From Hyaloraphidium curvatum SAG 235-1 (Eukaryota; Fungi; Monoblepharomycota): DNA of 64,000 nucleotides. Shown here one piece after another: positions 1 to 64,000 of this stretch (position 1 is its first letter; every line of letters starts with the position of its first letter). A model generated the notes under the pieces. The model saw only the letters and a program-made list of their open reading frames with translations. It ran no database searches and had not been told where the DNA came from. Both the position numbers and the translations under genes were made by a program. Location of the stretch: the NCBI GenBank assembly GCA_025558095.1, contig JAIVFI010000023.1, forward strand, positions 635,275 through 699,274, given 5' to 3'.

Positions 1-1109
1 CCCGTCGGCGCATCGCAGGCCCCGCGGGCACGGCACGCGCCTTTCCCTTCGCCCTTTCGTCAAGTCGGCCACCGATATCCGCTCCGTGGGTCCCTTCGGC
101 CACGTCAACCCCGACTCAAAGGCGCCGCCCTCCCGGGGCCCGTTGCCCGCCGGAGCCGCGCGGCTTCCCCCCATCTGCCCACCGAGAAAGGTCACCGCAG
201 CCTCCGGCGCCCCTCCGCCCCCGGGGCACGCCGCACGCGGCGGTCCCCTCCGGCCGCTCCGCCCCGACCGGCCCGCGCCGGCCACGCACACTACCGCGCC
301 CCGCACGCCCGGACCCGCACACATCCCATTTCAATGCCCTCCCGCGCCCTCCCGACCGTCCGATCCCGCACACAAGCGCCCGCGCCAAGCTCCGCAAGGC
401 CGGCGGCCGTGCCCTCGAGGAACCCCTGCCCTTCCCGTCCCCGCCCCTGCGTCCCCGCGCCGCACGCCGCACCCCGGCGCCGCACCCGCCGTCCGGAATC
501 CACCGATCGGCGGATTCCGCCCCCCATCCAACCGCGCCCGGGGGTGCCGGGCGGGATGGTGGCGGCCGCCCGGGATCCCGACCCGCCCCAGCCCGGCCGG
601 CGCCCGCCACAGCCCCGCCCGGTCCGCCCCTTTGTGCGATCCGCGAGGCAGAGGGGCGCGCATGCGGTGCCGGGCGGCATTGTTCGGCGGGAAGCCACGG
701 AGGGACGGGGACGGCTGGGGCGGGCTTCGCGGCCGCCCGGGGGTCCGCTTCCCCGGCTGGTCCAGCCCGGTCGGGGCGGGCCCGTGCACGGCTCCGGTCC
801 CCGGCTGGTCGGGAGAGGACGGATTCGCGGATGTGCGGACCCTGCGACGCATCGCAATGCGTCGGCACCGGGAATGCCGCGGTCGTTGCCTCCGCGCCCG
901 GGCTTGCCAAGGTCCGACAGACCGCAGCCCGCACTGCCGAGGCTCGGGAACGCGTTCGGGCCCCGCGCGAGGCCGCCACCGTGGTCGGGCGGAGGACGCG
1001 TTCCGCTCCACGGACGTGGCGCGCGTGCCTCGCGGCACAAAGCAGAAGCGCATACGGACCTCGCTTCTACTGCCGGCCCGGTTGCCCCGTTCCTCGTTGC
1101 TCCCCGGCA

Positions 1110-2280
1110 TCAGAGGTTCGCCGGGGCCGGCCCGCCCGCCCTCAGCCCCGAAAACGGCAGCGATCGCGGCGCCTGCCTCGGGTTGTGCGGCCAGACCTGG
1201 ATGCCGCGCTGGATGGTCACCGCGAGGGCTTCGCCTGGCAGGGGCGTGGCGGGTCCGATCAGCAGGAGGGTGCGAAGCAGCAAGGGGCTGCCGAACCGAA
1301 GATGGACTCGTCCTCGATCGCGTGCATGATGGCGTCCACGACCTGCTCCCTGTCCAGCCAGTCCCCCGCGCTCTTCTTGACGTACGGCCGCTCCTCGTAG
1401 CTCCCGTCGGCGCGACGGTGCTCGATCGGGGTCGCGGTGAAGCCCGTCTGCGCGCCGCCGGGGCAGATGCAGTTGGCGCGGATGCCGCGGGATTTGAGGC
1501 CGGCGAGGGAGCGGACGAAGGCGACGACGCCGGTCTTGGCGGCGGCGTCTGCGGGGGGAAAGTAGTGGATGTGAGCCGGGCGGCGAAGGGACCCGTGAGG
1601 CGGCCCCGCCACCCACAGACGGGCATGTCCGGCACCGGAAACAGCCCCGCCATGCTGCTCGTCAGCACCACGGCGCCCTTGTCCTTCTTCCCCTTCTCGA
1701 AGGCCGTCAGCGCCATCCGCGTGCCGATGATGGCGCCGGTGAGGCACACGTCCAGGCACTGCTTCCACGTGTCGTCGCCGTCCTCGGTGAAGATGCGCTT
1801 CTCGGGGATGCCGGCGTTGCCCACGAAGATGTCGACGGAGCCGAAAGTTCGGAAGGCGAGGTCGAAGAGCGCCTGTGAATCGCAAGAGCGGCTTTGCGTC
1901 GGTGCCAGGCCGACAGCTCGACGTCCCGCCCGCGACCTACCTGGTTGTCCTCGAACTTTGTCACGTCGCACCTGCCGAACACCGCGCACCCCGCCCCGTG
2001 CTTCTCCTCGAGCTCCTTGACGACACGCCGCCCGCCCGCCTCGGACACGTCGCCGACGACCACGCGGCAGCCTTTGGACGCCAGGCGGTGGCAGAGCCGC
2101 TCGCCGAAGCCCGATGCGCCGCCTGGAGGGGAGGGAGGTGTGGGCGGCGCGGAGGGGACAGGTTCCGCCGGGCGGGCATACCGGTCACGACGGCAACCTG
2201 CGGGCGGCAGGGAGGTCGGCGGCGCGACATGGGCCGCGCGGCGGGCACAGTACCTTTCCGGAGACGTCGAAGCGCGACAT
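1110..2280 (-). CDS. Classical short-chain dehydrogenase/reductase (15-hydroxyprostaglandin dehydrogenase-like), multi-exon
   Basis: Spliced model MSRFDVSGK|VAVVTG|GASGFG...CDVT...NAGI...SSMAG...PV|YAAAK...ANL*. It has the Rossmann TGxxxGxG and catalytic YxxxK motifs, both split by GT-AG introns. Confidence 0.85.
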
Positions 2281-2497
2281 TTCGGGGCGGAGGGTCGAGA
2301 CAGGCGGCGGGAGAGCGTTGGGAGACACGGACGGAGGTAACTTGGCACGCGCTAGCTTTCCCAGTCACGACCTTCGGACCACTTCTTGCACCGCGATTTT
2401 CCATTTTCAGCTAATCTCCGAACCGTGGCCATTTGAGGTTGTCAACAGTCGCCCCGGTTCGAGATGTCGTCTTCGGGGATATACCCAGCCTGCATCC

Positions 2498-3171
2498 TCA
2501 GTCGCGGCCCTCGCCCGCCTCCGCACCTTCCCGCGAAGCCTGATCGCCATCCTGACCGCTACCCCTCGCAGCATTCGCCAGAGTCTCGGACGCCGCGGCC
2601 TTTGGCTCCTCCGCGGGCGTGCACGACGCCTTGTGCAAGGGATAGTGCCTTTTCTGACACTCTGCCGAGCAGTAGAAGGTTGTTTTGCATCGTGAGCACC
2701 GTTTAATTCCTTCTTGGTCTCGAGCGCGCCGCACTTTGCGCACGACAGGTAGGTCGCCGTCGTGTTTTCCTTGGTCGCGCCCAGTCCCGCCCCGCGCTCC
2801 TGGGGCATCTTCCACGTCAGCGCCTCCAGCGCTGCGTAGCATTTGGAGCCCTGGGCGCCGCACGCCGTGGTGACGAACTCGGTGACCAGTCCTTTCCCGC
2901 TGTCTTGGCTCCACGCTTAGTTGGCATTGAAGCAGCGCACCATCGTCTTCTTGGAGCACAACGCGCACCGCATCTCGCGCATCGCGAGGGACCGGTTCGA
3001 CCGTGCAAGTCCGGACATGGCCGCGTCGCGCTCGCGCTCGCATTTTGCGTCCACGATGTCGCCGTTGTCCGGGCCCGGGATCCGCGCGATGGAAAAGCGG
3101 CCGGTGCCGGTGCCTACGGTGCGGCCGCGGCCGTCGACCCAGACGAGGTTGTACTCCACGTCGACGGGCAT
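2498..3171 (-). pseudogene. MYND zinc-finger protein, probably a pseudogene
   Basis: CAKC...KRCSRCKTTFYCSAECQKRHYPLHKASC is a MYND finger. The frame has an in-frame TAA at 2917-2919 and a frameshift near 2705-2725 between the first and second CxxC. Confidence 0.65.
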
Positions 3172-3289
3172 CGGGGACTCGACACCCAGGATGCAACCGC
3201 GAGACGACGGGAACGACGCGGGAGCAAGGGACTTTGAGCTTTTCCCGACATCCGACATTTGTCCCCCGCTCGGACAGCGGTTCTCCGAG

Positions 3290-4219
3290 ATGGTCCGCGT
3301 CGCCTTCATCCACGGCAACCCCGAGACCACGGCGCTCTGGGACGCCCTGCGTGCCGAGCTCGCCAAGCACGGCATCACCGACACCCACGCGATCCCGCGC
3401 CCGGGCCACGACATCCAGCCCGTGCCCAAGGGCTTCACGGCGACGGGGCAGGCGTATTTCGAGCACCTGGCCGAGAAGCTCAAGGAGCTGGGGAAGGATG
3501 GGACGCCGGTGCACCTCGTGGGACACGATTGTGGGTTGGCCGTGTCTCCCGCTCCAGTTCCTCGACATCTGACCGCTCGTCGGGCGACTTTTGCACTTGT
3601 TCTCAATTATGACATATCAGGGGGCGCCATCGACGTGTACAACGTCGTCGCCCAGGCCCCCGAGCTCGTCGCCTCCTGGGCCGCCGACTGCGCCGGGCTC
3701 CTCCACCCCGACTACACCTGGCACCCCGGCGCGCAGATCTGGCAGGGCCCTCCACCCGCGGGCGAGAACTGGATGAAGGAGAACATGTGCGGGGCGCCCC
3801 GCGAGGTCCGCCTCAAGACGCTGGAGAGCTTCGGCGTCAAGGGCAAGGACGCCGAGATCATGGCGGACGCGATGACGGACGAGATGGCGTGGTGCCTGCT
3901 GGCGGCGTGGGTGGCGTCGGCGAGCTTGCGACGGACGTGCAGCTCACCACCGTGCCGCCCCAGTTACCGTTCCGTCGCCCAACCCAAGATGATCGAGCTC
4001 GGCAAAGCCTGCGAGGCCAAGAGCCCCAAGAAGCCCGGTCTGGTGATCATCGCAGAGGGTGACCACTTTGCCGGAACGATGGACATGGCCAAGGAGGTTG
4101 CGGGGAAGCTCAAGGCCAAGACCCACGTGCTGCCGGTCGTCGACCACTGGTGGATGCTCGAGGACAGGGATCCGAAGGCGGGAGCCAAGATGCTGGTCGA
4201 CTTTTGGAAGTCCCTGTAG
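3290..4219 (+). CDS. Alpha/beta-fold hydrolase (epoxide hydrolase/dehalogenase-like)
   Basis: HGNPET oxyanion motif; the nucleophile elbow GHD|WG is restored by an intron at ~3531-3619; C-terminal D and HWW catalytic residues; a second intron near 3890-3960. Confidence 0.8.
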   Translation: MVRVAFIHGNPETTALWDALRAELAKHGITDTHAIPRPGHDIQPVPKGFTATGQAYFEHLAEKLKELGKDGTPVHLVGHDCGLAVSPAPVPRHLTARRATFALVLNYDISGGAIDVYNVVAQAPELVASWAADCAGLLHPDYTWHPGAQIWQGPPPAGENWMKENMCGAPREVRLKTLESFGVKGKDAEIMADAMTDEMAWCLLAAWVASASLRRTCSSPPCRPSYRSVAQPKMIELGKACEAKSPKKPGLVIIAEGDHFAGTMDMAKEVAGKLKAKTHVLPVVDHWWMLEDRDPKAGAKMLVDFWKSL

Positions 4220-4535
4220 TCGCGGCGTAGGAGGTAGAATGTCAGTTATTGAAGGAAAGCTGAGCGGTCAGATTTCCTGGAGCGGGGATCAGCGGATATG
4301 ACCATTAAGACTCGTTCCTGCCACATTCCACCTCGGACTATGATCAACTCTCCGAAACATTCTTTGGAGTCCGAGATCTGGCTGCCTGGAGCAGCCAACG
4401 AGGCGTGCCGGGCGTGCTGGGGTCACGTGGGTCTGAACCGTCAAGTTGGGGCGACCGCCCCACCAACTCCGTCTACAACAAACGCAATGGCTTGCTGAGG
4501 AAGGATTTTGCTGGCCTTTCCACGCGTCCTGGACG

Positions 4536-7500
4536 ATGGCAGCGGCGGCTTCGCTGTTTGGCGCGGTGCGGCGGGGCGACGCGGCGGCGGTGCGGGCGCT
4601 GCTCTTCCCGGGCGAGGCCGGCGGCGAGGACGAGCTGCCGCCGCTGTCCAGCTCGCTGCCGAGCGGCGGCAGCCTCGGCGGGAACCCCAGCCGCTGGATC
4701 AACGCCGCCGATGCCGCCGCCCAGCGCACACCGCTGCACGCGGCCGTGGCTGCCGGACACGCCCACATCGCAGCCCTGCTGCTGCGGCACCCGCAGACGA
4801 ACCCCGCGCCGAAGGACGGCGAATCGGGCTGGACGCCGATGCACCGTGCCGTGTATGCCGGCGACGTGGGCATGGCCATGCTGCTGGCGAGGCACAGGGG
4901 GGCGAACCCCACCGAGAGGGACAAGGAGGGCAACTCGTGGGCCGACCTGCTCAACTCGACCTACGAGGGCTCCAAGCCGCGCTCGTCGAAGGCCAAGGCG
5001 TCCTCAAACACGCAGCCTGCCTCGAAGAGGCAGATCCCGACCGGGCAGCGCCTCCTGCCGCCCTCGACAAAGTTCCTTGCGCCGTCGGCCCAGACCACGC
5101 CCAACCACTCGGACGACTCGGACAGCGGGGATGAGGACGCGTCGGACGACGAGCCCGAGTTCGCTTCGCTCTCATCCTCACCGCCCCGCAACGGCAAGCC
5201 GCGCCGCCCGCGCCCCGGCGCCGACACCGACGTGCCCGCGGCCCACTCCCTCTGGACCTGGGGCGCAAACCACAACTTTGTCCTCGCCCACGGCACTCCC
5301 GACTCGCGGCAGTTTCCCGAGCGCGTGCAGGACCTCCCCGCCGGCGTCCCCTGCTCCCTCGAATCCCTCGACTCCCACCTCCCCGCAGTGCGCGACGCCC
5401 GCATGAGCAAGTACCACGCCTGCGCCGTGCTCGCCGATGGTCGCCTCTTTGTCTGGGGTTTCGGCTCGTCTGGCCGCCTGGGGCTGGGTCCCGAGGTCGC
5501 GGGGCCGGTGCTCCGCCCGGCGCTGCTCGCGGACGGGGTCCGAACGGCGGCGCTGGGGACGGACCATACACTGGTCGTCACCGTCTCGGGGGCGCTGCTG
5601 TCGTGCGGGGCCAATGCTGCGGGGCAGCTGGGGTACCCGACCGAGGTCAGGGGGGACGCGGTGCAGCCCGAGTGGAGGCTCAAGGAGGTGATGCGACGGG
5701 GGGTTGTCGGGTGCGCGTCGGGCAAGGAGCATTCGGTGTGCTGGACCGACTCGGGTGCCGTCTTCACGTGGGGCAAGAACGGCGGGATGCTCGGTGGGTG
5801 TTCGCGAACCTGATCTCCGCGTTCATCTCGTTTGCTGACTGCGTTTGTCCCGTCATTAGGACACCACAACCTGCCTCCGAACGCCATCGTCGCCACTCCC
5901 CGCAAGCTCGCCTCTTTCCACTCTCCCCAGGTCCTCCAGATCGTCTGCACCTCCTCCGCCACCGCCATCCTGCACGCTCCCACCCCGCACGAGCGCGCCG
6001 TCCTCGTCCTCTCCAACGGCGAGCACCACCGGGTCTCCTTCCCCGTCGCCCCCTCCTTCCCCCGCCACATGCGGCACTACACCTCATCCTCCCAGCTGGA
6101 GCAGCAGCGCCGGCACGGCACCGCGCGGCAGCACCGCATCGCCCGTCTCGCGGCTGGGAACCACCAGTTCGCCGCGCTGACCAGTGCGGGGGAGGTTTTC
6201 CTCTGGACGCCGCCACAGGAGGGGTTCGAGAATACCTGGGTGCACCAGACCTTCCCGCAGGCCAAGCCCAAGCGGATCTGGGCGGTGCGCAACCGCGCGT
6301 GGCTGGCGGCAAGGGACGTGGCGGTGGGGATCGACGGCGCGATCGCGGTGGCAACGCGGTCGGGGCACGTGTTTGCGGGCACCCGCCGCGACAAAGCCAA
6401 GCAGCGGCCCGCGGCGGACCGCGGCGCGGGCGAGACGGACGTGGTCTACTTCAAGTACAGGCAGGTGCCGCTGCTACAGCACGCCACGAGAGTGGTGGCG
6501 TCGGCTTCGGGCGGGTTCGGCGCGCTGCGGGTGGACGAGAGGCCGGGGGGGAGGGCGAACGGCGAGGCGGGGAGGCTGAGGAGGGAGCTGGGGAGGTTGG
6601 TGGACGAGGCCGGGGACGGGGACATCGCGCCGGACGTGGTGATCGAGGTCGAGGGGCTCAAGGGAACCGAGGAGATCGGGGCGCACAGGTGCATCCTTGC
6701 CGCACGGTCGTCGTACCTGCGCGGGCTGTTTGAGCGGGCCGGGGGGCTGCCCGTGGGCGGGAAGCTCGACGGCGAAGGCGGGGTCACGGTTGAGAGGCTC
6801 CTGCAGGACAATTCGGAGGAGGACAGGCCGGCCCTGCGGGTGGCGATAGCGGGGGTCTACTCGCAGAGCGTGGTGCCGCTCCTCCAGCTCGCCTACTCGG
6901 CTTCCTTCTCCAAGACCTGGGACCACACGGCTTTCTCCCCCGAGGGGCGGCAGCGCAAGGGCGGGGCCTCCAAGGGGCCGACCGCCGCGACTGTTTACGC
7001 GGACTTCCGCCGCCTGGTCAGGCAGTTCGGCCTCGGCGACCCGGACGTGGCGCAGTTCTCGCAGGAGCAGGACCGCCTCTCGCGCGAGCACTCCCAGGCC
7101 ATCATGTCGCTGGTCGACGTTTCGGCGGCGGCCAAGCGACCCTCCGTTCTCCCCGACACCGTGCTCCGCCTCGCGGACCGGGACGTCGAGTGCCACCGCG
7201 CCATCCTCGTGGCGCGCTGCCCCTTTTTCCACGCGATGCTGGGCAGCGGACCACGCTGGGCGCTGCAGCGCGACGAGCGGGGCAGGGTGGTGGTGATGCT
7301 GGAGCACCTGCGGTGGGAGGTGGTCCGCATCCTGCTGGCGTGGATGTACGGCGACGGCGGCGCGGCGGAGCTGTTTGCCGACGTGCGGACGCCCTCCGTG
7401 GGCTCCTTCTCGGCGTTCTTGGTCGAAGTGCTGGCGGCCGCGACGGAGCTGCTGCTGACGCAGCTCAAGGACGTGTGCGGTTCCATCCTCGTGCGCACGC

Positions 7501-8982
7501 TAGATCTGCGCAACGTGAGGCAGCTACTCGAGACGGCGGACACGTACGATGCCGAAGGTCTAAAGCACGCCTGCCTGGATTTCGTATGCTGGAACTTGGA
7601 ATCGGCGATCGAGACGGGGATGCTCGAGGGCATGGAGCCGGACCTGGTGGAGGACGTGTCGGTGCGGCTCCGCGAGATGCAGGCGGCAAAGTACCCCTTC
7701 ATCCGCGGGGAAGACGGGTACTACGCCCAGATAAAGCGCGAGGCGGCGCGCGTGGAGGAGGAGAGGAAGCAGCGGCGGCGGGTGGACTTTGGGGAGCGAA
7801 AGAAGCTGGAGGAGCTGTCGCGGTCGCTGGACGACAGCACCATCAACCAGCTGATCGCCAACGGGGCTTTCGATCCGCAGCCCGCGGCCGAGCCGGAGGG
7901 CGGCAGCAGCGACGATGAGCGCCTGGACAAGCCTGGGAGGATGCCACGAAGCAGCTCGGGGAGGAACGACGACGACATCTTCGAGCTCGAGATGGAGGAC
8001 GGGCAGGGCAGGGAGGCGCAGGCGCAGGCATCTCCTTGGGCCAAGTCTGCTCCGACGGCGGCGCCCGCGAGGCTGCTTTCCTCGCCGCCGCCCAAGGCCT
8101 CTGCCAACAAAGTGGACGGCGGGGCGGGTTCCAAGCGCGCGCCGAAGGCTGCCTGGAAGAAGGTCGACCTTACCACGGGCAAAGTGGTCGAAGATGAGCC
8201 ACCTGCCGCACCCGAAGCGGCCAAAGGCGGTCTCGTCGGAGGGTCAACCCAGACGTCGCCCGCACCGCCAAAGACCTGGAGCATCCCCGTCGTCGCCAAG
8301 CCGTGAGTTTTGTGAGACCCAGCTTTCATCCGTGCCTCGTTGACGCCTTCTTTGCCAGCCAACGCACGTCGCTCCTGGACATCATGTCCGAGACTCAATC
8401 CAAGTCTTCCAAAGCACCCTCACGCGCCCCCAGCCTCAGCTCCAGCCCCGCGGCGCCCCTTCCCCCCGCCCCCCGCAACGTCACGCCACCCTCCGTCTCC
8501 GGCACGGCACCGCGTGCCGTGCGGTCGAGCACCTGGACGTCGACGTCTTCCACCTCAAACCCCACGAGCCCCATGGCATCTCCGCCGCCCTCGGCCATCC
8601 TATCGCAGCTCGCGCAGCAGGGAGGCCCGCCCTCCATGGCCACCCTCTCACTGGGCAGTACTGCTGCTTTCGTCACCTCATCGGGCAGCCAGAAGGACCG
8701 CCGCAAGAGCGCGCGCAACGCGGCCGGCGGCAGCCCCGTGCTCGGTCCCACAGCGGCGGCGGCGCCCAAGGCGTGGAAAGGCTGGGCGCCGATCGAGGTG
8801 CCTCCGCCGGCGCCGTTGGCCACCAGCCCACCTCGGCCACCCAGCCCGACGACGCTGGCTGCCAGGCTGAGGGAGTTTCCGGCCATTTCGGGGTCTTCCA
8901 AGGAGGCGCCCGGCCGAGAGAAGGTCTGGTGATTGTTCTGTCTCGCAAACTGTTTCAGACGCAGGCCGCTGTACATATCTGA
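4536..8982 (+). CDS. Ankyrin-RCC1-BTB-BTB protein (IBTK / S. pombe Btb1-like Cul3 adaptor)
   Basis: Ankyrin repeats (TPLHAAV, ESGWTPMHRAVY), RCC1 repeats (WGFGSSGRLG, GANAAGQLG), two BTB domains (AHRCILAARSSY, CHRAILVARCPFF) and a low-complexity tail. Introns at ~5795-5860, ~8303-8358 and possibly ~8923-8958; the 3' end is uncertain. Confidence 0.88.
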
Positions 8983-9229
8983 TCGCGGCCACCTGCTGCT
9001 GCTGGCTCTTGGCACACCTGATGTATATGGAATCTGAATCGACGCAGTTCTTGCAGCTCTTCAAGGGGGATAGCGGGTAATCTCGATGACGACTTGATCT
9101 AGTCGGACTCAGGATCCCTTGCGGAACCCCCGAACAACGTCAACAACAGTGTGCGCCCACTGAACAGCGCCGCCCGGTAACTGCTGGTGCCGGAGAGCAT
9201 CTAAGTGTCTCTGTCGACACCGCACAAAG

Positions 9230-10813
9230 ATGGACGCCAATTCGGCCGTGGACTCGGCCGTAGACGTCGACGCACCGCCGTCGCCAACGCGGCTCGTCGG
9301 CGAGCTGCAGGAGACGCGGGCGACGCTGAAACGGACCCAGGCGACCCTTCGCCGGGCCGAGGAGCGCGCCCACGCCGTCGAGCAAGCAGTCGCGCCCTTC
9401 CTCCCGCGTCAATTCGTCGAGATCCTCGGGAAGTCAGACTTCACCGAGATTCGCCTCGGAGACGCCCGGGAGTCGAAGTTGACTATCTTCTTTCTGGATA
9501 TCCGCGGATTCACGACCCTCGCGGAGGGCATGACTCCGGCGGAGGTGTTTGCCTTTGTCAACTCCTTCTTCGCCGCGCTGGTCCCAGAAATCGAAGCACA
9601 TCGCGGTTTCGTGGACAAGTACATTGGCGACGCCATTATGGCGCTGTTCCCGGGGGGCCCGGGCTCGCCCTCGGGTGCCGAGGATGCGATAGCCGCCGCC
9701 AACGCGGTGCTCGCCGCGCTGGACAGGTTCAACGCGGCCCGAGAGGGCGTCCCCGTTCGCGTGGGGATTGGTCTCAACACGGGCCCGGCAATCGTGGGCA
9801 CCGTGGGCACCGGGGAGAGGATGGAGACAACGGTCATTTCGGACGCCGTGAATCTGGCGTCGCGGCTCGAGAGCCTGACAAAGGTGTACGGCGTCCCACT
9901 CATCATCTCCGAGGCCACGCTGTACGCTTTGGGGCATCTCCCAGGGCCGACGACCAGGTTCCTGGACCGGATCAGGGTCAAGGGGAAGAACCAGCCTCAT
10001 TCCATCTACGAGTTGTTCGACTCGGACCCGGAGCCGCTGCGGGAAGCAAAATCTCGGACCAGGACGATGTTCGAGGAAGCCGTGGCGCTGTACGCGCACA
10101 AGGACGCCGCAAGGGCGCTCCCCCTCTTTGAATCCTGCCTGAAAGAGGCGCCGCAGGACCTCCCCGCGATGGTCTACACAGACCGGTGCCGTGCGTTCCT
10201 CGCCACGGGCGCGCACGAGGGCAGCGGCGAGCTGCTGGCGACCACGCCGTGGCGGGACGAGTTCACCGTCGGTGTGGACAAGATTGACGAGCAGCATCAC
10301 GAGCTACTTGATGCGTTCAATCGGTTGGCCCCTTGCCTCACGGGCGGCGACGCCGAAGAAGTCAAGGACGTTCTGGCCTTCATCGACAGCTACGTCAACG
10401 ACCATTTCGGCATGGAGTACCACCTGATGAAGGATCACGACTATCCTTTCATGCAGGAGCACCTGCGCGAGCACCGCAGCTTCGTGGAGCACTTCCGGAG
10501 ACTCCGCGAAGACATCGAGTCGCGGAGACACGCACAGCCTTTTCTTGTCTTCATGATTCAGACGCTGCTGATCGATTGGTTCGGTGAGTGAGGCAACGGG
10601 CTTCCAAGCACGATAAGAGATCATCATCTGACTCTCCGATCCCCAGCTAACCATTCGACCGGCACGGACCGGCACCTGGCCAAGTTTCTGCGGCGGCTTT
10701 GGGACGGGCGCAGCCGGTCGCCATCGGACGAGCGGCCGCCCGAGATCGTGGACGGGGTGGCGGAGATGAACGTGCCGGAATGGTCGGCGCTAACAGCGAC
10801 AAACCCGCAATAG
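9230..10813 (+). CDS. Class III adenylate cyclase with a TPR-like helical region and a C-terminal hemerythrin domain
   Basis: Cyclase motifs FLDIRGFT, DKYIGDAIMA and TVISDAVNLASRLE. Hemerythrin motifs W...G...IDEQH, HFGME and HLREH, and after removing intron 10584-10646, WFANHSTGTD. Confidence 0.9.
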
Positions 10814-10867
10814 ATCAAGGTCCACCTGCGTCGATCCGACCCGACTTTTGTCTATTGCATCTGTCGA

Positions 10868-13065
10868 TCACAGCTTCCCCTGCGGTGCCCGCTCGACAAT
10901 GTAGTGCTCGTACTCGGGCGCATAGATGGCGCGGTGGTGATGGAGACCGCTCCCCGGCCACATGATGAGGTAATTGGATTCGCGGTCCTGGTAGCTGCAC
11001 GGCGGACACGGCCAGTCAGCATGTGGTTCCCGTGCGCGGCGGTGTACCCACTATCCCCCGCACGGCTCGATCCAAACGGAGCCCTTGAGGAACTCCTGCG
11101 CCTCGCGGTCGAACCGGTCCACCTCCTCCCGCTTGACCTCGTAGCTGAGGATGGTGGAGTCGCACTGCCACCTGACGATCATCTGGAAAGCCTGCGGGGC
11201 CACGAGGGGTGCGGTCAGCACGGGCGAGGACATCCGGCGCGCGGAGCAGCCCCCACATAGTTGATCTGCTGCTGCGTGGAAGCGAAGATTGAGTTCTGGG
11301 TCTTGGGCGGGTACGGCCCCTGGTCGGAAGAGCAGGTCGGATGCGCAGCTTCCACGAGCAGCACGAAACCAACCATGGTATAGAAGAAATTCGGAAAGCC
11401 ATCCACAGTTACGCTCCTGTACGCGGTCGGATGCGGCTTGAACCTCTCCCACAGATCCTTGCCGCCGCGCCCCGTGATCTTCATCCGCGGGTTCTTGTAG
11501 GTCACGTCGAACCCCGTCGCGGTCACCAGCAGATCCAGCTTGGTTTGCTTCTCTGCGCCATCCGCGCCGCGGGTGATCACCCCCGCCTCGTCGATCCGCA
11601 CGATCGGTTCGCGGTTCACCGTAACCCAGGGCATCTGGATGGCCTCGAGGAACGGGGTCGTGAGGGTGTAGCGGCGGCAGCCGATCGAATAGGATGGCAT
11701 CTGCGAGGGCAGGTAAGCAAAGCAAAGGGGAGGCGCGAGCAGCGAGGCTCACCAGGCTCTCGAGGAGCGCTTTGTCCTTGATGTTCTTGTGCATGTGCTC
11801 GATCGCCTTGGCCTGGAGGACCTTTTGGACCCTCGAGCCGGGGAAGTAGCCGGTGAAGGCCTTCTCGCCGGCCACGTAGCCCTCGAGCGCGTATCGGTAA
11901 AACCCCTTCGGGTCGTTCAGCACCTTCTTCATCTCCGGCGTGAGCTTCATCGGCGAAGTCTCGGGGAGGATGTAGCTCGCTGGGCAGATCGTGAGCAATG
12001 GCTTCGCAACGGAATAAGCTCAGAACCCACGCGTCCGCATGAAAACCGTCATGTGCCCATCCTTGACGACGGGCGAAAGCGCGCCGACGACCTGCATCCC
12101 AGAGCTGCCAGTGCCGATCACCCCGACGCGGTCCGTCGGCTTAACGACCAGGTCCTGCGGCCACTGAGCCGTGTGCACCGAGTTGGGGAATAGGTCGAAA
12201 CCGGGAATGGCGGGCTTCTTGGCGCGGTTGAGGAACCCGGTCCCGAGTATCACAAAGTCCGCCTCGTCGGCCAGCCGCCCGCCACGCGTGTCGACGGCGA
12301 TCCGCCACTTCTTCTTGTCCTCCAACCACTCGAGCTCCCTGACCTCGGCCTCTAGGGTGGTGTTCGCAAGCACGTTATACTTTTTGGCAACGAAATCGAA
12401 GTAGCGCATGATCTCCGGGCCTTTCGCGTATCCCTCCGACCAGTCGTTGTTCTCGAAGCGGAATGTGTACGAGTAGGAGGGCACGTCGCAGCGTACCCCT
12501 GGGTACCTGTTGTGCACCCTATGGCGCGGTGTCAACGCCGTGTCGAGACGCCGGATGCGGGCACCCACCAAACTCCTCCAAACAGCGAGTTCATCTCGTA
12601 TATCCTGAAGGTGGCATTCTTCAGGCGCCACTGGGCCATGATGCCGAAGCTGATCGGGGAGGGAATGGCACGTCAGATCCCGATTCCTCCTACTCGAAGG
12701 GACGACGGCGCCCACTTTATCCCCGCCATCCCTCCGCCGACAAACACGATCCGTACGGGCCGCGGATCATCGGAGGTGTACTCCGGCTCCGGCGAGAAGG
12801 CCATCAGCTCGCGCTCCGGGTCAGGAAGGTAGAGAGGTTCCAACGGGTGCGTCGCGGGGGTCACGAGCGAGGCGCCGCGGTACATCCCGTAGGGGTCGGC
12901 GCGCGAGAAGCCGCGCGGGTCTCGGGCCACGCGGCCGCCCGCCGTCTCGTCGCCGCTCGCGAAGTCGCCGGGGCGCAGACCGGGCGGGAGCACCGGCCGC
13001 GGGAACGCGGCGGGGAACCGCTGCGACTGCGGGAACGCGGGCTCCGGGCGGTCCGCCGCCGCCAT
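10868..13065 (-). CDS. Baeyer-Villiger/flavin-containing monooxygenase, multi-exon
   Basis: FAD motif GGGMAG, NRYPGVRCDVPS, BVMO fingerprint FPNSVHTAQWP, NADP motif GTGSSG, ATGF. The last exon ends ...WPGS...PQGKL*. Confidence 0.88.
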
Positions 13066-13532
13066 GCTTGCTGCAGGTCGGGCTGGTCGGTCTGCGGCGC
13101 CGTACGCGACAGGAGTGGGGCAGATTCGGGATCTGTGTTTCCAGTGGGGGGCACCAACCAGCCCGTGTGCGGCAAATTCCTTCGCATCCACCTGGCCGAC
13201 GAGGGTTCGTTCGGTCCACTCGCGCCGGGGACGATGCTGATCAGCAGGGAGCGTGCGGCCGCGAGGTGTGGCCGCCAGGATCCGCGGCATGTCGGAGCAG
13301 TGGACTTGGCTCGCGCAGGATGTCATTGGCCAGCCGGATCGAAGGATGAGAAAACGCAATTTAAAAACGCCAGTCAGCCTCGGAGAGGGAAGCTCAAGCG
13401 TGTTCCGGCTTCCATGCTGCTTACATCAACGAGCTCCAGGACAGGCCGGAGGGGCGATGATCCTACATCTCGTCCTTGCAGCGCCTCCGTGTCGTTTGGG
13501 ACCCCAAGTTGCCCTTGCGGTCCAAAGCCGAA

Positions 13533-14285
13533 TCAAAGGAAGGCTTGCGTCGCGCCTCCGTCCACGAGGATCGACTCGCCCGTCACCGCGACGCTGTCGT
13601 CCGAGGCCAGGAAAACCACCGCCTTCGCCACCTCCTCCGCCGCGGTCAGCCTTCCCCTGGGCGTTTTGGCGATCCTGCTCTTGACCACCTCCGGATCCAC
13701 GTTGATCCCCACGCCCTCGGTAGGCACCGAACCAGGGCAAACACAGTTCACGCGAATTTGAAGCTTCCCGAGGTCCACCGCCGCGCTCCTGGACAATCCG
13801 AGGACCCCTGCCTTCACGCCACAGTACGCCATGGCCCTCGGCAGGCCCTTGAACGCCGCTGCCGAAGCTATGTTGACGACGCTGCCGCCGTTCTCCATGG
13901 CTTCAGCGGCGGCCTGGATCCCGAAGACGACCGATTTGAACCCCGTCCCCACCATGCGGTCCAGCGCGTCCTCCGTCAGCTCCTGGACGGGGCCATAGCG
14001 GACCCACATCGCGTTGTTGACGATGACGTCGAAACGGCCGTGCTTCTCCCGCATCGCGCGAACGGCCGCGAAAACGTCCGCCTTCTTGGACACGTCGCCC
14101 GCGAACGCGGCCGCCTTGCCGCCACGCGCTTCGATGGCGCTGCAGACCTCCTGGGCGACGTCCACGGAGCGGTCCAGGATGCCGACGGTGGCACCCTCAG
14201 CGGCGAGCGCGTTGGCGCAGGCACGCCCAATTCCTCGAGCGCCGCCCGTAACGAGGGCGACCTTGCCGTCGAGGCGTCCGGGCAT
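13533..14285 (-). CDS. Classical SDR oxidoreductase (FabG/3-HSD-like), intronless
   Basis: MPGRLDGKVALVTGGARGIG, NNA, YCGVK catalytic motif, IRVNCVCPG, TGESILVDGG. Confidence 0.9.
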   Translation of the reverse strand: MPGRLDGKVALVTGGARGIGRACANALAAEGATVGILDRSVDVAQEVCSAIEARGGKAAAFAGDVSKKADVFAAVRAMREKHGRFDVIVNNAMWVRYGPVQELTEDALDRMVGTGFKSVVFGIQAAAEAMENGGSVVNIASAAAFKGLPRAMAYCGVKAGVLGLSRSAAVDLGKLQIRVNCVCPGSVPTEGVGINVDPEVVKSRIAKTPRGRLTAAEEVAKAVVFLASDDSVAVTGESILVDGGATQAFL

Positions 14286-14576
14286 CGGGGAATGGGAGGT
14301 TCGATGAACGACGAGGTGGCGAGCCGCGGGTGTGGAGTGGCGTTTGAAGTTGGGCGGGAGACAGCGCAGGACTATGGAGGCAAGGCAGTCATCCGCTCTC
14401 CCTCCATCAGATCGCGATCTTCTTTCGGTAAGACAAGTTTTGAATCCATCCGACGTCTCGACCAGAACTGCTTGAGTGTTGCTGTTCTTCCCGCACCCAA
14501 TCCGGCCCCACAGCTCAGTAGCTCGCTTCTTCCTACGCCCCACGTCGGCCGAAAACGTCCCCTACTCAGACCCGCC

Positions 14577-15080
14577 TCACAGCTTCGGCATCTTCAGGAT
14601 CTTGTGCAGCATCTTGCCCACCGGCCTCCCCTTGAGCTCGATGCGGGCCCGGTAACGCACCACGATCCGTAGCGCCGCGATCCTCCACCGATCCTGCCTG
14701 ACCAGGCGCCATTGGTGCGTCCCGATGAGCACGACCGAGTCGTCGACGATCTCGAGGTAGTACGAGAGCATGCGCGCCTGGTCGCCGTCGAGCTCGATCT
14801 CGTGATTGGTAGAGAAGTGTCCAGTCACGACGGCGGGCTTGGGGCCCCCGCTGAAGTCCTTGCCGCCCTCGGTGTAGGCCTTCACGACGGCATCGCGGCC
14901 ACGGTGCACGCCGTCCATGCTGCCCAGGCCGTCGCTTTCCAGCACGCAGTCCTCGGCAAACGTCTCCCGCGCCAGGCCGGGCGTGTCGAACACGTCGAGC
15001 CGGTGGCAGTACTCGTACGCGACGGCCCTCACGGCGTCGAGGTCCTCCAGGCGCCGCACGCGTTCCTCAAGGGTGGTCAT
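14577..15080 (-). CDS. SnoaL/NTF2-like family protein (SnoaL_4; LinA/BaiE-like fold), intronless
   Basis: MTTLEERVRRLEDLDAVRAVAYEYCHRLD...FAED...GRDAV...HFSTNHEIELDGDQA...WRI, the typical SnoaL_4 pattern. Confidence 0.8.
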   Translation of the reverse strand: MTTLEERVRRLEDLDAVRAVAYEYCHRLDVFDTPGLARETFAEDCVLESDGLGSMDGVHRGRDAVVKAYTEGGKDFSGGPKPAVVTGHFSTNHEIELDGDQARMLSYYLEIVDDSVVLIGTHQWRLVRQDRWRIAALRIVVRYRARIELKGRPVGKMLHKILKMPKL

Positions 15081-15419
15081 CGGGGGCAAGGTGCACGGAC
15101 GGGGAGCCGGGGGAGACACGGGTTGCAGGGGCGCCGGCGAAACGCGACAGCGAAGGACGCCGCGACGCTTTCTTTGTGTGATATGCGCGCTGCGCGATTG
15201 CTCGGACGCGCAGGCAGCAGCGAAACCGGTTGAGGGGCGGAGGGCGACGAGTCGCGAATCGGATGCCGCCACTCGCGGCGCGGATCGAGACTCGATCGCT
15301 GCCACAACAACGGAGAATCCAACGTGGATAGAATAAAGATGAATCAAAGACAGAGCATAGCGCAGAGGATAGTGAAACGGCCTCAAGATTCGGACATCCA
15401 GTCGGAGGCAGCACCAAAG

Positions 15420-16424
15420 CTACATCTTCGAAACCGCGAACCTCCCCACCGCGTACGAAGGTCTTTCCCGCACCCGTGCGAGGTAATCCACGACGGCCTG
15501 GTGCTTTCCTGCACGATCGTGAGCAAGGTGATCGGCCCGAAGAGCAGTGCGCGCCCACCATTGCCCCATATCCGCCCCTCGTACCCGTGGAGCACCATGA
15601 CGTCGAACGTCGTCACCGCGCAGGCATCTGCGATGCTGCGGAAGCAATGCAAGTCAGGTCAAATCCCAACGTAGTAGGATAGGCCAGCAACCAACGTGAA
15701 TTCGGGTCCGCAGATGAAGTCCCGTCGCGGATCCTTCCCATCGGCGAGCAGGATCCCCTCGATTTCCGACACAATCAGCTCCGCCTTGTCCGTGCCCCAC
15801 GGAGGTCCCAGCTTGACGGCATCGGCAACTTTGGCCTTGTTCTGAGGCCGACCAGAGGAACTGTTCAGGCGACCGGCCAAGGCGACACCTCCCGGCGTGT
15901 CCCACCACAGCCATCCGCTCTCGGTACTTTTCCTTGAGCACGGGATCGGTGGCCTTCGCCAGCATCGCGGCGGCCGCCTCCGCCCTCCCCCTCCACTTGT
16001 CCAGCTGCTGTTCCCTCGCCGCATCCCCCGCCGCCGCGAAACCGGCGTGCATGTACCCCAGATCCCCGTCGTAGAACCTCCGCACGAACGCCTCGGCCTT
16101 GGCGCCGCCCAAAGAAGGCTTGCGCCGCGCGCAGTATGAGAGCATGTTCCGCGACTCGGTGATTGTCTCCCCCCCGGGGAGCACCAGCGTCGGCACCGTG
16201 CCCGCCGGGTTCACGCGCAGGTAGTCCGGCGACGCGTTGTCGCCCCGTCCGAGGTCGATCAGGCGGGAATCCCAGGCGAGGCCGGCCTCGGCGAGCGCGA
16301 TGCGCGCGACGGCGGAGAAGAAGGAGGCAGCTGGGGAGCGTCAGACGCGCCGCCGGACCGGGCACCGCGGAGGAGGGTGCCTACAGAAGTGGTAGAGGAC
16401 AAAAGCGGGAGTGTTTGGAGCCAT
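15420..16424 (-). CDS. Glutathione S-transferase (GDAP1/TCHQ-dehalogenase-like), multi-exon
   Basis: LYHF|..SFFSAVARIALAEAGL...YLRVNPAGTVPTL...ITESRNM in the N-domain; FICGPEFTL|ADAC and YLARVRERPSY in the C-domain; ends SKM*. Confidence 0.8.
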
Positions 16425-16810
16425 CTTCGGGGTGGGAGACCGCAGAAAGGTGCAATGTTTACAAGGCACGCGTGCTTTGCCCGCTCGCTGCGCTCGCTCC
16501 GCAAGCGCACTTGCCTTGGCGCTGGCGCGCAGCCTTTAGGCCTTCATAATTAGATTTAACTCATAAATTGTTTTCGTCCGGATATACTATGGCATGCGGA
16601 ACGATGATGCCATCGGCGCCCAGGTCCTTGCACGCATTTTGCAATCGGGACCGCCGGCGGCGCTTTGCAAAGGGAAGAACGGCGCCATCTTTCTGTTACA
16701 AAGATGCAGGATCATCGTCCGAGACTGTGAAACCATTTTGGCCCGTGCCAGGTTTGCGACAGGTTGGGAAGGACATGCATCGCCAGGCAGGAATCTGCAG
16801 ACGCATTTCA

Positions 16811-17110
16811 CGTCATCCACGGATATGAATGCGGCGTCCAGGATCGCTGAAGGGTGCCGTCGGGGTGCAGTTCAGTCCAGGAGCCCGAAGTCGATCACCC
16901 GCCCTTCGGGAGGGCCTGTCACGGCAGAGCGGGGCATGGAATGGCAGAGCAACGTGCTTATCGTCATCCACGGGATATAAATGCGGCGTCCAGGACCGTC
17001 GAAGGGTGGCCGTCGGGGTCCAGTTCCGTCCAGGAGCCCAAAGTCGATCACCCGCCCTTCGGGAGGGCCTGTCACGGCAGAGCGGGGCATGGAATGGCAG
17101 AGCAACGTAC
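16811..17110. repeat. Direct tandem duplication, 2 copies of about 151 bp
   Basis: CGTCATCCACGG(G)ATAT(G/A)AATGCGGCGTCCAGGA...GTCGATCACCCGCCCTTCGGGAGGGCCTGTCACGGCAGAGCGGGGCATGGAATGGCAGAGCAACGT begins at ~16811 and again at ~16962. Confidence 0.9.
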
Positions 17111-17299
17111 TTTTTGTTATCCGCTTACAAACTTGCGTCGGGTAAAGTCGCCGAACGGTGTGGTCGCCAGTCTGACGGCGCTGGGGACGTTGGTCAGCTT
17201 CAGACCTCGGGAGACAGTTCGGCCCGGGAGGTAGCAGGGCGACCATGCATCATAGCTTCCGTCGCATAGCTTGCTCGCGCTAGACGATAGAGCACCACT

Positions 17300-17564
17300 T
17301 CTAGGCATTAAACGGTGATCAGATCTGGAGAGCTTGGTGACTGGGCAGTGCATTGCGTCCCTGATCTATTGCGGGCCAGAGTGCCAGGCCAAGGACTGGC
17401 CGATTCACAAAAAGCTATGCCAGCCTCGCTCGAAAGTAAAGGAAGAAGAGGCACCCGATTCTGGAGCCCCGAAGGAAGAACTTGGTGTTGCCGCTGAGCT
17501 CGATCCGGATCCTTCCGACCTTGCCTCGAAAACAGCGAGCACAGGGGCCGACCGGAAACTGTAG
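17300..17564 (+). pseudogene. MYND zinc-finger fragment
   Basis: YCGPECQAKDWPIHKKLC is the C-terminal half of a MYND finger. The upstream half is degenerate (GIKR*). Confidence 0.55.
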
Positions 17565-17705
17565 ACATCCAGCATCAGCGTAATGTATAACGCATATCTA
17601 CCGCCAATCTGCCAAAATGCGTGTGGATGACCGTCCTTGGGGAGGGATCCGCTCAGGGTGCCCCGCCTGCTGACGGACCCTTGAAGAGCGGCCTTTCCAT
17701 TCCCC

Positions 17706-19028
17706 ATGGAGACCCCGCAGCGCGTGCCTACCGGGACCATGCCCGAGTCGCCGACGTCGCCGGGCCGCGCGGACCGGCTGCTGTTGCGCCGGGCGCTGCG
17801 CGACCTCGCCCGCGGCGCCCTTTTCGCCCACCGGCCAGTCCTCGTGGCCGCCTGCGACCGCGCCGCCAAGGCGCTGCCGAAAGACCTCAAACCGGCACAG
17901 GCCGACGTCGACCTTTTGGCGTCGGCTCTGCACGCCCTGCAGGCGGACGCGCACTCTCACGGCGTCGCGGACCTCCCAACCTTCCTGAAAGGCAACGCCT
18001 TGGTGCCCGAAGGCGTGGATCCCGAGGGTCTGGCTGTCCTGCTGCGGACCGAGGATGCTGCCACCGCTCTGAGGGAGCGCCTCGCCGGCGCAACGCTTTC
18101 GGAGCTGGCCGCCCGCTCGCTGTTCGATCCGGACGACGAGGACGGAGACAACGCGTCGGAGGCCTCCGAATCCCACATCAACCGGCTGCGGGGCGTCACA
18201 AGATCGGTCTCGGCTTTCCTCTCGCTCGCTGCCGACGTCAGCAAGAAGGCCTACCCAAAGGCCAAGGTCGCGGCAACCGCAATCGACAAATGGACGGCCG
18301 TCCTATCTTACACCGTACCCCTCCTGGTCGCCCTCTTTGTTGTCTTTGAGTTTCTGCCTCGCTCCATCCAGCCGCAGGCACTGGTGCTCCTGCTCTCAGT
18401 CGCCTTTCTCCGGCGCTCGACCTGGCTCCTTTCGGGAAAGCACTCAGGCCTCGCCGAGCTCGCCCTCGTCATCCTCCTGGGCGCCTGGTTCCTGTACGTC
18501 ACTTCCCCCTCGGAATCCGACCCACCCACCTTGGCTACTCTCAAATCCACCGCCCGCTGGCCCGCCGAGCGCTCCGCCGCCCTCGCGTACCGGATCTCGG
18601 CCTCGGTCGCGGACACCCTCGGCATCGACGACCTCGTGGAGCTCGGCGACCGCGCCGCGGATGCCGCTTACGATGCCGCCAGGAGAGCGGTCCAGGCCAC
18701 GGTGCCGCAGCTGGAACGGATCGGCGAGGTGCTCTCCAATGTCCAGGAGGCGCTCTCGCAGTTCAACACGACGGCCATCGGGGAAATGGCCGAGGACGCG
18801 GGCGAGGCGATGATGGACATGGCCAAGTCGGCTGGGAGCGCGGTTGCGGATGCCGTGAGCGACGTGGTGCCGGACGCGGTGGAGGAGATGGCCAAGGAGG
18901 CCTTCAACGACGCGGCCGAGTTCGTGGACGACGTGGGGGACGCGATCGCCGAGGGCGTGCAGGACATTGGCGAGGTGGCGGGGGGTTGGATCAAGGGGAT
19001 CGGGCGGATGTTTGGACGAGGGTCGTGA
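17706..19028 (+). CDS. Hypothetical membrane protein with 3 TM helices and an acidic amphipathic (apolipoprotein/LEA-like) C-terminus
   Basis: Intronless 440-aa ORF with coding-like codon usage, three hydrophobic segments and an A/D/E-rich repetitive tail. Confidence 0.7.
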
Positions 19029-19272
19029 TGTCCAGCACGGAGAGCAAGCGGAGGAACTGGAGAGGCTTGGGGCATTGGAACGGGAGGAAACAGCAGAAGT
19101 CGATACCAGCACACCAGACAGGAACGCATCTTGGCTATTCCTCTTGTACGATACGCTCTTTGATTACAGCTTGTTGAGATCAGTGAAATTCACACAGGTT
19201 TGCCTCGATCGCGAGGCGCATCGAGTCACAAGCCGTCCACCCCTCCGCGTCGCCATCGCCCGCCCCGCCGCC

Positions 19273-20611
19273 ATGCAGATCTTCGTCAGGACCCTCACCA
19301 ACAAGACCATCACCCTCCTCGTCGGCGCCGAAGAAACGGTCGACGAGCTGAAGGCGAAGATTCACGAAAAGGAGGGCGTCCCGCCGCACGAGCAGCAGCC
19401 GCCGCCTCGGTCTCCACCGCCCAGCCGCCCGCCCACCCCCGCTCAGCCGCGCCCGCGCCGTCCAACTTGCCGTACTCCATCGTGCCTGCGCCGCCGCCGA
19501 ATATCTGGCCCTGCCGCAGAAGATGGGAGGGGCGGGGTGGGCTACAGCCGAGGGGTGCCGCCGACCTCCCACCCCTCCCGGCACGTCTCCCGCGCCAGCC
19601 CCGCCCGCGCAGCGCAATGGAGCGCGTCCTCCGAGCCACGTCGGGGGTCTGCGTGCCTCGGACGCGGTCGGTCTGTGGGGGCTGCCCCTCGGGGGTTTGG
19701 GCGTGCGCACCGCCCCCCTCCGCACGCCCGCAACGCTCCCCGGCCATCACAACGGGCAGTGGGCATTTTTGAAATCTGACACCACTTTTGGCGTGGAACA
19801 GACCCCCTGCGGTCACGTTGCGGGGTCGTCCGGGCCCGTACGATGCGTTGCGGCCGAGAAATGGGCGAAGTCCGAAACCCCGAGCTAGCAGGTAGCGGCG
19901 GGGGTACGGGCCTGCCTGCGGCGCGGGTACGTGCCCGCTGACGCGGGGCTCGCTGGCGCTCGCGGGGCCGCTCCGCGGCAAAGCTAGCAAGGGAGCCAGC
20001 GCCGGGGACGCGGATCAGACTTCCGCAGCGCAAGTTAGAGTCGTGTCCGTTCGCGCACCGATGTAGAGTCACAGCGGTGCCAGCGAGGTCGGGGAAGCAG
20101 CTCCAGGACGGGTGGAAGCTCACTGGTGAGCAGTTGAAAGCGTCGAATTACGTGCCGGTGGGCCTGGGGTGTGCGGCGGACTGTGATCGACCGCTGACCT
20201 GTCGGTCGCCCCCCGTATCTCGCGCCTTGCGGCTAATGCCACCATCGCGACGACCACAGACTACGCCATCCGCAATGACTCGACGCTGCACCTGGTGCTG
20301 CGCCTGCGGGGCCGCGGAGTGCAGATCTTCGTCAAGACCTTGACCGGAAAGAGCATCGGCTTCAACGTCGACCTCGCCAAGGACACCGTCACCGACCTCA
20401 AGGTGCGGACCTTGCTCTGTTACACTGCGTCTTGAGGAGCGACTGACTCATGCTGCAGCGGATGATCGACAAGAGGGAGGGTATCCCCGTTGAGCAGCAG
20501 CGCCTCATCTACGGGGGCAAGCAGGTCCAGGACAACGTCATGCTGGCCGACTACGGGGTCCTGAAGGAATCGACGCTCCACCTCGTGCTGCGCCTGAAGG
20601 GAGGGCTCTAA
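19273..20611 (+). CDS. Divergent two-domain ubiquitin-like fusion, first domain interrupted
   Basis: [15 protein letters not shown]...[10 protein letters not shown] [gap of about 680 nt] [12 protein letters not shown]|[31 protein letters not shown]...|...[16 protein letters not shown]...[14 protein letters not shown]. Confidence 0.7.
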
Positions 20612-20885
20612 GAAGGGTCCATATACAACACGAGTGATTCGAAGGAAAGCCTTGTACTTGGAGGAAAAGACCTCGATCGGAGACGGCGCATGTGCGACTG
20701 GCCATACGATCCCGCATTCCAGCATCTTGATAAGCTCCGCAGCGAGATTGGCGTTCGTCCGGCTTGTCTTTAAAGCAGCGGCCGTGTTTCTGTGTCGAAC
20801 GAGAGGCGAGAGACGCGGCTTGTTGACCAGATTCGCGTCGGCTCTCAATCCTCATCTTCATCTGCGCCTGCACGTCCCGTGCGCG

Positions 20886-21749
20886 ATGGAGGCCACCGGC
20901 GCGGCATGTCCGGAAGAGCTCGAAGAACCAACGCTCAGCTCGCTGCCCACGGAATTGCTGTACCAGGTCCAAGGATGGCTCCCCCTCGCTCCGCTCTTGC
21001 GGTTCGCCGCGACGTCGCGTCGCGCGCGCCAGAACACCTTCGAGGCGTGCGATCCCTCTCTCTGGCGTGACAAGCTCGATTTCTACGCGTCGCAGTGGGC
21101 CGATGGCAACGGGAGCGTACGAGGGCGCCTGGAGCGCGTCGACGACGCGTGCTTCCTCGGCATCTTGAGCCGCATCGCAACCAAACCGCGATTAGGCATA
21201 CGGAGCGTTGTCTTGGACTATACGCCGGTCACTCGGCGCACTTTGGACGCCTTGCTCCAGCTGCTGGACGCTCCGGGTTCCTCCCTGTCGCGGATATCGC
21301 TGCACGCCTGTTCCGGCGTGTTCTTTTCCGAGCTCGAGCTCGCGGACCTTCTCCTGCGACCTATTTTGAAGCTTGGCGTCCTTGGGACCCACTTGATCAG
21401 CACGGACACCTACTCGCAGTCCGTCATAGAGCTCGTTGATGGGTTCCAGCTGAACCACCCCACGGGACCAATCGACCTGGCACGGTTCGACCATGCGGTC
21501 GGCTCCATGTGCCATCCCGCGCTACTGCTCCCCGCTTGCTCCCTCTGCGGCTCAACGGAACCCAGGAAGCCCCCGCACGTCGAGAGGGACGCCTGCCCCC
21601 GTTGTGCGCGCAGAGGGCACGCGTGTGGAGACAGGTGGCGATGCAAAGTGGGAGGTGGGCGGTGTAGGCGCGCTGGATGCGGCAGGAGGACTGGGTGCGG
21701 GTCCTGCGGGGAAGTGGGATGCCTTGTCCACGGATGGCCGGCGGTGTAG
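20886..21749 (+). CDS. F-box protein with LRR-like middle and Cys-rich C-terminus
   Basis: LSSLPTELLYQVQGWLPLAPLLRFAATSRR (F-box); many CxxC motifs at the C-terminus. Confidence 0.7.
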   Translation: MEATGAACPEELEEPTLSSLPTELLYQVQGWLPLAPLLRFAATSRRARQNTFEACDPSLWRDKLDFYASQWADGNGSVRGRLERVDDACFLGILSRIATKPRLGIRSVVLDYTPVTRRTLDALLQLLDAPGSSLSRISLHACSGVFFSELELADLLLRPILKLGVLGTHLISTDTYSQSVIELVDGFQLNHPTGPIDLARFDHAVGSMCHPALLLPACSLCGSTEPRKPPHVERDACPRCARRGHACGDRWRCKVGGGRCRRAGCGRRTGCGSCGEVGCLVHGWPAV

Positions 21750-22009
21750 CCTGTCGAAGGATGACGCAAAGGTTAATCGAACAGAGGTCTTTCATCTCTC
21801 GTTATGCACTAGAATTCCATCTACCAGGACTTCTGAACTTGTGTGAGAATGTCAGTTGCGTGACGCCTTCAACTCCACCCCGCGAGCACAGCACGAGCAA
21901 CTGCCCCACAGCGTCTCCACCGGCCTCGCTTCGACGTGAAACGCGTCCCTGGTACCCTTCTCTGTCGTCGGAAGCAGCAGGAACTCCCTGTGCCGGGTCG
22001 GAGTCCGGA

Positions 22010-25000
22010 ATGCCGAGCTCCGACGAAGCTCCGGCGGCGAGCACGCGCTGGCCAGTCGACCGCTTTCCTTCTCTCCCGAGGTCGGAGGCGGACCTGAAAG
22101 CGATTCTCCGGGATGAGAACTACGCTGGCAGGCTGAGCTTGGCCTCGAAGCTGGGCTTGGAGGTGGGTCCGGGCCCTGAACCTCGCTTCGTTGGCCCTGA
22201 AGTCACCTTCGGCCGCGCAGTTCCGCAATGACCCCTCGTTGCTGCATTCGCACCTCATTCCCCTGCTCAATGACCTCTTGGCCACAAGTCTATTGCCCGA
22301 CACCGTGCCTCTCCTGCAGCGGGCGGACCCTGCCGCGCCGACAGAAGCCGAAGACGACGGATTCGTCCTCGCCGAAGCCGAAACCAAGAAGGAGGACGCT
22401 GGCCCGCGTGTGGTGCAGACCAAGCTCCGGCATCCGCAGACCAACGCGTCGCTGAGGTTCCATGAGCGCGAGCTGGGCATCACCGTGCTCTCGATGAGCC
22501 TCCCCGAGCGACCGGCGCCGGAGCTCGCCGACATCGTGCTGCGGGAGCTGCACCACCCGAGCATGACGGCCAAGGCTCGAGTCGTCGGGGCTCTGGTTTC
22601 GATTTCGGGCTCGGTGGACCCGGAAAGACTGAAACTCGCGTTCGACGAGTGCGTTCCGCGAGTTCGCCGAATGTGCGTGGAAGCCCTGCGTTCCGCCTCC
22701 AAGTGGTCCGTTCTGGACGCGGTCGAGCCGAAAGCGGATGGCAGCTCCTGGAACGTGAGTTTCTGACCCTTCGTCGTGCCGTTGGGTAGCTCACAATGCC
22801 CACGTCAGGCGGCGCCGGTCATCCGAGGTGTTCCTTTGCTGGTCCAGCTCCGCGAAGCTCTCTCTGCGGCATCCTCCTCTTCGGACCCGAAAGCACTCGA
22901 TGCCGCCTGGGCCGAATTTGACTTGCTCCGAGCCGCAAACGACAAGGACAGGCGGTCGGCCGGGGTCTTTCCATTCCCCATTTCAAGGCACCTGGTGGAT
23001 CCAGCGATCGTCACAGATCCTGCCACGAAGCCGTTCCCTGTGGAGCTCCTCGACATTGCGCTCGAGCACCTCCCGCGCAGGACCATCTCCGTCGTTTCGG
23101 GCACCGTCAATGACGCGTCGGCTCCCCGCAAAGCCTTCGAATTTTGCCTCCTTCCGAGCCTCGTGGAGGCCTACCTCCCCCTCTTGGTTAGGAGTGATCC
23201 CCTGCGCACTTCAGAACTGATTTGCCGGACCATGATTCGCGCTGTCCCGACGCCGCCGGACGCGACGCCGCTTTCGGTGAGCCGAAAGGATCTGAACCTG
23301 GCCATTGACGTTCCGGAGGGCTTTGTTGGCAATGCCAAGAGCGACAACTTCTGGAAGCGGCGCACCGCGGCCGAACTTAAGGCGCTCGACGAGCTCGAAG
23401 CGTCTGGCGAGGACGCGAGCGGGACGGCGAAACTGGGGGACGCTTCGGGCACCCTGGGACTCAAGCGGGTTCTGTTGGCAGCACTGGACGCCGGACGCGA
23501 ACGTCACGGGCTGCTGCGCTCCGGGGCCCTCGAGCACGACGACCTGATCAGGTTGCTCTCGTGCATGAGGGGGCGCGACATCCTGGATGTCATTGAGCAC
23601 GCCGAGCAGACGCTATCGAGGCTCGCCGCTCAGGACGGCCGGCCCGCGAGCTGGTCGCACTTGATAGGCTTTTTCTCCGCGTCGCTGGAAGTCCTCGCTC
23701 CGCGCCTGCTGGGGACGTCCAAGTTCGGCAGGACGGAGGGCCGTGGGTTCTTCTCCAATCTCTGCCGCCGGGTTGCTTCGTGGATGCTGGGAGACGATTC
23801 GATTGCCATGCTGCGAAAGGAGGTGTCCTCGGAAGCCAACTCCGGGTCGCCGACCGACCGCGACCCGAAGATGCGCTCCAAGTTCGCCTCCCTTTGCTGG
23901 AGCAGGATTGACGGATCAGTCTTGGGTCCGATCTTGTCTACCTTCGGGAATGGGAGGGAGCGCTACCCTGCCGTTGTTCAGTCTGTGTTCGCGAGACTGC
24001 TGGAGCTCCACCGGAGGGACACGGCTTCGGGCATCTCGAGCTCCGCCCTCCCGAACGCAATGCCTCGGATCCTACGCGCCCTGGCTCCCATTGGACAGGG
24101 CGTCTACGCCCGATCCGACATGGTTTTGGCGAACGACGCGGGCCTGGAAGCCGTCGATGCCAGGGAACCTTGGAGCAATGCCGAGGCTTTCGAGTTCGCC
24201 AAGAATGTCCGACCCATGGCAGCTGGTGCGGAGTCGCTAATCGACAACTTGGAATGGTGGACACAGCTGTCGAAAGACCTCGTGCTCGATCAGAGGCTCG
24301 GGCTTTTCGGATCTGCAGACCTTCTCGGTTTGCCCGCGTTGTTTCATGTCGACATTGCGAAGGGTCGCCAGCGCCCCGCATGGCGTGATACCGTCGTGAA
24401 CGTGCTGGAGATGGCAGACGGCGATCGGCCCGCGCAGACCCGGGTCGCGGAGGCCTGGCTCGCAGGGAGGGAGGTTTCAGAGATGGGTGGCCTCGGCGCC
24501 GTTTCTGACATCGCAAGGTAGGAAATCGTCCACCTTTTGTTGGTCTGCTGACTCTATCGTGATCCCTTCCAGCTATCTGGACATCTCCAAGGCTCAGAAC
24601 CGCAGCTACATCGCGACAACCTTCTTCGCCTCTCGATCCTTCGAGGACCGAATCCTCGGCATCTGGGCGCTCCTCCGTGCAACATATAGGGCGTCGAATC
24701 CCGTCGAGACGGCGGCCACGCTGCAGTTCCTCATCCCCAAGCTTCGCAACGAGATCCAGCCGAACCTCGTCCGGGTGCCACCTGCCTTCTACCTGGACTC
24801 GGTAGCTTCGGTTCAGATTCTCGCTTCCCACCGGACCGTGGCGGGCGTGTATCTGCCCGATCTCTGGTTTCCACGGGCTGCGTCGCGCGAGGAGCAGACC
24901 CAGCTGGCGAAGCTCTGGCTCGAGATCGACGCCAACAACCTGAGTGCCGTGACCGTGGTGCCCAACATCCTCAGCCTGCTTGTGGACGTGGCATCCAGCT

Positions 25001-28000
25001 GCCTTTCTTGGTGCCTTGGCGCCGGCGAGGACGGGGTCGTGGCTTGGAACTTTGTGCTAGAGCTCCTCTGGCGTCGCGCCGTTCACGCGGTCGGGACCTC
25101 AAGAGCGCCAGAACGGTTCCGGTCGCTCCTGCGATCGAGCTTGTTGGCCGCGGCGGCCAAGGACATCGAGCCGTCGGGCCTCGCATCTCGTATGGAACGC
25201 GACGAGCCCAGGTTGCTGGACACTCTGCGGCAGCAAAGCAGAAAGGCTGTGCATGAGGGCTCAGAGGGACATTGGGGGCTCTGCATCATCCATGAAGGAT
25301 CCGAGGCCGCGTTCGTGGACCTGCTGGTAGAAGCAGTCCGCGACCACTACTCTGCCGCGGGAACCACGGCCTTCAAGGACTCGTACGACTACTACGAGCT
25401 CATGTACTACTGCTTTTTCGATTTCCTCGGGACGAGATGGTCGCGGGTCCCAGCGATGGTCGAGTTTCTCTCCGAGCGGCTTAACGTGCTGCGTTCCGCG
25501 CCTCTGGTCGTCGACGTGCCGGATCAGATCCTGGATTGGGAGAAGCTCGTCGACTCGATTCAGGACGCCGGCGAAGACAACGCCATAGTGGATACGCCGG
25601 CCTTCCTCTCTCGCCTGGTTGACATGTACCAGGACTCTTTCCTCGCCGCGACGCCGCCGGCCTGGTACACGGACTACTCGGACCTCCGCCTTCGGTCCTC
25701 GTTCGCAATTGAGGAGGCTGATCGGCGTCTAGACAGGCGCTGCAAGACGGCGGATGGGAAGATCGACCTGAAGAAGCAGGCGTCGTTTGTTCAGCAGCTC
25801 CTCGAGCTGTCTCCGTCCGCCGTGCACCTGCCTTTCGTGTCGTCGACTCTCCTCGAATCACGTCAAGACCTTCTGAAGGTGGTTTTCGGGCACGAGGTTC
25901 CTTCCCCGTAGCTGACTTTATGCGGTTTCAGGATTCGTTCCTCACGGCTCAGGAAGGCTTCCGCGGCCTCTTCAATCCCATCAAGTCGTCTGCTAGCAAT
26001 CCGCCGCCGACTTTCAAACCCACGTTCCCCACGCGCCTGTCGCCCGAGCAGAATCTGTTGCTTTCCAAAGTGTACCTCGCCAACACCCGGGATCCGGACC
26101 TGCGCCAGAGCACGAGAGTGAAAGCTGTCGAGAGCTACACCAAGCTGCCCACGACCACGATCCACGAGCTTGCGGCCTTGCTTTCGGATACAAGCCTTCC
26201 GCAACGTGTCGTGGAAGCCATCCTCATGTTCCTCCCGTCCTTGGTGAGTTGGTCTGCCGTCGACTCGCGTACCTTGGTCTGACGCAGTCGCACAAGGACG
26301 AGCCTGCTGTCGGGATCCAGATCCTCCTCTCACGATACTACCTGGATTCGGATCTAGCGCGGACCGCCATCCACGTGGTCAAGGGCGCGCTGGATACCCT
26401 GCCGTATGCGGAAATTCCCGCCCTCATCATGGAGTGCTTCAACGCCGGGGATCGGCCGCCCAAGATCGCCGTGCAGAAGGAGCTGTTCCGGTTGGTCAAG
26501 GACTATATGCACTTTCCAGAAACGCTGCAGTTCGTCCTCGACGTCTGGGGCAGGGAAAAGCTGCACAGGGACGTGCGGATCGTGCTGCTTCAGACCATGA
26601 TCTCCCTGCTCAACCACGATTCCGCTGCCGTTCGGGATGCCGCATGGTCGATGGTCGGTGATGCCATCGCCAAGCCGGCCCTCATCCGCTCCAACATCTC
26701 CCTGGTTCTCTGCGCCGTGAGCCCGGCCATTCCCAACTTGGACGAGAGGACGGTGCCGAACCCCAGCGGCAACGAGAACTACAGGAACCAGATCCGCGGG
26801 CTTCCTGCCAACCCGACGCTCTCGGAGCTCGCGAATCAGGAAATCTCCGGGGCCGCCAACGTCGCTCGCTGGGCCACCGAGGTGCTCGCACCGCTCACCC
26901 TGCTTCCCGTGCCGGAGAAGGAAGAGGATGCTGCTCTCCACCAGGCAGTCGTCGCCATTCGGTTTGCGGCCCTCCTAGCGCTGATCAACAACGGTCTTTG
27001 GTTCGCGGACCCTACCGCAGCAGAGTCGCTCGCGGCCTCGTTCGCCTCCGCGGCAATCGAGCACGCGTTAGACGAGACAACGGCCGGCCAAACCCGCTTC
27101 ACCTGCTTCGTCTACCTGGTGGCCCAGTGCGTATCGTGGATGCCGGGCCCGACAGCGCCGCAGGCATCAATGCGCGAGCTGGCGAAGATCGTGGACCACT
27201 TGTCGGCGGCCGTGTCCTCGAGCAACCCGCGGACGCGCCGTCTCGCGATCCAGCAGCTGGAGCGGCTCAACCTCGAGGCCAACTTCCTCTTCCTCGGAGG
27301 TCCCGAAGTAGAGCGAAGGACGGCAGGCTTGGACAAGTTGGACCTGGTCAGCGGGCTCGGCGACATGTTCTGGAGGATCAAGCACGATCGCCGGATGAAC
27401 TACATCCGGCGCAAGGAGCTCACAGCCGGCAGCTCCATCTCCTCGGCCAAAGCAGCGGACCTCTGCTTCGACGTGCTCCGTTCCCTCGCGAGCCCCCCCG
27501 CAAGCCTCGAATCTTCGTGGCGCACCTTCCTCATCTCCCAGACAACCACCCTCTTTTCCGTCCTGCGCACTCCGGAAGCCCGAACGAAGCTGGCCGTCAA
27601 GCTCCTGGAGGCGGCCCCCGACGTCCCTGCTGAAGACCTCGCCGAACTGCGCTTCGAGCTCCTCACCCTACCCGACCTCCGGTCCTCCCTCCCCCCCACC
27701 GACCTCGCGCAGCGCCTGACATCCGCGCTGGAGCACTTCGGCCTCCCCGCCGGCGAGCCCCCTTCCCCGCGTGCGGCGATCTACCTCGCTTCCAACGCCT
27801 CGCGGTTCGCCCCGCTCGTCGCCGCCGCCCACGCGGCAAACCTCCCGCAGCAACCCACTCTCGAGGACCACGACGCCGTCCCGCTCGACCTCATCGAGGG
27901 CATCCTCGCGGGCGCTTCGCGGTCGCCCGCCCACGGCAAGGTCGCGTGGGACCTCCTCCTTGCCGCGCCCGAGGCGTGCTTCTTCCTCGCCGGGCGCGCG

Positions 28001-28852
28001 GCCTGCGCGATGATCGCCGCTGCCGTGCGCGAGCTGGAGAACCCGGCCGAAGCGGCACAGGGGCAGGTGCTCCGCGCCGCCGTTGCGCTGCTGGAGTTTG
28101 CCAGGCGGGCGGAGGTAGAGGGGGCGATGGCGGGCAAGTCCAGGGCGGCCAAGGCGAAGGAAGTCGGGAAGGGGGCCTGCACGCCGACGGGGGCGCTGCT
28201 GATCGGGTGCGTGGCGGCCGGGGCGTTGGCGGAGGCCGATCCGGCGGCGTGGTACGTGCCTGGCAGGGACAACGGAGAAGGCGGGGCGGGAATCGTGAAA
28301 GGGGCGGTGTCGGTCGATGATCTGGAGGAGCGGATGGTGGAGTATTGGGGCTCCAACGACCCGGATGAGTCGCTCAGGACGGCTTTGCCGCGCGAGGCCG
28401 ACGAGGAACCCGGGCCGGTCGAGATGGAAGCGTGGAACAAGCTCGCCGCCGCCCTGCTCGCGCGCGCCCCCGGGCACCTGCTCCTCAACACGGGCCTGTT
28501 GCCACTGGCGGGCTATGCGATGCTGGCGTCCTCGCTGACGCTGAACGGGTGGGAAGGGTGGGAAGCGCCGCAGCAGCTGGGGCTCGACCTCGTGCGGACG
28601 GCGTCCGAGAGGGCAAAAGATCGCGGGGACCGCGGGGCGGCCGACCAGGCGGTGACCGCGCTCGGGTACTGGGTGGAGAACGTGGCGGGCAAGGCGTCGA
28701 GGCCAGGGGCCGGCAGGATCCCCGCCGAAGAGGCGAACGAGATCCTCGCCGGTGCCGCGGATCTGCTCGAGGAGCTGGCGCGGGATTCGAGCCCGAGCGT
28801 GAGGCGCAAAGCGGCAATGATCTTGCTCGAGGTCGCCCCGCGCCAGCCGTGA
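22010..28852 (+). CDS. Very large (about 2100 aa) hypothetical alpha-helical/HEAT-like protein, multi-exon
   Basis: Consecutive long + strand ORFs (22191, 22776, 24487, 25920, 26249) can be joined by short GT-AG introns; Leu/Ala-rich helical sequence. Confidence 0.7.
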
Positions 28853-29028
28853 TCCTGATACGCGTCGAGGAGGGCGATGGGTTGGGCGGAACGAGTGGGC
28901 GGCAATGGTGCCTATCAAGATTAGTGTATTCCATGGCGACTCCGGGCAGCGGAGAGGGTGGCTATGTACAAGCCGAGGTCGCGGAAATCAGACTCGTCCC
29001 GTGGTGATCATCCCCAAGAGCGTCGGCC

Positions 29029-29814
29029 TCAGATGACGTGCGACTTTTGAAACTTGCCCGCCCTCATGATGATGACGGGGTACTCGCAGTGCGTGAGCAC
29101 ATGGCTCGACACCGAGCCGAGGAAGAGGCCTGGAAGGAAGAGGGATCAGAGCCGCCGCTCCCGCAGCGCGTCGACCCCACCCGTGATGTTCCCCTTGGAA
29201 TGCGACCCCACGACCACGAGGTCCGGCTTCATCTCCTTCGCCTTCTCCACCACGGCCTCCCCAGGCCCCGGCGCGAACTCGAGCGAGCCCGACACGGCGG
29301 CCTTCTTGCCCAGCAGCCCCAGGCGCTCCTTGCATTGGTTCAGCAGGTCCTCCAGGGAGGTCTGGGCGGCCATGTACAGGTTCCTCTTGGTTTCTTCGTC
29401 TTCCAGTGTAAACGCCATCAGTTCTGCGCGAGGCAGCGGGCGTTCAGTCCGTGTTGGGAGCCCATGAGGGTGCCGGAAGATGCCCACCGGGGTCGACGAT
29501 GACGGGCTCAATGAGCGCCGAGTAGATGTGGATCCGCTGCTGCTCCTCGGAGAGGTCGGGTTTGAGCAGGTGCTCCAGGACCTGCGCGGGCGGGTTATCG
29601 GGGCCCCGGCGGGGAGTCGCACGCCCGGCGCACCCAGTGAATGGCGTCTTTGGACACGTCGGAAAAGTCTGTTGCAATCTGAGAGGGCGGAGACGGTCGG
29701 CGGACCGCGGGAGGGGCCGTCGGGGAGGGCACCCGCCAGGATGTTGTTCGGCGCGCTGAAGCCGGATGGCGCGGCCTTCGTGTCGGCCGACGCCTTCGGC
29801 GAGACCTCCGTCAT
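29029..29814 (-). CDS. Universal stress protein (Usp domain), multi-exon
   Basis: PGEAVVEKAKEMKPDLVVVGSHSKG..|LFLGSVSSHVLTHCEYPVIIMR, the Usp ATP-binding signature. Confidence 0.85.
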
Positions 29815-29972
29815 GGCTGCGGAATGAGCGGTGCTTTGACGGCGGATATGAGGAACAGTGTGTGTTGTGTGCGTGAGTCAGAAAGGGGACCGGCGCGGCC
29901 ACGCGTCCGGATGCTTCAGCGCTCCGGTTGTGAACAGATGGCCATCCCCGATCTGTTCTCGCGAAACCGAAT

Positions 29973-31052
29973 CTACACACTGTCGAAGAAGGATCTATCG
30001 TCCCGGCCGAGGATGTGCTCGACCCCGGGGTAGCTGCCGCCGAGAGCGGTCTCGCGGTCAATGTAGACCACGTCGATGGCGAATCGCCCTTCGTCCTCGG
30101 TGATTGCAAAGGAGACGTAGGGCTTTGGGAGCACCACCTTGATGAAGTGACATTGTTCCCCCTCGCGAACCTTGTCGTCGAAGTACGAGCCCTGATTCGT
30201 GTCCCTGTCAAGTCCAATCTCGGGGATACGGGTGTCATCGAGCACGAAACTGAGCACATGTTGCAAGATATCCTGCCCGCGGAAAAGGGTGTGGTGCCGG
30301 AAAAAGCTGTACTTCCATTTCAGCCCAAGCTCCTTCGCTTTGAGCGCCATCCAGAAAGCTCGTTCGGCCCGGTCGTCTGGGCATGTGGCCACGCGCTCCA
30401 TCGAGTCCGTCTGCTTCGCGGTGACCGTTTCGTCCGAACCGTACTGCCCGTTCCAGTTCGTTTTGACTGTGTACTCCAGCACGATCGAGGACGGAGACTG
30501 GATGAGGAAATCCGGGGCCAGGCGGGCTAGCTTCGACTTCTGCAAGGCGGCGGAGGCGAACTCTTCGAGGTCGAGGAATTTCAGAGCTTGCTCAAAGTCG
30601 TAGACGGGGCGGCGCGGAAGCAGGGGTGGGATCGAGCCGGGCTTCAAAGGGATGAAATCGTCCGGCAGCCCGTAGAAGTCGGCGTCCGCGCGGAGCCGGG
30701 AGCGCTCCGCGTACGACAGCTCGTCCTGCCACTATTGCCACGACGGCCCGTTGTACCCGTGCAGGTAGAGATCGACGTGCGAATCGAACAGCTTCGCGCT
30801 GCGGTCCAGCGTGTAGACTGGCGGAAGCGCCTGCTTGCCCTCGTTCAGCCCGCCGGGTCCGAAGTGGTGCGCAAAGATGGAGCCGGGAGCACGCACGACG
30901 ATGGCAGCTCTGAGGTACTGGAACTCGCGCGGGTCCTTGCCGACGAAGCGGACGGTGACGAGGTCGTCGGCCGGAGCGAGCTTCGGCGCGGCGGCGGGCC
31001 CATTGGCGGGGCCGTCGTCGGTGCGGGCGCGCTTGGAAGGCGTTTCGGTCAT
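29973..31052 (-). pseudogene. BTB/POZ (KCTD/T1-like) domain protein with an in-frame TAG, copy 1
   Basis: LDRSAKLF...LYL...RLRADADFYGL is T1-like. The frame is continuous apart from a TAG at 30732-30734. Confidence 0.7.
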
Positions 31053-31208
31053 TTTTGGCTGTACGGAGGAGCGGGAAGAGTTTTGCGGCGGCGCGAGAAG
31101 CGGTTTCGAAGCTGGACGAAACTGAGGCGTCCGTCCCATCACATCCGCTGCTCAACTTCTCTTGAGCTGGACCACCACTTTCGTCACTGATAAGGCGAGC
31201 ACTACATT

Positions 31209-33536
31209 TCATACAGAAAAGGAATACACGCCTCCATAGGGATAGATCTGAAAAACCAGCCTAGATCCGGTCCACCACACGACGGGCTTTTGACGCTCCT
31301 CGTCGCGATCAAGCACTGCCTTGCTGCCCTGCCCCTGCCTCCATATCCAGAACTTGTCGGCCGTCGAGTACAGAACAGCCCCTCCTGCGACCTGCTCCAC
31401 TTTCCCGCTCGCTGCAACCGACACCGCCGTCGATCCGTTGACAGATGCCATGAGCGAAATCGCGGCGCCGTCCTGGTCCTCCATGCTCCAGGCCAGGACG
31501 CCGTCCGCGACCGAGTAATCGAAGATGAACGAGCTCCCGGCGATTGAGGCGATCACCGCCGGCGACGATTCGGGTGCAGCCATCGACAAGAGAGATCTGG
31601 ATCCGGCGTCGGCCCAGACAACCCTGCTCCCGTCCGTCCGCGGATTCCGGCCGCCCGCATCCGTGGATACCTTGGTCGTGAGGTTGGTGGCCGATGACCA
31701 GTGGAAGACGTGGAAGGCTTGCTGTGCTTGCAAGCCAAAGTAGACGTGAACTTCGCTGCCGTTGACGAAAAAGTCGTACGAGGATTCCGCGCCCGAAACA
31801 GGCGGTTGCATCCCAACCGGGCACGGAATGCGGACGTACGACCTTGTCGCCGAGTTGTACAGCGCGTAGCCGCACGAAGTGTTCCAAAGGTTGGCCCAGA
31901 GCACGTAGCCGGCCCTGGCGACCGGCTTCCCCTCCGTCGCTCCCGCCACCCCTGCCGAGGCGTTGATCCAGGGCTGATCAGCGCTCAGGTTCACCGTCTG
32001 CGCCCAGATTTGGTCGTCCCACCCGTACAGGCATTTCCCGAGTGTGCATGCCGGAACGCTCCGGAGTATGTAGGCCCCATTGCCTTGTTCCGCCAAGGCC
32101 CATGTCCAATCCGAAAAGTCCGCTCCGAGCATAGAGGTAACGATGCGCGACGTGCCCGTGGAAGTGTCGAGCGAAAGCAGGTAGGGTGGATTGGGGCCCA
32201 AAGAAGCTGAAAGCACCAGTCTGTTACCCCGCGCGGTGAAAAGCACAGGTTGAAAGAGGTTCGGCAGCGCGAGTGGGGTGTAGGCAAGGGCCGGCGACGA
32301 AGCCACGAAGAATGAGGCGTCGTAAACCCCACGGTCCCCGAAAGAATCCGAGGCAGACATGATGATGGAACTAAAGCCTGGCCTGAACGTTGCCGTGCTG
32401 AAGGCGCAGACAAAGGTGCGGCCCGAGATCGAGAGCGGCAACTCTCTCCCTTCTTTTGTGGTTGCCCGAAGCTGCAGCCTGGCGCCTCTGTTGAGGGCGA
32501 AGGCCACCCCAGCTAGACGGATCTCCCCGGAAGCCATAGCCCCCAACGGTCCAGAAGTGAACTCCACAAACGGGGCTCTGTGGATCACGTAGTTGAACAC
32601 GCCGGTGCGCTGGCGGCTGCCCTTGTCCTTGACAAGCACGGTCAAGGTGTGGTTGCCCCCAAGCCCATCGTTTCCGGAGTGGTCCGAGTAATCGAAGTGG
32701 CCTTCGACCAGGATCCTGGAGTTGTGTCGCCGCGGCAAGCCTGCGGGCACACCCGCCAAGACAGTGCGTCCATCGAGCTTGGCATCCACCCGAGACACGC
32801 CAGCGACGGCGGACACCGTCAGGTTGATGTAGTACCCGCCCCACCCGCCGTTCTCCCCGGTTTCGACCGAGATGTTCAAGGAAAACGGAACGTTGCTGAC
32901 GGTGGCGCTCCGCCGCAGATCCCTCGTCGAGCCGTTGGGCAGCCGGATGCGGGCCAGGATCGCGCGGACCCCGTCGCCGGAGCGGGCCGTGTCCCACGAC
33001 GCCGGGTGCCCGAAGCGGTCCGCACCGCGACCGAGGGATCGGCCGTCCACGAACCACGTGACGTGGCCTTGCACTTCGGGCAGCACGGACAGCTCCACGG
33101 TGCCGGAAACTGGGCTGGCCATGCTCATGGCGATGTACAGCGGCGTCGGGCGGGGCGCCGTGGTGGTGGCTCTCCTCCTGGACGACGTGCGGCGCTTCGT
33201 GGTCGTCTGGCGCTTCATGGTCGTCCTGCGCCTGGTGGTTGTCCGGCGCTTCGCGCTCGCCTTCCTCGAAGTCGTCGTCTTCGGGGCCCTCGGCTGCAGC
33301 GCCGGGCCGACCGCATCCCGTCCACCTGCTCCGACCGGAGCCACGTTGTTGGGAGACTGGACCAAGTCTGCCTCGCCGCGCAGGACGACGGCCGAGCATG
33401 CACCCGGTCTGGGGAGGGCGGAGCTTGCCAGGAGGGCGGCGAGGCCGGCCGCCACCGCGGCGGCCAGGAGAGTCCGATGGGACTTGCCGCGGCGGGTGCC
33501 GCGGTACCGAGAGTGTGTTTTTTCGTCGATTTGCAT
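31209..33536 (-). CDS. Secreted or signal-anchored protein with Ig-like (Big) domains and a beta-propeller-like C-terminus, intronless
   Basis: N-terminal hydrophobic segment, Thr/Arg linker, Big-like VSGTVELS...WFVDG...WDT...DG, and a W/G/S-rich beta-strand C-terminal half. Confidence 0.7.
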   Translation of the reverse strand: MQIDEKTHSRYRGTRRGKSHRTLLAAAVAAGLAALLASSALPRPGACSAVVLRGEADLVQSPNNVAPVGAGGRDAVGPALQPRAPKTTTSRKASAKRRTTTRRRTTMKRQTTTKRRTSSRRRATTTAPRPTPLYIAMSMASPVSGTVELSVLPEVQGHVTWFVDGRSLGRGADRFGHPASWDTARSGDGVRAILARIRLPNGSTRDLRRSATVSNVPFSLNISVETGENGGWGGYYINLTVSAVAGVSRVDAKLDGRTVLAGVPAGLPRRHNSRILVEGHFDYSDHSGNDGLGGNHTLTVLVKDKGSRQRTGVFNYVIHRAPFVEFTSGPLGAMASGEIRLAGVAFALNRGARLQLRATTKEGRELPLSISGRTFVCAFSTATFRPGFSSIIMSASDSFGDRGVYDASFFVASSPALAYTPLALPNLFQPVLFTARGNRLVLSASLGPNPPYLLSLDTSTGTSRIVTSMLGADFSDWTWALAEQGNGAYILRSVPACTLGKCLYGWDDQIWAQTVNLSADQPWINASAGVAGATEGKPVARAGYVLWANLWNTSCGYALYNSATRSYVRIPCPVGMQPPVSGAESSYDFFVNGSEVHVYFGLQAQQAFHVFHWSSATNLTTKVSTDAGGRNPRTDGSRVVWADAGSRSLLSMAAPESSPAVIASIAGSSFIFDYSVADGVLAWSMEDQDGAAISLMASVNGSTAVSVAASGKVEQVAGGAVLYSTADKFWIWRQGQGSKAVLDRDEERQKPVVWWTGSRLVFQIYPYGGVYSFSV

Positions 33537-33867
33537 GGGAAAGTTCCGAAAGCTCGTCTGAGTCTGTCACGGAGTGTGACTCGTTCAGGGACGCGCTTCG
33601 CCACACGGCCACACGGCAACACGGCCACACGGAGCCTCCCCGTCAAGCTCTCCTTAGGCCGCTAACGACTGCACTCTCGTCAACACGATGATCACGAATG
33701 CTCACACAGCAACAGAATACACGGGATAATGGGTCTCCATCCGCAAGACGAACCTTAGCCCCGTCCACCACACGTTCAGTCGCCGGTAGGACATGTGCCA
33801 TTCGGAGCCTGCCTTTTGCTGTACAGCGCAACTTCGAACCATGAACCAGCTTCTCGCCAACCCCACG

Positions 33868-35673
33868 TCACAACTCCGTCCCCTGCAGTATCCGCCGCCT
33901 CAGCCTGACCGGGACCGCCACGGTCCCGTTTTCCCCCACCGCACCCAGGTGATCGGGCGACCAGTTCTTCAGACAGTCGCCCAGCTCCAACCCCGGCACC
34001 GCATCCGCCGCCGAGTTGGCCGCCAGCCCCGCTCCCACGTCGTACGAGGCATCGATCACCGCGCTGGCCATGTCCACGCCGTACCCCATGTCCGCCAGCG
34101 ACGCCGCGGTGATCCTCGACAGCGGGTTGCCCCCCCGCACGGCGACGTACCCGGTCATGAGCTCGTTGCCAAAGGTGGTCTCGCGGAAGTGGGAGCACCG
34201 CGTCCCCGCGCCGCCGGCGTTCTCGACGGGCACGGCGGTGCGGGGCAGCGTGTTGCGGCGATCCACGAAGGGCAGCACGGCGACCGCCTGCGGCCCGGCA
34301 AAGACGGGATCCGCGGTAGCGGGGTTGCTGAAGCAGTTGGACGGCACCAGCAAGTCCCGCAGCGTCCAGAGGGTGCCGATCCCCAGCACGTGCCCCATCT
34401 CGTGCAGCACCACGGCCTCGAGGATGCCCATGGTGGTCATGGTCGCCATGTCGGCCGAGTCGAAGGACATGAACCCTGAGAGGGGGAGAGAGTCGGAGGA
34501 GCGGTAGTACTGCGGCCCCGCGGAGCCGAGGATGCGACCGGGGCCGTCGATGGCGGGGACCTCGAAGCCGATGATGAGGTCGTCGACGAAGCCGCACGAG
34601 AGGACGGTGGCCCCGCTGTTGTCGGTGATGCAGAAGGGGATGGAAGCCGTGCGGTCCGAGAGGTCGTCCGTGATCAATGTCATCCAGGTCTGCGCGGCGC
34701 GGATGAAGGTGGCGTCGTAGGCGGAGTTGCCGCCGCACGAGATTAGCTCGATGTTAAAGACGTCGGCGGCGGTGGTGGAGGGGCTCCGCGAGGGGAAGGG
34801 CACGGGGAGGTAGGTGCAGCCGGCCCGGATGATGCGGTTGCGCGGGTCCAGGGTGGGGGTGATCATGCGCACCGTGGTCGTGGGCGTGCGGTACTGCGTT
34901 GTTGTGCGCGGCTCGACGACGGCGGGGATTCCCGTCGTCGGCGCCGCGGTGGTCCGCGTACGGGTTGCTGTGGCCGTTCGGGTCGACACCCGCCACGCGG
35001 TGGCCGCCGGCCGCCCCGAGCCTGGGCTTATAGCCAGGAGCTGCCTCGCGCCAGCGGCAAAGAACCGCACTACGCCCCGGTTGTCGATGGTGAACCGCGT
35101 CGCGGGCCTGCCGCCGACAGACACCAAAACCAAGGCCCACTCTGTCTGCCGGCACCGCAGCGAGATGCGGCCGTCGGTGCCGAACCGGGCGGCAAAGGTG
35201 GTGCAGCCGACGTTTGCCGGCAGCCGGATGTTGGAGTTCCACCTGATCGTCCGGAGGGCGGAAAAGACGACCCGAGGGTTGCCGTCGGACCATACGAACG
35301 CCCAGCGGCCGTCGGGCGAGCCGATGTCGATCTGCGTGGCGCCCGCCACTGCCGTGTCGCACAGGCGCCGGCGCAGCGCCGCGTTGAAGGCGCATCGCGG
35401 GGCGACCAATTGGCGCGCCTTCAGTAGCCCCAGCACGCCGTCCCCCTCGGCGTCAGCCGCACCCCCGGAGACCACAAAGGAAAAAGGATCGCCCGACGTC
35501 CGCGCACCGGAGTCCGCCGGTGCACGCGCAGCGACATCGTGGGGGTGCCCGGCGGCGGCGGGGGCCCATGCCGCTAGCAGCAGGGTTGCCGCCAGGAGCG
35601 CGGGGGCGAGTCGGGCGAGCCACGGCGGCGCCCGCCGCCGGCTGCCCCGCGGATCCCGGGATCTGGAGCTCAT
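33868..35673 (-). CDS. Secreted leishmanolysin (M8)-like zinc metalloprotease with a lectin-like N-terminal domain
   Basis: Signal peptide; IDGPGRILGSAGP; HEMGHVLG zinc motif; SHFRE...NELMTGY (third His and Met-turn); LSRITAASLADMGY. Confidence 0.85.
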   Translation of the reverse strand: MSSRSRDPRGSRRRAPPWLARLAPALLAATLLLAAWAPAAAGHPHDVAARAPADSGARTSGDPFSFVVSGGAADAEGDGVLGLLKARQLVAPRCAFNAALRRRLCDTAVAGATQIDIGSPDGRWAFVWSDGNPRVVFSALRTIRWNSNIRLPANVGCTTFAARFGTDGRISLRCRQTEWALVLVSVGGRPATRFTIDNRGVVRFFAAGARQLLAISPGSGRPAATAWRVSTRTATATRTRTTAAPTTGIPAVVEPRTTTQYRTPTTTVRMITPTLDPRNRIIRAGCTYLPVPFPSRSPSTTAADVFNIELISCGGNSAYDATFIRAAQTWMTLITDDLSDRTASIPFCITDNSGATVLSCGFVDDLIIGFEVPAIDGPGRILGSAGPQYYRSSDSLPLSGFMSFDSADMATMTTMGILEAVVLHEMGHVLGIGTLWTLRDLLVPSNCFSNPATADPVFAGPQAVAVLPFVDRRNTLPRTAVPVENAGGAGTRCSHFRETTFGNELMTGYVAVRGGNPLSRITAASLADMGYGVDMASAVIDASYDVGAGLAANSAADAVPGLELGDCLKNWSPDHLGAVGENGTVAVPVRLRRRILQGTEL

Positions 35674-36146
35674 AGTGGGTATAAAAGGGCGGAGCCTATG
35701 TCCGGCCGGGCACATTGCGATGCTCGGGCCGGAACAAGGTGCCGCTGCTTTGCGTCAGGCGACCGTGAGGCGCAGTGACCGTGCGCAAATCCCGCCCATG
35801 CCGCTGGACACAGCACCTCCGATTCCAGGTCGCGAGTCCCTGATTGCCGTCCTGGTGCTGGGCCAAAACCTGGACTACTACGACCGGCGCACCGTGCGCC
35901 ACATTCTGAGGGCGGGGGGCACGGGGGACGTCGACGACGCGTGCGACCGGTGCGGCGACGGCGGACGGGGAGCTTCGCCGCTGCTCGCGTGCAGGGTCGC
36001 CCGCTAGTGCGGCGCGGATTGCCAGCGGGAGCATTGGACGGAGGACGGGGAGGTCTGCAGGGACTGGCCTTGAAGGACAGAAGGATGCTGTGTGGGCTCG
36101 GTCGTCGCAGATAGATTCGTCTTGCTCAGACCAAAGTAAGTATCGC

Positions 36147-39100
36147 TCAGGCGCCCCACATCGGCAACTTTTTCGTCTCGACCGCATCCAGTCCCAGGAG
36201 CTTCTCGTACCCCGCCCCGCCCTCCACCATCCCCTCCCTCGGCGCCCGCCGCCTGCGGAGCGCCACCGCCACCGCCGCCGCCGCCGCGCAGCACGCGGCC
36301 ACCAGCGCCGCCGCGCACACCGCGACCGCCCCCGCCGCGAGCGCCTGCGAGCCCGTCTGCGCCTGTGCGGGGGCGGCCGGGACGCCGGGCTGGGGAGCGA
36401 TCGCCGTCGTCGCGCCGGGGGCTTCGGCGCTGGCGGGGATCCGCATGCCGGCCTGCGCGTCGGCGTCCAGGGAGGCCGTCTGGCGGACCGATCCGGCGGA
36501 GAAGCGGGTTTCCCGCGCCAGGAGACGCCGCCGCCGCTGGCCGGTCGCCGAGGCGACGTCGAAGTAGATGCGGAAGGTGGCGTAGAAGGTGTAACCCGAG
36601 ACCGAGTCGAAGTCGTCCGTGGTGAGGAAGGAAAGGAGCGAATAGTCCTTGGCGGCGTCATCGCGGGGGAGCATGTTGGGGGTGATCTTCATCACCACCG
36701 TGTCCGATCCCGGGGTGTAAGTGAAGTTGGTGTTGACAGCGAGCTGCGTGAGCGCGCCGGCGGCCAGCGGGCCCGCGGGCGAGTCGACGAGGGTGCTGTT
36801 GATGTACCGCCGCACCATCTGCGCGTTGCCCGCGTTGGGAGCCCGCAGCACCATGCTCCGCTCGACGCTCATCTTGGTCAGCCGCGACTCGAAGATCGGC
36901 AGGTCGGGCGAGACGAAGGTCGCCGTCAGGGTCACGGTCTCGCCGAAGAAGTAACCCCCCGAGGGCGCCCTCTTCCTCAGCGGCGCGGCCGACCGCCTGC
37001 GGAGCGCGCCGGGGCGCTGCACCACCGCCACGAGGTTGGTCAGCTGGTACCCGTTCGTCATGCTGGCCTTTTCGTTCCACGCGATGAGCACGTCCAGCGC
37101 CGTAAGGGTCTCGAGGGAGGTTGCGCCGTTGGGGATCGGTTTCCACCCGTACACCGAGTCCATGGAGGCCATCACCTGCCGGTCCGAGGTGACCAACAGG
37201 TGCATCATGGCCATCTTGAGCAGGCCGTCGTCGATGATGGCGCAGAGGAGGAGCTGCTCGTAGGCCGTCCAGACTTGCTGCTGGTAGCATGTCGCGGTCT
37301 GCGGCGCGGTGACCTCCGAGCCGCCGAAGGTGACTGATTGGAAAGAGACCATGGAGGCGTCGCCGCCGATGGGGCCGAGGGATGCGTACGGGTAGGCGGT
37401 GGGGAGGGGAGCGTTGATCGTGACCGTGGCGGGGCCGGCCTGCGGGAGGAAGGCGGAGGGTGTGAGGCGCAGATCGGACGCAGAACGCGAGAGCAAACAT
37501 ACCGGAGTCGTGGTTGTCGTCGTGGTCGTCGTCGTGGTCGTCGTCGTCGTGCTTGTGGTAACGATCGCCGGCGGGCTTCCCGCGCCGCCCGCGCCGGGGG
37601 TGGGGGACGTGCCCAGCGAGCCCGTCGCGATCGTCTCGACCTCGCACACCTTGGCCATGCCCGGCGCCGGATCCGCGAGTCCCAGCGAGCCCGCGCTGCA
37701 CGTGGCCCCGTTGCTGTACGTGCCGTAGGCCCACGCGCCCGTCGCGGGGTCCCCGTACCGCACCCGCTTGGTCCCCGCGAACGCGCACGCTTTGCCGTCG
37801 GTCGCGCACTGACCCCAGGTGGCGACCACCGTGGTCCCGGCCGCATCCGACGTCTCGGCTTCGTACCAACAGCTCTTGGGGTTACCGACGGAGGGATCGC
37901 CGAGCGCCGCGGCGACCGCGGAGCACGCGACGCCGCCCGTGTAGCTCCCGTACGCGAACTGTCCCAGGTTGTCGTTGCCGTACCGCACGGGCCGGGTGCC
38001 GGTGAAGCTGCAGTCGGGCTCGCAGGCGACCCAGGCGTCCACGGGGGTGCCGGGCTTGTCGCAGACCATCTGGCCCGTGACCGAGGCGACGGTCTTGAAG
38101 AGGGTGGAGCAGAGGTTGAGCTTGAGCGCGCCCGTGTCGTCGGCGGTGCCGACGTAGGCGTTGGCGGAGAGCACCTTTCCCTTGCAGTTGGTGGTGTCGG
38201 CGGCGCCGGGGAAGCAGTCCGTGTCGAAGTTGAAGACGTACGTGCCGCCGACCTCGCAGTAGTCGCCGATGTTGATGCGCACCTGCCCGTACTGCCAACA
38301 GAAGTCCTGGGTGTTGAAGGCCGCGTTGGAGCCGTCAGTCTTGATGCAGGTCGGGCGCTGGTACGAGGAAATCTCGACAGAGCCGGTGTAGCCGGGCATG
38401 CTGACGGGTCCGGCGGGCGCCAGGGTGAGGTTGTTGGGCCACCTAATAAGGCAGAAGGGTGAGAACCGCACACGTTAGCCCGAAATGAGGGAGCCTTACC
38501 TGCTATACATCTGGAAGTCGGCCACGAGGAAGCGTTGCCCGTTCGATTGGTCGAAGTAGACACCAGTCAGGTTGAAGTTCTTGATGCCCGACTCCTCGAG
38601 GATCTTGACGTTGGCCTGAACGTTGACGGTCGTGGGCAGGGCGATCGAGACGGGGTAGGCGTAGCGCGAGGCCTGGCGGTTGCCCCCGGGGAAGGCGTCC
38701 TGCCACTCCAGGTATACGGTGTTGTTGCGGACCTCGTAGCCGGGGCGGCTGACGGTGTCGGGGTTCGACCAGGCGCAGCCGCGGAGCGAGCGCCACGTCC
38801 CCTGGAGGGTGAAGTCGTAGCGGCAGGCCGCGGTGCTGCCGACCGAGTCCGCCACGCAGACGGGCGTGCCGTGCATGTCCTTGCCGAGGTACATGGTCAT
38901 CTTGCGGCCCGCGACGGGCTTGGTCCACGCGGCGACCGAGATGTCGGCGCGGGTCATGTTTGTTCGCGCGGCGTCGACCTGGGCGGGCGGCCGGGGGTCA
39001 ACGCTGTCCAGATGGCCCTGCCGGCACGCGAGGATTCACCTGAGGGGCGTTCGTACCGGGCTGTCCGGACGTGCAGCCCGCGAGGGCGGCGAGCTCGGAG

Positions 39101-39186
39101 CGCCCCGTCCAGGAGACGCCCTGGGCGTCCGCGCGGCCGGCGAGGGCCAGCACGGCAGCGCCGGCGGCGGCCAAGAGTCCCCGCAT
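36147..39186 (-). CDS. Type I membrane/surface protein with Cys-rich repeats, poly-Thr linker, dibasic site and C-terminal TM helix, multi-exon
   Basis: Signal peptide MRGLLAAAGAAVLALAGRADAQ; two C.F.GT..VRYG...DP..G..K.C repeats; RRRRLL; a TM helix followed by RRRR. Confidence 0.75.
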
Positions 39187-39910
39187 GGTGGGAAGGGCGC
39201 GGGCCGGTGCGATGGTGGAAGTGCGGTCGAGGACGGGGGGACGCTCGGTCCCTTTGTGCGTCCCAGGCAACCCCTAGCGGTCGCCGCGAGACCCTATCGC
39301 CAGGGCCGAGACCCGATTCACAGATCCCGCCGCCCGCGTTGCCGCACCCGCCCAAGAAGGACGCCCGGTGCGGCACGTGTGCATGAAGGAGCTGAATTAT
39401 GTCGGGCACTCGTGCCATCGTACGGGACGGGCGCCGCCTTGCAACTGCTGCGTCCCCAGCGAATACTTGGCCGCAACCGGATTTGAGCTTGCGGGCACGG
39501 GCGGATCTTGAGACTTCACTCTTCCCCGGTCCGAATTTTTGGCCGGACTCGCATTCTGCCAGGTTTACTCCACCCGGGAGCTCGCCAACGCGATGTCAAA
39601 ACAGGGGCGATCCCCGGCCTAGACCAGCGCCCGAAAGAGCCCAGCCCCCGCCGTGCCGCAGGTGCCGCAAGAGTGCTTCCGGCGCAGCAAGCAGTGCATG
39701 GAAGAGGTGGCATTTTGCTACATCTTCGTGTACTCCAACGCAGCCAGCACTGTTTTGCAGTGGGAGCGGCTTCGCTGCTTCGACACCTCGGTCCCCGAGT
39801 TTGTCGGCCGGGCGGTTGGTGCCTGGATTACATCCCATCGCGTGAGGGCCCGTGCGTCCCTCATTCGCCAAGAGCAAACAGCTCCCCCGAAACCAGCGAG
39901 CCACCGAACG

Positions 39911-40445
39911 ATGCGCCTTCTCGCCGCCCTCCTCGCCCTTGCGCTCGCTGTCGTCGCCACCGCCCTGCCGGCGGCGGCCGCGCCCGGCGCCGCGGTGCTC
40001 TTCGCCCGCTCCTGCGCGGACTGCGGCGCAGAGTCATTCTGATGCGCTTTCTGAGGATCCCGCGCCCTCACCTTCCTGATCCCCCTCCTGCCCGCCTCCC
40101 AGCGAGTACGCCCACCCCGACGCTCCCGCCGGCAGCGTCGCTTGCGTTATGCACCGTGAAGCCCGGGCCCTCTACCGCCGCTACGACGTCCCCGACTTCT
40201 CCCCTTGCTCCGCGGTCCCCTGCACCGTCACCGTCCTCTCGGACCTCGGCTCCATGGCGCCGAGCGTCTGCGAGGGTAACTGCAAGACATCCGGATCCTG
40301 CGTCGCGTACATGATCAGCCCTGTGACGTGCCTACTGTACAGCGCGTTCGGAGGGCAGGGCAAGATGCCCGAAATCGGGGACAATTTCTTCGTCAGGGGG
40401 GCATCGTCGGGGTGCCCGGCGTCCGGGACGTGCCCGCCGAGCTGA
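39911..40445 (+). CDS. Small secreted Cys-rich protein (PAN/apple-like)
   Basis: Signal peptide MRLLAALLALALAVVATA; intron ~40033-40102; CEGNCKTSGSCVAYMISPVTCLLY resembles a PAN core. Confidence 0.65.
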
Positions 40446-40852
40446 GGGGGCGGAGGGACCTGATCGAAGGTGGGCTGCATAGTGGGTGCTCGTAATCCAG
40501 TGGCTTACCGTTGTTTTCAACTGCGCTTGCTTCATGCTAGGACAGTCCGCAACGCCGATGAGGTGCTTGTCGAAACACAGTGGAACACGTGGAGACTGGT
40601 CGGTGGAGGACCGCTACATCAGCATCAAAGTATCCAATAAGACCAGTTTATGAGCATTGCAGGCTGTGGTAGTCCGTGCAGAGATAGGAATGCGACGAAG
40701 TTGCGCTGCTGGTCCGCCGTTGGGTGCGCGCCGATGCGGCGTGACGCGAATGAGTGGCGGCTGCCAACCGGTTGCTTACGTAACCTAACCACCCCATCGT
40801 TGCTGTCCGAGCGAGTTGAAGCTCCCCCGTGACACCCCGCACTCCCGCAGCA

Positions 40853-41888
40853 ATGACCGCCAAAGCCTTGAAGCGCGCCCGCACCGAGGAGGGCGCCGAG
40901 GCCGCGGCCGAGGACGCGGCCACCGCCGAAGTCGTCACGGTGCGGTTCGTCGGGACCGCCGAAGCGGCCCGCATCTTTCAGTACACGAGATCCGGCATCG
41001 TCGCGCGGGCGCCGGGCTCCATCTTTGCGCACCGTTTCGGGCCGGGCGGGCTGAACGAGGGGAAGGAGGTGCTTCCCGCCGAGTACACGCTGGACCGCAG
41101 CGCGGAGCTCTTCGAAAAGCACGTGGACCCTTACCTGCGCGGGTACGCCGGGCCAACTTGGAAGGAGTGGAAAGATTGAGCGCGTCGGATCAGCAGCGGC
41201 TGCGTGCGGACATGGAGTTCTACGGCCTGCCGGACGCGTTCCTGCCTTCTCAACCGGCATCGGTCGAACCCCTCGTCCCGCGGCTTTCCGTGTACACCCT
41301 CGGACAAGCTCTCCAGCATCTCGACGGCGCGAACTTTTCCGCTGCTGCAGCCAAGGACGGAAAGGCCGCGAAGCTTGTCCGCCTGGCTCCGACGTTCGTC
41401 ATCAGGTCCCCTTCCTCGATCATCCTGGACGCCCAGGCAAAGGCCTACTGGAACGGGGAGAAAGGCGACGACGAGATTATGAGATGTTCCGAAGTTTTGT
41501 TGGAACGCTACGCCACGTACCCGGACGACGCCGAGGAAAGCGCCTTCTGGACCGCGCTCAACAGGTTGTTTGCCCGCGTCCATGTGGGCGCCGAAGAGGT
41601 GGCTGCACAGCGCCCTGTTCCGCGGCGAGGACATCCGGGACCTCGTGAAGGCCTTCATGAACGGGAAGCAGGACATGGCGGTCCCGGACTTTCCACCACA
41701 CGTACTCGCTCCGCATCGTGCTCCAGAAACCGTACATCGCCTTCGCCATCGGCACGGCCACTTCCGGATACGGCAAGTTTGCGGTCGATGTCGTTTACAT
41801 GGACGAAGAGACGGCAAAGGGCGGAATGTATCCCGGAATGGAGCACATCCTCGGGCGTGACGACCGCTTCTTCTTTGAGAACTTGTAG
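40853..41888 (+). pseudogene. BTB/POZ paralogue, copy 2, with several frameshifts
   Basis: Clear paralogue of 29973-31052 (RAPGSIFAH.FGPGGLNEGK, ..FYGLPD, YPG.EHILGRDDR.FF). Frameshifts near 41175, ~41570 and ~41700. Confidence 0.75.
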
Positions 41889-41967
41889 ATGAGGTTCACG
41901 GGAAGAGCCATTTGACCGTTGTATTGTAGCTCAATCAAGGGTATCCATCGGCTAGCGGCCGACCCGC

Positions 41968-44516
41968 TCACAACGGCTTCCCTCCCGGCGGCCAAACCAG
42001 CCCCCTCTCCTGCAGAAACTCCCAAACCTTGCTGCTCTTGTTCACGTCCATCTTGACGCTCTCCCTCGCCGCCCTCTTGCCCAGCCCGTTCTGCTCCCTG
42101 CACCTCTCCGTGAAGAGCTTCTTGAGCGCCATGAACGACTCGGGGAACAGGCGGAGGTGCGAGCACAGCTCCCTCTCGTCCGGCTCCAGCTCCGCGTACC
42201 CGGGCAGCTCCGAGATCTCCAGCGGACGCGGGGTCGGCCGCGCGCGGGGGCCGCCGGGCAAGGCGGGGGCGTCCCGGCCGGCGGCGCCGCGGCGGCCCTT
42301 CTTGCCGGGGAGGGCGAGCGGCTGCGCGTACGCGTCGGGGTCGCCGAGCTGCAGTCCGTGGTCCTGCAGGTGCGCGGCGAAGGAGGGCATGTCGGGGAAG
42401 GTAGAGAGACCGCAGGCGGGGCAGACCATCCTGGTGGGGTGAAGATAGCGCGTGGTCAGCCATTGGATGACAGCGTCGCCGCCCGAAAACCCCACCTCGC
42501 CAGCGTCCCGTCCGCCCTGCGCACCCTCAGCTCCCCGTACCCCGCCTCGGACCCCACATCCGGCGTCCCCGCCCTCCTCGCCGCCGCCAGCATCCTCCTC
42601 GTGTTGAACTCAAGCTTCGCCACCGGCGGCCTCTCGGGCGCGCCCAGCGGCACCGCCCGCGGCTTCGGGCCGTCGGTGATCCGCACCCGCGCCCGCGCGG
42701 CGCCCTCGGGGCCAACGGGGACGCCGCACGCGACGGCGGCGTCGGCGTGGGAGGGGAAGTACCGGCCGTGGGAGATGCGGGCGTGGTTGACGAAGCCTTG
42801 GAGGTTGTTGAAGGCGATCTTGCCGCAGTCGGGGCAGACCATCCTGTGACGGGGGCAGTCAGCGATCGTATCCCGGGCGAATTGCCGGCAGGGTATACCC
42901 ACCGCACGGCGGATCCGTCCGCCAGCTGCACCACCAGTTCCCCAGACGACCCGTTGACGATCCTCCTTCCCGGCACCCTCCCCACGCCCGCCGGCATCCG
43001 CACCCCCCCGCCGTACCTCCCCGTTCTACCCCCCCATCGCCTCCCCACGTCATCCGACGCCTCGCTGGCCGCCCCAGAGGCGGAAAACAACAGGTCCGAA
43101 ACGTCCAGCTTCCCGTTGTCCGCTTCCGGAAGCCGGTAGAACGGCACGGCGGGGAACAAACCCCCCTCGTCCTCGCTCTCGGCCTCCTTCCCGTCCGCGC
43201 CGCGCTTCTTGGGGCGCAGCCAGACGTACCGGTGCCGCAGCAGGAACCCCCAAAACCCCTCCCACTGCTCCCGCGTCCAGGGCAGCCAGCTCGCCAGCAT
43301 CGCCGCGTCCTTCTCCCGCAGCCCGCCGGAGCGCTTGCATTCGTCCTCCAGCTGCACGGCAGCGGCGACGAACTGCTCCGGGGGGAGGGAGAGGTTGGCG
43401 CAGAGGGCGAATTCGCGGGAGGAGAGGAGCAGGGGTTGCGGAGGGGGGAGCCGGGGTTTGGGCGGGGTTGCGGGGGCGGAGGGGTGGGGGCTGATGGAGC
43501 GGGCGGGCGAGGCGGTCATTTCGCGGGGGGGAGGGCGGGGGGAGGCCTGGGGGGCGAGGGTGACGGTGATTTCGGGAACGAAGTGGGCGTCGGGGGGGCT
43601 GGGACCCGAGGCGGGGTCGGTGGGTGCCGGCGGGGGGGCAAGGTCGCCATCGAGGTCCATTTCGGCGTCGGGGTCGCCGCCGGACTCCGCGGGAGCGACC
43701 ATGACGGTGTCTTCCTCTTCGATCTGGGGGGAGGGATGCGGTTGTCAGCAGGAACGACAGGAAGCAACGGGAAAAGCAGCTACCCACCACCGCCTCGGTC
43801 CCAATGGCAAGGTCGTTGGGCAGCGCGGCGACGTGGTAGCCCGGCCTGCCCTCCGCCGTCGTGGTCTTCTCAAACAGGCTCGGCGCGTCCAGCTGCCTCG
43901 CCTTCTGGAAAACCCAGTGGATCTGCCGCGACACCGTGGCCGCCGGGTCCGCGTCGAACACGCGGCCTAGGTCCGGGCCGCCGGGCCGCTGGTGCTCCCG
44001 CACGGCAAAGGCGATGTCCTTTGGGGCCATGGGGCGGTTCCCGTTGCGCACCAGGGCCGCGACCACGGCCCGTACCAGGGGGGTAGCGTGCGAGGGCACA
44101 GCCACGGTCACTTTCGGGGGCGGAGGGGCGGCGGATGGTGGGAAAGCTGCTGCCACGGTCGGCGGGGCCCCCCCGGTTGAGAGGAGCAGCCCGGGGCCGC
44201 CCAGGCCCTCCGGCAGAAAGACGGCCGCCCTCTGCTGGATTTCCTCATCCACTTTGGTATCCGTCGACTCGTTGGAGAGCGTCTGTTCCGGCGCTGCGGT
44301 GCCGGGAGCCTTCGCGGGGGCCAGCTTGAGCGCGATGCCCCTGTCGGCGGCGGCCTTTCGCAGCGCCTCCAGCTCCCTCTGGATTGCTGCATTTTGGCCC
44401 CTTAAATCGAGCACGAACGGCCGCCACGCCTCGTCGTCGTCGTCGCTGTCGGGCGGCGGCGGCGGCGCGCTCGGCAGCGACGCCCAGCCGGCGGGCGGCC
44501 CCGCGCCGTCGCCCAT
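41968..44516 (-). CDS. Chromatin/transcription regulator with winged-helix, SWIRM and Ahc1/YEATS2-type C2H2 zinc fingers, multi-exon
   Basis: AVVAALVRNGNRPMAPKDIA (GDS1/HARE-like wHTH); two SWIRM-like segments (ERELCSHLRLFPESF...KMDVNKSSKVWEFL); CPDCGKIAFNNLQGFVNHARISH and CPAC...HLQDH. Confidence 0.75.
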
Positions 44517-45979
44517 GCCGCGCCGCCCGGCGCCGCACTCGGCTAGCTCGGGAGAGCGCGCAGAGGCCGGTGATGGTTGCCCGCCGCGCCGCGGAGGCGG
44601 GGGGGCGCCGGCGGGTGATGCTCAAAGCAGAGAAACGGCATCCGCGCTGCGGCGATGCCACGTCCCCTCCACCCGCACCCCGTGATGCCGTCGCGCCCGC
44701 CGCCGGAAAGGCAAAAATCGCCTTATGCTCCTCTCAATATTTGAACGGCGGGGTGATGCCGCTGAAGCCAGCACTCGGATGCAACACCGACGATGGCGAA
44801 GCCTTGCGGTCAGGCACCGGTCCCCCCCGAGTCAGATGGCCGTTTTCCACCCTCAGCTTGGTTCCGCCCTATTCAAACTAATGATAGCTCCAGGACGAGG
44901 CACCCATCAGGCCTTAACTGAACCGGCCGTTGCAACCGGACCGCCGCAAGGTCCCCGCCCCGGCGCCCGTGCGGCCGGCCGGCCGCACTCAGCATCAGGT
45001 GCCGTACAGAGCCTCGTTTCCGATTGTACATCTTTCGAATATACCGTCCGGCCCGGTAGTGCTGCATATCCATCGGTTCCCATCGTCCACTTGGCCGGCC
45101 GACCCCATCCGACTTTCCCCGATCGCCCCATCACCCCTGCCGCTCCCTGCCCCACCCCGACGCACGGCACCCTTCCTCGGAGCCCATCTCAATCACGAAA
45201 GCCCACATTCGGAGCCCCACCGTCGCCCGGACTGCCGGGGGCAACTCCCCCTCCGGTCCCTTCCGCCCCAGCCACATCCCCAACCCGCCTCCCCGAACGG
45301 CCCGTCTGCCGCGCCGGGGGGCCATCGATGGTACCTGTGGATGGGTATATCTAGGTTGATGGATGACACGGGGTGAGGATGGAGGGGTGAGAGGGGGATG
45401 ATGCTTCGTGGGGACGCCGCCGCGGCACCCGATCCTCCGGAACGGGCGAGCCGTTCCGCGGACGCTCCCGGCAGCGAAACTCGGCACCGGTCGGCGGCGC
45501 AGCTGCCCGAGGGCTGGATGGGCTCGGGACCGGGATGGATGCCGTCCGGAGCCGGCGGGTGGCCGCAGGATCACGCGCGATCAGCTGGGCGCGCTTGGCC
45601 GCAGGCGTCGAGGGTTCCAGGTGGCTTCGCGGCCTGGTGCCACGAACGAATAGGGGAGATGGATAAGACATCAAAACCTCAGCCGCTCTTTGCTCCCCCC
45701 GGGCCGACTGATGCGAGATGGTAAGGGCGGGAGGGAGTGCCACTGCCCTCGTCTCCCACGGCCTACAGCGTTCTGCGGTCCTTACACGGCCGGAAACAGT
45801 AAATTCCGTCTTCTCCAACCATCTTTCTCCGCCGCCTTCGGGCATCGATGCCGGGAAACGCCCCGCCCCGCGACAGAGACGGCCACTTCAGGGTCCCCAC
45901 ACGAGCGCCATCGCACCCTGTGCCCCTGAACTCCACGAATCTCTTCCCCGTGCCTCATTATCCCCCTGCGCAAACAACA

Positions 45980-46556
45980 ATGGCCGACGCCCCCGCCACC
46001 GGCTCCTGTACGCCCCGCCCCCCGCCCGCCGTACGTCGCCCGCAGCTGCCTAAAATCCGACCCCCGGGAACAGCCCTGAAGGACGGAATCAAGAGCCTCC
46101 TCGAGCACCTCCAGACCGACAAGGGCAAGGAGACCCTCGGCAGTGCGCCCCCCCCCCTCCGCGCAGACTGCAGTGCGGTAGCTGATCCCCGGCCGCCCCA
46201 CGCAGAGATCGGCGAGGCGCTGCAGGACCCGCGCGTCAAGGAAAAGCTCGCAGGTACCCTCTTTCCCTTGCCCTTCCGCGTGGCGAGATTGACCCCGCGC
46301 GCGTATGCAGAGCTCAAGGACAAGTGGGACCACCTCGACAAGGACAAGCTCAAGGAGAAGCTTTCGGAGCTCGGTTCCGCTTTGGACAACCCCGAGAACA
46401 AGGACGCCATCGCGCGTACGTCCTCCCCTCCAGTCTCCCCACGAGGAAGATGCTGATGGTTTGGGTGCCGCAGAGCTCAAGGAGGCGTTCGCGAGCGGGG
46501 ACAAGGCCAAGGCCGAGGCGGCGATGAAGGAGATCGCGGAGAACCAGAAGGACTAG
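45980..46556 (+). CDS. Small charged helical protein (about 100 aa, 5 exons)
   Basis: MADAPAT|ALKDGIKSLLEHLQTDKGKETL|..QDPRVKEKLA|ELKDKWDHL...|ELKEAFASGDKAKAEAAMKEIAENQKD*, joined by four canonical short introns. Confidence 0.7.
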
Positions 46557-46839
46557 GGGCGCCGGGAGGGATGTTGCTCTGCGGAGGGAAGATGGGGGGC
46601 CGCGGAACGAGTGCCGCGAGGCGCGGCGCGGGTCCGTCCTCTGATGAGCCGATGAGGTGCCGGCCTCTCTTCGAGCTCGGGGTCCCCTCGCTTTCATTGC
46701 CCTTCCGCTTTGCCCCCCTCCCCCTCTTCCCCTGGAACACATCCCGGTCTCGCAGTACTTGTCGGCCCCTCCCTTGCCCGTCCCGCCGCAATCCACTCCG
46801 CCCGAACCGCGTCCGCCCGCATGCCACCCCCCACCCCCT

Positions 46840-47250
46840 TCAACCCCTCATGTGCACCGCCGCCGCCGCGATCCACGCGTTGCACCAGATCAGGAAGCTC
46901 AGCGCGCGCACCTCCCCCTCCTTGGAGTCCAATCCGTACGGGAAGGGCGGGTACAGGAAGCTCGTACCGTCGAGCAGCCCCGCGGCCAAAAGGCCGGCGC
47001 ACACCCCGTGGATGATCTTGTCCTTGGGCACCCCGATCAGTTCGAAGCCCTTGATCGTGAGCCACGCGTTGGGCGGGCCGACGGCGAGCAGCGCCAATTG
47101 GGCGGCGGCGGGGGACAGCCCGAGGCCCCCGCCAACCGCGGAGAACCAGGTGTCCTTCAGGAGGCGGATAAAGACGAGGCCCTGCCCGTAGAGCGCGAGG
47201 CCGTAGAGGGCGGAGCGGATGCCGAGGGGGGAGGAGAGGAAGCCGGACAT
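46840..47250 (-). CDS. Small hypothetical 4-TM membrane protein
   Basis: Hydrophobic ORF of about 136 aa with coding-like codon usage; start uncertain. Confidence 0.55.
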   Translation of the reverse strand: MSGFLSSPLGIRSALYGLALYGQGLVFIRLLKDTWFSAVGGGLGLSPAAAQLALLAVGPPNAWLTIKGFELIGVPKDKIIHGVCAGLLAAGLLDGTSFLYPPFPYGLDSKEGEVRALSFLIWCNAWIAAAAVHMRG

Positions 47251-47618
47251 GGCGCGGGATGTGGTCTTGGGGAGACGGTAGTTGGAGTCGATCAAAATAG
47301 GCCCTGAAAAGTCTGCGCGGAGTTACCTGCGGATAGTCCGCAAGGGACCGTAGCAGCCATGTCCCTTCGGATGAGGTCGGACTCGTGCGTAGCAGAGACA
47401 ATGGATGGATACATTGGAAGCTGGTTTCGATGTGTTGCTCCTTCGATGACGAGCTAGACGGCGGAAGCCGTCGCCTGGCAACTGCAAGACACTCGGCCAA
47501 CCTGGACACAATCGGTGCCCAGGCAGATGATCCAACGGGTCAGCAATCAAAATTCTAAATATGCTTCACAAGACGGGTTATCGCGCAGCATCGCATCCTC
47601 CGCGCAAGTGTCGCCGCA

Positions 47619-48593
47619 TCAGAGCTTCCCCTCGAACGGCAGGTACGTCCCGATCTCCAGCGGCCTCCCCTCCGGATCCCGGAAAAAGATCTCCCCCCCC
47701 CCCCCCCCCCGAATCAGCTCCATGAGCATGCCATCCGCCCGGTGAACCCACCTGCACTGCCTTGCTCTTCGGCAGCCCGAACCGCGTGTAGCTCACCCCC
47801 CACATCCGCAGCCGCTCCTCGGCGGCGTCGATGTCGCGCACCTGGAACGCGATATGCCGCCCGCGCCGGAGGGAGCGCGGGTCGAACTCGGATTCGGGGG
47901 CCGTATGCGGGGAGGGGGGGGCGGGGGTGTCGGGGAAGAACTCGGGGTCGGGGGGGAAGAGGTGCACCATGAGATTGCCGTGCTGCGGGGAGAAAAGGCG
48001 GCGAGGACGGGAGCAGTTGGCAGGAGGAAACGTGCCAGGCAGACGTGCGGCCAGGTGAAAGCGGTTTCCGTCAGCTCGAGTCCGCGGAGTTGGAGCACGG
48101 GGAACGCCCACCAGGAGCCAAGCGCCAGGGAACGGGAACTGAGGCCTCGGTATCCGGGTGAAGCCGAGCACGTTGACGTAGCTGGTCAACACGCGAGTCA
48201 ATCGCGAAGTCGACAGAGATAGCGAGCACGCGACCGAGAGCGTCCGGCACGGAAAAGAACACAGTATCAGGCGAATCCGACGCGTCAGAACGCCGCTGGA
48301 ACCCACAACGCCGCCGTCTTCTCGATCTCCCGGCTGTCGAACGCGATGTGGTTGACGCTCTCGATCCCCACCGGTTCCGGTCCCTCGGCCGCCGTGTCCG
48401 CCGACGGCGCCTCGAACCGCACCGTGACGAATTCCTCGCCCAGGTAGTTTGCCCCCCGGATCATGGTTGCCGGGCGCGAGCCGGGGGCGTCGGCGGGGAG
48501 GATGGCGCCGGCGGGGGAGACGGAGACGGAGGTCGAGGACGCGATGCGGGGGGAGAAGGGCGGCACCGACGGCGATGCGGCCGCGGCGGACAT
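47619..48593 (-). CDS. Glyoxalase/VOC-family protein, multi-exon
   Basis: VNHIAF...F|YVNVLGF..IPRP.FPFPGAWL...HIAFQVRDID...Q|IFFRDPEGRPLEI; ends GKL*. Confidence 0.85.
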
Positions 48594-48749
48594 TTGTGAA
48601 CAATGGTTTGAGGGGCCGGGAAAGCTCGGACAGGCCGTAGGGTGAGTCGAGGTCCTGTCGATGGCCGGGCGAGTGCGGGCGCAACTGCAACCCGCTGTGC
48701 ACCCCCAGCCGCGACTCTTCTTGAAACCCATTAATTGATCGGAAGTAGT

Positions 48750-50077
48750 TCAAGTTGTAGGCCACCAAGCCGAATTCCCCGTGTCTCCCACCTCCGGCGG
48801 CGAGCCGCACAGCGAATCCCCCCGCGCCGAGCCGTACCCGCTGTCCCCGGCGGGCAAGCCCACATCCGACAGCTCCAGCTCGCCAAAGTCGTTGAGGTGG
48901 ACCAGCCACCCGTCGCCGGAGCCGGACGGCCCGTCCGGGATCGGAAAGTCCGCGCCGACCGAGTGACACTCCCCCGCGGCGTCCATCCATGCGTGGGCGA
49001 GGGCCTCGCTGGCCGTCATCCGGCTGGTCGGGTCAGGCTGCAAGAGTCCGGAAAGGAATGACCTCAGGTCCGCCGGCGCGGTTTCTGGGAACTCGATCTG
49101 CGCCGCGCCGATCTGCCTGTACAGGTCCGCGAAGGAAGTGACGAGCTCGAAGGGGGTGTGCCCGTGGATGAGCTGGTAAAGGATGCATCCGAGCGACCAC
49201 ATGTCGACCGCGCTGTCGTAGGGTCGGCCACCGACAATCTCGGGCGCGAGGTAGTAGGGCGTCCCCGCCAAGGACCGCAAGCCGATCGGGCTGGGAGTGT
49301 CGACGGAGCTCGCCGAAGAGGCGGAAGAGCTCGATGCGTGCTGCGGTGGTACGAGTAAAGAGGTCTCGGTCGCCGGCCATCCGTCGTCCGAGGGCGAGAG
49401 AGGTTGGGCCCGGGGCGGCTCGGCCCGCGTGGCGCCCGCCTCGTCCAGGACGACCGCGGAGCCAAAGTCCGCGAGGCACAGGGTCTCGGCCGGCCGATCA
49501 ATGTCGCGGATGAGCACGTTGGCCGGCTTCAAGTCGCGGTGCACGACCCCCTGGGAGTGCAGGAAGAATAGCGTCCGGAGGAGGGTGCCTGAGATGGCCC
49601 GGACTTCCCCGTCGGGCAGCCGGCCGCCCCGCATGGAGAGGTATCGTTGCAAATCCTGTGAGGGGCACGAGCGAGTCAGTCGGAGCAGGGCGTGGGGCAC
49701 GCCACACCCACCGGCCCTTCGCAGAATTCGAGCACGACGTAGTGCTTGCTCTTCGACTCGAAGTGCTCGACGAACCCGACCACGTGGGGGTGGCGGTACC
49801 GCTCGAGGATCCGCAGCTCCCGCCGCAGGGCCACGGGCTCCCCGCCCGACGGGTTCTTGAGGTACGACTTGCAGGCGAACAGCTCCGCGGTGTCCTCCCG
49901 GCCCGCCAGCCGAACCGAGGCCTGCGTCCCGGAGCCGAGCGACCGCAGCATTCGGTACGCTCTTCGCCGCCGTCGCCCTTCTGCAGCGACCTCCTTTGGC
50001 AGGGGTGGCGCGGGAAGGACCGGCGCGGCGCCCGGGAAGCGACGGACTGCGGCGAGCGGGAGGGGCGGAGACGCCAT
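48750..50077 (-). CDS. Ser/Thr protein kinase (CAMK/ULK-like), copy A
   Basis: LGSGTQASV, ACK, HRDLKPAN, ADFG, GTPYYLAPE, DMWSLG; one intron at ~49655-49712. Confidence 0.9.
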
Positions 50078-50873
50078 CTCCCCGGCACGGCCGTCCGCAC
50101 GCCGCCGGCGGGCCGCTCAGGGAGGAGGAGGCGGGGAGGCACGTCAGGGCAAGGATTCCGATGGCGGGGAAGCGGGCACCGTCGGCCACCGAGCCAAGAC
50201 GCGGCCATTTGGCTCCGGTCCTCAAAACACACTTTGCCACGGTCAGCCTAGTCGGGGCCAGAGCAGTCGGTGCAACTTCCGGCCGCGGATGTCGTCGGAA
50301 CATCGTTCGAGATGCACCCGGAAATAAAGCCGAGGGTCGCTCAGCCAGTTCCGTACCGGGCGGTTGTGGGACGCGCAAGAGTGTTGCGGGTCCGCCCGAC
50401 GGATTGCCCAGCCCCCGGGAAATCGGACCAGGTAGCCGCCCGGACGGCGGTAAAGTCGCATTGACTCAAGCATGAGGAGGCGGGAATCTCTTTCACTGGC
50501 GTCCGCGAGCACGGAGCGGACGTGTTCTGTCGGGGCTCGGAGTTGATTCCGGACAGCGCAGCTGCGCAAACGGGCCGCGTCCCAGGCAAGCGACATGCAC
50601 ACCACGCCAGGCCCGGTGCGTCCCATGCGTCCCTAGCTCATGACACGGTATGTCCCTCAATCCTGAAGAACGTGCGAGAACGGAAAGCTCCTCGGCGGAC
50701 GAGGGCACCGCGGACTCCCCTTAACTCGGCCCTTCCATTCCATTCGGTTCTATGTGTGCGTCAGCATGCGACCTAGGCTACAGCCCCTTTCCCGACTCGC
50801 CGTCTCCCTGCGGCCCAGCAACAGCAATGGCGTCCCCCGCGCCCCGAAGCAAGCACCTTCCCCGTCCCATTTT

Positions 50874-51572
50874 TCAGCCCGCCTCCGACTCCCTCCAGTC
50901 GCACAGCGAGTCCGCCTTGGCGGAGCCGTACCCGCTGTCCCCGCCCGCGGTGACGCTCACGTCCGAGAGCTCCAGCTCCCCCAGCTCGTTCAGGTGCACC
51001 AGCCACCCGTCCGACCCCGCCCGGTCCACCTCCGGCAGCCCGCCGGCGCCCTCCTCGAAGTTCATCCACGGGTGTGCCAAGGCGTCGCTGGACGAAAGCC
51101 GCCGCGAGGGGTCGGGGTGCAGCAGGCCGGCGAGGAAGGAGCGCAGCGCTGGGGAGGAGGCGTCGGGGAAGTCGATCTCGGCGGCGAGGATCTGCCGGTA
51201 GAGGTCCGAGAAGGAGGCGACGAGCTCAAAGGGGGTGCGGCCAAAGAGGAGCTGGTAGATGATGCAGCCCAGTGACCAGAGGTCCACGCCGCTGTCGTAC
51301 GGCCTGCCGGCGACGATCTCGGGCGCCAGGTAGTACGGCGTCCCGGCGAGAGTCCGCAGCCCCTCCGCCGCGGTCGCGGCTGTGGGGGAGAACGCAATCG
51401 AAGGCCTCCGGATCATGGGACTGGGGAAAGACTCTGTCGACTGCGAGCCGTCGTCCGAGCCGTCGGCGAACTTCGCCCGGGGCGGCTCCGTCGGCGGGGT
51501 GCCCTCGTCCTCGATGTAGGCCGAGCCAAAGTCCGCCAGGCAGAGGGTTTCCGCGGGCCGCAGGATGTCGCG

Positions 51573-51605
<33 letters not shown>

Positions 51606-52125
51606 GACCACGCCCTGCGAGTGCAGGAAAAAGAGCGTCCGCAGGATCGTCCCGGCTATGCCGCGGACTTCGGCCTCGGCGAGCCGCCCGCCGCGCAGGG
51701 AGAGGTACCGCTGCAGGTCCTGGGGCAGAAGGCGGGTCAGCACGGGCACTGCGTCATGGCACTGGCCGCCCCACCTGCCCGCCGCAGTGCTCCAGCACGA
51801 GGTACGACTTGAGCCGCGTCTCGAAGTGCTCCTCCAGGCGCACGACCCCCGGGTGGCGGAAGCTCTGGAGGATGCGCAGCTCGCGCCGGAGCCCCACCGG
51901 GTCGCCGCCGGCGGGCGGTTTCACGTAGGCCTTGAGCGCAAACAGCTCCTCCGTGCCGTCCCTGCGCGCGAGCCTCACGGAGGCCTGCGTGCCGGAGCCC
52001 AATGAATGGAGCATCTTGTACGCCCTCCGTCTCCGGCGGCCCTCGGAGGCCACCTCGCGGGGCACCGGCTGCGGGGACGCCGGCGGCGGCCCCGGGCGCC
52101 CCGGCGGCGGCCGTGGCCCGTCCAT
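50874..52125 (-). CDS. Ser/Thr protein kinase (CAMK/ULK-like), copy B, tandem paralogue
   Basis: Same motifs and same intron position as copy A. Confidence 0.9.
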
Positions 52126-52864
52126 GGGTGGGGCCAGCGCTCCAAAAAGCAGCTGCAGTGGCTGCCTGTTGCAGCGCGGACAGCTTTTGCGTGGAAATTC
52201 CTCCCGAATCGGACCGGTCGGGGGTGGCCAGCCAGGCGGGTAGCAAGCTTCAAAAGACCCTTTCTTCGGAAACCTGCGGTGGCAATCGTCCAGTGAGCAA
52301 CGGTGGCAAAAGCAGTTCGCCAGGTCATTGGCAATGTTGCTGCCGTCGTTCCTGTGCGCTCGATGGACCTCTGTCGGCCACAGGATCGCCGGGATCTGCG
52401 GCCGTCGTGGCCGAGGCCCAGGCCCGAGCCGCTTGGCCGCAAGGCCCGAAGTTGGGACAGGCACGTTGACTAACCGGGGACCCAGGGTAGGGAGACTTTG
52501 GGACTCAGGTCGGTTGCGAAGCCTGCTGGCAAGCACGGATTCGGCAAAGCTGGAGGGGCTTGATTGGCGGGAGGCGGTTTCTTGGCGCGAGACGCGATCG
52601 GGAACCTCGGGGAGGATCGGCGGCCATGACGGCGAGATGCTTCCGTCCCACGTCCCGAACGGGCGACGCTCTTCGATGCATGCCATACCTTACACAGGAT
52701 GCGCCACCATACCGTGCTCTGCGCATGCCGATCGCCCCCCGAACCCGCGCCTCCCACACCCGCCCTCGAGCCGCCGCGGTGCGCGAAGAGTTCCCGCCGC
52801 GCGGCGGAACCCGCGGCGTCCCAGGTCTTCCCGCTCCCCGATCCCGCCACCGGGAAGTCCGGCA

Positions 52865-54052
52865 TCAGAACAGCGCCCGCCCGCCGGGTTCGTCCGCCGC
52901 CGCCTCGGCCGCCGCCTCCCCTCCCTCGGGCTGCTCGGCGCCGCGCTTGCGCCGGTTCGTGAGCCAGTCGTGGGTCTGCAGGCAGCGGTACCGCCACTGG
53001 AAATCTGCGGGTCCCGGGCGGTGAGAGGCGTGCGGGTCAGCGAGGGCAGGCGGGGCGCACATTCGTCGGCGGTGCCGAAGAGGATGTCCCAGAAGGGGAT
53101 GCCGGCGTAGATCCCGTAGTTGCCCTCGAACTTGCGGTGGTGGTCTGCCGCACAGCTCACAATCAGGACCGGAGGAGCATTCCCTGCGCGACCGCCCACA
53201 GTTGTGGAACATGCTGTTGGTCGCACCCGGGATCGCGTACCCCGAGTGCTCGCACGCAGAGCCCCACTGGTGCATCCCGACAAAGAACCACGCCGTGCTG
53301 GGGTGCACGGGGAGCAGGTGCAGGAGCAGCACCGAGGGGGCGGTCTGGAAGGCGTGCTCCAGGGGGGTGGCGAAGAGGTTTGCGGCGGCGAAGGGGTTCG
53401 TGTGCGCGTGGTGCCTGGCGGAGGCGTCAGCGAGAAGTACTGAGCGCCGCGTGAGGGAGACGAACCACTTGTGCACCCAGGAGTAGATGCCGGGGAGGTG
53501 CAAGATGCGGTGCGTGAAGAAGATCCACGACTCCGTGAAGAGCTCGCACAGGACCATCTCCCTGACCGATTCCCACGCCGACGGGATCCTCGACGCGCGC
53601 TCCACCCCGCCGCGCCGCACCCAGATCGGCGCCATGAGCTTGCTGATCGGGGCGATGACAAAGTACGAGGTGGCGAGGTTGAAGAGCGCGATTTTGGCCA
53701 TGTACCATGGGGACGGCGGCCCGCGCTCCTGGATCCGGAGGTCGTACAGGAAGCGAGGCCGGCGGAGCACGTCGAGTAGGGCAAACAACGCGGCGGCGGT
53801 CCAGAACGACGCAAAAGCGACTTTGCCCGTCACGGCGTTCATCAGGTACTTTGCGCGCTTCGTGCCGTCCGGGATGCGCTGCCCGAGCTCCGCGTAGAAG
53901 CGCCGCCCGCGTTCGGATTTGTTGAAGAGCACGAGCGCGGCGCAGAGGGCGACGAAGGGCACGGCGACGCGAGCGGGCAGAGCCTACCGAATCGATCCAA
54001 AGCAGGTTCAAGACAGACACGATCCGCTCTTCTAGGGACCCGAAAGTCCCAT
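52865..54052 (-). CDS. Fatty acid hydroxylase / sterol desaturase-methyl oxidase superfamily (ERG3/ERG25-like)
   Basis: His boxes HRILH, HK.HH and FHN|YHHRKFEGNYG...WD.LFGT across introns; N-terminus uncertain. Confidence 0.82.
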
Positions 54053-54322
54053 GCTTTGTTGAGTTTCGTTGAGTGGAACGCCCCCGGGTCCCCTCGACTC
54101 GACTCGTCTCCCCACCCTGTCCTCCATCCTCCAAAACCACCCTGCCTTCCGCCCCTGCTTGACGTCTGTGATTGGATCGCGAACTTCTCATCCGGTCACA
54201 TCACTCGCTGCGGTTGTAGGTCGCGCCCGTCGGGGCCGCTGACACAGCGCACCTCGACGACGCGTCCCCGGACAATCGGTCCTACATCGCCCCAAACGGA
54301 CCTCCAGCGCCCTCAAAACACC

Positions 54323-55692
54323 ATGTCCGCCGCCCCGCAGACCTTCTACAAGCGCCCCCTCCCGCCCTCCCTCGTCCCCTTCTCCTCCCCAGAGGGCCGA
54401 GCCATCTTTTCCCGCGCGATGTCCGCCGCCCCGTCCCCCGGCACCTCGGCCATGGACGCCTTCTTCCTCCTGATCGCGCACCTCGTCACGCAGGCCGACC
54501 CCGCGTTCTGCGGCCTGGGCACGCTGGCGACGGTGCTGAACGCTTTAGAAGTGGACCCCGGCCGCCCGTGGAAGGGCGTGTGGCGGTACTACGACGAGAC
54601 GCTGCTGGACTGCTGCAGGCCGTTGGAGACGGTGCGGAAGCAGGGCATCACGCTGGACGAGTTTGCGTGCCTGGCACGGTGCAACGGATTGCGGGCGGAC
54701 GTGTTTCGGGCGGACGCTTCCACGGAGGAGGAGTTCAGAAGGGCCATCGAGCTCACCTCGTCGTACGCGAGCAAGGGTAGCGGCGCGCCCGCGGTGCTCT
54801 GCGTCGCGTACCACCGCGGCACCCTCGGGCAGACCGGCGACGGGCACTTTTCCCCCGTCGGGGGGTGGTCCCCCGCCGACGACCGCGTGCTGGTGCTGGA
54901 CGTGGCGCGGTTCAAGTACCCGACCTACTGGGCCGACGTGCGCACGCTGTGGGAGAGCCTGGGGAGGGTGGATTCCGTGAGTGGGCGGCCGAGGGGGTTC
55001 GTGGTGCTCTCGCGGGCGGGGGATCCGCCGCCGTTCGGGGGCGCCGTGCCGGCGAACGACAGGGGGGCCGACGCGACGCCGGTGACCTCGCTGGGGCTGA
55101 CCACGCTCACCTTCCGGCACTTTTACGAGGCCGCGAACCGAGCCCCCGACGCCCCGGTGGATTCGGCGGAGGAGCTGGCGCGGTGGGTGCTGGCGCGCGT
55201 GAAGGAGGTCACCTCGGGGATGGCGGACGGCGGGGGGTCGTACAGCATCGTCGATCGGGTGGGGAGGGCGGCGATCGCCGCGGGGGACCCGGTGGCGGTC
55301 GGGCAGATGGGGGAGGCGGGGGGGGCTTCCGTGGCGGACGGGCAGTGGGACGCCGTGGAACGCGCCGTGTCGTGGGTCTCCCTCGTGCGCCGGACCCGGA
55401 CCGCGATCGGCTCACCGCGATGCTCCACAGAAACCACCCCATGTTCCACATCGCCGCGTCGCTCTCCCCGCAACCCGCATCCCCGCACCTCGCCGCTTTC
55501 ACCCTGCTCCTCCTCCTCCCGCGCCTCCCCGCGCTGCGCTCCTCCCCCTCAACGGCGGCGCTGCTGGCCAGGATGCTCCCCCATTTGGACCGCGCGCTCG
55601 AGGGGGACGGCGAGGCGGCGAAGGCGGAGCTGGAGAACCTGGGGAGGCAGTGGGATGCGCTGCGGGGCCAGTGCTGCGCGGGCGACGGGTGA
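54323..55692 (+). CDS. PCS1: Phytochelatin synthase
   Basis: TFYKRPLP, QADPAFCGL (catalytic Cys), WKGVWR, LDCC, GQTGDGHFSPVGG (His), LDVARFKYP (Asp); short C-terminal exon ending QCCAGDG*. Confidence 0.92.
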
Positions 55693-55827
55693 TCTTCGCG
55701 GGGTGCCTCGAGGGAGTGAGATTGTGGATCAGCGACCGAGTACATATCATGATAAGGAAACGCAGTAGAGTCATGTCACGGTGAATCAGAGTGAAGCAAG
55801 AAAGAGTCCCGTCCGGCTCCTCCTTCC

Positions 55828-56706
55828 TCACAGCCGGCCGGCGCCAGCCAACGCCGCCTCGGTCCACCCCCGCTCCAGCTCCCCCAGCGTCCGCCGGATC
55901 GGCTCACGCAGCTCCTCCACCTTGAAGTAGACCACGCTCAGCCCGCCCGCCGCCAGCAGCGTGACCCCGGCCGGCAGCGGGACCACCATGCTGGCGAGTG
56001 CCCAGCCCATGGCCCCGCCGGTGCCGTGCAGCGCGGCCACGAGGAAGGCGAGGAACAGTAGGAGCTGCGCGGCGCGGGAGGCCAGGTCGAGCCGGGCCAC
56101 CGAGTGGAAGTAGTCGCGTCCGGCGGCCGAGGCCAGCGGGATCGGCCTGCGGACCAGGGGTTCCGGGCCGTGCGACGGCCTTCGGGAGGCCAGCGAGAGC
56201 ACGCGCGGTGTCGCCGAGCCGCGGCGGTGCCTCAGCGGGCCGGCCAGCGCCACGGCGAGCGTCACGCGCGGGGCGTCCCCGGCCACGGCAAACACCCTCT
56301 CGAGGCACCGCTCGGTGCGGCGCAGATCCACCCGGAGGGGCACCTCGCTCACGACGAGCGTGCGCAGCGGGTGCGCGGGGCCGGCGCGGGCCACGGCCGC
56401 GGCAAAGGCGTCGAGCTTCCTGTACGGCACCGTGGCCGAGGCGAGCAGCGCCGGCAGGAACGCCGCCGCCCACTGCCGGCACACCAGCGCGCACGCCAAC
56501 AATGAGGCCGAGTCGGTCACGTGCAGCGGCGCGTCCGCATCGCCCGCCCGGCCGGCGGGGGCGGAGCCGGGCACGGCAAAGGCGACGAAGTGCGCGATCC
56601 GCCCCAGCAGCTCCGGCGGCAGCGCCGGCGGGGGCCCACGGCGCGGCTTGGCGGGCTCCTCGCGGGCGGCCAGGAGCGACCCCCGGCGCAGGCGGTTGAG
56701 CGGCAT
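55828..56706 (-). CDS. F-box-like protein with C-terminal TM helices
   Basis: ALPPELLGRIAHFV...LLACALVCRQW; two hydrophobic segments near the C-terminus. Confidence 0.65.
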   Translation of the reverse strand: MPLNRLRRGSLLAAREEPAKPRRGPPPALPPELLGRIAHFVAFAVPGSAPAGRAGDADAPLHVTDSASLLACALVCRQWAAAFLPALLASATVPYRKLDAFAAAVARAGPAHPLRTLVVSEVPLRVDLRRTERCLERVFAVAGDAPRVTLAVALAGPLRHRRGSATPRVLSLASRRPSHGPEPLVRRPIPLASAAGRDYFHSVARLDLASRAAQLLLFLAFLVAALHGTGGAMGWALASMVVPLPAGVTLLAAGGLSVVYFKVEELREPIRRTLGELERGWTEAALAGAGRL

Positions 56707-57559
56707 GGCGAGCAGGCAGCCCGGGAGGTGGAGGAGCGATGTGTTTGGCACTGGCACGTGATTCCGAAGTGTGGGAGGCATCCTGGGAAAGCGCACAAAA
56801 GGCAGCGACCGGGGCCGAAAGCGATGGATCTTGCCGCAGACCGGATGCAGCTCGCTGCTCGAACGGCCCGCTTTTGTATCCCCGCGGCTCTGGCGCCGTT
56901 CCCGCCGGGGTTCGCCCTACCCGCTACCCCGCCCGCGAACCCGCCGAGCCGCCGAAACCCCCCCGCGGGCAAACCAACCGCCGTCCGCATGCTGGGGGCC
57001 ACGGTCCCGCCTGGTTTGCACAGCTCCTCTCCCTCGGGCAGTGGCCAGGCAGCCAAAGGTCATCCGGGCTGCGGCTCTCGTCGCGGCGAGTCGCAGCCCC
57101 GCATGCCCAACTCCATGCCCCCCGATCGACCGGCCCCGCGTGCAGAGCAGCCGTTTCCATTTGATTGACATTCACCATCGAGTGCGGCTGGGACTAAAGC
57201 TCAGAGGCTGATGCGGTCGAGCGCGCGATGACGCCCGAGGGAGACAGCCGAGCGTAGGATCCCCTTTGCGCTGCACCTGCACGCAGCGGCCTCTCCGCCG
57301 GCGGCCATCCGTTGCCCTGCGCGGATAATCCTCCCAATACATCCAAGCACTTCCGGGCATCCGCGCCCGCGTCTGGGTCGACGACGTCACCCGCCGTTTG
57401 CCACCCGCGCTATCGCTTCCACAGAACCTTCCACGGGCGAACGTTCGCGCCAATCGCGCCAACCCCACCCAGCGCCACCTCCTTCCCTGCGCCGCGCTCT
57501 TCTGCTTTCCCCTCCCCGCCTCCCGCGCCGCGTTCCCGCCCCATCCCCGCAGCACAGCC

Positions 57560-57715
57560 ATGGGCTGCACCGAATCCAAGGAACCCGCCCCCGCCGCCGC
57601 CTCGACCGCCGCCGCCGCCGTCGCCGGGGGGGGCGACGCGCCGCCGGACCAGCCCAAGCAGCTGCAGCGCAAGGGCACGCAGCCGGTGGGGCCGTTCAAG
57701 AGCTGGAAGGAGTGA
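57560..57715 (+). CDS. 51-aa micro-protein with an N-terminal MGC acylation motif
   Basis: GCC-ATG-G context; MGCTESK...RKGT...; GC3-rich codons. Confidence 0.55.
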   Translation: MGCTESKEPAPAAASTAAAAVAGGGDAPPDQPKQLQRKGTQPVGPFKSWKE

Positions 57716-57992
57716 ACAAGGGCGGGGGACGGGCGGCATGAGGACACGTGATGAGGACTGGGGGGTGGAACTGCGGTTCGGGCGGTGTTTGGACGTTGTT
57801 TTGGACTGGAGGAGGCGTGCGGCGTGGGAGCGGCGGGCGGCGGGTGACCCTCGTGGAGCGCGGGAAGCGGGTTCACGTGCTGATGGGGAAAAGGGCAGAA
57901 CTGCTCGGAGCCGGACGGATCAGGGCATAAGGGCAGCGCGTACAAGCTCTGTTCGACATAGTTCATTGCTCCCCCGGACCGCCCCGCCCGCG

Positions 57993-60371
57993 TCACCGCC
58001 AGTGCTTCTTCAGGTCCGGCAGGTCCCCCCTCTGCCCGATCAGCACGCTCAGGAACCCCGGCCCGGCCTTGCCGTCCGGCGAGTCCGGCGCCGCGGCGGA
58101 GCGCGCGGGGTACTCTTCCCGCGAGTAGGTGGTGCCGATCCGCACGCCGCCGAAGCGCACCTTGGTCCCCGGGGCGGGGAGTTCCGAGGCGGAGGAGGAG
58201 TCCGTGGACGTGTCGGAGGAGGAGGTGTCCGAGGCGGAAGCGGGGCCGTGCGCGAGCGCGGATCGCGGCCGCACGGGGGGCGGGCCGGGGGCGTCGAACC
58301 CGTCCGAGCGGGACCGCGGCAGCGCGGGGCGTGGGGCGGGCGCCGGGTCGTTGTCATCGCGCGGGGTGCGGAAGAAGGGCGGGAGGCTGGAGGAGATGCG
58401 GATCAGCTCCGCGGGGTCGACCGTCCGGGGCGGGTTGGGGAGGGAACGGTCCTTCCGCCCCGCGGGCACGTCGATCGGGTTCGAGCCCCTCCGCCCGGCA
58501 AGAAGGTTGGGCCCGCGGCCCACGGAGCTCCGGAATTCGGGGGCTGCGGGGAGCGGCCGGTACGGCCCGGCGAACGAGTCGTCCCACAGGGTCGGGGACG
58601 GGGCGTCCGAGGGGGGCCGCTCCACCGCGTCGCGGATCTTTGTCCGCGCGGCGAGGTAGCGGTGCAGCCCGCTGGCTTCCAAGAGGGCGAGGCACGAGTC
58701 GATGTCGGCGCGGATGGTCTCCTTGAGCAGCGCGGCGGCGTCGGCCTCGGCGCCGGTCGCGGCGTCCGATGCCGTACGGGAACGGCCGCCCTCGGACACC
58801 AGGTCCCCCGACCCGCCGGCGCCCAGTGACGGCCCGCCCTCGGAGATGTCGCCCGACCCGCCGGCGCTCAGGGACGCCGAGTCGCCCGCCGCCAGGCCCT
58901 CCAGGTGGTCCAGCCGGCGGAGCACGCGCAGGGACGCCGCGGCGGCCTGCAGCGCGGCGTCGCACGCCATCGGGGTGTAGTACGAGCGAGCGTTGAGCCC
59001 CTTTCCCAGGGCGAGCAAGAGCCTTGCGAACCGGGCGAGGGAGGCGGCCCGCCGGGAGGCCTCGTAGAAGGCCCGGGTCTCCCACCAGATGGTGTGCATC
59101 TCCGAGGGCGGGCCGACGTCCATCAGGGCCGTCGCCTCCGAATAAGGCTGAGGGCTCTCCGCTAGGAGGCCGGCGTGTTGTAAAACCATGACGAAGCTCA
59201 GCAGGGCGTGCATGTCGTCGGGGGATCGGAAATCGGGCAGGGCTTCGCGCACGAGCGCCAGGTCGCCCGACACGAGCGCCTCCCGCACGTCCAGCGGCAG
59301 CCCGTTCCGCATCCTGTCCTGCGCCTCGCGGAAGAACGCCCGCCGCCTGACGGCCTCGCGCACGGCCGGGTCCCGCACCAGGGAAACGAACCGCGACTCG
59401 AGGCGGTTGGCCCACGAGGGCAGCAGGGGCCGGCCGGAGCGCACGGCGCCCTTTGAAAAGACGTCCTCGACCACGAGCAGCTCCACGGGCGAGATGCCGG
59501 CGTTGGCCCGCAGCCAGTTGGCAAAGGCGGCCTGCCGGTAGCGCAGCGCGAAGCCGATGACGCCCATGTAGAAGGACGAGGTCTCCTTGATGCGGGCGCA
59601 GGCGTAGGCGACCACGCGCTCCCGGGCCGAGGTCGCGTTGGGGCTGCGGGGCGCCGCGAAGGGGTCCTGCCAGCCGAACAGGTCGCCGAGGGTAAAGTCG
59701 GGGGCCAGGGCGAGCAGTTCGGCGGGCACGGTGTCGCCGGGCCGCGGCGGCGGGATGCGCTGGAGCAGGTGGGGCGGGAAGGGGGCGGGGGCGTCTGCGA
59801 ACCCCGCCACGGGGTCCGGCGGGTCCATGCCGGCCTTTGCCATGCCGATTGCGACGAACGTCTTGACGAGCACGCACGAAAAGACGGTGCCGAGCCACAT
59901 CTGGTGGGCCAGCCAGGCGGCGAGCGGGGGCGGGGCGCCGTCCTTGCCGGTTGGGTTTGGGGGCGAGCGGGCGAACGGGCCGGCGGCGCGGCACACGTCG
60001 AGGGCGGCTGCGACGAGCTCGACGCAGCGCGCGGCGTTTGCCCTGCCGGCGCCGGGCGTGCCGATGCCGTGCGCCCTCAGCAGGCCGAGCGCTGCGCCGG
60101 CCAGGGCGGTGGCGAGCCCCAGCGCGCGCGGCGTCCGCAGCGCCTCCCCGCGCCTCCGCACGGCCTCGACGGAGAAGCGCGCCGTCTCCGCGCTGACCGC
60201 CCGCTCCCACGCGCCGTCCTCCGCGCCGCCCGGCCGGAACCCCGCCGCCGCCCATCGGCGGAGGGCGACCCACGCCGGCCCGTCCGCCGCGCCCGCCGCG
60301 CCCGCGCCCGCCGACGGCAGGTGCACCACGCTCGCCCACGCGCCCAGCGCAGACGCGAGCAGCGACCCCAT
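57993..60371 (-). CDS. Hypothetical protein with a C-terminal PP1-docking (RVxF) module
   Basis: Long ORF with a helical core; the C-terminal KVRFGGVRIGTTYSREEY resembles neurabin/Bni4-type PP1-binding segments. Start uncertain. Confidence 0.6.
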   Translation of the reverse strand: MGSLLASALGAWASVVHLPSAGAGAAGAADGPAWVALRRWAAAGFRPGGAEDGAWERAVSAETARFSVEAVRRRGEALRTPRALGLATALAGAALGLLRAHGIGTPGAGRANAARCVELVAAALDVCRAAGPFARSPPNPTGKDGAPPPLAAWLAHQMWLGTVFSCVLVKTFVAIGMAKAGMDPPDPVAGFADAPAPFPPHLLQRIPPPRPGDTVPAELLALAPDFTLGDLFGWQDPFAAPRSPNATSARERVVAYACARIKETSSFYMGVIGFALRYRQAAFANWLRANAGISPVELLVVEDVFSKGAVRSGRPLLPSWANRLESRFVSLVRDPAVREAVRRRAFFREAQDRMRNGLPLDVREALVSGDLALVREALPDFRSPDDMHALLSFVMVLQHAGLLAESPQPYSEATALMDVGPPSEMHTIWWETRAFYEASRRAASLARFARLLLALGKGLNARSYYTPMACDAALQAAAASLRVLRRLDHLEGLAAGDSASLSAGGSGDISEGGPSLGAGGSGDLVSEGGRSRTASDAATGAEADAAALLKETIRADIDSCLALLEASGLHRYLAARTKIRDAVERPPSDAPSPTLWDDSFAGPYRPLPAAPEFRSSVGRGPNLLAGRRGSNPIDVPAGRKDRSLPNPPRTVDPAELIRISSSLPPFFRTPRDDNDPAPAPRPALPRSRSDGFDAPGPPPVRPRSALAHGPASASDTSSSDTSTDSSSASELPAPGTKVRFGGVRIGTTYSREEYPARSAAAPDSPDGKAGPGFLSVLIGQRGDLPDLKKHWR

Positions 60372-60964
60372 CTCCCCCCAGGCCGGGACACGGAGGGCGG
60401 CGGGGCGGCGCGTCCCCGGCCAACCAGCCGCCGCCGCGCGAAACCCGCTGCAAACTCTAAATCGGGGAGAGAAACCCCGCCGCCGGATCGCCGGGCGGGC
60501 CATGACACGGGGCACAAAGCAACTGCAGCCGGGTGTTGCTGCCTCCGTCTCGGCACATTCCGGGCCGCGGACTGCGTGTTCCTCGGCGCGGCCGGCCGCG
60601 TGGCCGGGGCGCGATCGGGGACTTTGGATCGAAATCGGCCACCCGGCGCATGTCCCCCTCCCGCCTTCCCGCGGGGCGGAAACGCGACGCGGGGGCGGGC
60701 ATTCGCTGCAGCCGATCGCGGAATGTGTAAGGGGGCCCGTTTGGCCGGCACGGGAGGCACGGGTAAGGATGCGCCCGTTTCGGGTCCATCGCCACGGCGG
60801 AAAGCCCGCAGCCGCCCGCCGATCCGCGCGTCCACCGACGGCCGCACGAGATCGGCCCCAAACGATGCGACGCAGATGCATCTTTCCAACAGACATAGCT
60901 GCTAACCTCCCAAAACACAACCGTTCCTCCGTCCCCGCCTCACCCCCGCATGGCCGCCCCCGCC

Positions 60965-63302
60965 TCATCCCCGCACGGCCGCCATGGCCGCCAGCAGCTC
61001 CCCTCCCCTGTCCCCATCCGCCGCCCACGCAAACAGCCCCCTCAACCCCCTCTCCCTGGCAAACGCCGCCTTGCCCGCCACCGCCTCGGGGTTGTCGTAC
61101 GCCCACCACGTCCCCGTCGCGTCGTCGAACCTGTACGCCTGCCCCGCCTCGGCGCGGAACCGCTCGGTTCCCGGCGCCCCGCACAGCACGCGGTAGTCCT
61201 CCGCCCCCGCCTCGAACGTCCCCGGCGCGGGCCCCAGCGCGGGGCGGTACACACCCCCGCCGCGCGGATCGACGCCGGTCCACCCGCGGCCGTAGAACGG
61301 CACGCCCAGCAGGAGCTTGGAGGCGGGAACCCCCTTGGCGAGCAGGTAGTCGATCGCGCCCGCGGCGGTCGTGCCGTGCGGGTGGTCCGGCGCGGCGGGG
61401 TCGGAAAGCAGGCGCGCGTGGAAGCCCGTGGGGCCCGCCGCGTCCCACGCCCCGCGGAAATCGTACGTCATGGCGTTGACCCAGTCCAGGTGCTTGGAGT
61501 ACTCGGCGGGGTCGGTGGCGTCGACCGTGTGCCGCCCCGCGCCGACGGCGGCGGTCAGTCCGTACGCGAGGCCGGTCTCCTCGGAGAGGAGGTCCAGCTG
61601 CCGGCGGACCTCGGCGAGGAGGAGGGAGAAGTTGTTGCCGTCGTCCGGCGAGAGGGTGTTGTAGCCGATGCCCTGGATGCCCGGGTACTCCCTGCAGGGG
61701 AGCAAGGGGGGTGGGGAAGCGTCAGCCTGCGGACCACACGGCCATGCGAGGCGCTCCCCACCAATCGATGTCGATCCCGTCAAACACCCCCCTCCCCGCC
61801 TCCGCGCCCCCCGCGCCCTCCAGCTCCGGCAGGTTGCCCCTCAAATACAGGTCCACGCAGCTGCTCGCCAGGTTCTTGCGCAGCGCCTCGGTCCGTGCGG
61901 CCGCCGAGAACCACCGCGACCACGTCCACCCTCCTATGGAGATGAACACGCGCAGCCCCGGCAGCCGCGCCTTGAGCTTCCTCAGCTGGTTGAAGTTGCC
62001 CCTCAGCCTCGCCCCCGGGGCATCCCCGACCCCGTCCACGCTCTCCCCCGCCGCAAACGGCCGCTGGTAATCCGCCCACGCGTCGCCCCCCGCGCCGTCG
62101 CCCCCTTCGGCGCGGGTGACCATCCCGCAGGCGTAGGTGCCGTCCGGCTGGGGGTAGATGTTGCCAAAGGCGTAGTTGAGGAACGTGGCGTTGGCGGCGG
62201 AGGGGAAGGAGAGGAGGGAGAGGGGGGTGAAGGAGCGCGGGGGGGAGGGTGACCACTGGGTGAAGTAGATGCCGACTTCGGGCTGGATCGGGAACCGGAG
62301 CGGGGCAGGAGACGCCTGCTGCGGGTCAACGGCCGTCGCGGCGGACGACGTGGTCGACGGGGCGGTGCTCGTCGACGGGAGGGCGGTGGTCGACGTCGGG
62401 GAAGGCGGGGCCGTGGCTGTGGGAGACGGGGTAGGGAGCGGGGAGGCGGAGGCGGTCCGCGAGGACGACGCCCCCGAGGTCCGCGACGTCCGCGACCGTG
62501 TTCTCGACGACGTCGACGTCTTCGTTGCCCGCCGAAACACCGCGTTCCACGCCGACGCGGGTTCTGGCCTTCCCCCCGGCCGGATGGTGAGCAGCAGCCG
62601 TCCCGCGCCGGTGCTCCAGAACCTGACCACCCCCTCGTCCGAGATGGTCATCGTCCGGGGGGCAACACCCCCGCTGACGACGGAAAAGGTCGCCCACACG
62701 GTGCCGCGGCACGACAGCGTCAGCCGCCCGCCGGCCCCGAACCGCGTCGCGAAGCGCGGGCACCCCTCGGCCCGCAGCTGCACCGCCGACCGCCATCGGG
62801 GTGCCGACGCCGCCGACGACACGATCCGCGGGTTGCCGTCCGCCCAGAGGAACGCCCACCGCCCGTTGGCGGACCCGATTTCGAGGAGCGGCGAGCCGGA
62901 GAAGGCGGTGTTGCACATCTGACGCCCGGTGACGGCGTTGCGGGCGCAGGCGGCCCGGGGCGGGGCGGCACGAGTTGCGACGGAGGAGATCGCCGCAGAG
63001 GCGTTGGCCCACGCGCCGATGTCCCGCGGGGGGTCCGGCGGGGCGTCCGCAACCGGCGCCGGCCAAGGGCGGCCCTGCCCGCGGTTCGCCCCCATCGCGC
63101 GATCCGCCGCCGGCAGCCGCTCGAACGCATCGGGCCAAACGAGCTGCGCGTCCGCGGCGGGCAAAGCATGCCGGGAGAGCGGGAAGGGCGCGGCGGCGAG
63201 GAGCGCCAGTGCGAGCACGGCCGCCGCGGCCGCCGGACCCCATCGCCGCGCCGCGCGCCCACCGCGCCGCGGGATCGTGCCGCCGCGGCTTATAACAGTC
63301 AT
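60965..63302 (-). CDS. GH18 chitinase (bacterial ChiC-like catalytic domain) with signal anchor and lectin-like N-terminal domain
   Basis: NYAFGNI, GNFNQLRKLK, SIGGWTWS, FDGIDIDW|EYPG (intron 61692-61761), MTYDF, GVPFYGRGW, YDNPE, GLFAW. Confidence 0.92.
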
Positions 63303-63846
63303 TCGAGATGTCAGCACGGCGGGATCATGCCCGCCAGCCGGTAGGATTGGCTGTCTGACTCTTCATTCGGGACGGAGACGCCCCTATAGTAAACTACTAA
63401 GATCAACTATATACACGAAAAGCGAACCCCTGCCCCCCGAAATTTACCCTTCCATCTCGTAGAGCCACTGAGCCGTGCCCTCCACCCGACGACTTACCTC
63501 ACCGGCCGCCCTCCCAGCCGCCGTGGACACCCCCTGCAGCGACCCCGATCCTGAATCCTGGCCGCCCTCCGAAGAACCTCCAGCAGAGCCGCCGCCGTTG
63601 CCGCGAACGCAAAGATTGACCCAGCGTCGGAATATGGGTTCTGTGCCGCGCACCAGGGCCGCCGTAAGCCGCTGGCGTGCGGAAGTCATGAAGAGGGCCC
63701 TCAGCCCATCAATGTCATCCCCGGGGCCGTCAGGGTCAGGGCCGCGGGGGAGGGCGAGGAGAGAGAGCTGTTGAAGAAGCCGCTCGAACTCGGGATGGAA
63801 CGTCCCTGGAGATTCCATCACTGCGGGAACGAGAGAGGTCGGAGTG

Positions 63847-64000
63847 TTAGGTTAGGTTAGGTTAGGTTAGGTTAGGTTAGGTTAGGTTAGGTTAGGTTAG
63901 GTTAGGTTAGGTTAGGTTAGGTTAGGTTAGGTTAGGTTAGGTTAGGTTAGGTTAGGTTAGGTTAGGTTAGGTAGGTTAGGTTAGGTTAGGGTAGGTTGGT
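63847..64000 (+). repeat. Telomeric repeat (TTAGG)n
   Basis: About 30 tandem TTAGG units running to the end of the window, G-rich strand oriented 5'->3' outward, with a few degenerate terminal units. Confidence 0.92.

What the first reader, a model, noticed from the sequence alone, without database searches (positions are those of the whole stretch)
9230..10813. Intron-containing adenylate cyclase-hemerythrin fusion: candidate eukaryotic O2/redox-sensing cAMP source
Seen: a soluble protein (no TM helix) with an N-terminal coiled coil and a class III cyclase carrying both metal Asp residues, the ATP-specifying Lys (DKYIGD) and Thr, and NxxxR. This is followed by a TPR-like helix pair and a hemerythrin domain. 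The ORF track stops at ...IDWFGE, but removing the GT-AG intron at 10584-10646 gives DWFANHSTGTDRHLAKFL, completing all di-iron ligand motifs (H, HxxxE, HxxxH, HxxxxD). Established: bacterial hemerythrins act as O2 sensors on chemoreceptors and diguanylate cyclases, while the canonical fungal cyclase (Cyr1) is a large LRR-PP2C protein quite unlike this one. Inference: a bacterial class IIIb cyclase was acquired horizontally, gained an intron, and couples O2/NO/iron status to cAMP in a fungus-like organism.
Basis: partly seen in the sequence, partly recalled or inferred. Interest (0 to 1): 0.85.

Follow-up and report, generated by a model that had tools for sequence, protein, structure and literature searches.

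The report
Bacterial-origin hemerythrin adenylate cyclase in a chytrid
A chytrid-grade fungus (Hyaloraphidium curvatum) carries a spliced, transcribed gene, taken whole from bacteria, that joins a cAMP-making enzyme to an iron-based oxygen/redox-sensing domain. It is a plausible but untested direct oxygen-to-cAMP sensor in a eukaryote.

Summary
Window 9230-10583 plus 10647-10813 (+) encodes a 506-aa soluble protein with four parts: a coiled coil, a class IIIb adenylate cyclase, a three-helix TPR-like linker and a bacteriohemerythrin. It equals the deposited Hyaloraphidium curvatum protein P0001. A cDNA-like contig removes exactly the proposed 63-nt GT..AG intron. Splicing restores the last two di-iron ligands (H454, D459).

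All catalytic residues and all seven iron ligands are present. Folding gives a confident model, and a dimer prediction passes its controls.

The gene lies among eukaryotic, intron-bearing genes on a 699-kb contig. Even so, both domains nest with strong support inside one bacterial clade at 60-66% identity, next to Anaeromyxobacter-like sequences. The whole fusion was therefore transferred from bacteria.

New here:
- There are two more paralogs in the genome, and two further eukaryotic sources, one of them a chytrid.
- All eukaryotic copies share a 6-7-aa insert and a C-terminal tail.
- Their introns sit at different sites.

Regulation by O2 or redox state is inferred by analogy with Bhr-DGC and DcrH. 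No hemerythrin-coupled class III cyclase was among the sensors listed as characterised in the 2022 review I read.

The scan had not followed this gene up before. Only a first-reader note on the neighbouring gene cluster mentions it.

The parts
9230..10583 (+). Exon 1 (codons 1-451 plus the first base of Ala452); ATG at 9230
   Evidence: ORF list and sequence. Identical to residues 1-451 of deposited protein P0001. The cDNA contig is continuous from 8600 to 10582/3, so there is no further intron.
10584..10646 (+). Spliceosomal intron, 63 nt, GT..AG, phase 1, with a CTGAC branch-like motif
   Evidence: The X1 contig skips 63 nt, GT..AG with the cut at +1. Sequence. Bacterial homologues are collinear across this site (DWFANHSTGTDRH), with no gap.
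10647..10813 (+). Exon 2 (last two bases of Ala452, residues 453-506, TAG stop at 10811-10813)
   Evidence: Translation. Identical to the C-terminus of P0001.
9284..9391 (+). N-terminal helix, residues 19-54, predicted parallel coiled coil
   Evidence: AF2 helix 19-54. Dimer prediction contacts at heptad-like positions 22, 26, 29, 33, 36, 40, 43 and 47. Foldseek best matches are the helix-plus-cyclase of OaPAC and bPAC.
9464..10015 (+). Class III (subclass IIIb-type) nucleotidyl cyclase catalytic domain, residues 79-262; D90, K130, D134, T201, N208, R212
   Evidence: PF00211, 63.7 bits. PDB profile hits CyaB 3r5g (1e-38), Cya2 2w01 and CyaC 1wc0. Residue alignment and conservation.
10031..10207 (+). 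Three-helix TPR-like linker, residues 268-326, with invariant C303 and C320
   Evidence: AF2 helices. TPR_19 and TPR_2 are below threshold. Invariant columns. The cyclase plus this linker also occurs without hemerythrin in many bacterial proteins.
10250..10702 (+). Bacteriohemerythrin domain, residues 341-470, interrupted by the intron; ligands H356, H392, E396, H411, H415, H454, D459
   Evidence: TIGR02481 scores 95.2 bits and NF033749 scores 91.9 bits (cut-off 84) on the spliced record P0001. Exon 1 alone scores 77.2 bits, below the cut-off. Alignment to DcrH-Hr. Four-helix bundle 350-470.
10703..10810 (+). Eukaryote-specific C-terminal tail, residues 471-506, predicted disordered; motif RLWDGRSRSP is shared with the other eukaryotic copies
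   Evidence: pLDDT of about 40-70. The tail is absent from bacterial homologues and present in P0002, L002, C29 and C36.

Best explanation
This is a nuclear, transcribed, two-exon gene of Hyaloraphidium curvatum. It descends from a bacterial cyclase-TPR-bacteriohemerythrin gene whose donor was close to a Deltaproteobacteria/Myxococcota-like lineage. The fusion was transferred as one piece. It then took on the host's codon bias, gained a 6-7-aa loop insert and a C-terminal tail, duplicated, and acquired spliceosomal introns.

The protein most likely works as a cytosolic homodimer. A parallel N-terminal coiled coil holds two class IIIb catalytic domains head to tail, which forms two ATP sites at the interface. 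These sites use metal ligands D90 and D134, adenine-selecting K130 and T201, and transition-state residues N208 and R212.

Each subunit carries a C-terminal di-iron hemerythrin joined through a rigid three-helix linker. By analogy with Bhr-DGC, Bhr-HD-GYP and DcrH, oxidation or O2 binding at the di-iron site would change the four-helix bundle. Through the linker, that change would alter cyclase activity, so cAMP output would follow oxygen or redox state.

Shown here: the gene structure, the splice, the residues, the fold, the phylogenetic position and the genomic linkage. Inferred: the dimer (prediction only), ATP specificity, iron binding and the O2/redox control.
For: Gene and splice:
-. The cDNA contig skips 10584-10646.

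Eukaryotic setting:
- The contig is 699 kb.
- Neighbours are an RCC1-BTB-BACK gene, a MYND gene, and an FMO-like gene with three spliced introns.
- GC3 is 0.82, against 0.89 for the neighbour. The Logan copies match their own hosts at 0.68 and 0.62.

Bacterial origin:
- After P0001, the best hits are bacterial proteins annotated 'bacteriohemerythrin', at 60-66% identity.
- P0003 sits in a dense bacterial contig.
- The cyclase tree places the 5 eukaryotic rows with P0003-P0009 at 100/99, sister to an Anaeromyxobacter-like group at 97/89.
- The linker-plus-hemerythrin tree recovers the same clade at 93/96.

One origin in eukaryotes:
- A 6-7-aa insert is shared by all eukaryotic copies and absent from the bacteria aligned.
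- The C-terminal tail motif is also shared.
- The AU tests do not reject eukaryote monophyly (p = 0.51 and 0.49).

Acquired as a unit:
- The only three TIGR02481 domains in the genome are those in the three fusion genes.

Function-related evidence:
- Catalytic and ligand residues.
- AF2 model with pLDDT 91 and pTM 0.88.
- Homodimer score 0.54 against a best control of 0.00. The runs agree in at least 93% of contacts, and the partner pLDDT is at least 80. In calibration the mark was reached by 21 of 30 solved homodimers and 0 of 23 monomers. The interface is the coiled coil plus residues 76-134 and 188-207, which include K130-D134 and T201.
Against: - No biochemical datum exists for any class III cyclase-hemerythrin protein in the library I could search.
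- The dimer pass may reflect the model's memory of solved class III dimers.
- The trees do not resolve eukaryote monophyly. C36 floats among the bacterial rows, so a second transfer is not excluded.
- The donor is named only through MAG labels.
- Run X1 is labelled RNA only by a guess. Its RNA nature rests on four exact GT..AG-type skips.
- In known bacterial hemerythrin sensors the direction of regulation differs with context, so the sign of the response cannot be predicted.
- Class IIIb enzymes are often bicarbonate-responsive (my own knowledge), so O2 need not be the only or main input.
Confidence: 0.6

Rival explanations
1. The cyclase is active, but the hemerythrin domain does not sense O2. 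It may report iron availability, NO or H2O2. It may serve only as a structural or dimer-stabilising module. Bicarbonate/CO2 may be the real regulator, as in other class IIIb cyclases.
For: Hemerythrin-like domains have varied roles, including iron sensing in FBXL5 and peroxide responses in mycobacteria (abstracts; PMC9388753). T201 is the class IIIb marker shared with CyaB and CyaC, and those enzymes are bicarbonate-responsive by my own knowledge.
Against: The domain passes the bacteriohemerythrin subfamily model. Its closest solved relative is the O2-reactive DcrH-Hr, with all seven ligands kept. These ligands are invariant or nearly so across 60 homologues, which argues for a working metal site.
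Confidence: 0.25
2. The gene is an ancient eukaryotic or fungal gene inherited vertically and lost many times, not a horizontal acquisition.
For: It is present as several diverged paralogs. It also occurs in at least two other eukaryotic sources. The Hyaloraphidium paralogs are not each other's closest relatives, so the family is not young.
Against: The eukaryotic rows sit inside a shallow bacterial subclade at 60-66% identity, itself nested within thousands of bacterial homologues. No other named eukaryote appears among the best 120 hits in 5.8 billion proteins. Introns are at different sites in each copy.
Confidence: 0.07
3. Two or more independent transfers from related bacteria produced the eukaryotic copies, for example C36 separately from the C23/C29/Logan group.
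For: In both trees C36 does not join the other four eukaryotic rows. In the cyclase region it is most similar to P0003, at 72%.
Against: C36 shares the loop insert and the RVWEE-type tail with the other eukaryotic copies. These features are absent from the bacterial rows aligned. Holding all five eukaryotic rows together costs only 0.1-0.6 log-likelihood units.
Confidence: 0.12
4. The gene is bacterial contamination or an assembly chimera, and is not fungal.
For: Top similarity is to bacteria, and the GC content is high.
Against: The contig is 699 kb, with flanking eukaryote-type genes (RCC1-BTB-BACK, MYND) and an intron-bearing neighbour. A canonical 63-nt intron is removed in cDNA. Two paralogs lie on other contigs with host-type 62-64-nt introns.
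Confidence: 0.01

Closest known systems
Bacterial cyclase-TPR-bacteriohemerythrin proteins annotated 'bacteriohemerythrin' (e.g. P0003 from a Deltaproteobacteria MAG; Anaeromyxobacter P0016; Desulfatibacillum P0097)
   Same: Same three-module order, collinear over the whole length, at 44-66% identity. All catalytic and iron-ligand residues are shared.
   Different: The fungal copies have a spliceosomal intron, a 6-7-aa insert after the FPG motif, a 35-aa disordered C-terminal tail, and host codon bias. None of the bacterial proteins has been characterised in the literature I could search.
Vibrio cholerae Bhr-DGC and Ferrovum Bhr-HD-GYP (hemerythrin-regulated c-di-GMP enzymes)
   Same: A bacteriohemerythrin domain is fused to a dimeric nucleotide-signalling enzyme. 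Their activity depends on the diferrous or diferric state (PMC9388753). This is the functional model used here.
   Different: In those proteins the hemerythrin is N-terminal and the output is a GGDEF or HD-GYP domain. Here it is C-terminal, joined through a TPR-like linker, and the output is a class III cyclase making cAMP.
DcrH of Desulfovibrio vulgaris (MCP with a C-terminal hemerythrin; PDB 2avk, 3waq)
   Same: It is the closest solved hemerythrin domain (E = 4e-25 with the family profile). All seven ligands align, and the domain is C-terminal.
   Different: DcrH is a membrane chemoreceptor, not an enzyme.
Class IIIb adenylate cyclases CyaB (P. aeruginosa, 3r5g) and CyaC (Spirulina, 1wc0), and the photoactivated cyclases OaPAC and bPAC
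   Same: Same catalytic fold and the same Lys/Thr substrate pair. The helix-plus-cyclase arrangement matches OaPAC and bPAC.
   Different: The sensor modules differ: MASE2, BLUF or others, against hemerythrin here.
Fungal Cyr1 and the rhodopsin-guanylyl cyclases of Blastocladiomycota and chytrids
   Same: Class III catalytic domain. The rhodopsin cyclases (PDB 6aoa, 5oyh, in the hit list) show that early-diverging fungi use direct sensor-cyclase fusions (my own knowledge).
   Different: There is no LRR, PP2C, Ras-association or rhodopsin module. The protein is soluble, 506 aa long, and of recent bacterial ancestry.

Membership tests
Class III nucleotidyl cyclase (PF00211) | Profile match above the curated threshold | tested here: met
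   63.7 bits against a cut-off of 21.9, residues 81-255.
Class III nucleotidyl cyclase (PF00211) | Two metal-binding Asp, plus the transition-state Asn and Arg | tested here: met
   D90, D134 and N208 are invariant and R212 is at least 90% conserved. They align with the same residues of CyaB, Cya2 and OaPAC.
Subclass IIIb adenylate cyclase | Substrate-specifying Lys paired with Thr instead of Asp | tested here: met
   K130 aligns with the Lys of CyaB, where the guanylyl cyclase Cya2 has Glu. T201 aligns with the Thr of CyaB, where Cya2 has Gly.
Subclass IIIb adenylate cyclase | Homodimer with active sites at the interface | tested here: inconclusive
   The prediction passes: 0.54 against a best control of 0.00, at least 93% contact agreement, and pLDDT of at least 80. 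In calibration the mark was reached by 21 of 30 solved homodimers and 0 of 23 monomers. The interface includes residues 130-134 and 190-203. It is a prediction that may draw on solved relatives.
Subclass IIIb adenylate cyclase | cAMP synthesis from ATP | not testable with these tools
   This needs an enzyme assay or cya complementation.
Bacteriohemerythrin (NF033749 / TIGR02481) | Profile match above the curated threshold | tested here: met
   The spliced record P0001 scores 91.9 bits on NF033749 (cut-off 84) and 95.2 bits on TIGR02481 (cut-off 51.75). Exon 1 alone scores 77.2 bits on NF033749, below the cut-off.
Bacteriohemerythrin (NF033749 / TIGR02481) | Seven di-iron ligands: H, HxxxE, HxxxH, HxxxxD | tested here: met
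   H356, H392/E396, H411/H415 and H454/D459 align with H23, H59/E63, H78/H82 and H118/D123 of DcrH-Hr. They are invariant or at least 90% conserved.
Bacteriohemerythrin (NF033749 / TIGR02481) | Four-helix bundle | tested here: met
   Helices 350-372, 375-402, 408-431 and 436-470, with pLDDT of about 95.
Bacteriohemerythrin (NF033749 / TIGR02481) | Binds two iron atoms and reacts with O2 | not testable with these tools
   This needs metal analysis and UV-vis or resonance Raman spectroscopy.
Hemerythrin-coupled signalling enzymes (Bhr-DGC type) | Catalytic output depends on the di-iron redox or ligand state | not testable with these tools
   There is only the analogy to PMC9388753.
Bacterium-to-eukaryote transferred gene | Nested with support inside a bacterial clade | tested here: met
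   The 12-row clade has support 100/99 in the cyclase tree and 93/96 in the linker-plus-hemerythrin tree. It lies inside wider bacterial diversity.
Bacterium-to-eukaryote transferred gene | Physically integrated in the eukaryotic genome and processed as a eukaryotic gene | tested here: met
   Eukaryote-type neighbours and a cDNA-confirmed intron.
Bacterium-to-eukaryote transferred gene | Patchy distribution among eukaryotes | tested here: inconclusive
   Only P0001, P0002 and P0010 look eukaryotic among the best 120 hits. The search is limited by length and by available gene models, and no eukaryote genome collection could be scanned.
Fungal Cyr1-type adenylate cyclase | LRR and PP2C modules N-terminal to the cyclase, and a large size | tested here: not met
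   There are no LRR or PP2C matches, and the protein is 506 aa.

The most novel reading that the evidence does not exclude
This would be the first eukaryotic adenylate cyclase gated directly by a hemerythrin di-iron centre. It would be an oxygen/redox-to-cAMP pathway captured from bacteria, expanded to three paralogs in Hyaloraphidium, and present in other chytrid-like fungi. Such a pathway would give these aquatic fungi a one-protein oxygen sensor independent of the usual fungal sterol- and haem-based routes. It would also be the first biochemical handle on a bacterial family with thousands of members.
Probability: 0.4. Interest if true: 0.65.

Novelty: new variant of a known kind. Interest (0 to 1): 0.5.

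Why it matters
Hemerythrin-coupled sensors are documented for chemotaxis, c-di-GMP turnover and a metal pump, but not for cAMP. The cyclase-hemerythrin architecture is abundant in bacterial genomes yet uncharacterised.

A domesticated eukaryotic copy gives three things:
- A clean, well-supported case of whole-gene bacterial transfer, with later intron gain at several different sites in paralogs.
- A testable candidate for direct O2/redox control of cAMP in an early-diverging fungus.
- A small soluble protein suited to biochemistry, and possibly to use as an oxygen-responsive cAMP tool.

If the hemerythrin proves not to regulate the cyclase, the finding shrinks to an ordinary, already annotated transferred gene.

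Tried and rejected
- Contamination or chimera: rejected.
- Co-transfer of neighbouring genes: the seven genes flanking the closest bacterial homologue P0003 (L093), including its adjacent SnoaL_4 gene, have no tblastn match anywhere in the window.
- Synteny or close kinship of the two Logan contigs with Hyaloraphidium: a neighbour protein from L001 and one from L002 find nothing in G000. Seven neighbour ORFs have no Pfam family.
- Organism of L001: placed only through its DUR3 gene, which is 66-68% identical to Cladochytrium, Nowakowskiella and Spizellomyces. L002 remains unidentified.
- Search for fragmentary eukaryotic homologues with the C36 exon-2 product: one 188-aa hit only.
It returned 36-47% relatives (Gallionellaceae, Rhodocyclales, cyanobacteria) rather than the nearest clade, so it did not name the donor.
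- Representative-library search: it shows the size of the family (7705 representatives at E <= 1e-30) but no new eukaryotic members.
- Tree resolution inside the 12-row clade: the branching stays open. Eukaryote monophyly is neither shown nor rejected.
- Literature: no paper in the held library describes a class III cyclase-hemerythrin protein, or hemerythrin in chytrids.
- L001 'intronless': not claimed. I could not determine the library type of that Logan run, and the contig could be cDNA-derived.
Searches were run exon by exon by reference, and the joined product was used only as the deposited record P0001.
Full report
**1. The observation**

The + strand ORF 9230-10591 encodes 453 residues ending in IDWFGE plus a stop. 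Bases 10584-10646 form a 63-nt interval. It begins GTGAGT, ends CCCCAG, and has a CTGAC motif 17 nt upstream of the AG. Read from 10649, the downstream frame gives NHSTGTDRHLAKFL and runs to a TAG at 10811-10813.

The protein search returned a deposited 506-aa record, P0001, named 'adenylate/guanylate cyclase [Hyaloraphidium curvatum]', on a 699,274-bp contig. Its sequence is exon 1, one Ala made across the junction, then exon 2.

Searches were run exon by exon by reference, and the joined product was used only as the stored record P0001.

**2. The splice is real**

One public run holds this stretch (X1, 0.94 of the sampled words). Laid on 8600-11400, a single 7906-nt contig of that run is identical to the genome except for four skips:
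- 63 nt, GT..AG, at 10582/3 to 10646/7.
- 57 nt, CT..AC.
- 65 nt, CT..AC.
- 54 nt, CT..AC.

The three CT..AC skips lie in the minus-strand gene downstream, between 10994 and 11373. Four exact consensus-bounded skips, on the correct strand for each gene, mean the run is cDNA, although its record only guesses 'RNA'.

The contig is continuous from 8600 to 10582, so exon 1 has no further intron. Contigs cannot give expression level, and no second data set was available.

**3. Domains and residues**

Pfam on exon 1:
- Guanylate_cyc, residues 81-255: 63.7 bits against a cut-off of 21.9.
- Hemerythrin, residues 348-433: 39.4 bits against a cut-off of 25.3.
- TPR_19: 19.7 bits against a cut-off of 25, so below threshold.

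NCBIfam shows the effect of splicing. The bacteriohemerythrin subfamily model NF033749 scores 77.2 bits on exon 1 alone, below its cut-off of 84. It scores 91.9 bits on P0001, and the TIGR02481 match then covers profile positions 2-126 of 126.

In a 60-sequence alignment:
- D90, D134, N208, H356, E396, H415, H454 and D459 are invariant.
- K130, T201, R212, H392 and H411 are at least 90% conserved.

Against solved structures, K130 and T201 align with the Lys and Thr of P. aeruginosa CyaB. The guanylyl cyclase Cya2 has Glu and Gly at these two positions. That is the ATP-type, class IIIb residue pattern.

The seven ligands align one-to-one with H23, H59, E63, H78, H82, H118 and D123 of DcrH-Hr.

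**4. Fold and assembly**

AlphaFold2 with the 60-row alignment gives mean pLDDT 91 and pTM 0.88. The model contains:
- A helix at 19-54.
- An alpha/beta cyclase core at 79-262.
- Three helices at 268-326.
- A four-helix bundle at 350-470.
- A disordered tail from 471.

Foldseek's best matches are the helix-plus-cyclase portions of OaPAC and bPAC, then CyaC, CyaB and Cya2.

A two-copy prediction (residues 18-475) scored 0.54 against a best control of 0.00. The runs agree in at least 93% of contacts, and the partner pLDDT is at least 80. In the tool's calibration this mark was reached by 21 of 30 solved homodimers and 0 of 23 single chains.

The predicted interface is a parallel coiled coil (contacts at 22, 26, 29, 33, 36, 40, 43, 47) plus residues 76-134 and 188-207 of the catalytic domain. 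Those ranges contain K130-D134 and T201. This is the canonical class III arrangement. Since such dimers are solved, the pass shows likeness rather than proof. The linker and hemerythrin are not in the confident interface.

**5. Where it sits**

The window is G000 contig C23:635275-699274, from a 32-Mb genome in 55 contigs.
- Upstream lies an RCC1-like/BTB/BACK protein (5832-8303).
- Further upstream is a MYND-finger protein.
- Downstream, on the other strand, is a flavin-monooxygenase-like gene whose three introns are spliced in X1.

GC3 of the gene is 0.82, against 0.89 for the BTB neighbour. Contamination is therefore excluded.

**6. Where it came from**

After P0001, the next hits are mostly proteins with the same architecture, annotated 'bacteriohemerythrin' or 'hemerythrin'. 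They are 44-66% identical over about 90-98% of the query. Where a source names an organism, the labels are:
- Deltaproteobacteria MAGs
- Anaeromyxobacter
- Holophagaceae
- Rhodocyclaceae
- Hydrogenophaga
- Desulfatibacillum
- Desulfobacula

The closest named one, P0003, lies 17 nt downstream of its neighbour in a densely packed bacterial contig. The exhaustive library holds 7705 cluster representatives at E <= 1e-30.

I built separate maximum-likelihood trees for two regions.

| Tree | Region | Columns | Support for the 12-row clade | AU test of eukaryote monophyly |
|---|---|---|---|---|
| Cyclase | residues 50-286, insert columns removed | 230 | 100/99 | p = 0.51, costing 0.11 lnL units |
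| Linker + hemerythrin | residues 289-450 | 162 | 93/96 | p = 0.49 |

The 12-row clade holds the five eukaryotic rows plus P0003-P0009. In the cyclase tree it is sister to an Anaeromyxobacter-like group (97/89), and both lie inside wider bacterial diversity.

The two domains therefore share one history. The fusion is bacterial and was transferred whole.

Inside the clade the branching is open. Four eukaryotic rows group at 89/92 and 93/86, and C36 floats among the bacterial rows.

Two characters kept out of the trees favour one origin. All five eukaryotic copies have a 6-7-residue insert after the FPG motif, and all have a C-terminal extension with an R[LV]W[DEG]-type motif. The bacterial rows aligned lack both.

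**7.

The genome holds two further full-architecture paralogs:
- C29:570648-571919 (-), 56% identical.
- C36:474028-475367 (-), about 60% identical.

The only three TIGR02481 hemerythrin domains in the genome are the ones in these three genes. There are about a dozen class III cyclase-domain matches in all.

Two Logan contigs also carry homologues:
- L001 (P0002, 65% identical, locus GC 56%). Its neighbour is a DUR3-type urea transporter, 66-68% identical to those of Cladochytrium, Nowakowskiella and Spizellomyces, so it comes from an unsequenced chytrid.
- L002 (P0010, locus GC 54%). The organism is not identified.

Each copy's GC3 matches its own genome.

**8. Introns**

Every interruption is GT..AG and restores collinearity with the bacterial proteins, but the sites differ.

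| Copy | Intron site | Length |
|---|---|---|
| C23 (this gene) | phase 1, after F451 | 63 nt |
| C29 | phase 2, inside the preceding Trp codon, 5 nt upstream of the C23 site | 64 nt |
| C36 | phase 1, in the Trp of the FEEAVAW motif | 62 nt |
| L002 | phase 1, in the Ala of NLLAPCL | about 173 nt |
| L001 | none seen | contig may be cDNA-derived, so nothing is claimed |

The three Hyaloraphidium introns all carry CTGAC some 15-20 nt before the AG. Different sites in a gene whose bacterial relatives have no introns are what gain after transfer predicts.

The near-coincidence of the C23 and C29 sites is unexplained. It could reflect sliding of one old intron or two insertions into the same region. 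Only the C23 intron has cDNA support.

**9. How it most likely works**

The following steps are inferred, not shown. The coiled coil and catalytic interface make a constitutive dimer with two ATP sites. The hemerythrin bundle, tied to the catalytic core by the rigid three-helix linker, changes with the state of its di-iron centre and shifts activity.

The basis is the behaviour of characterised relatives (PMC9388753):
- Bhr-DGC is about ten times more active in the diferrous form than in the diferric form.
- Bhr-HD-GYP is active only when reduced.
- DcrH-Hr binds O2 and autoxidises rapidly.

That review lists DcrH, Bhr-DGC, Bhr-HD-GYP and a P1B-5 ATPase as the characterised hemerythrin sensors, with no class III cyclase among them. 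The 2016 survey of hemerythrin architectures highlights MCP and GGDEF fusions. It found O2-binding hemerythrins in only four of 135 eukaryotic genomes, none of them fungal (PMC4919030).

The sign of the response, the true ligand (O2, redox state, NO or iron), and any bicarbonate effect typical of class IIIb enzymes cannot be read from sequence.

**10. Verdict**

It is extended here in four ways: transfer of the whole fusion, a small gene family, other chytrid carriers, and several independent intron sites. The physiological part remains a reasoned hypothesis.

The gene is already annotated generically, and its architecture is common in bacteria, so it is not categorically new. It is a new variant of hemerythrin-coupled signalling (cAMP output) found in a eukaryote. 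I rate interest at 0.5.

Noticed in passing
G000:C29:570648-571919 (-) = L004; G000:C36:474028-475367 (-) = L005: Two further cyclase-TPR-hemerythrin paralogs, 56% and about 60% identical. Each has one inferred 62-64-nt GT..AG intron. The C29 intron lies only 5 nt from the C23 site, in a different phase, although the two genes are not sisters in the trees.
   Followed up: partly
window 10136-10138 and 10187-10189 (C303, C320): Two cysteines in the three-helix linker are invariant across all 60 aligned homologues. Their role, whether as a redox-active pair, a metal site or packing residues, is unknown.
   Followed up: no
window 10995-11372, minus strand: The downstream flavin-monooxygenase-like gene has three short introns of 57, 65 and 54 nt, all removed in the same X1 contig. 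That contig merges transcripts of at least three adjacent genes on both strands, which implies overlapping UTRs in a compact genome.
   Followed up: partly
window 5832-8303 (+): A long ORF with an RCC1-like repeat region, a BTB/POZ domain and a weak BACK match lies immediately upstream. The S/P-rich ORF 8303-8932 may be its C-terminal continuation.
   Followed up: no
G000:C24:123410-124183 (+) = L007/L008; also C13, C16, C25, C27, C5: The genome has about a dozen class III cyclase-domain matches. The C24 copy shares the cyclase-plus-TPR-like module (33-44% identical, within a 1195-aa open frame) but has no hemerythrin.
   Followed up: no
L001 (Logan SRR23967301) and L002 (Logan SRR26194948): Two unnamed eukaryotic sources carry the same gene family. 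L001 comes from a chytrid, judged by its DUR3 neighbour. Hyaloraphidium itself gave no DUR3 match with that query.
   Followed up: partly
window 10703-10810 (tail residues 471-506): The eukaryote-only tail contains RSRSPS, a basic Ser/Pro-rich stretch that could be a phosphorylation site. This is speculation from the sequence alone.
   Followed up: no
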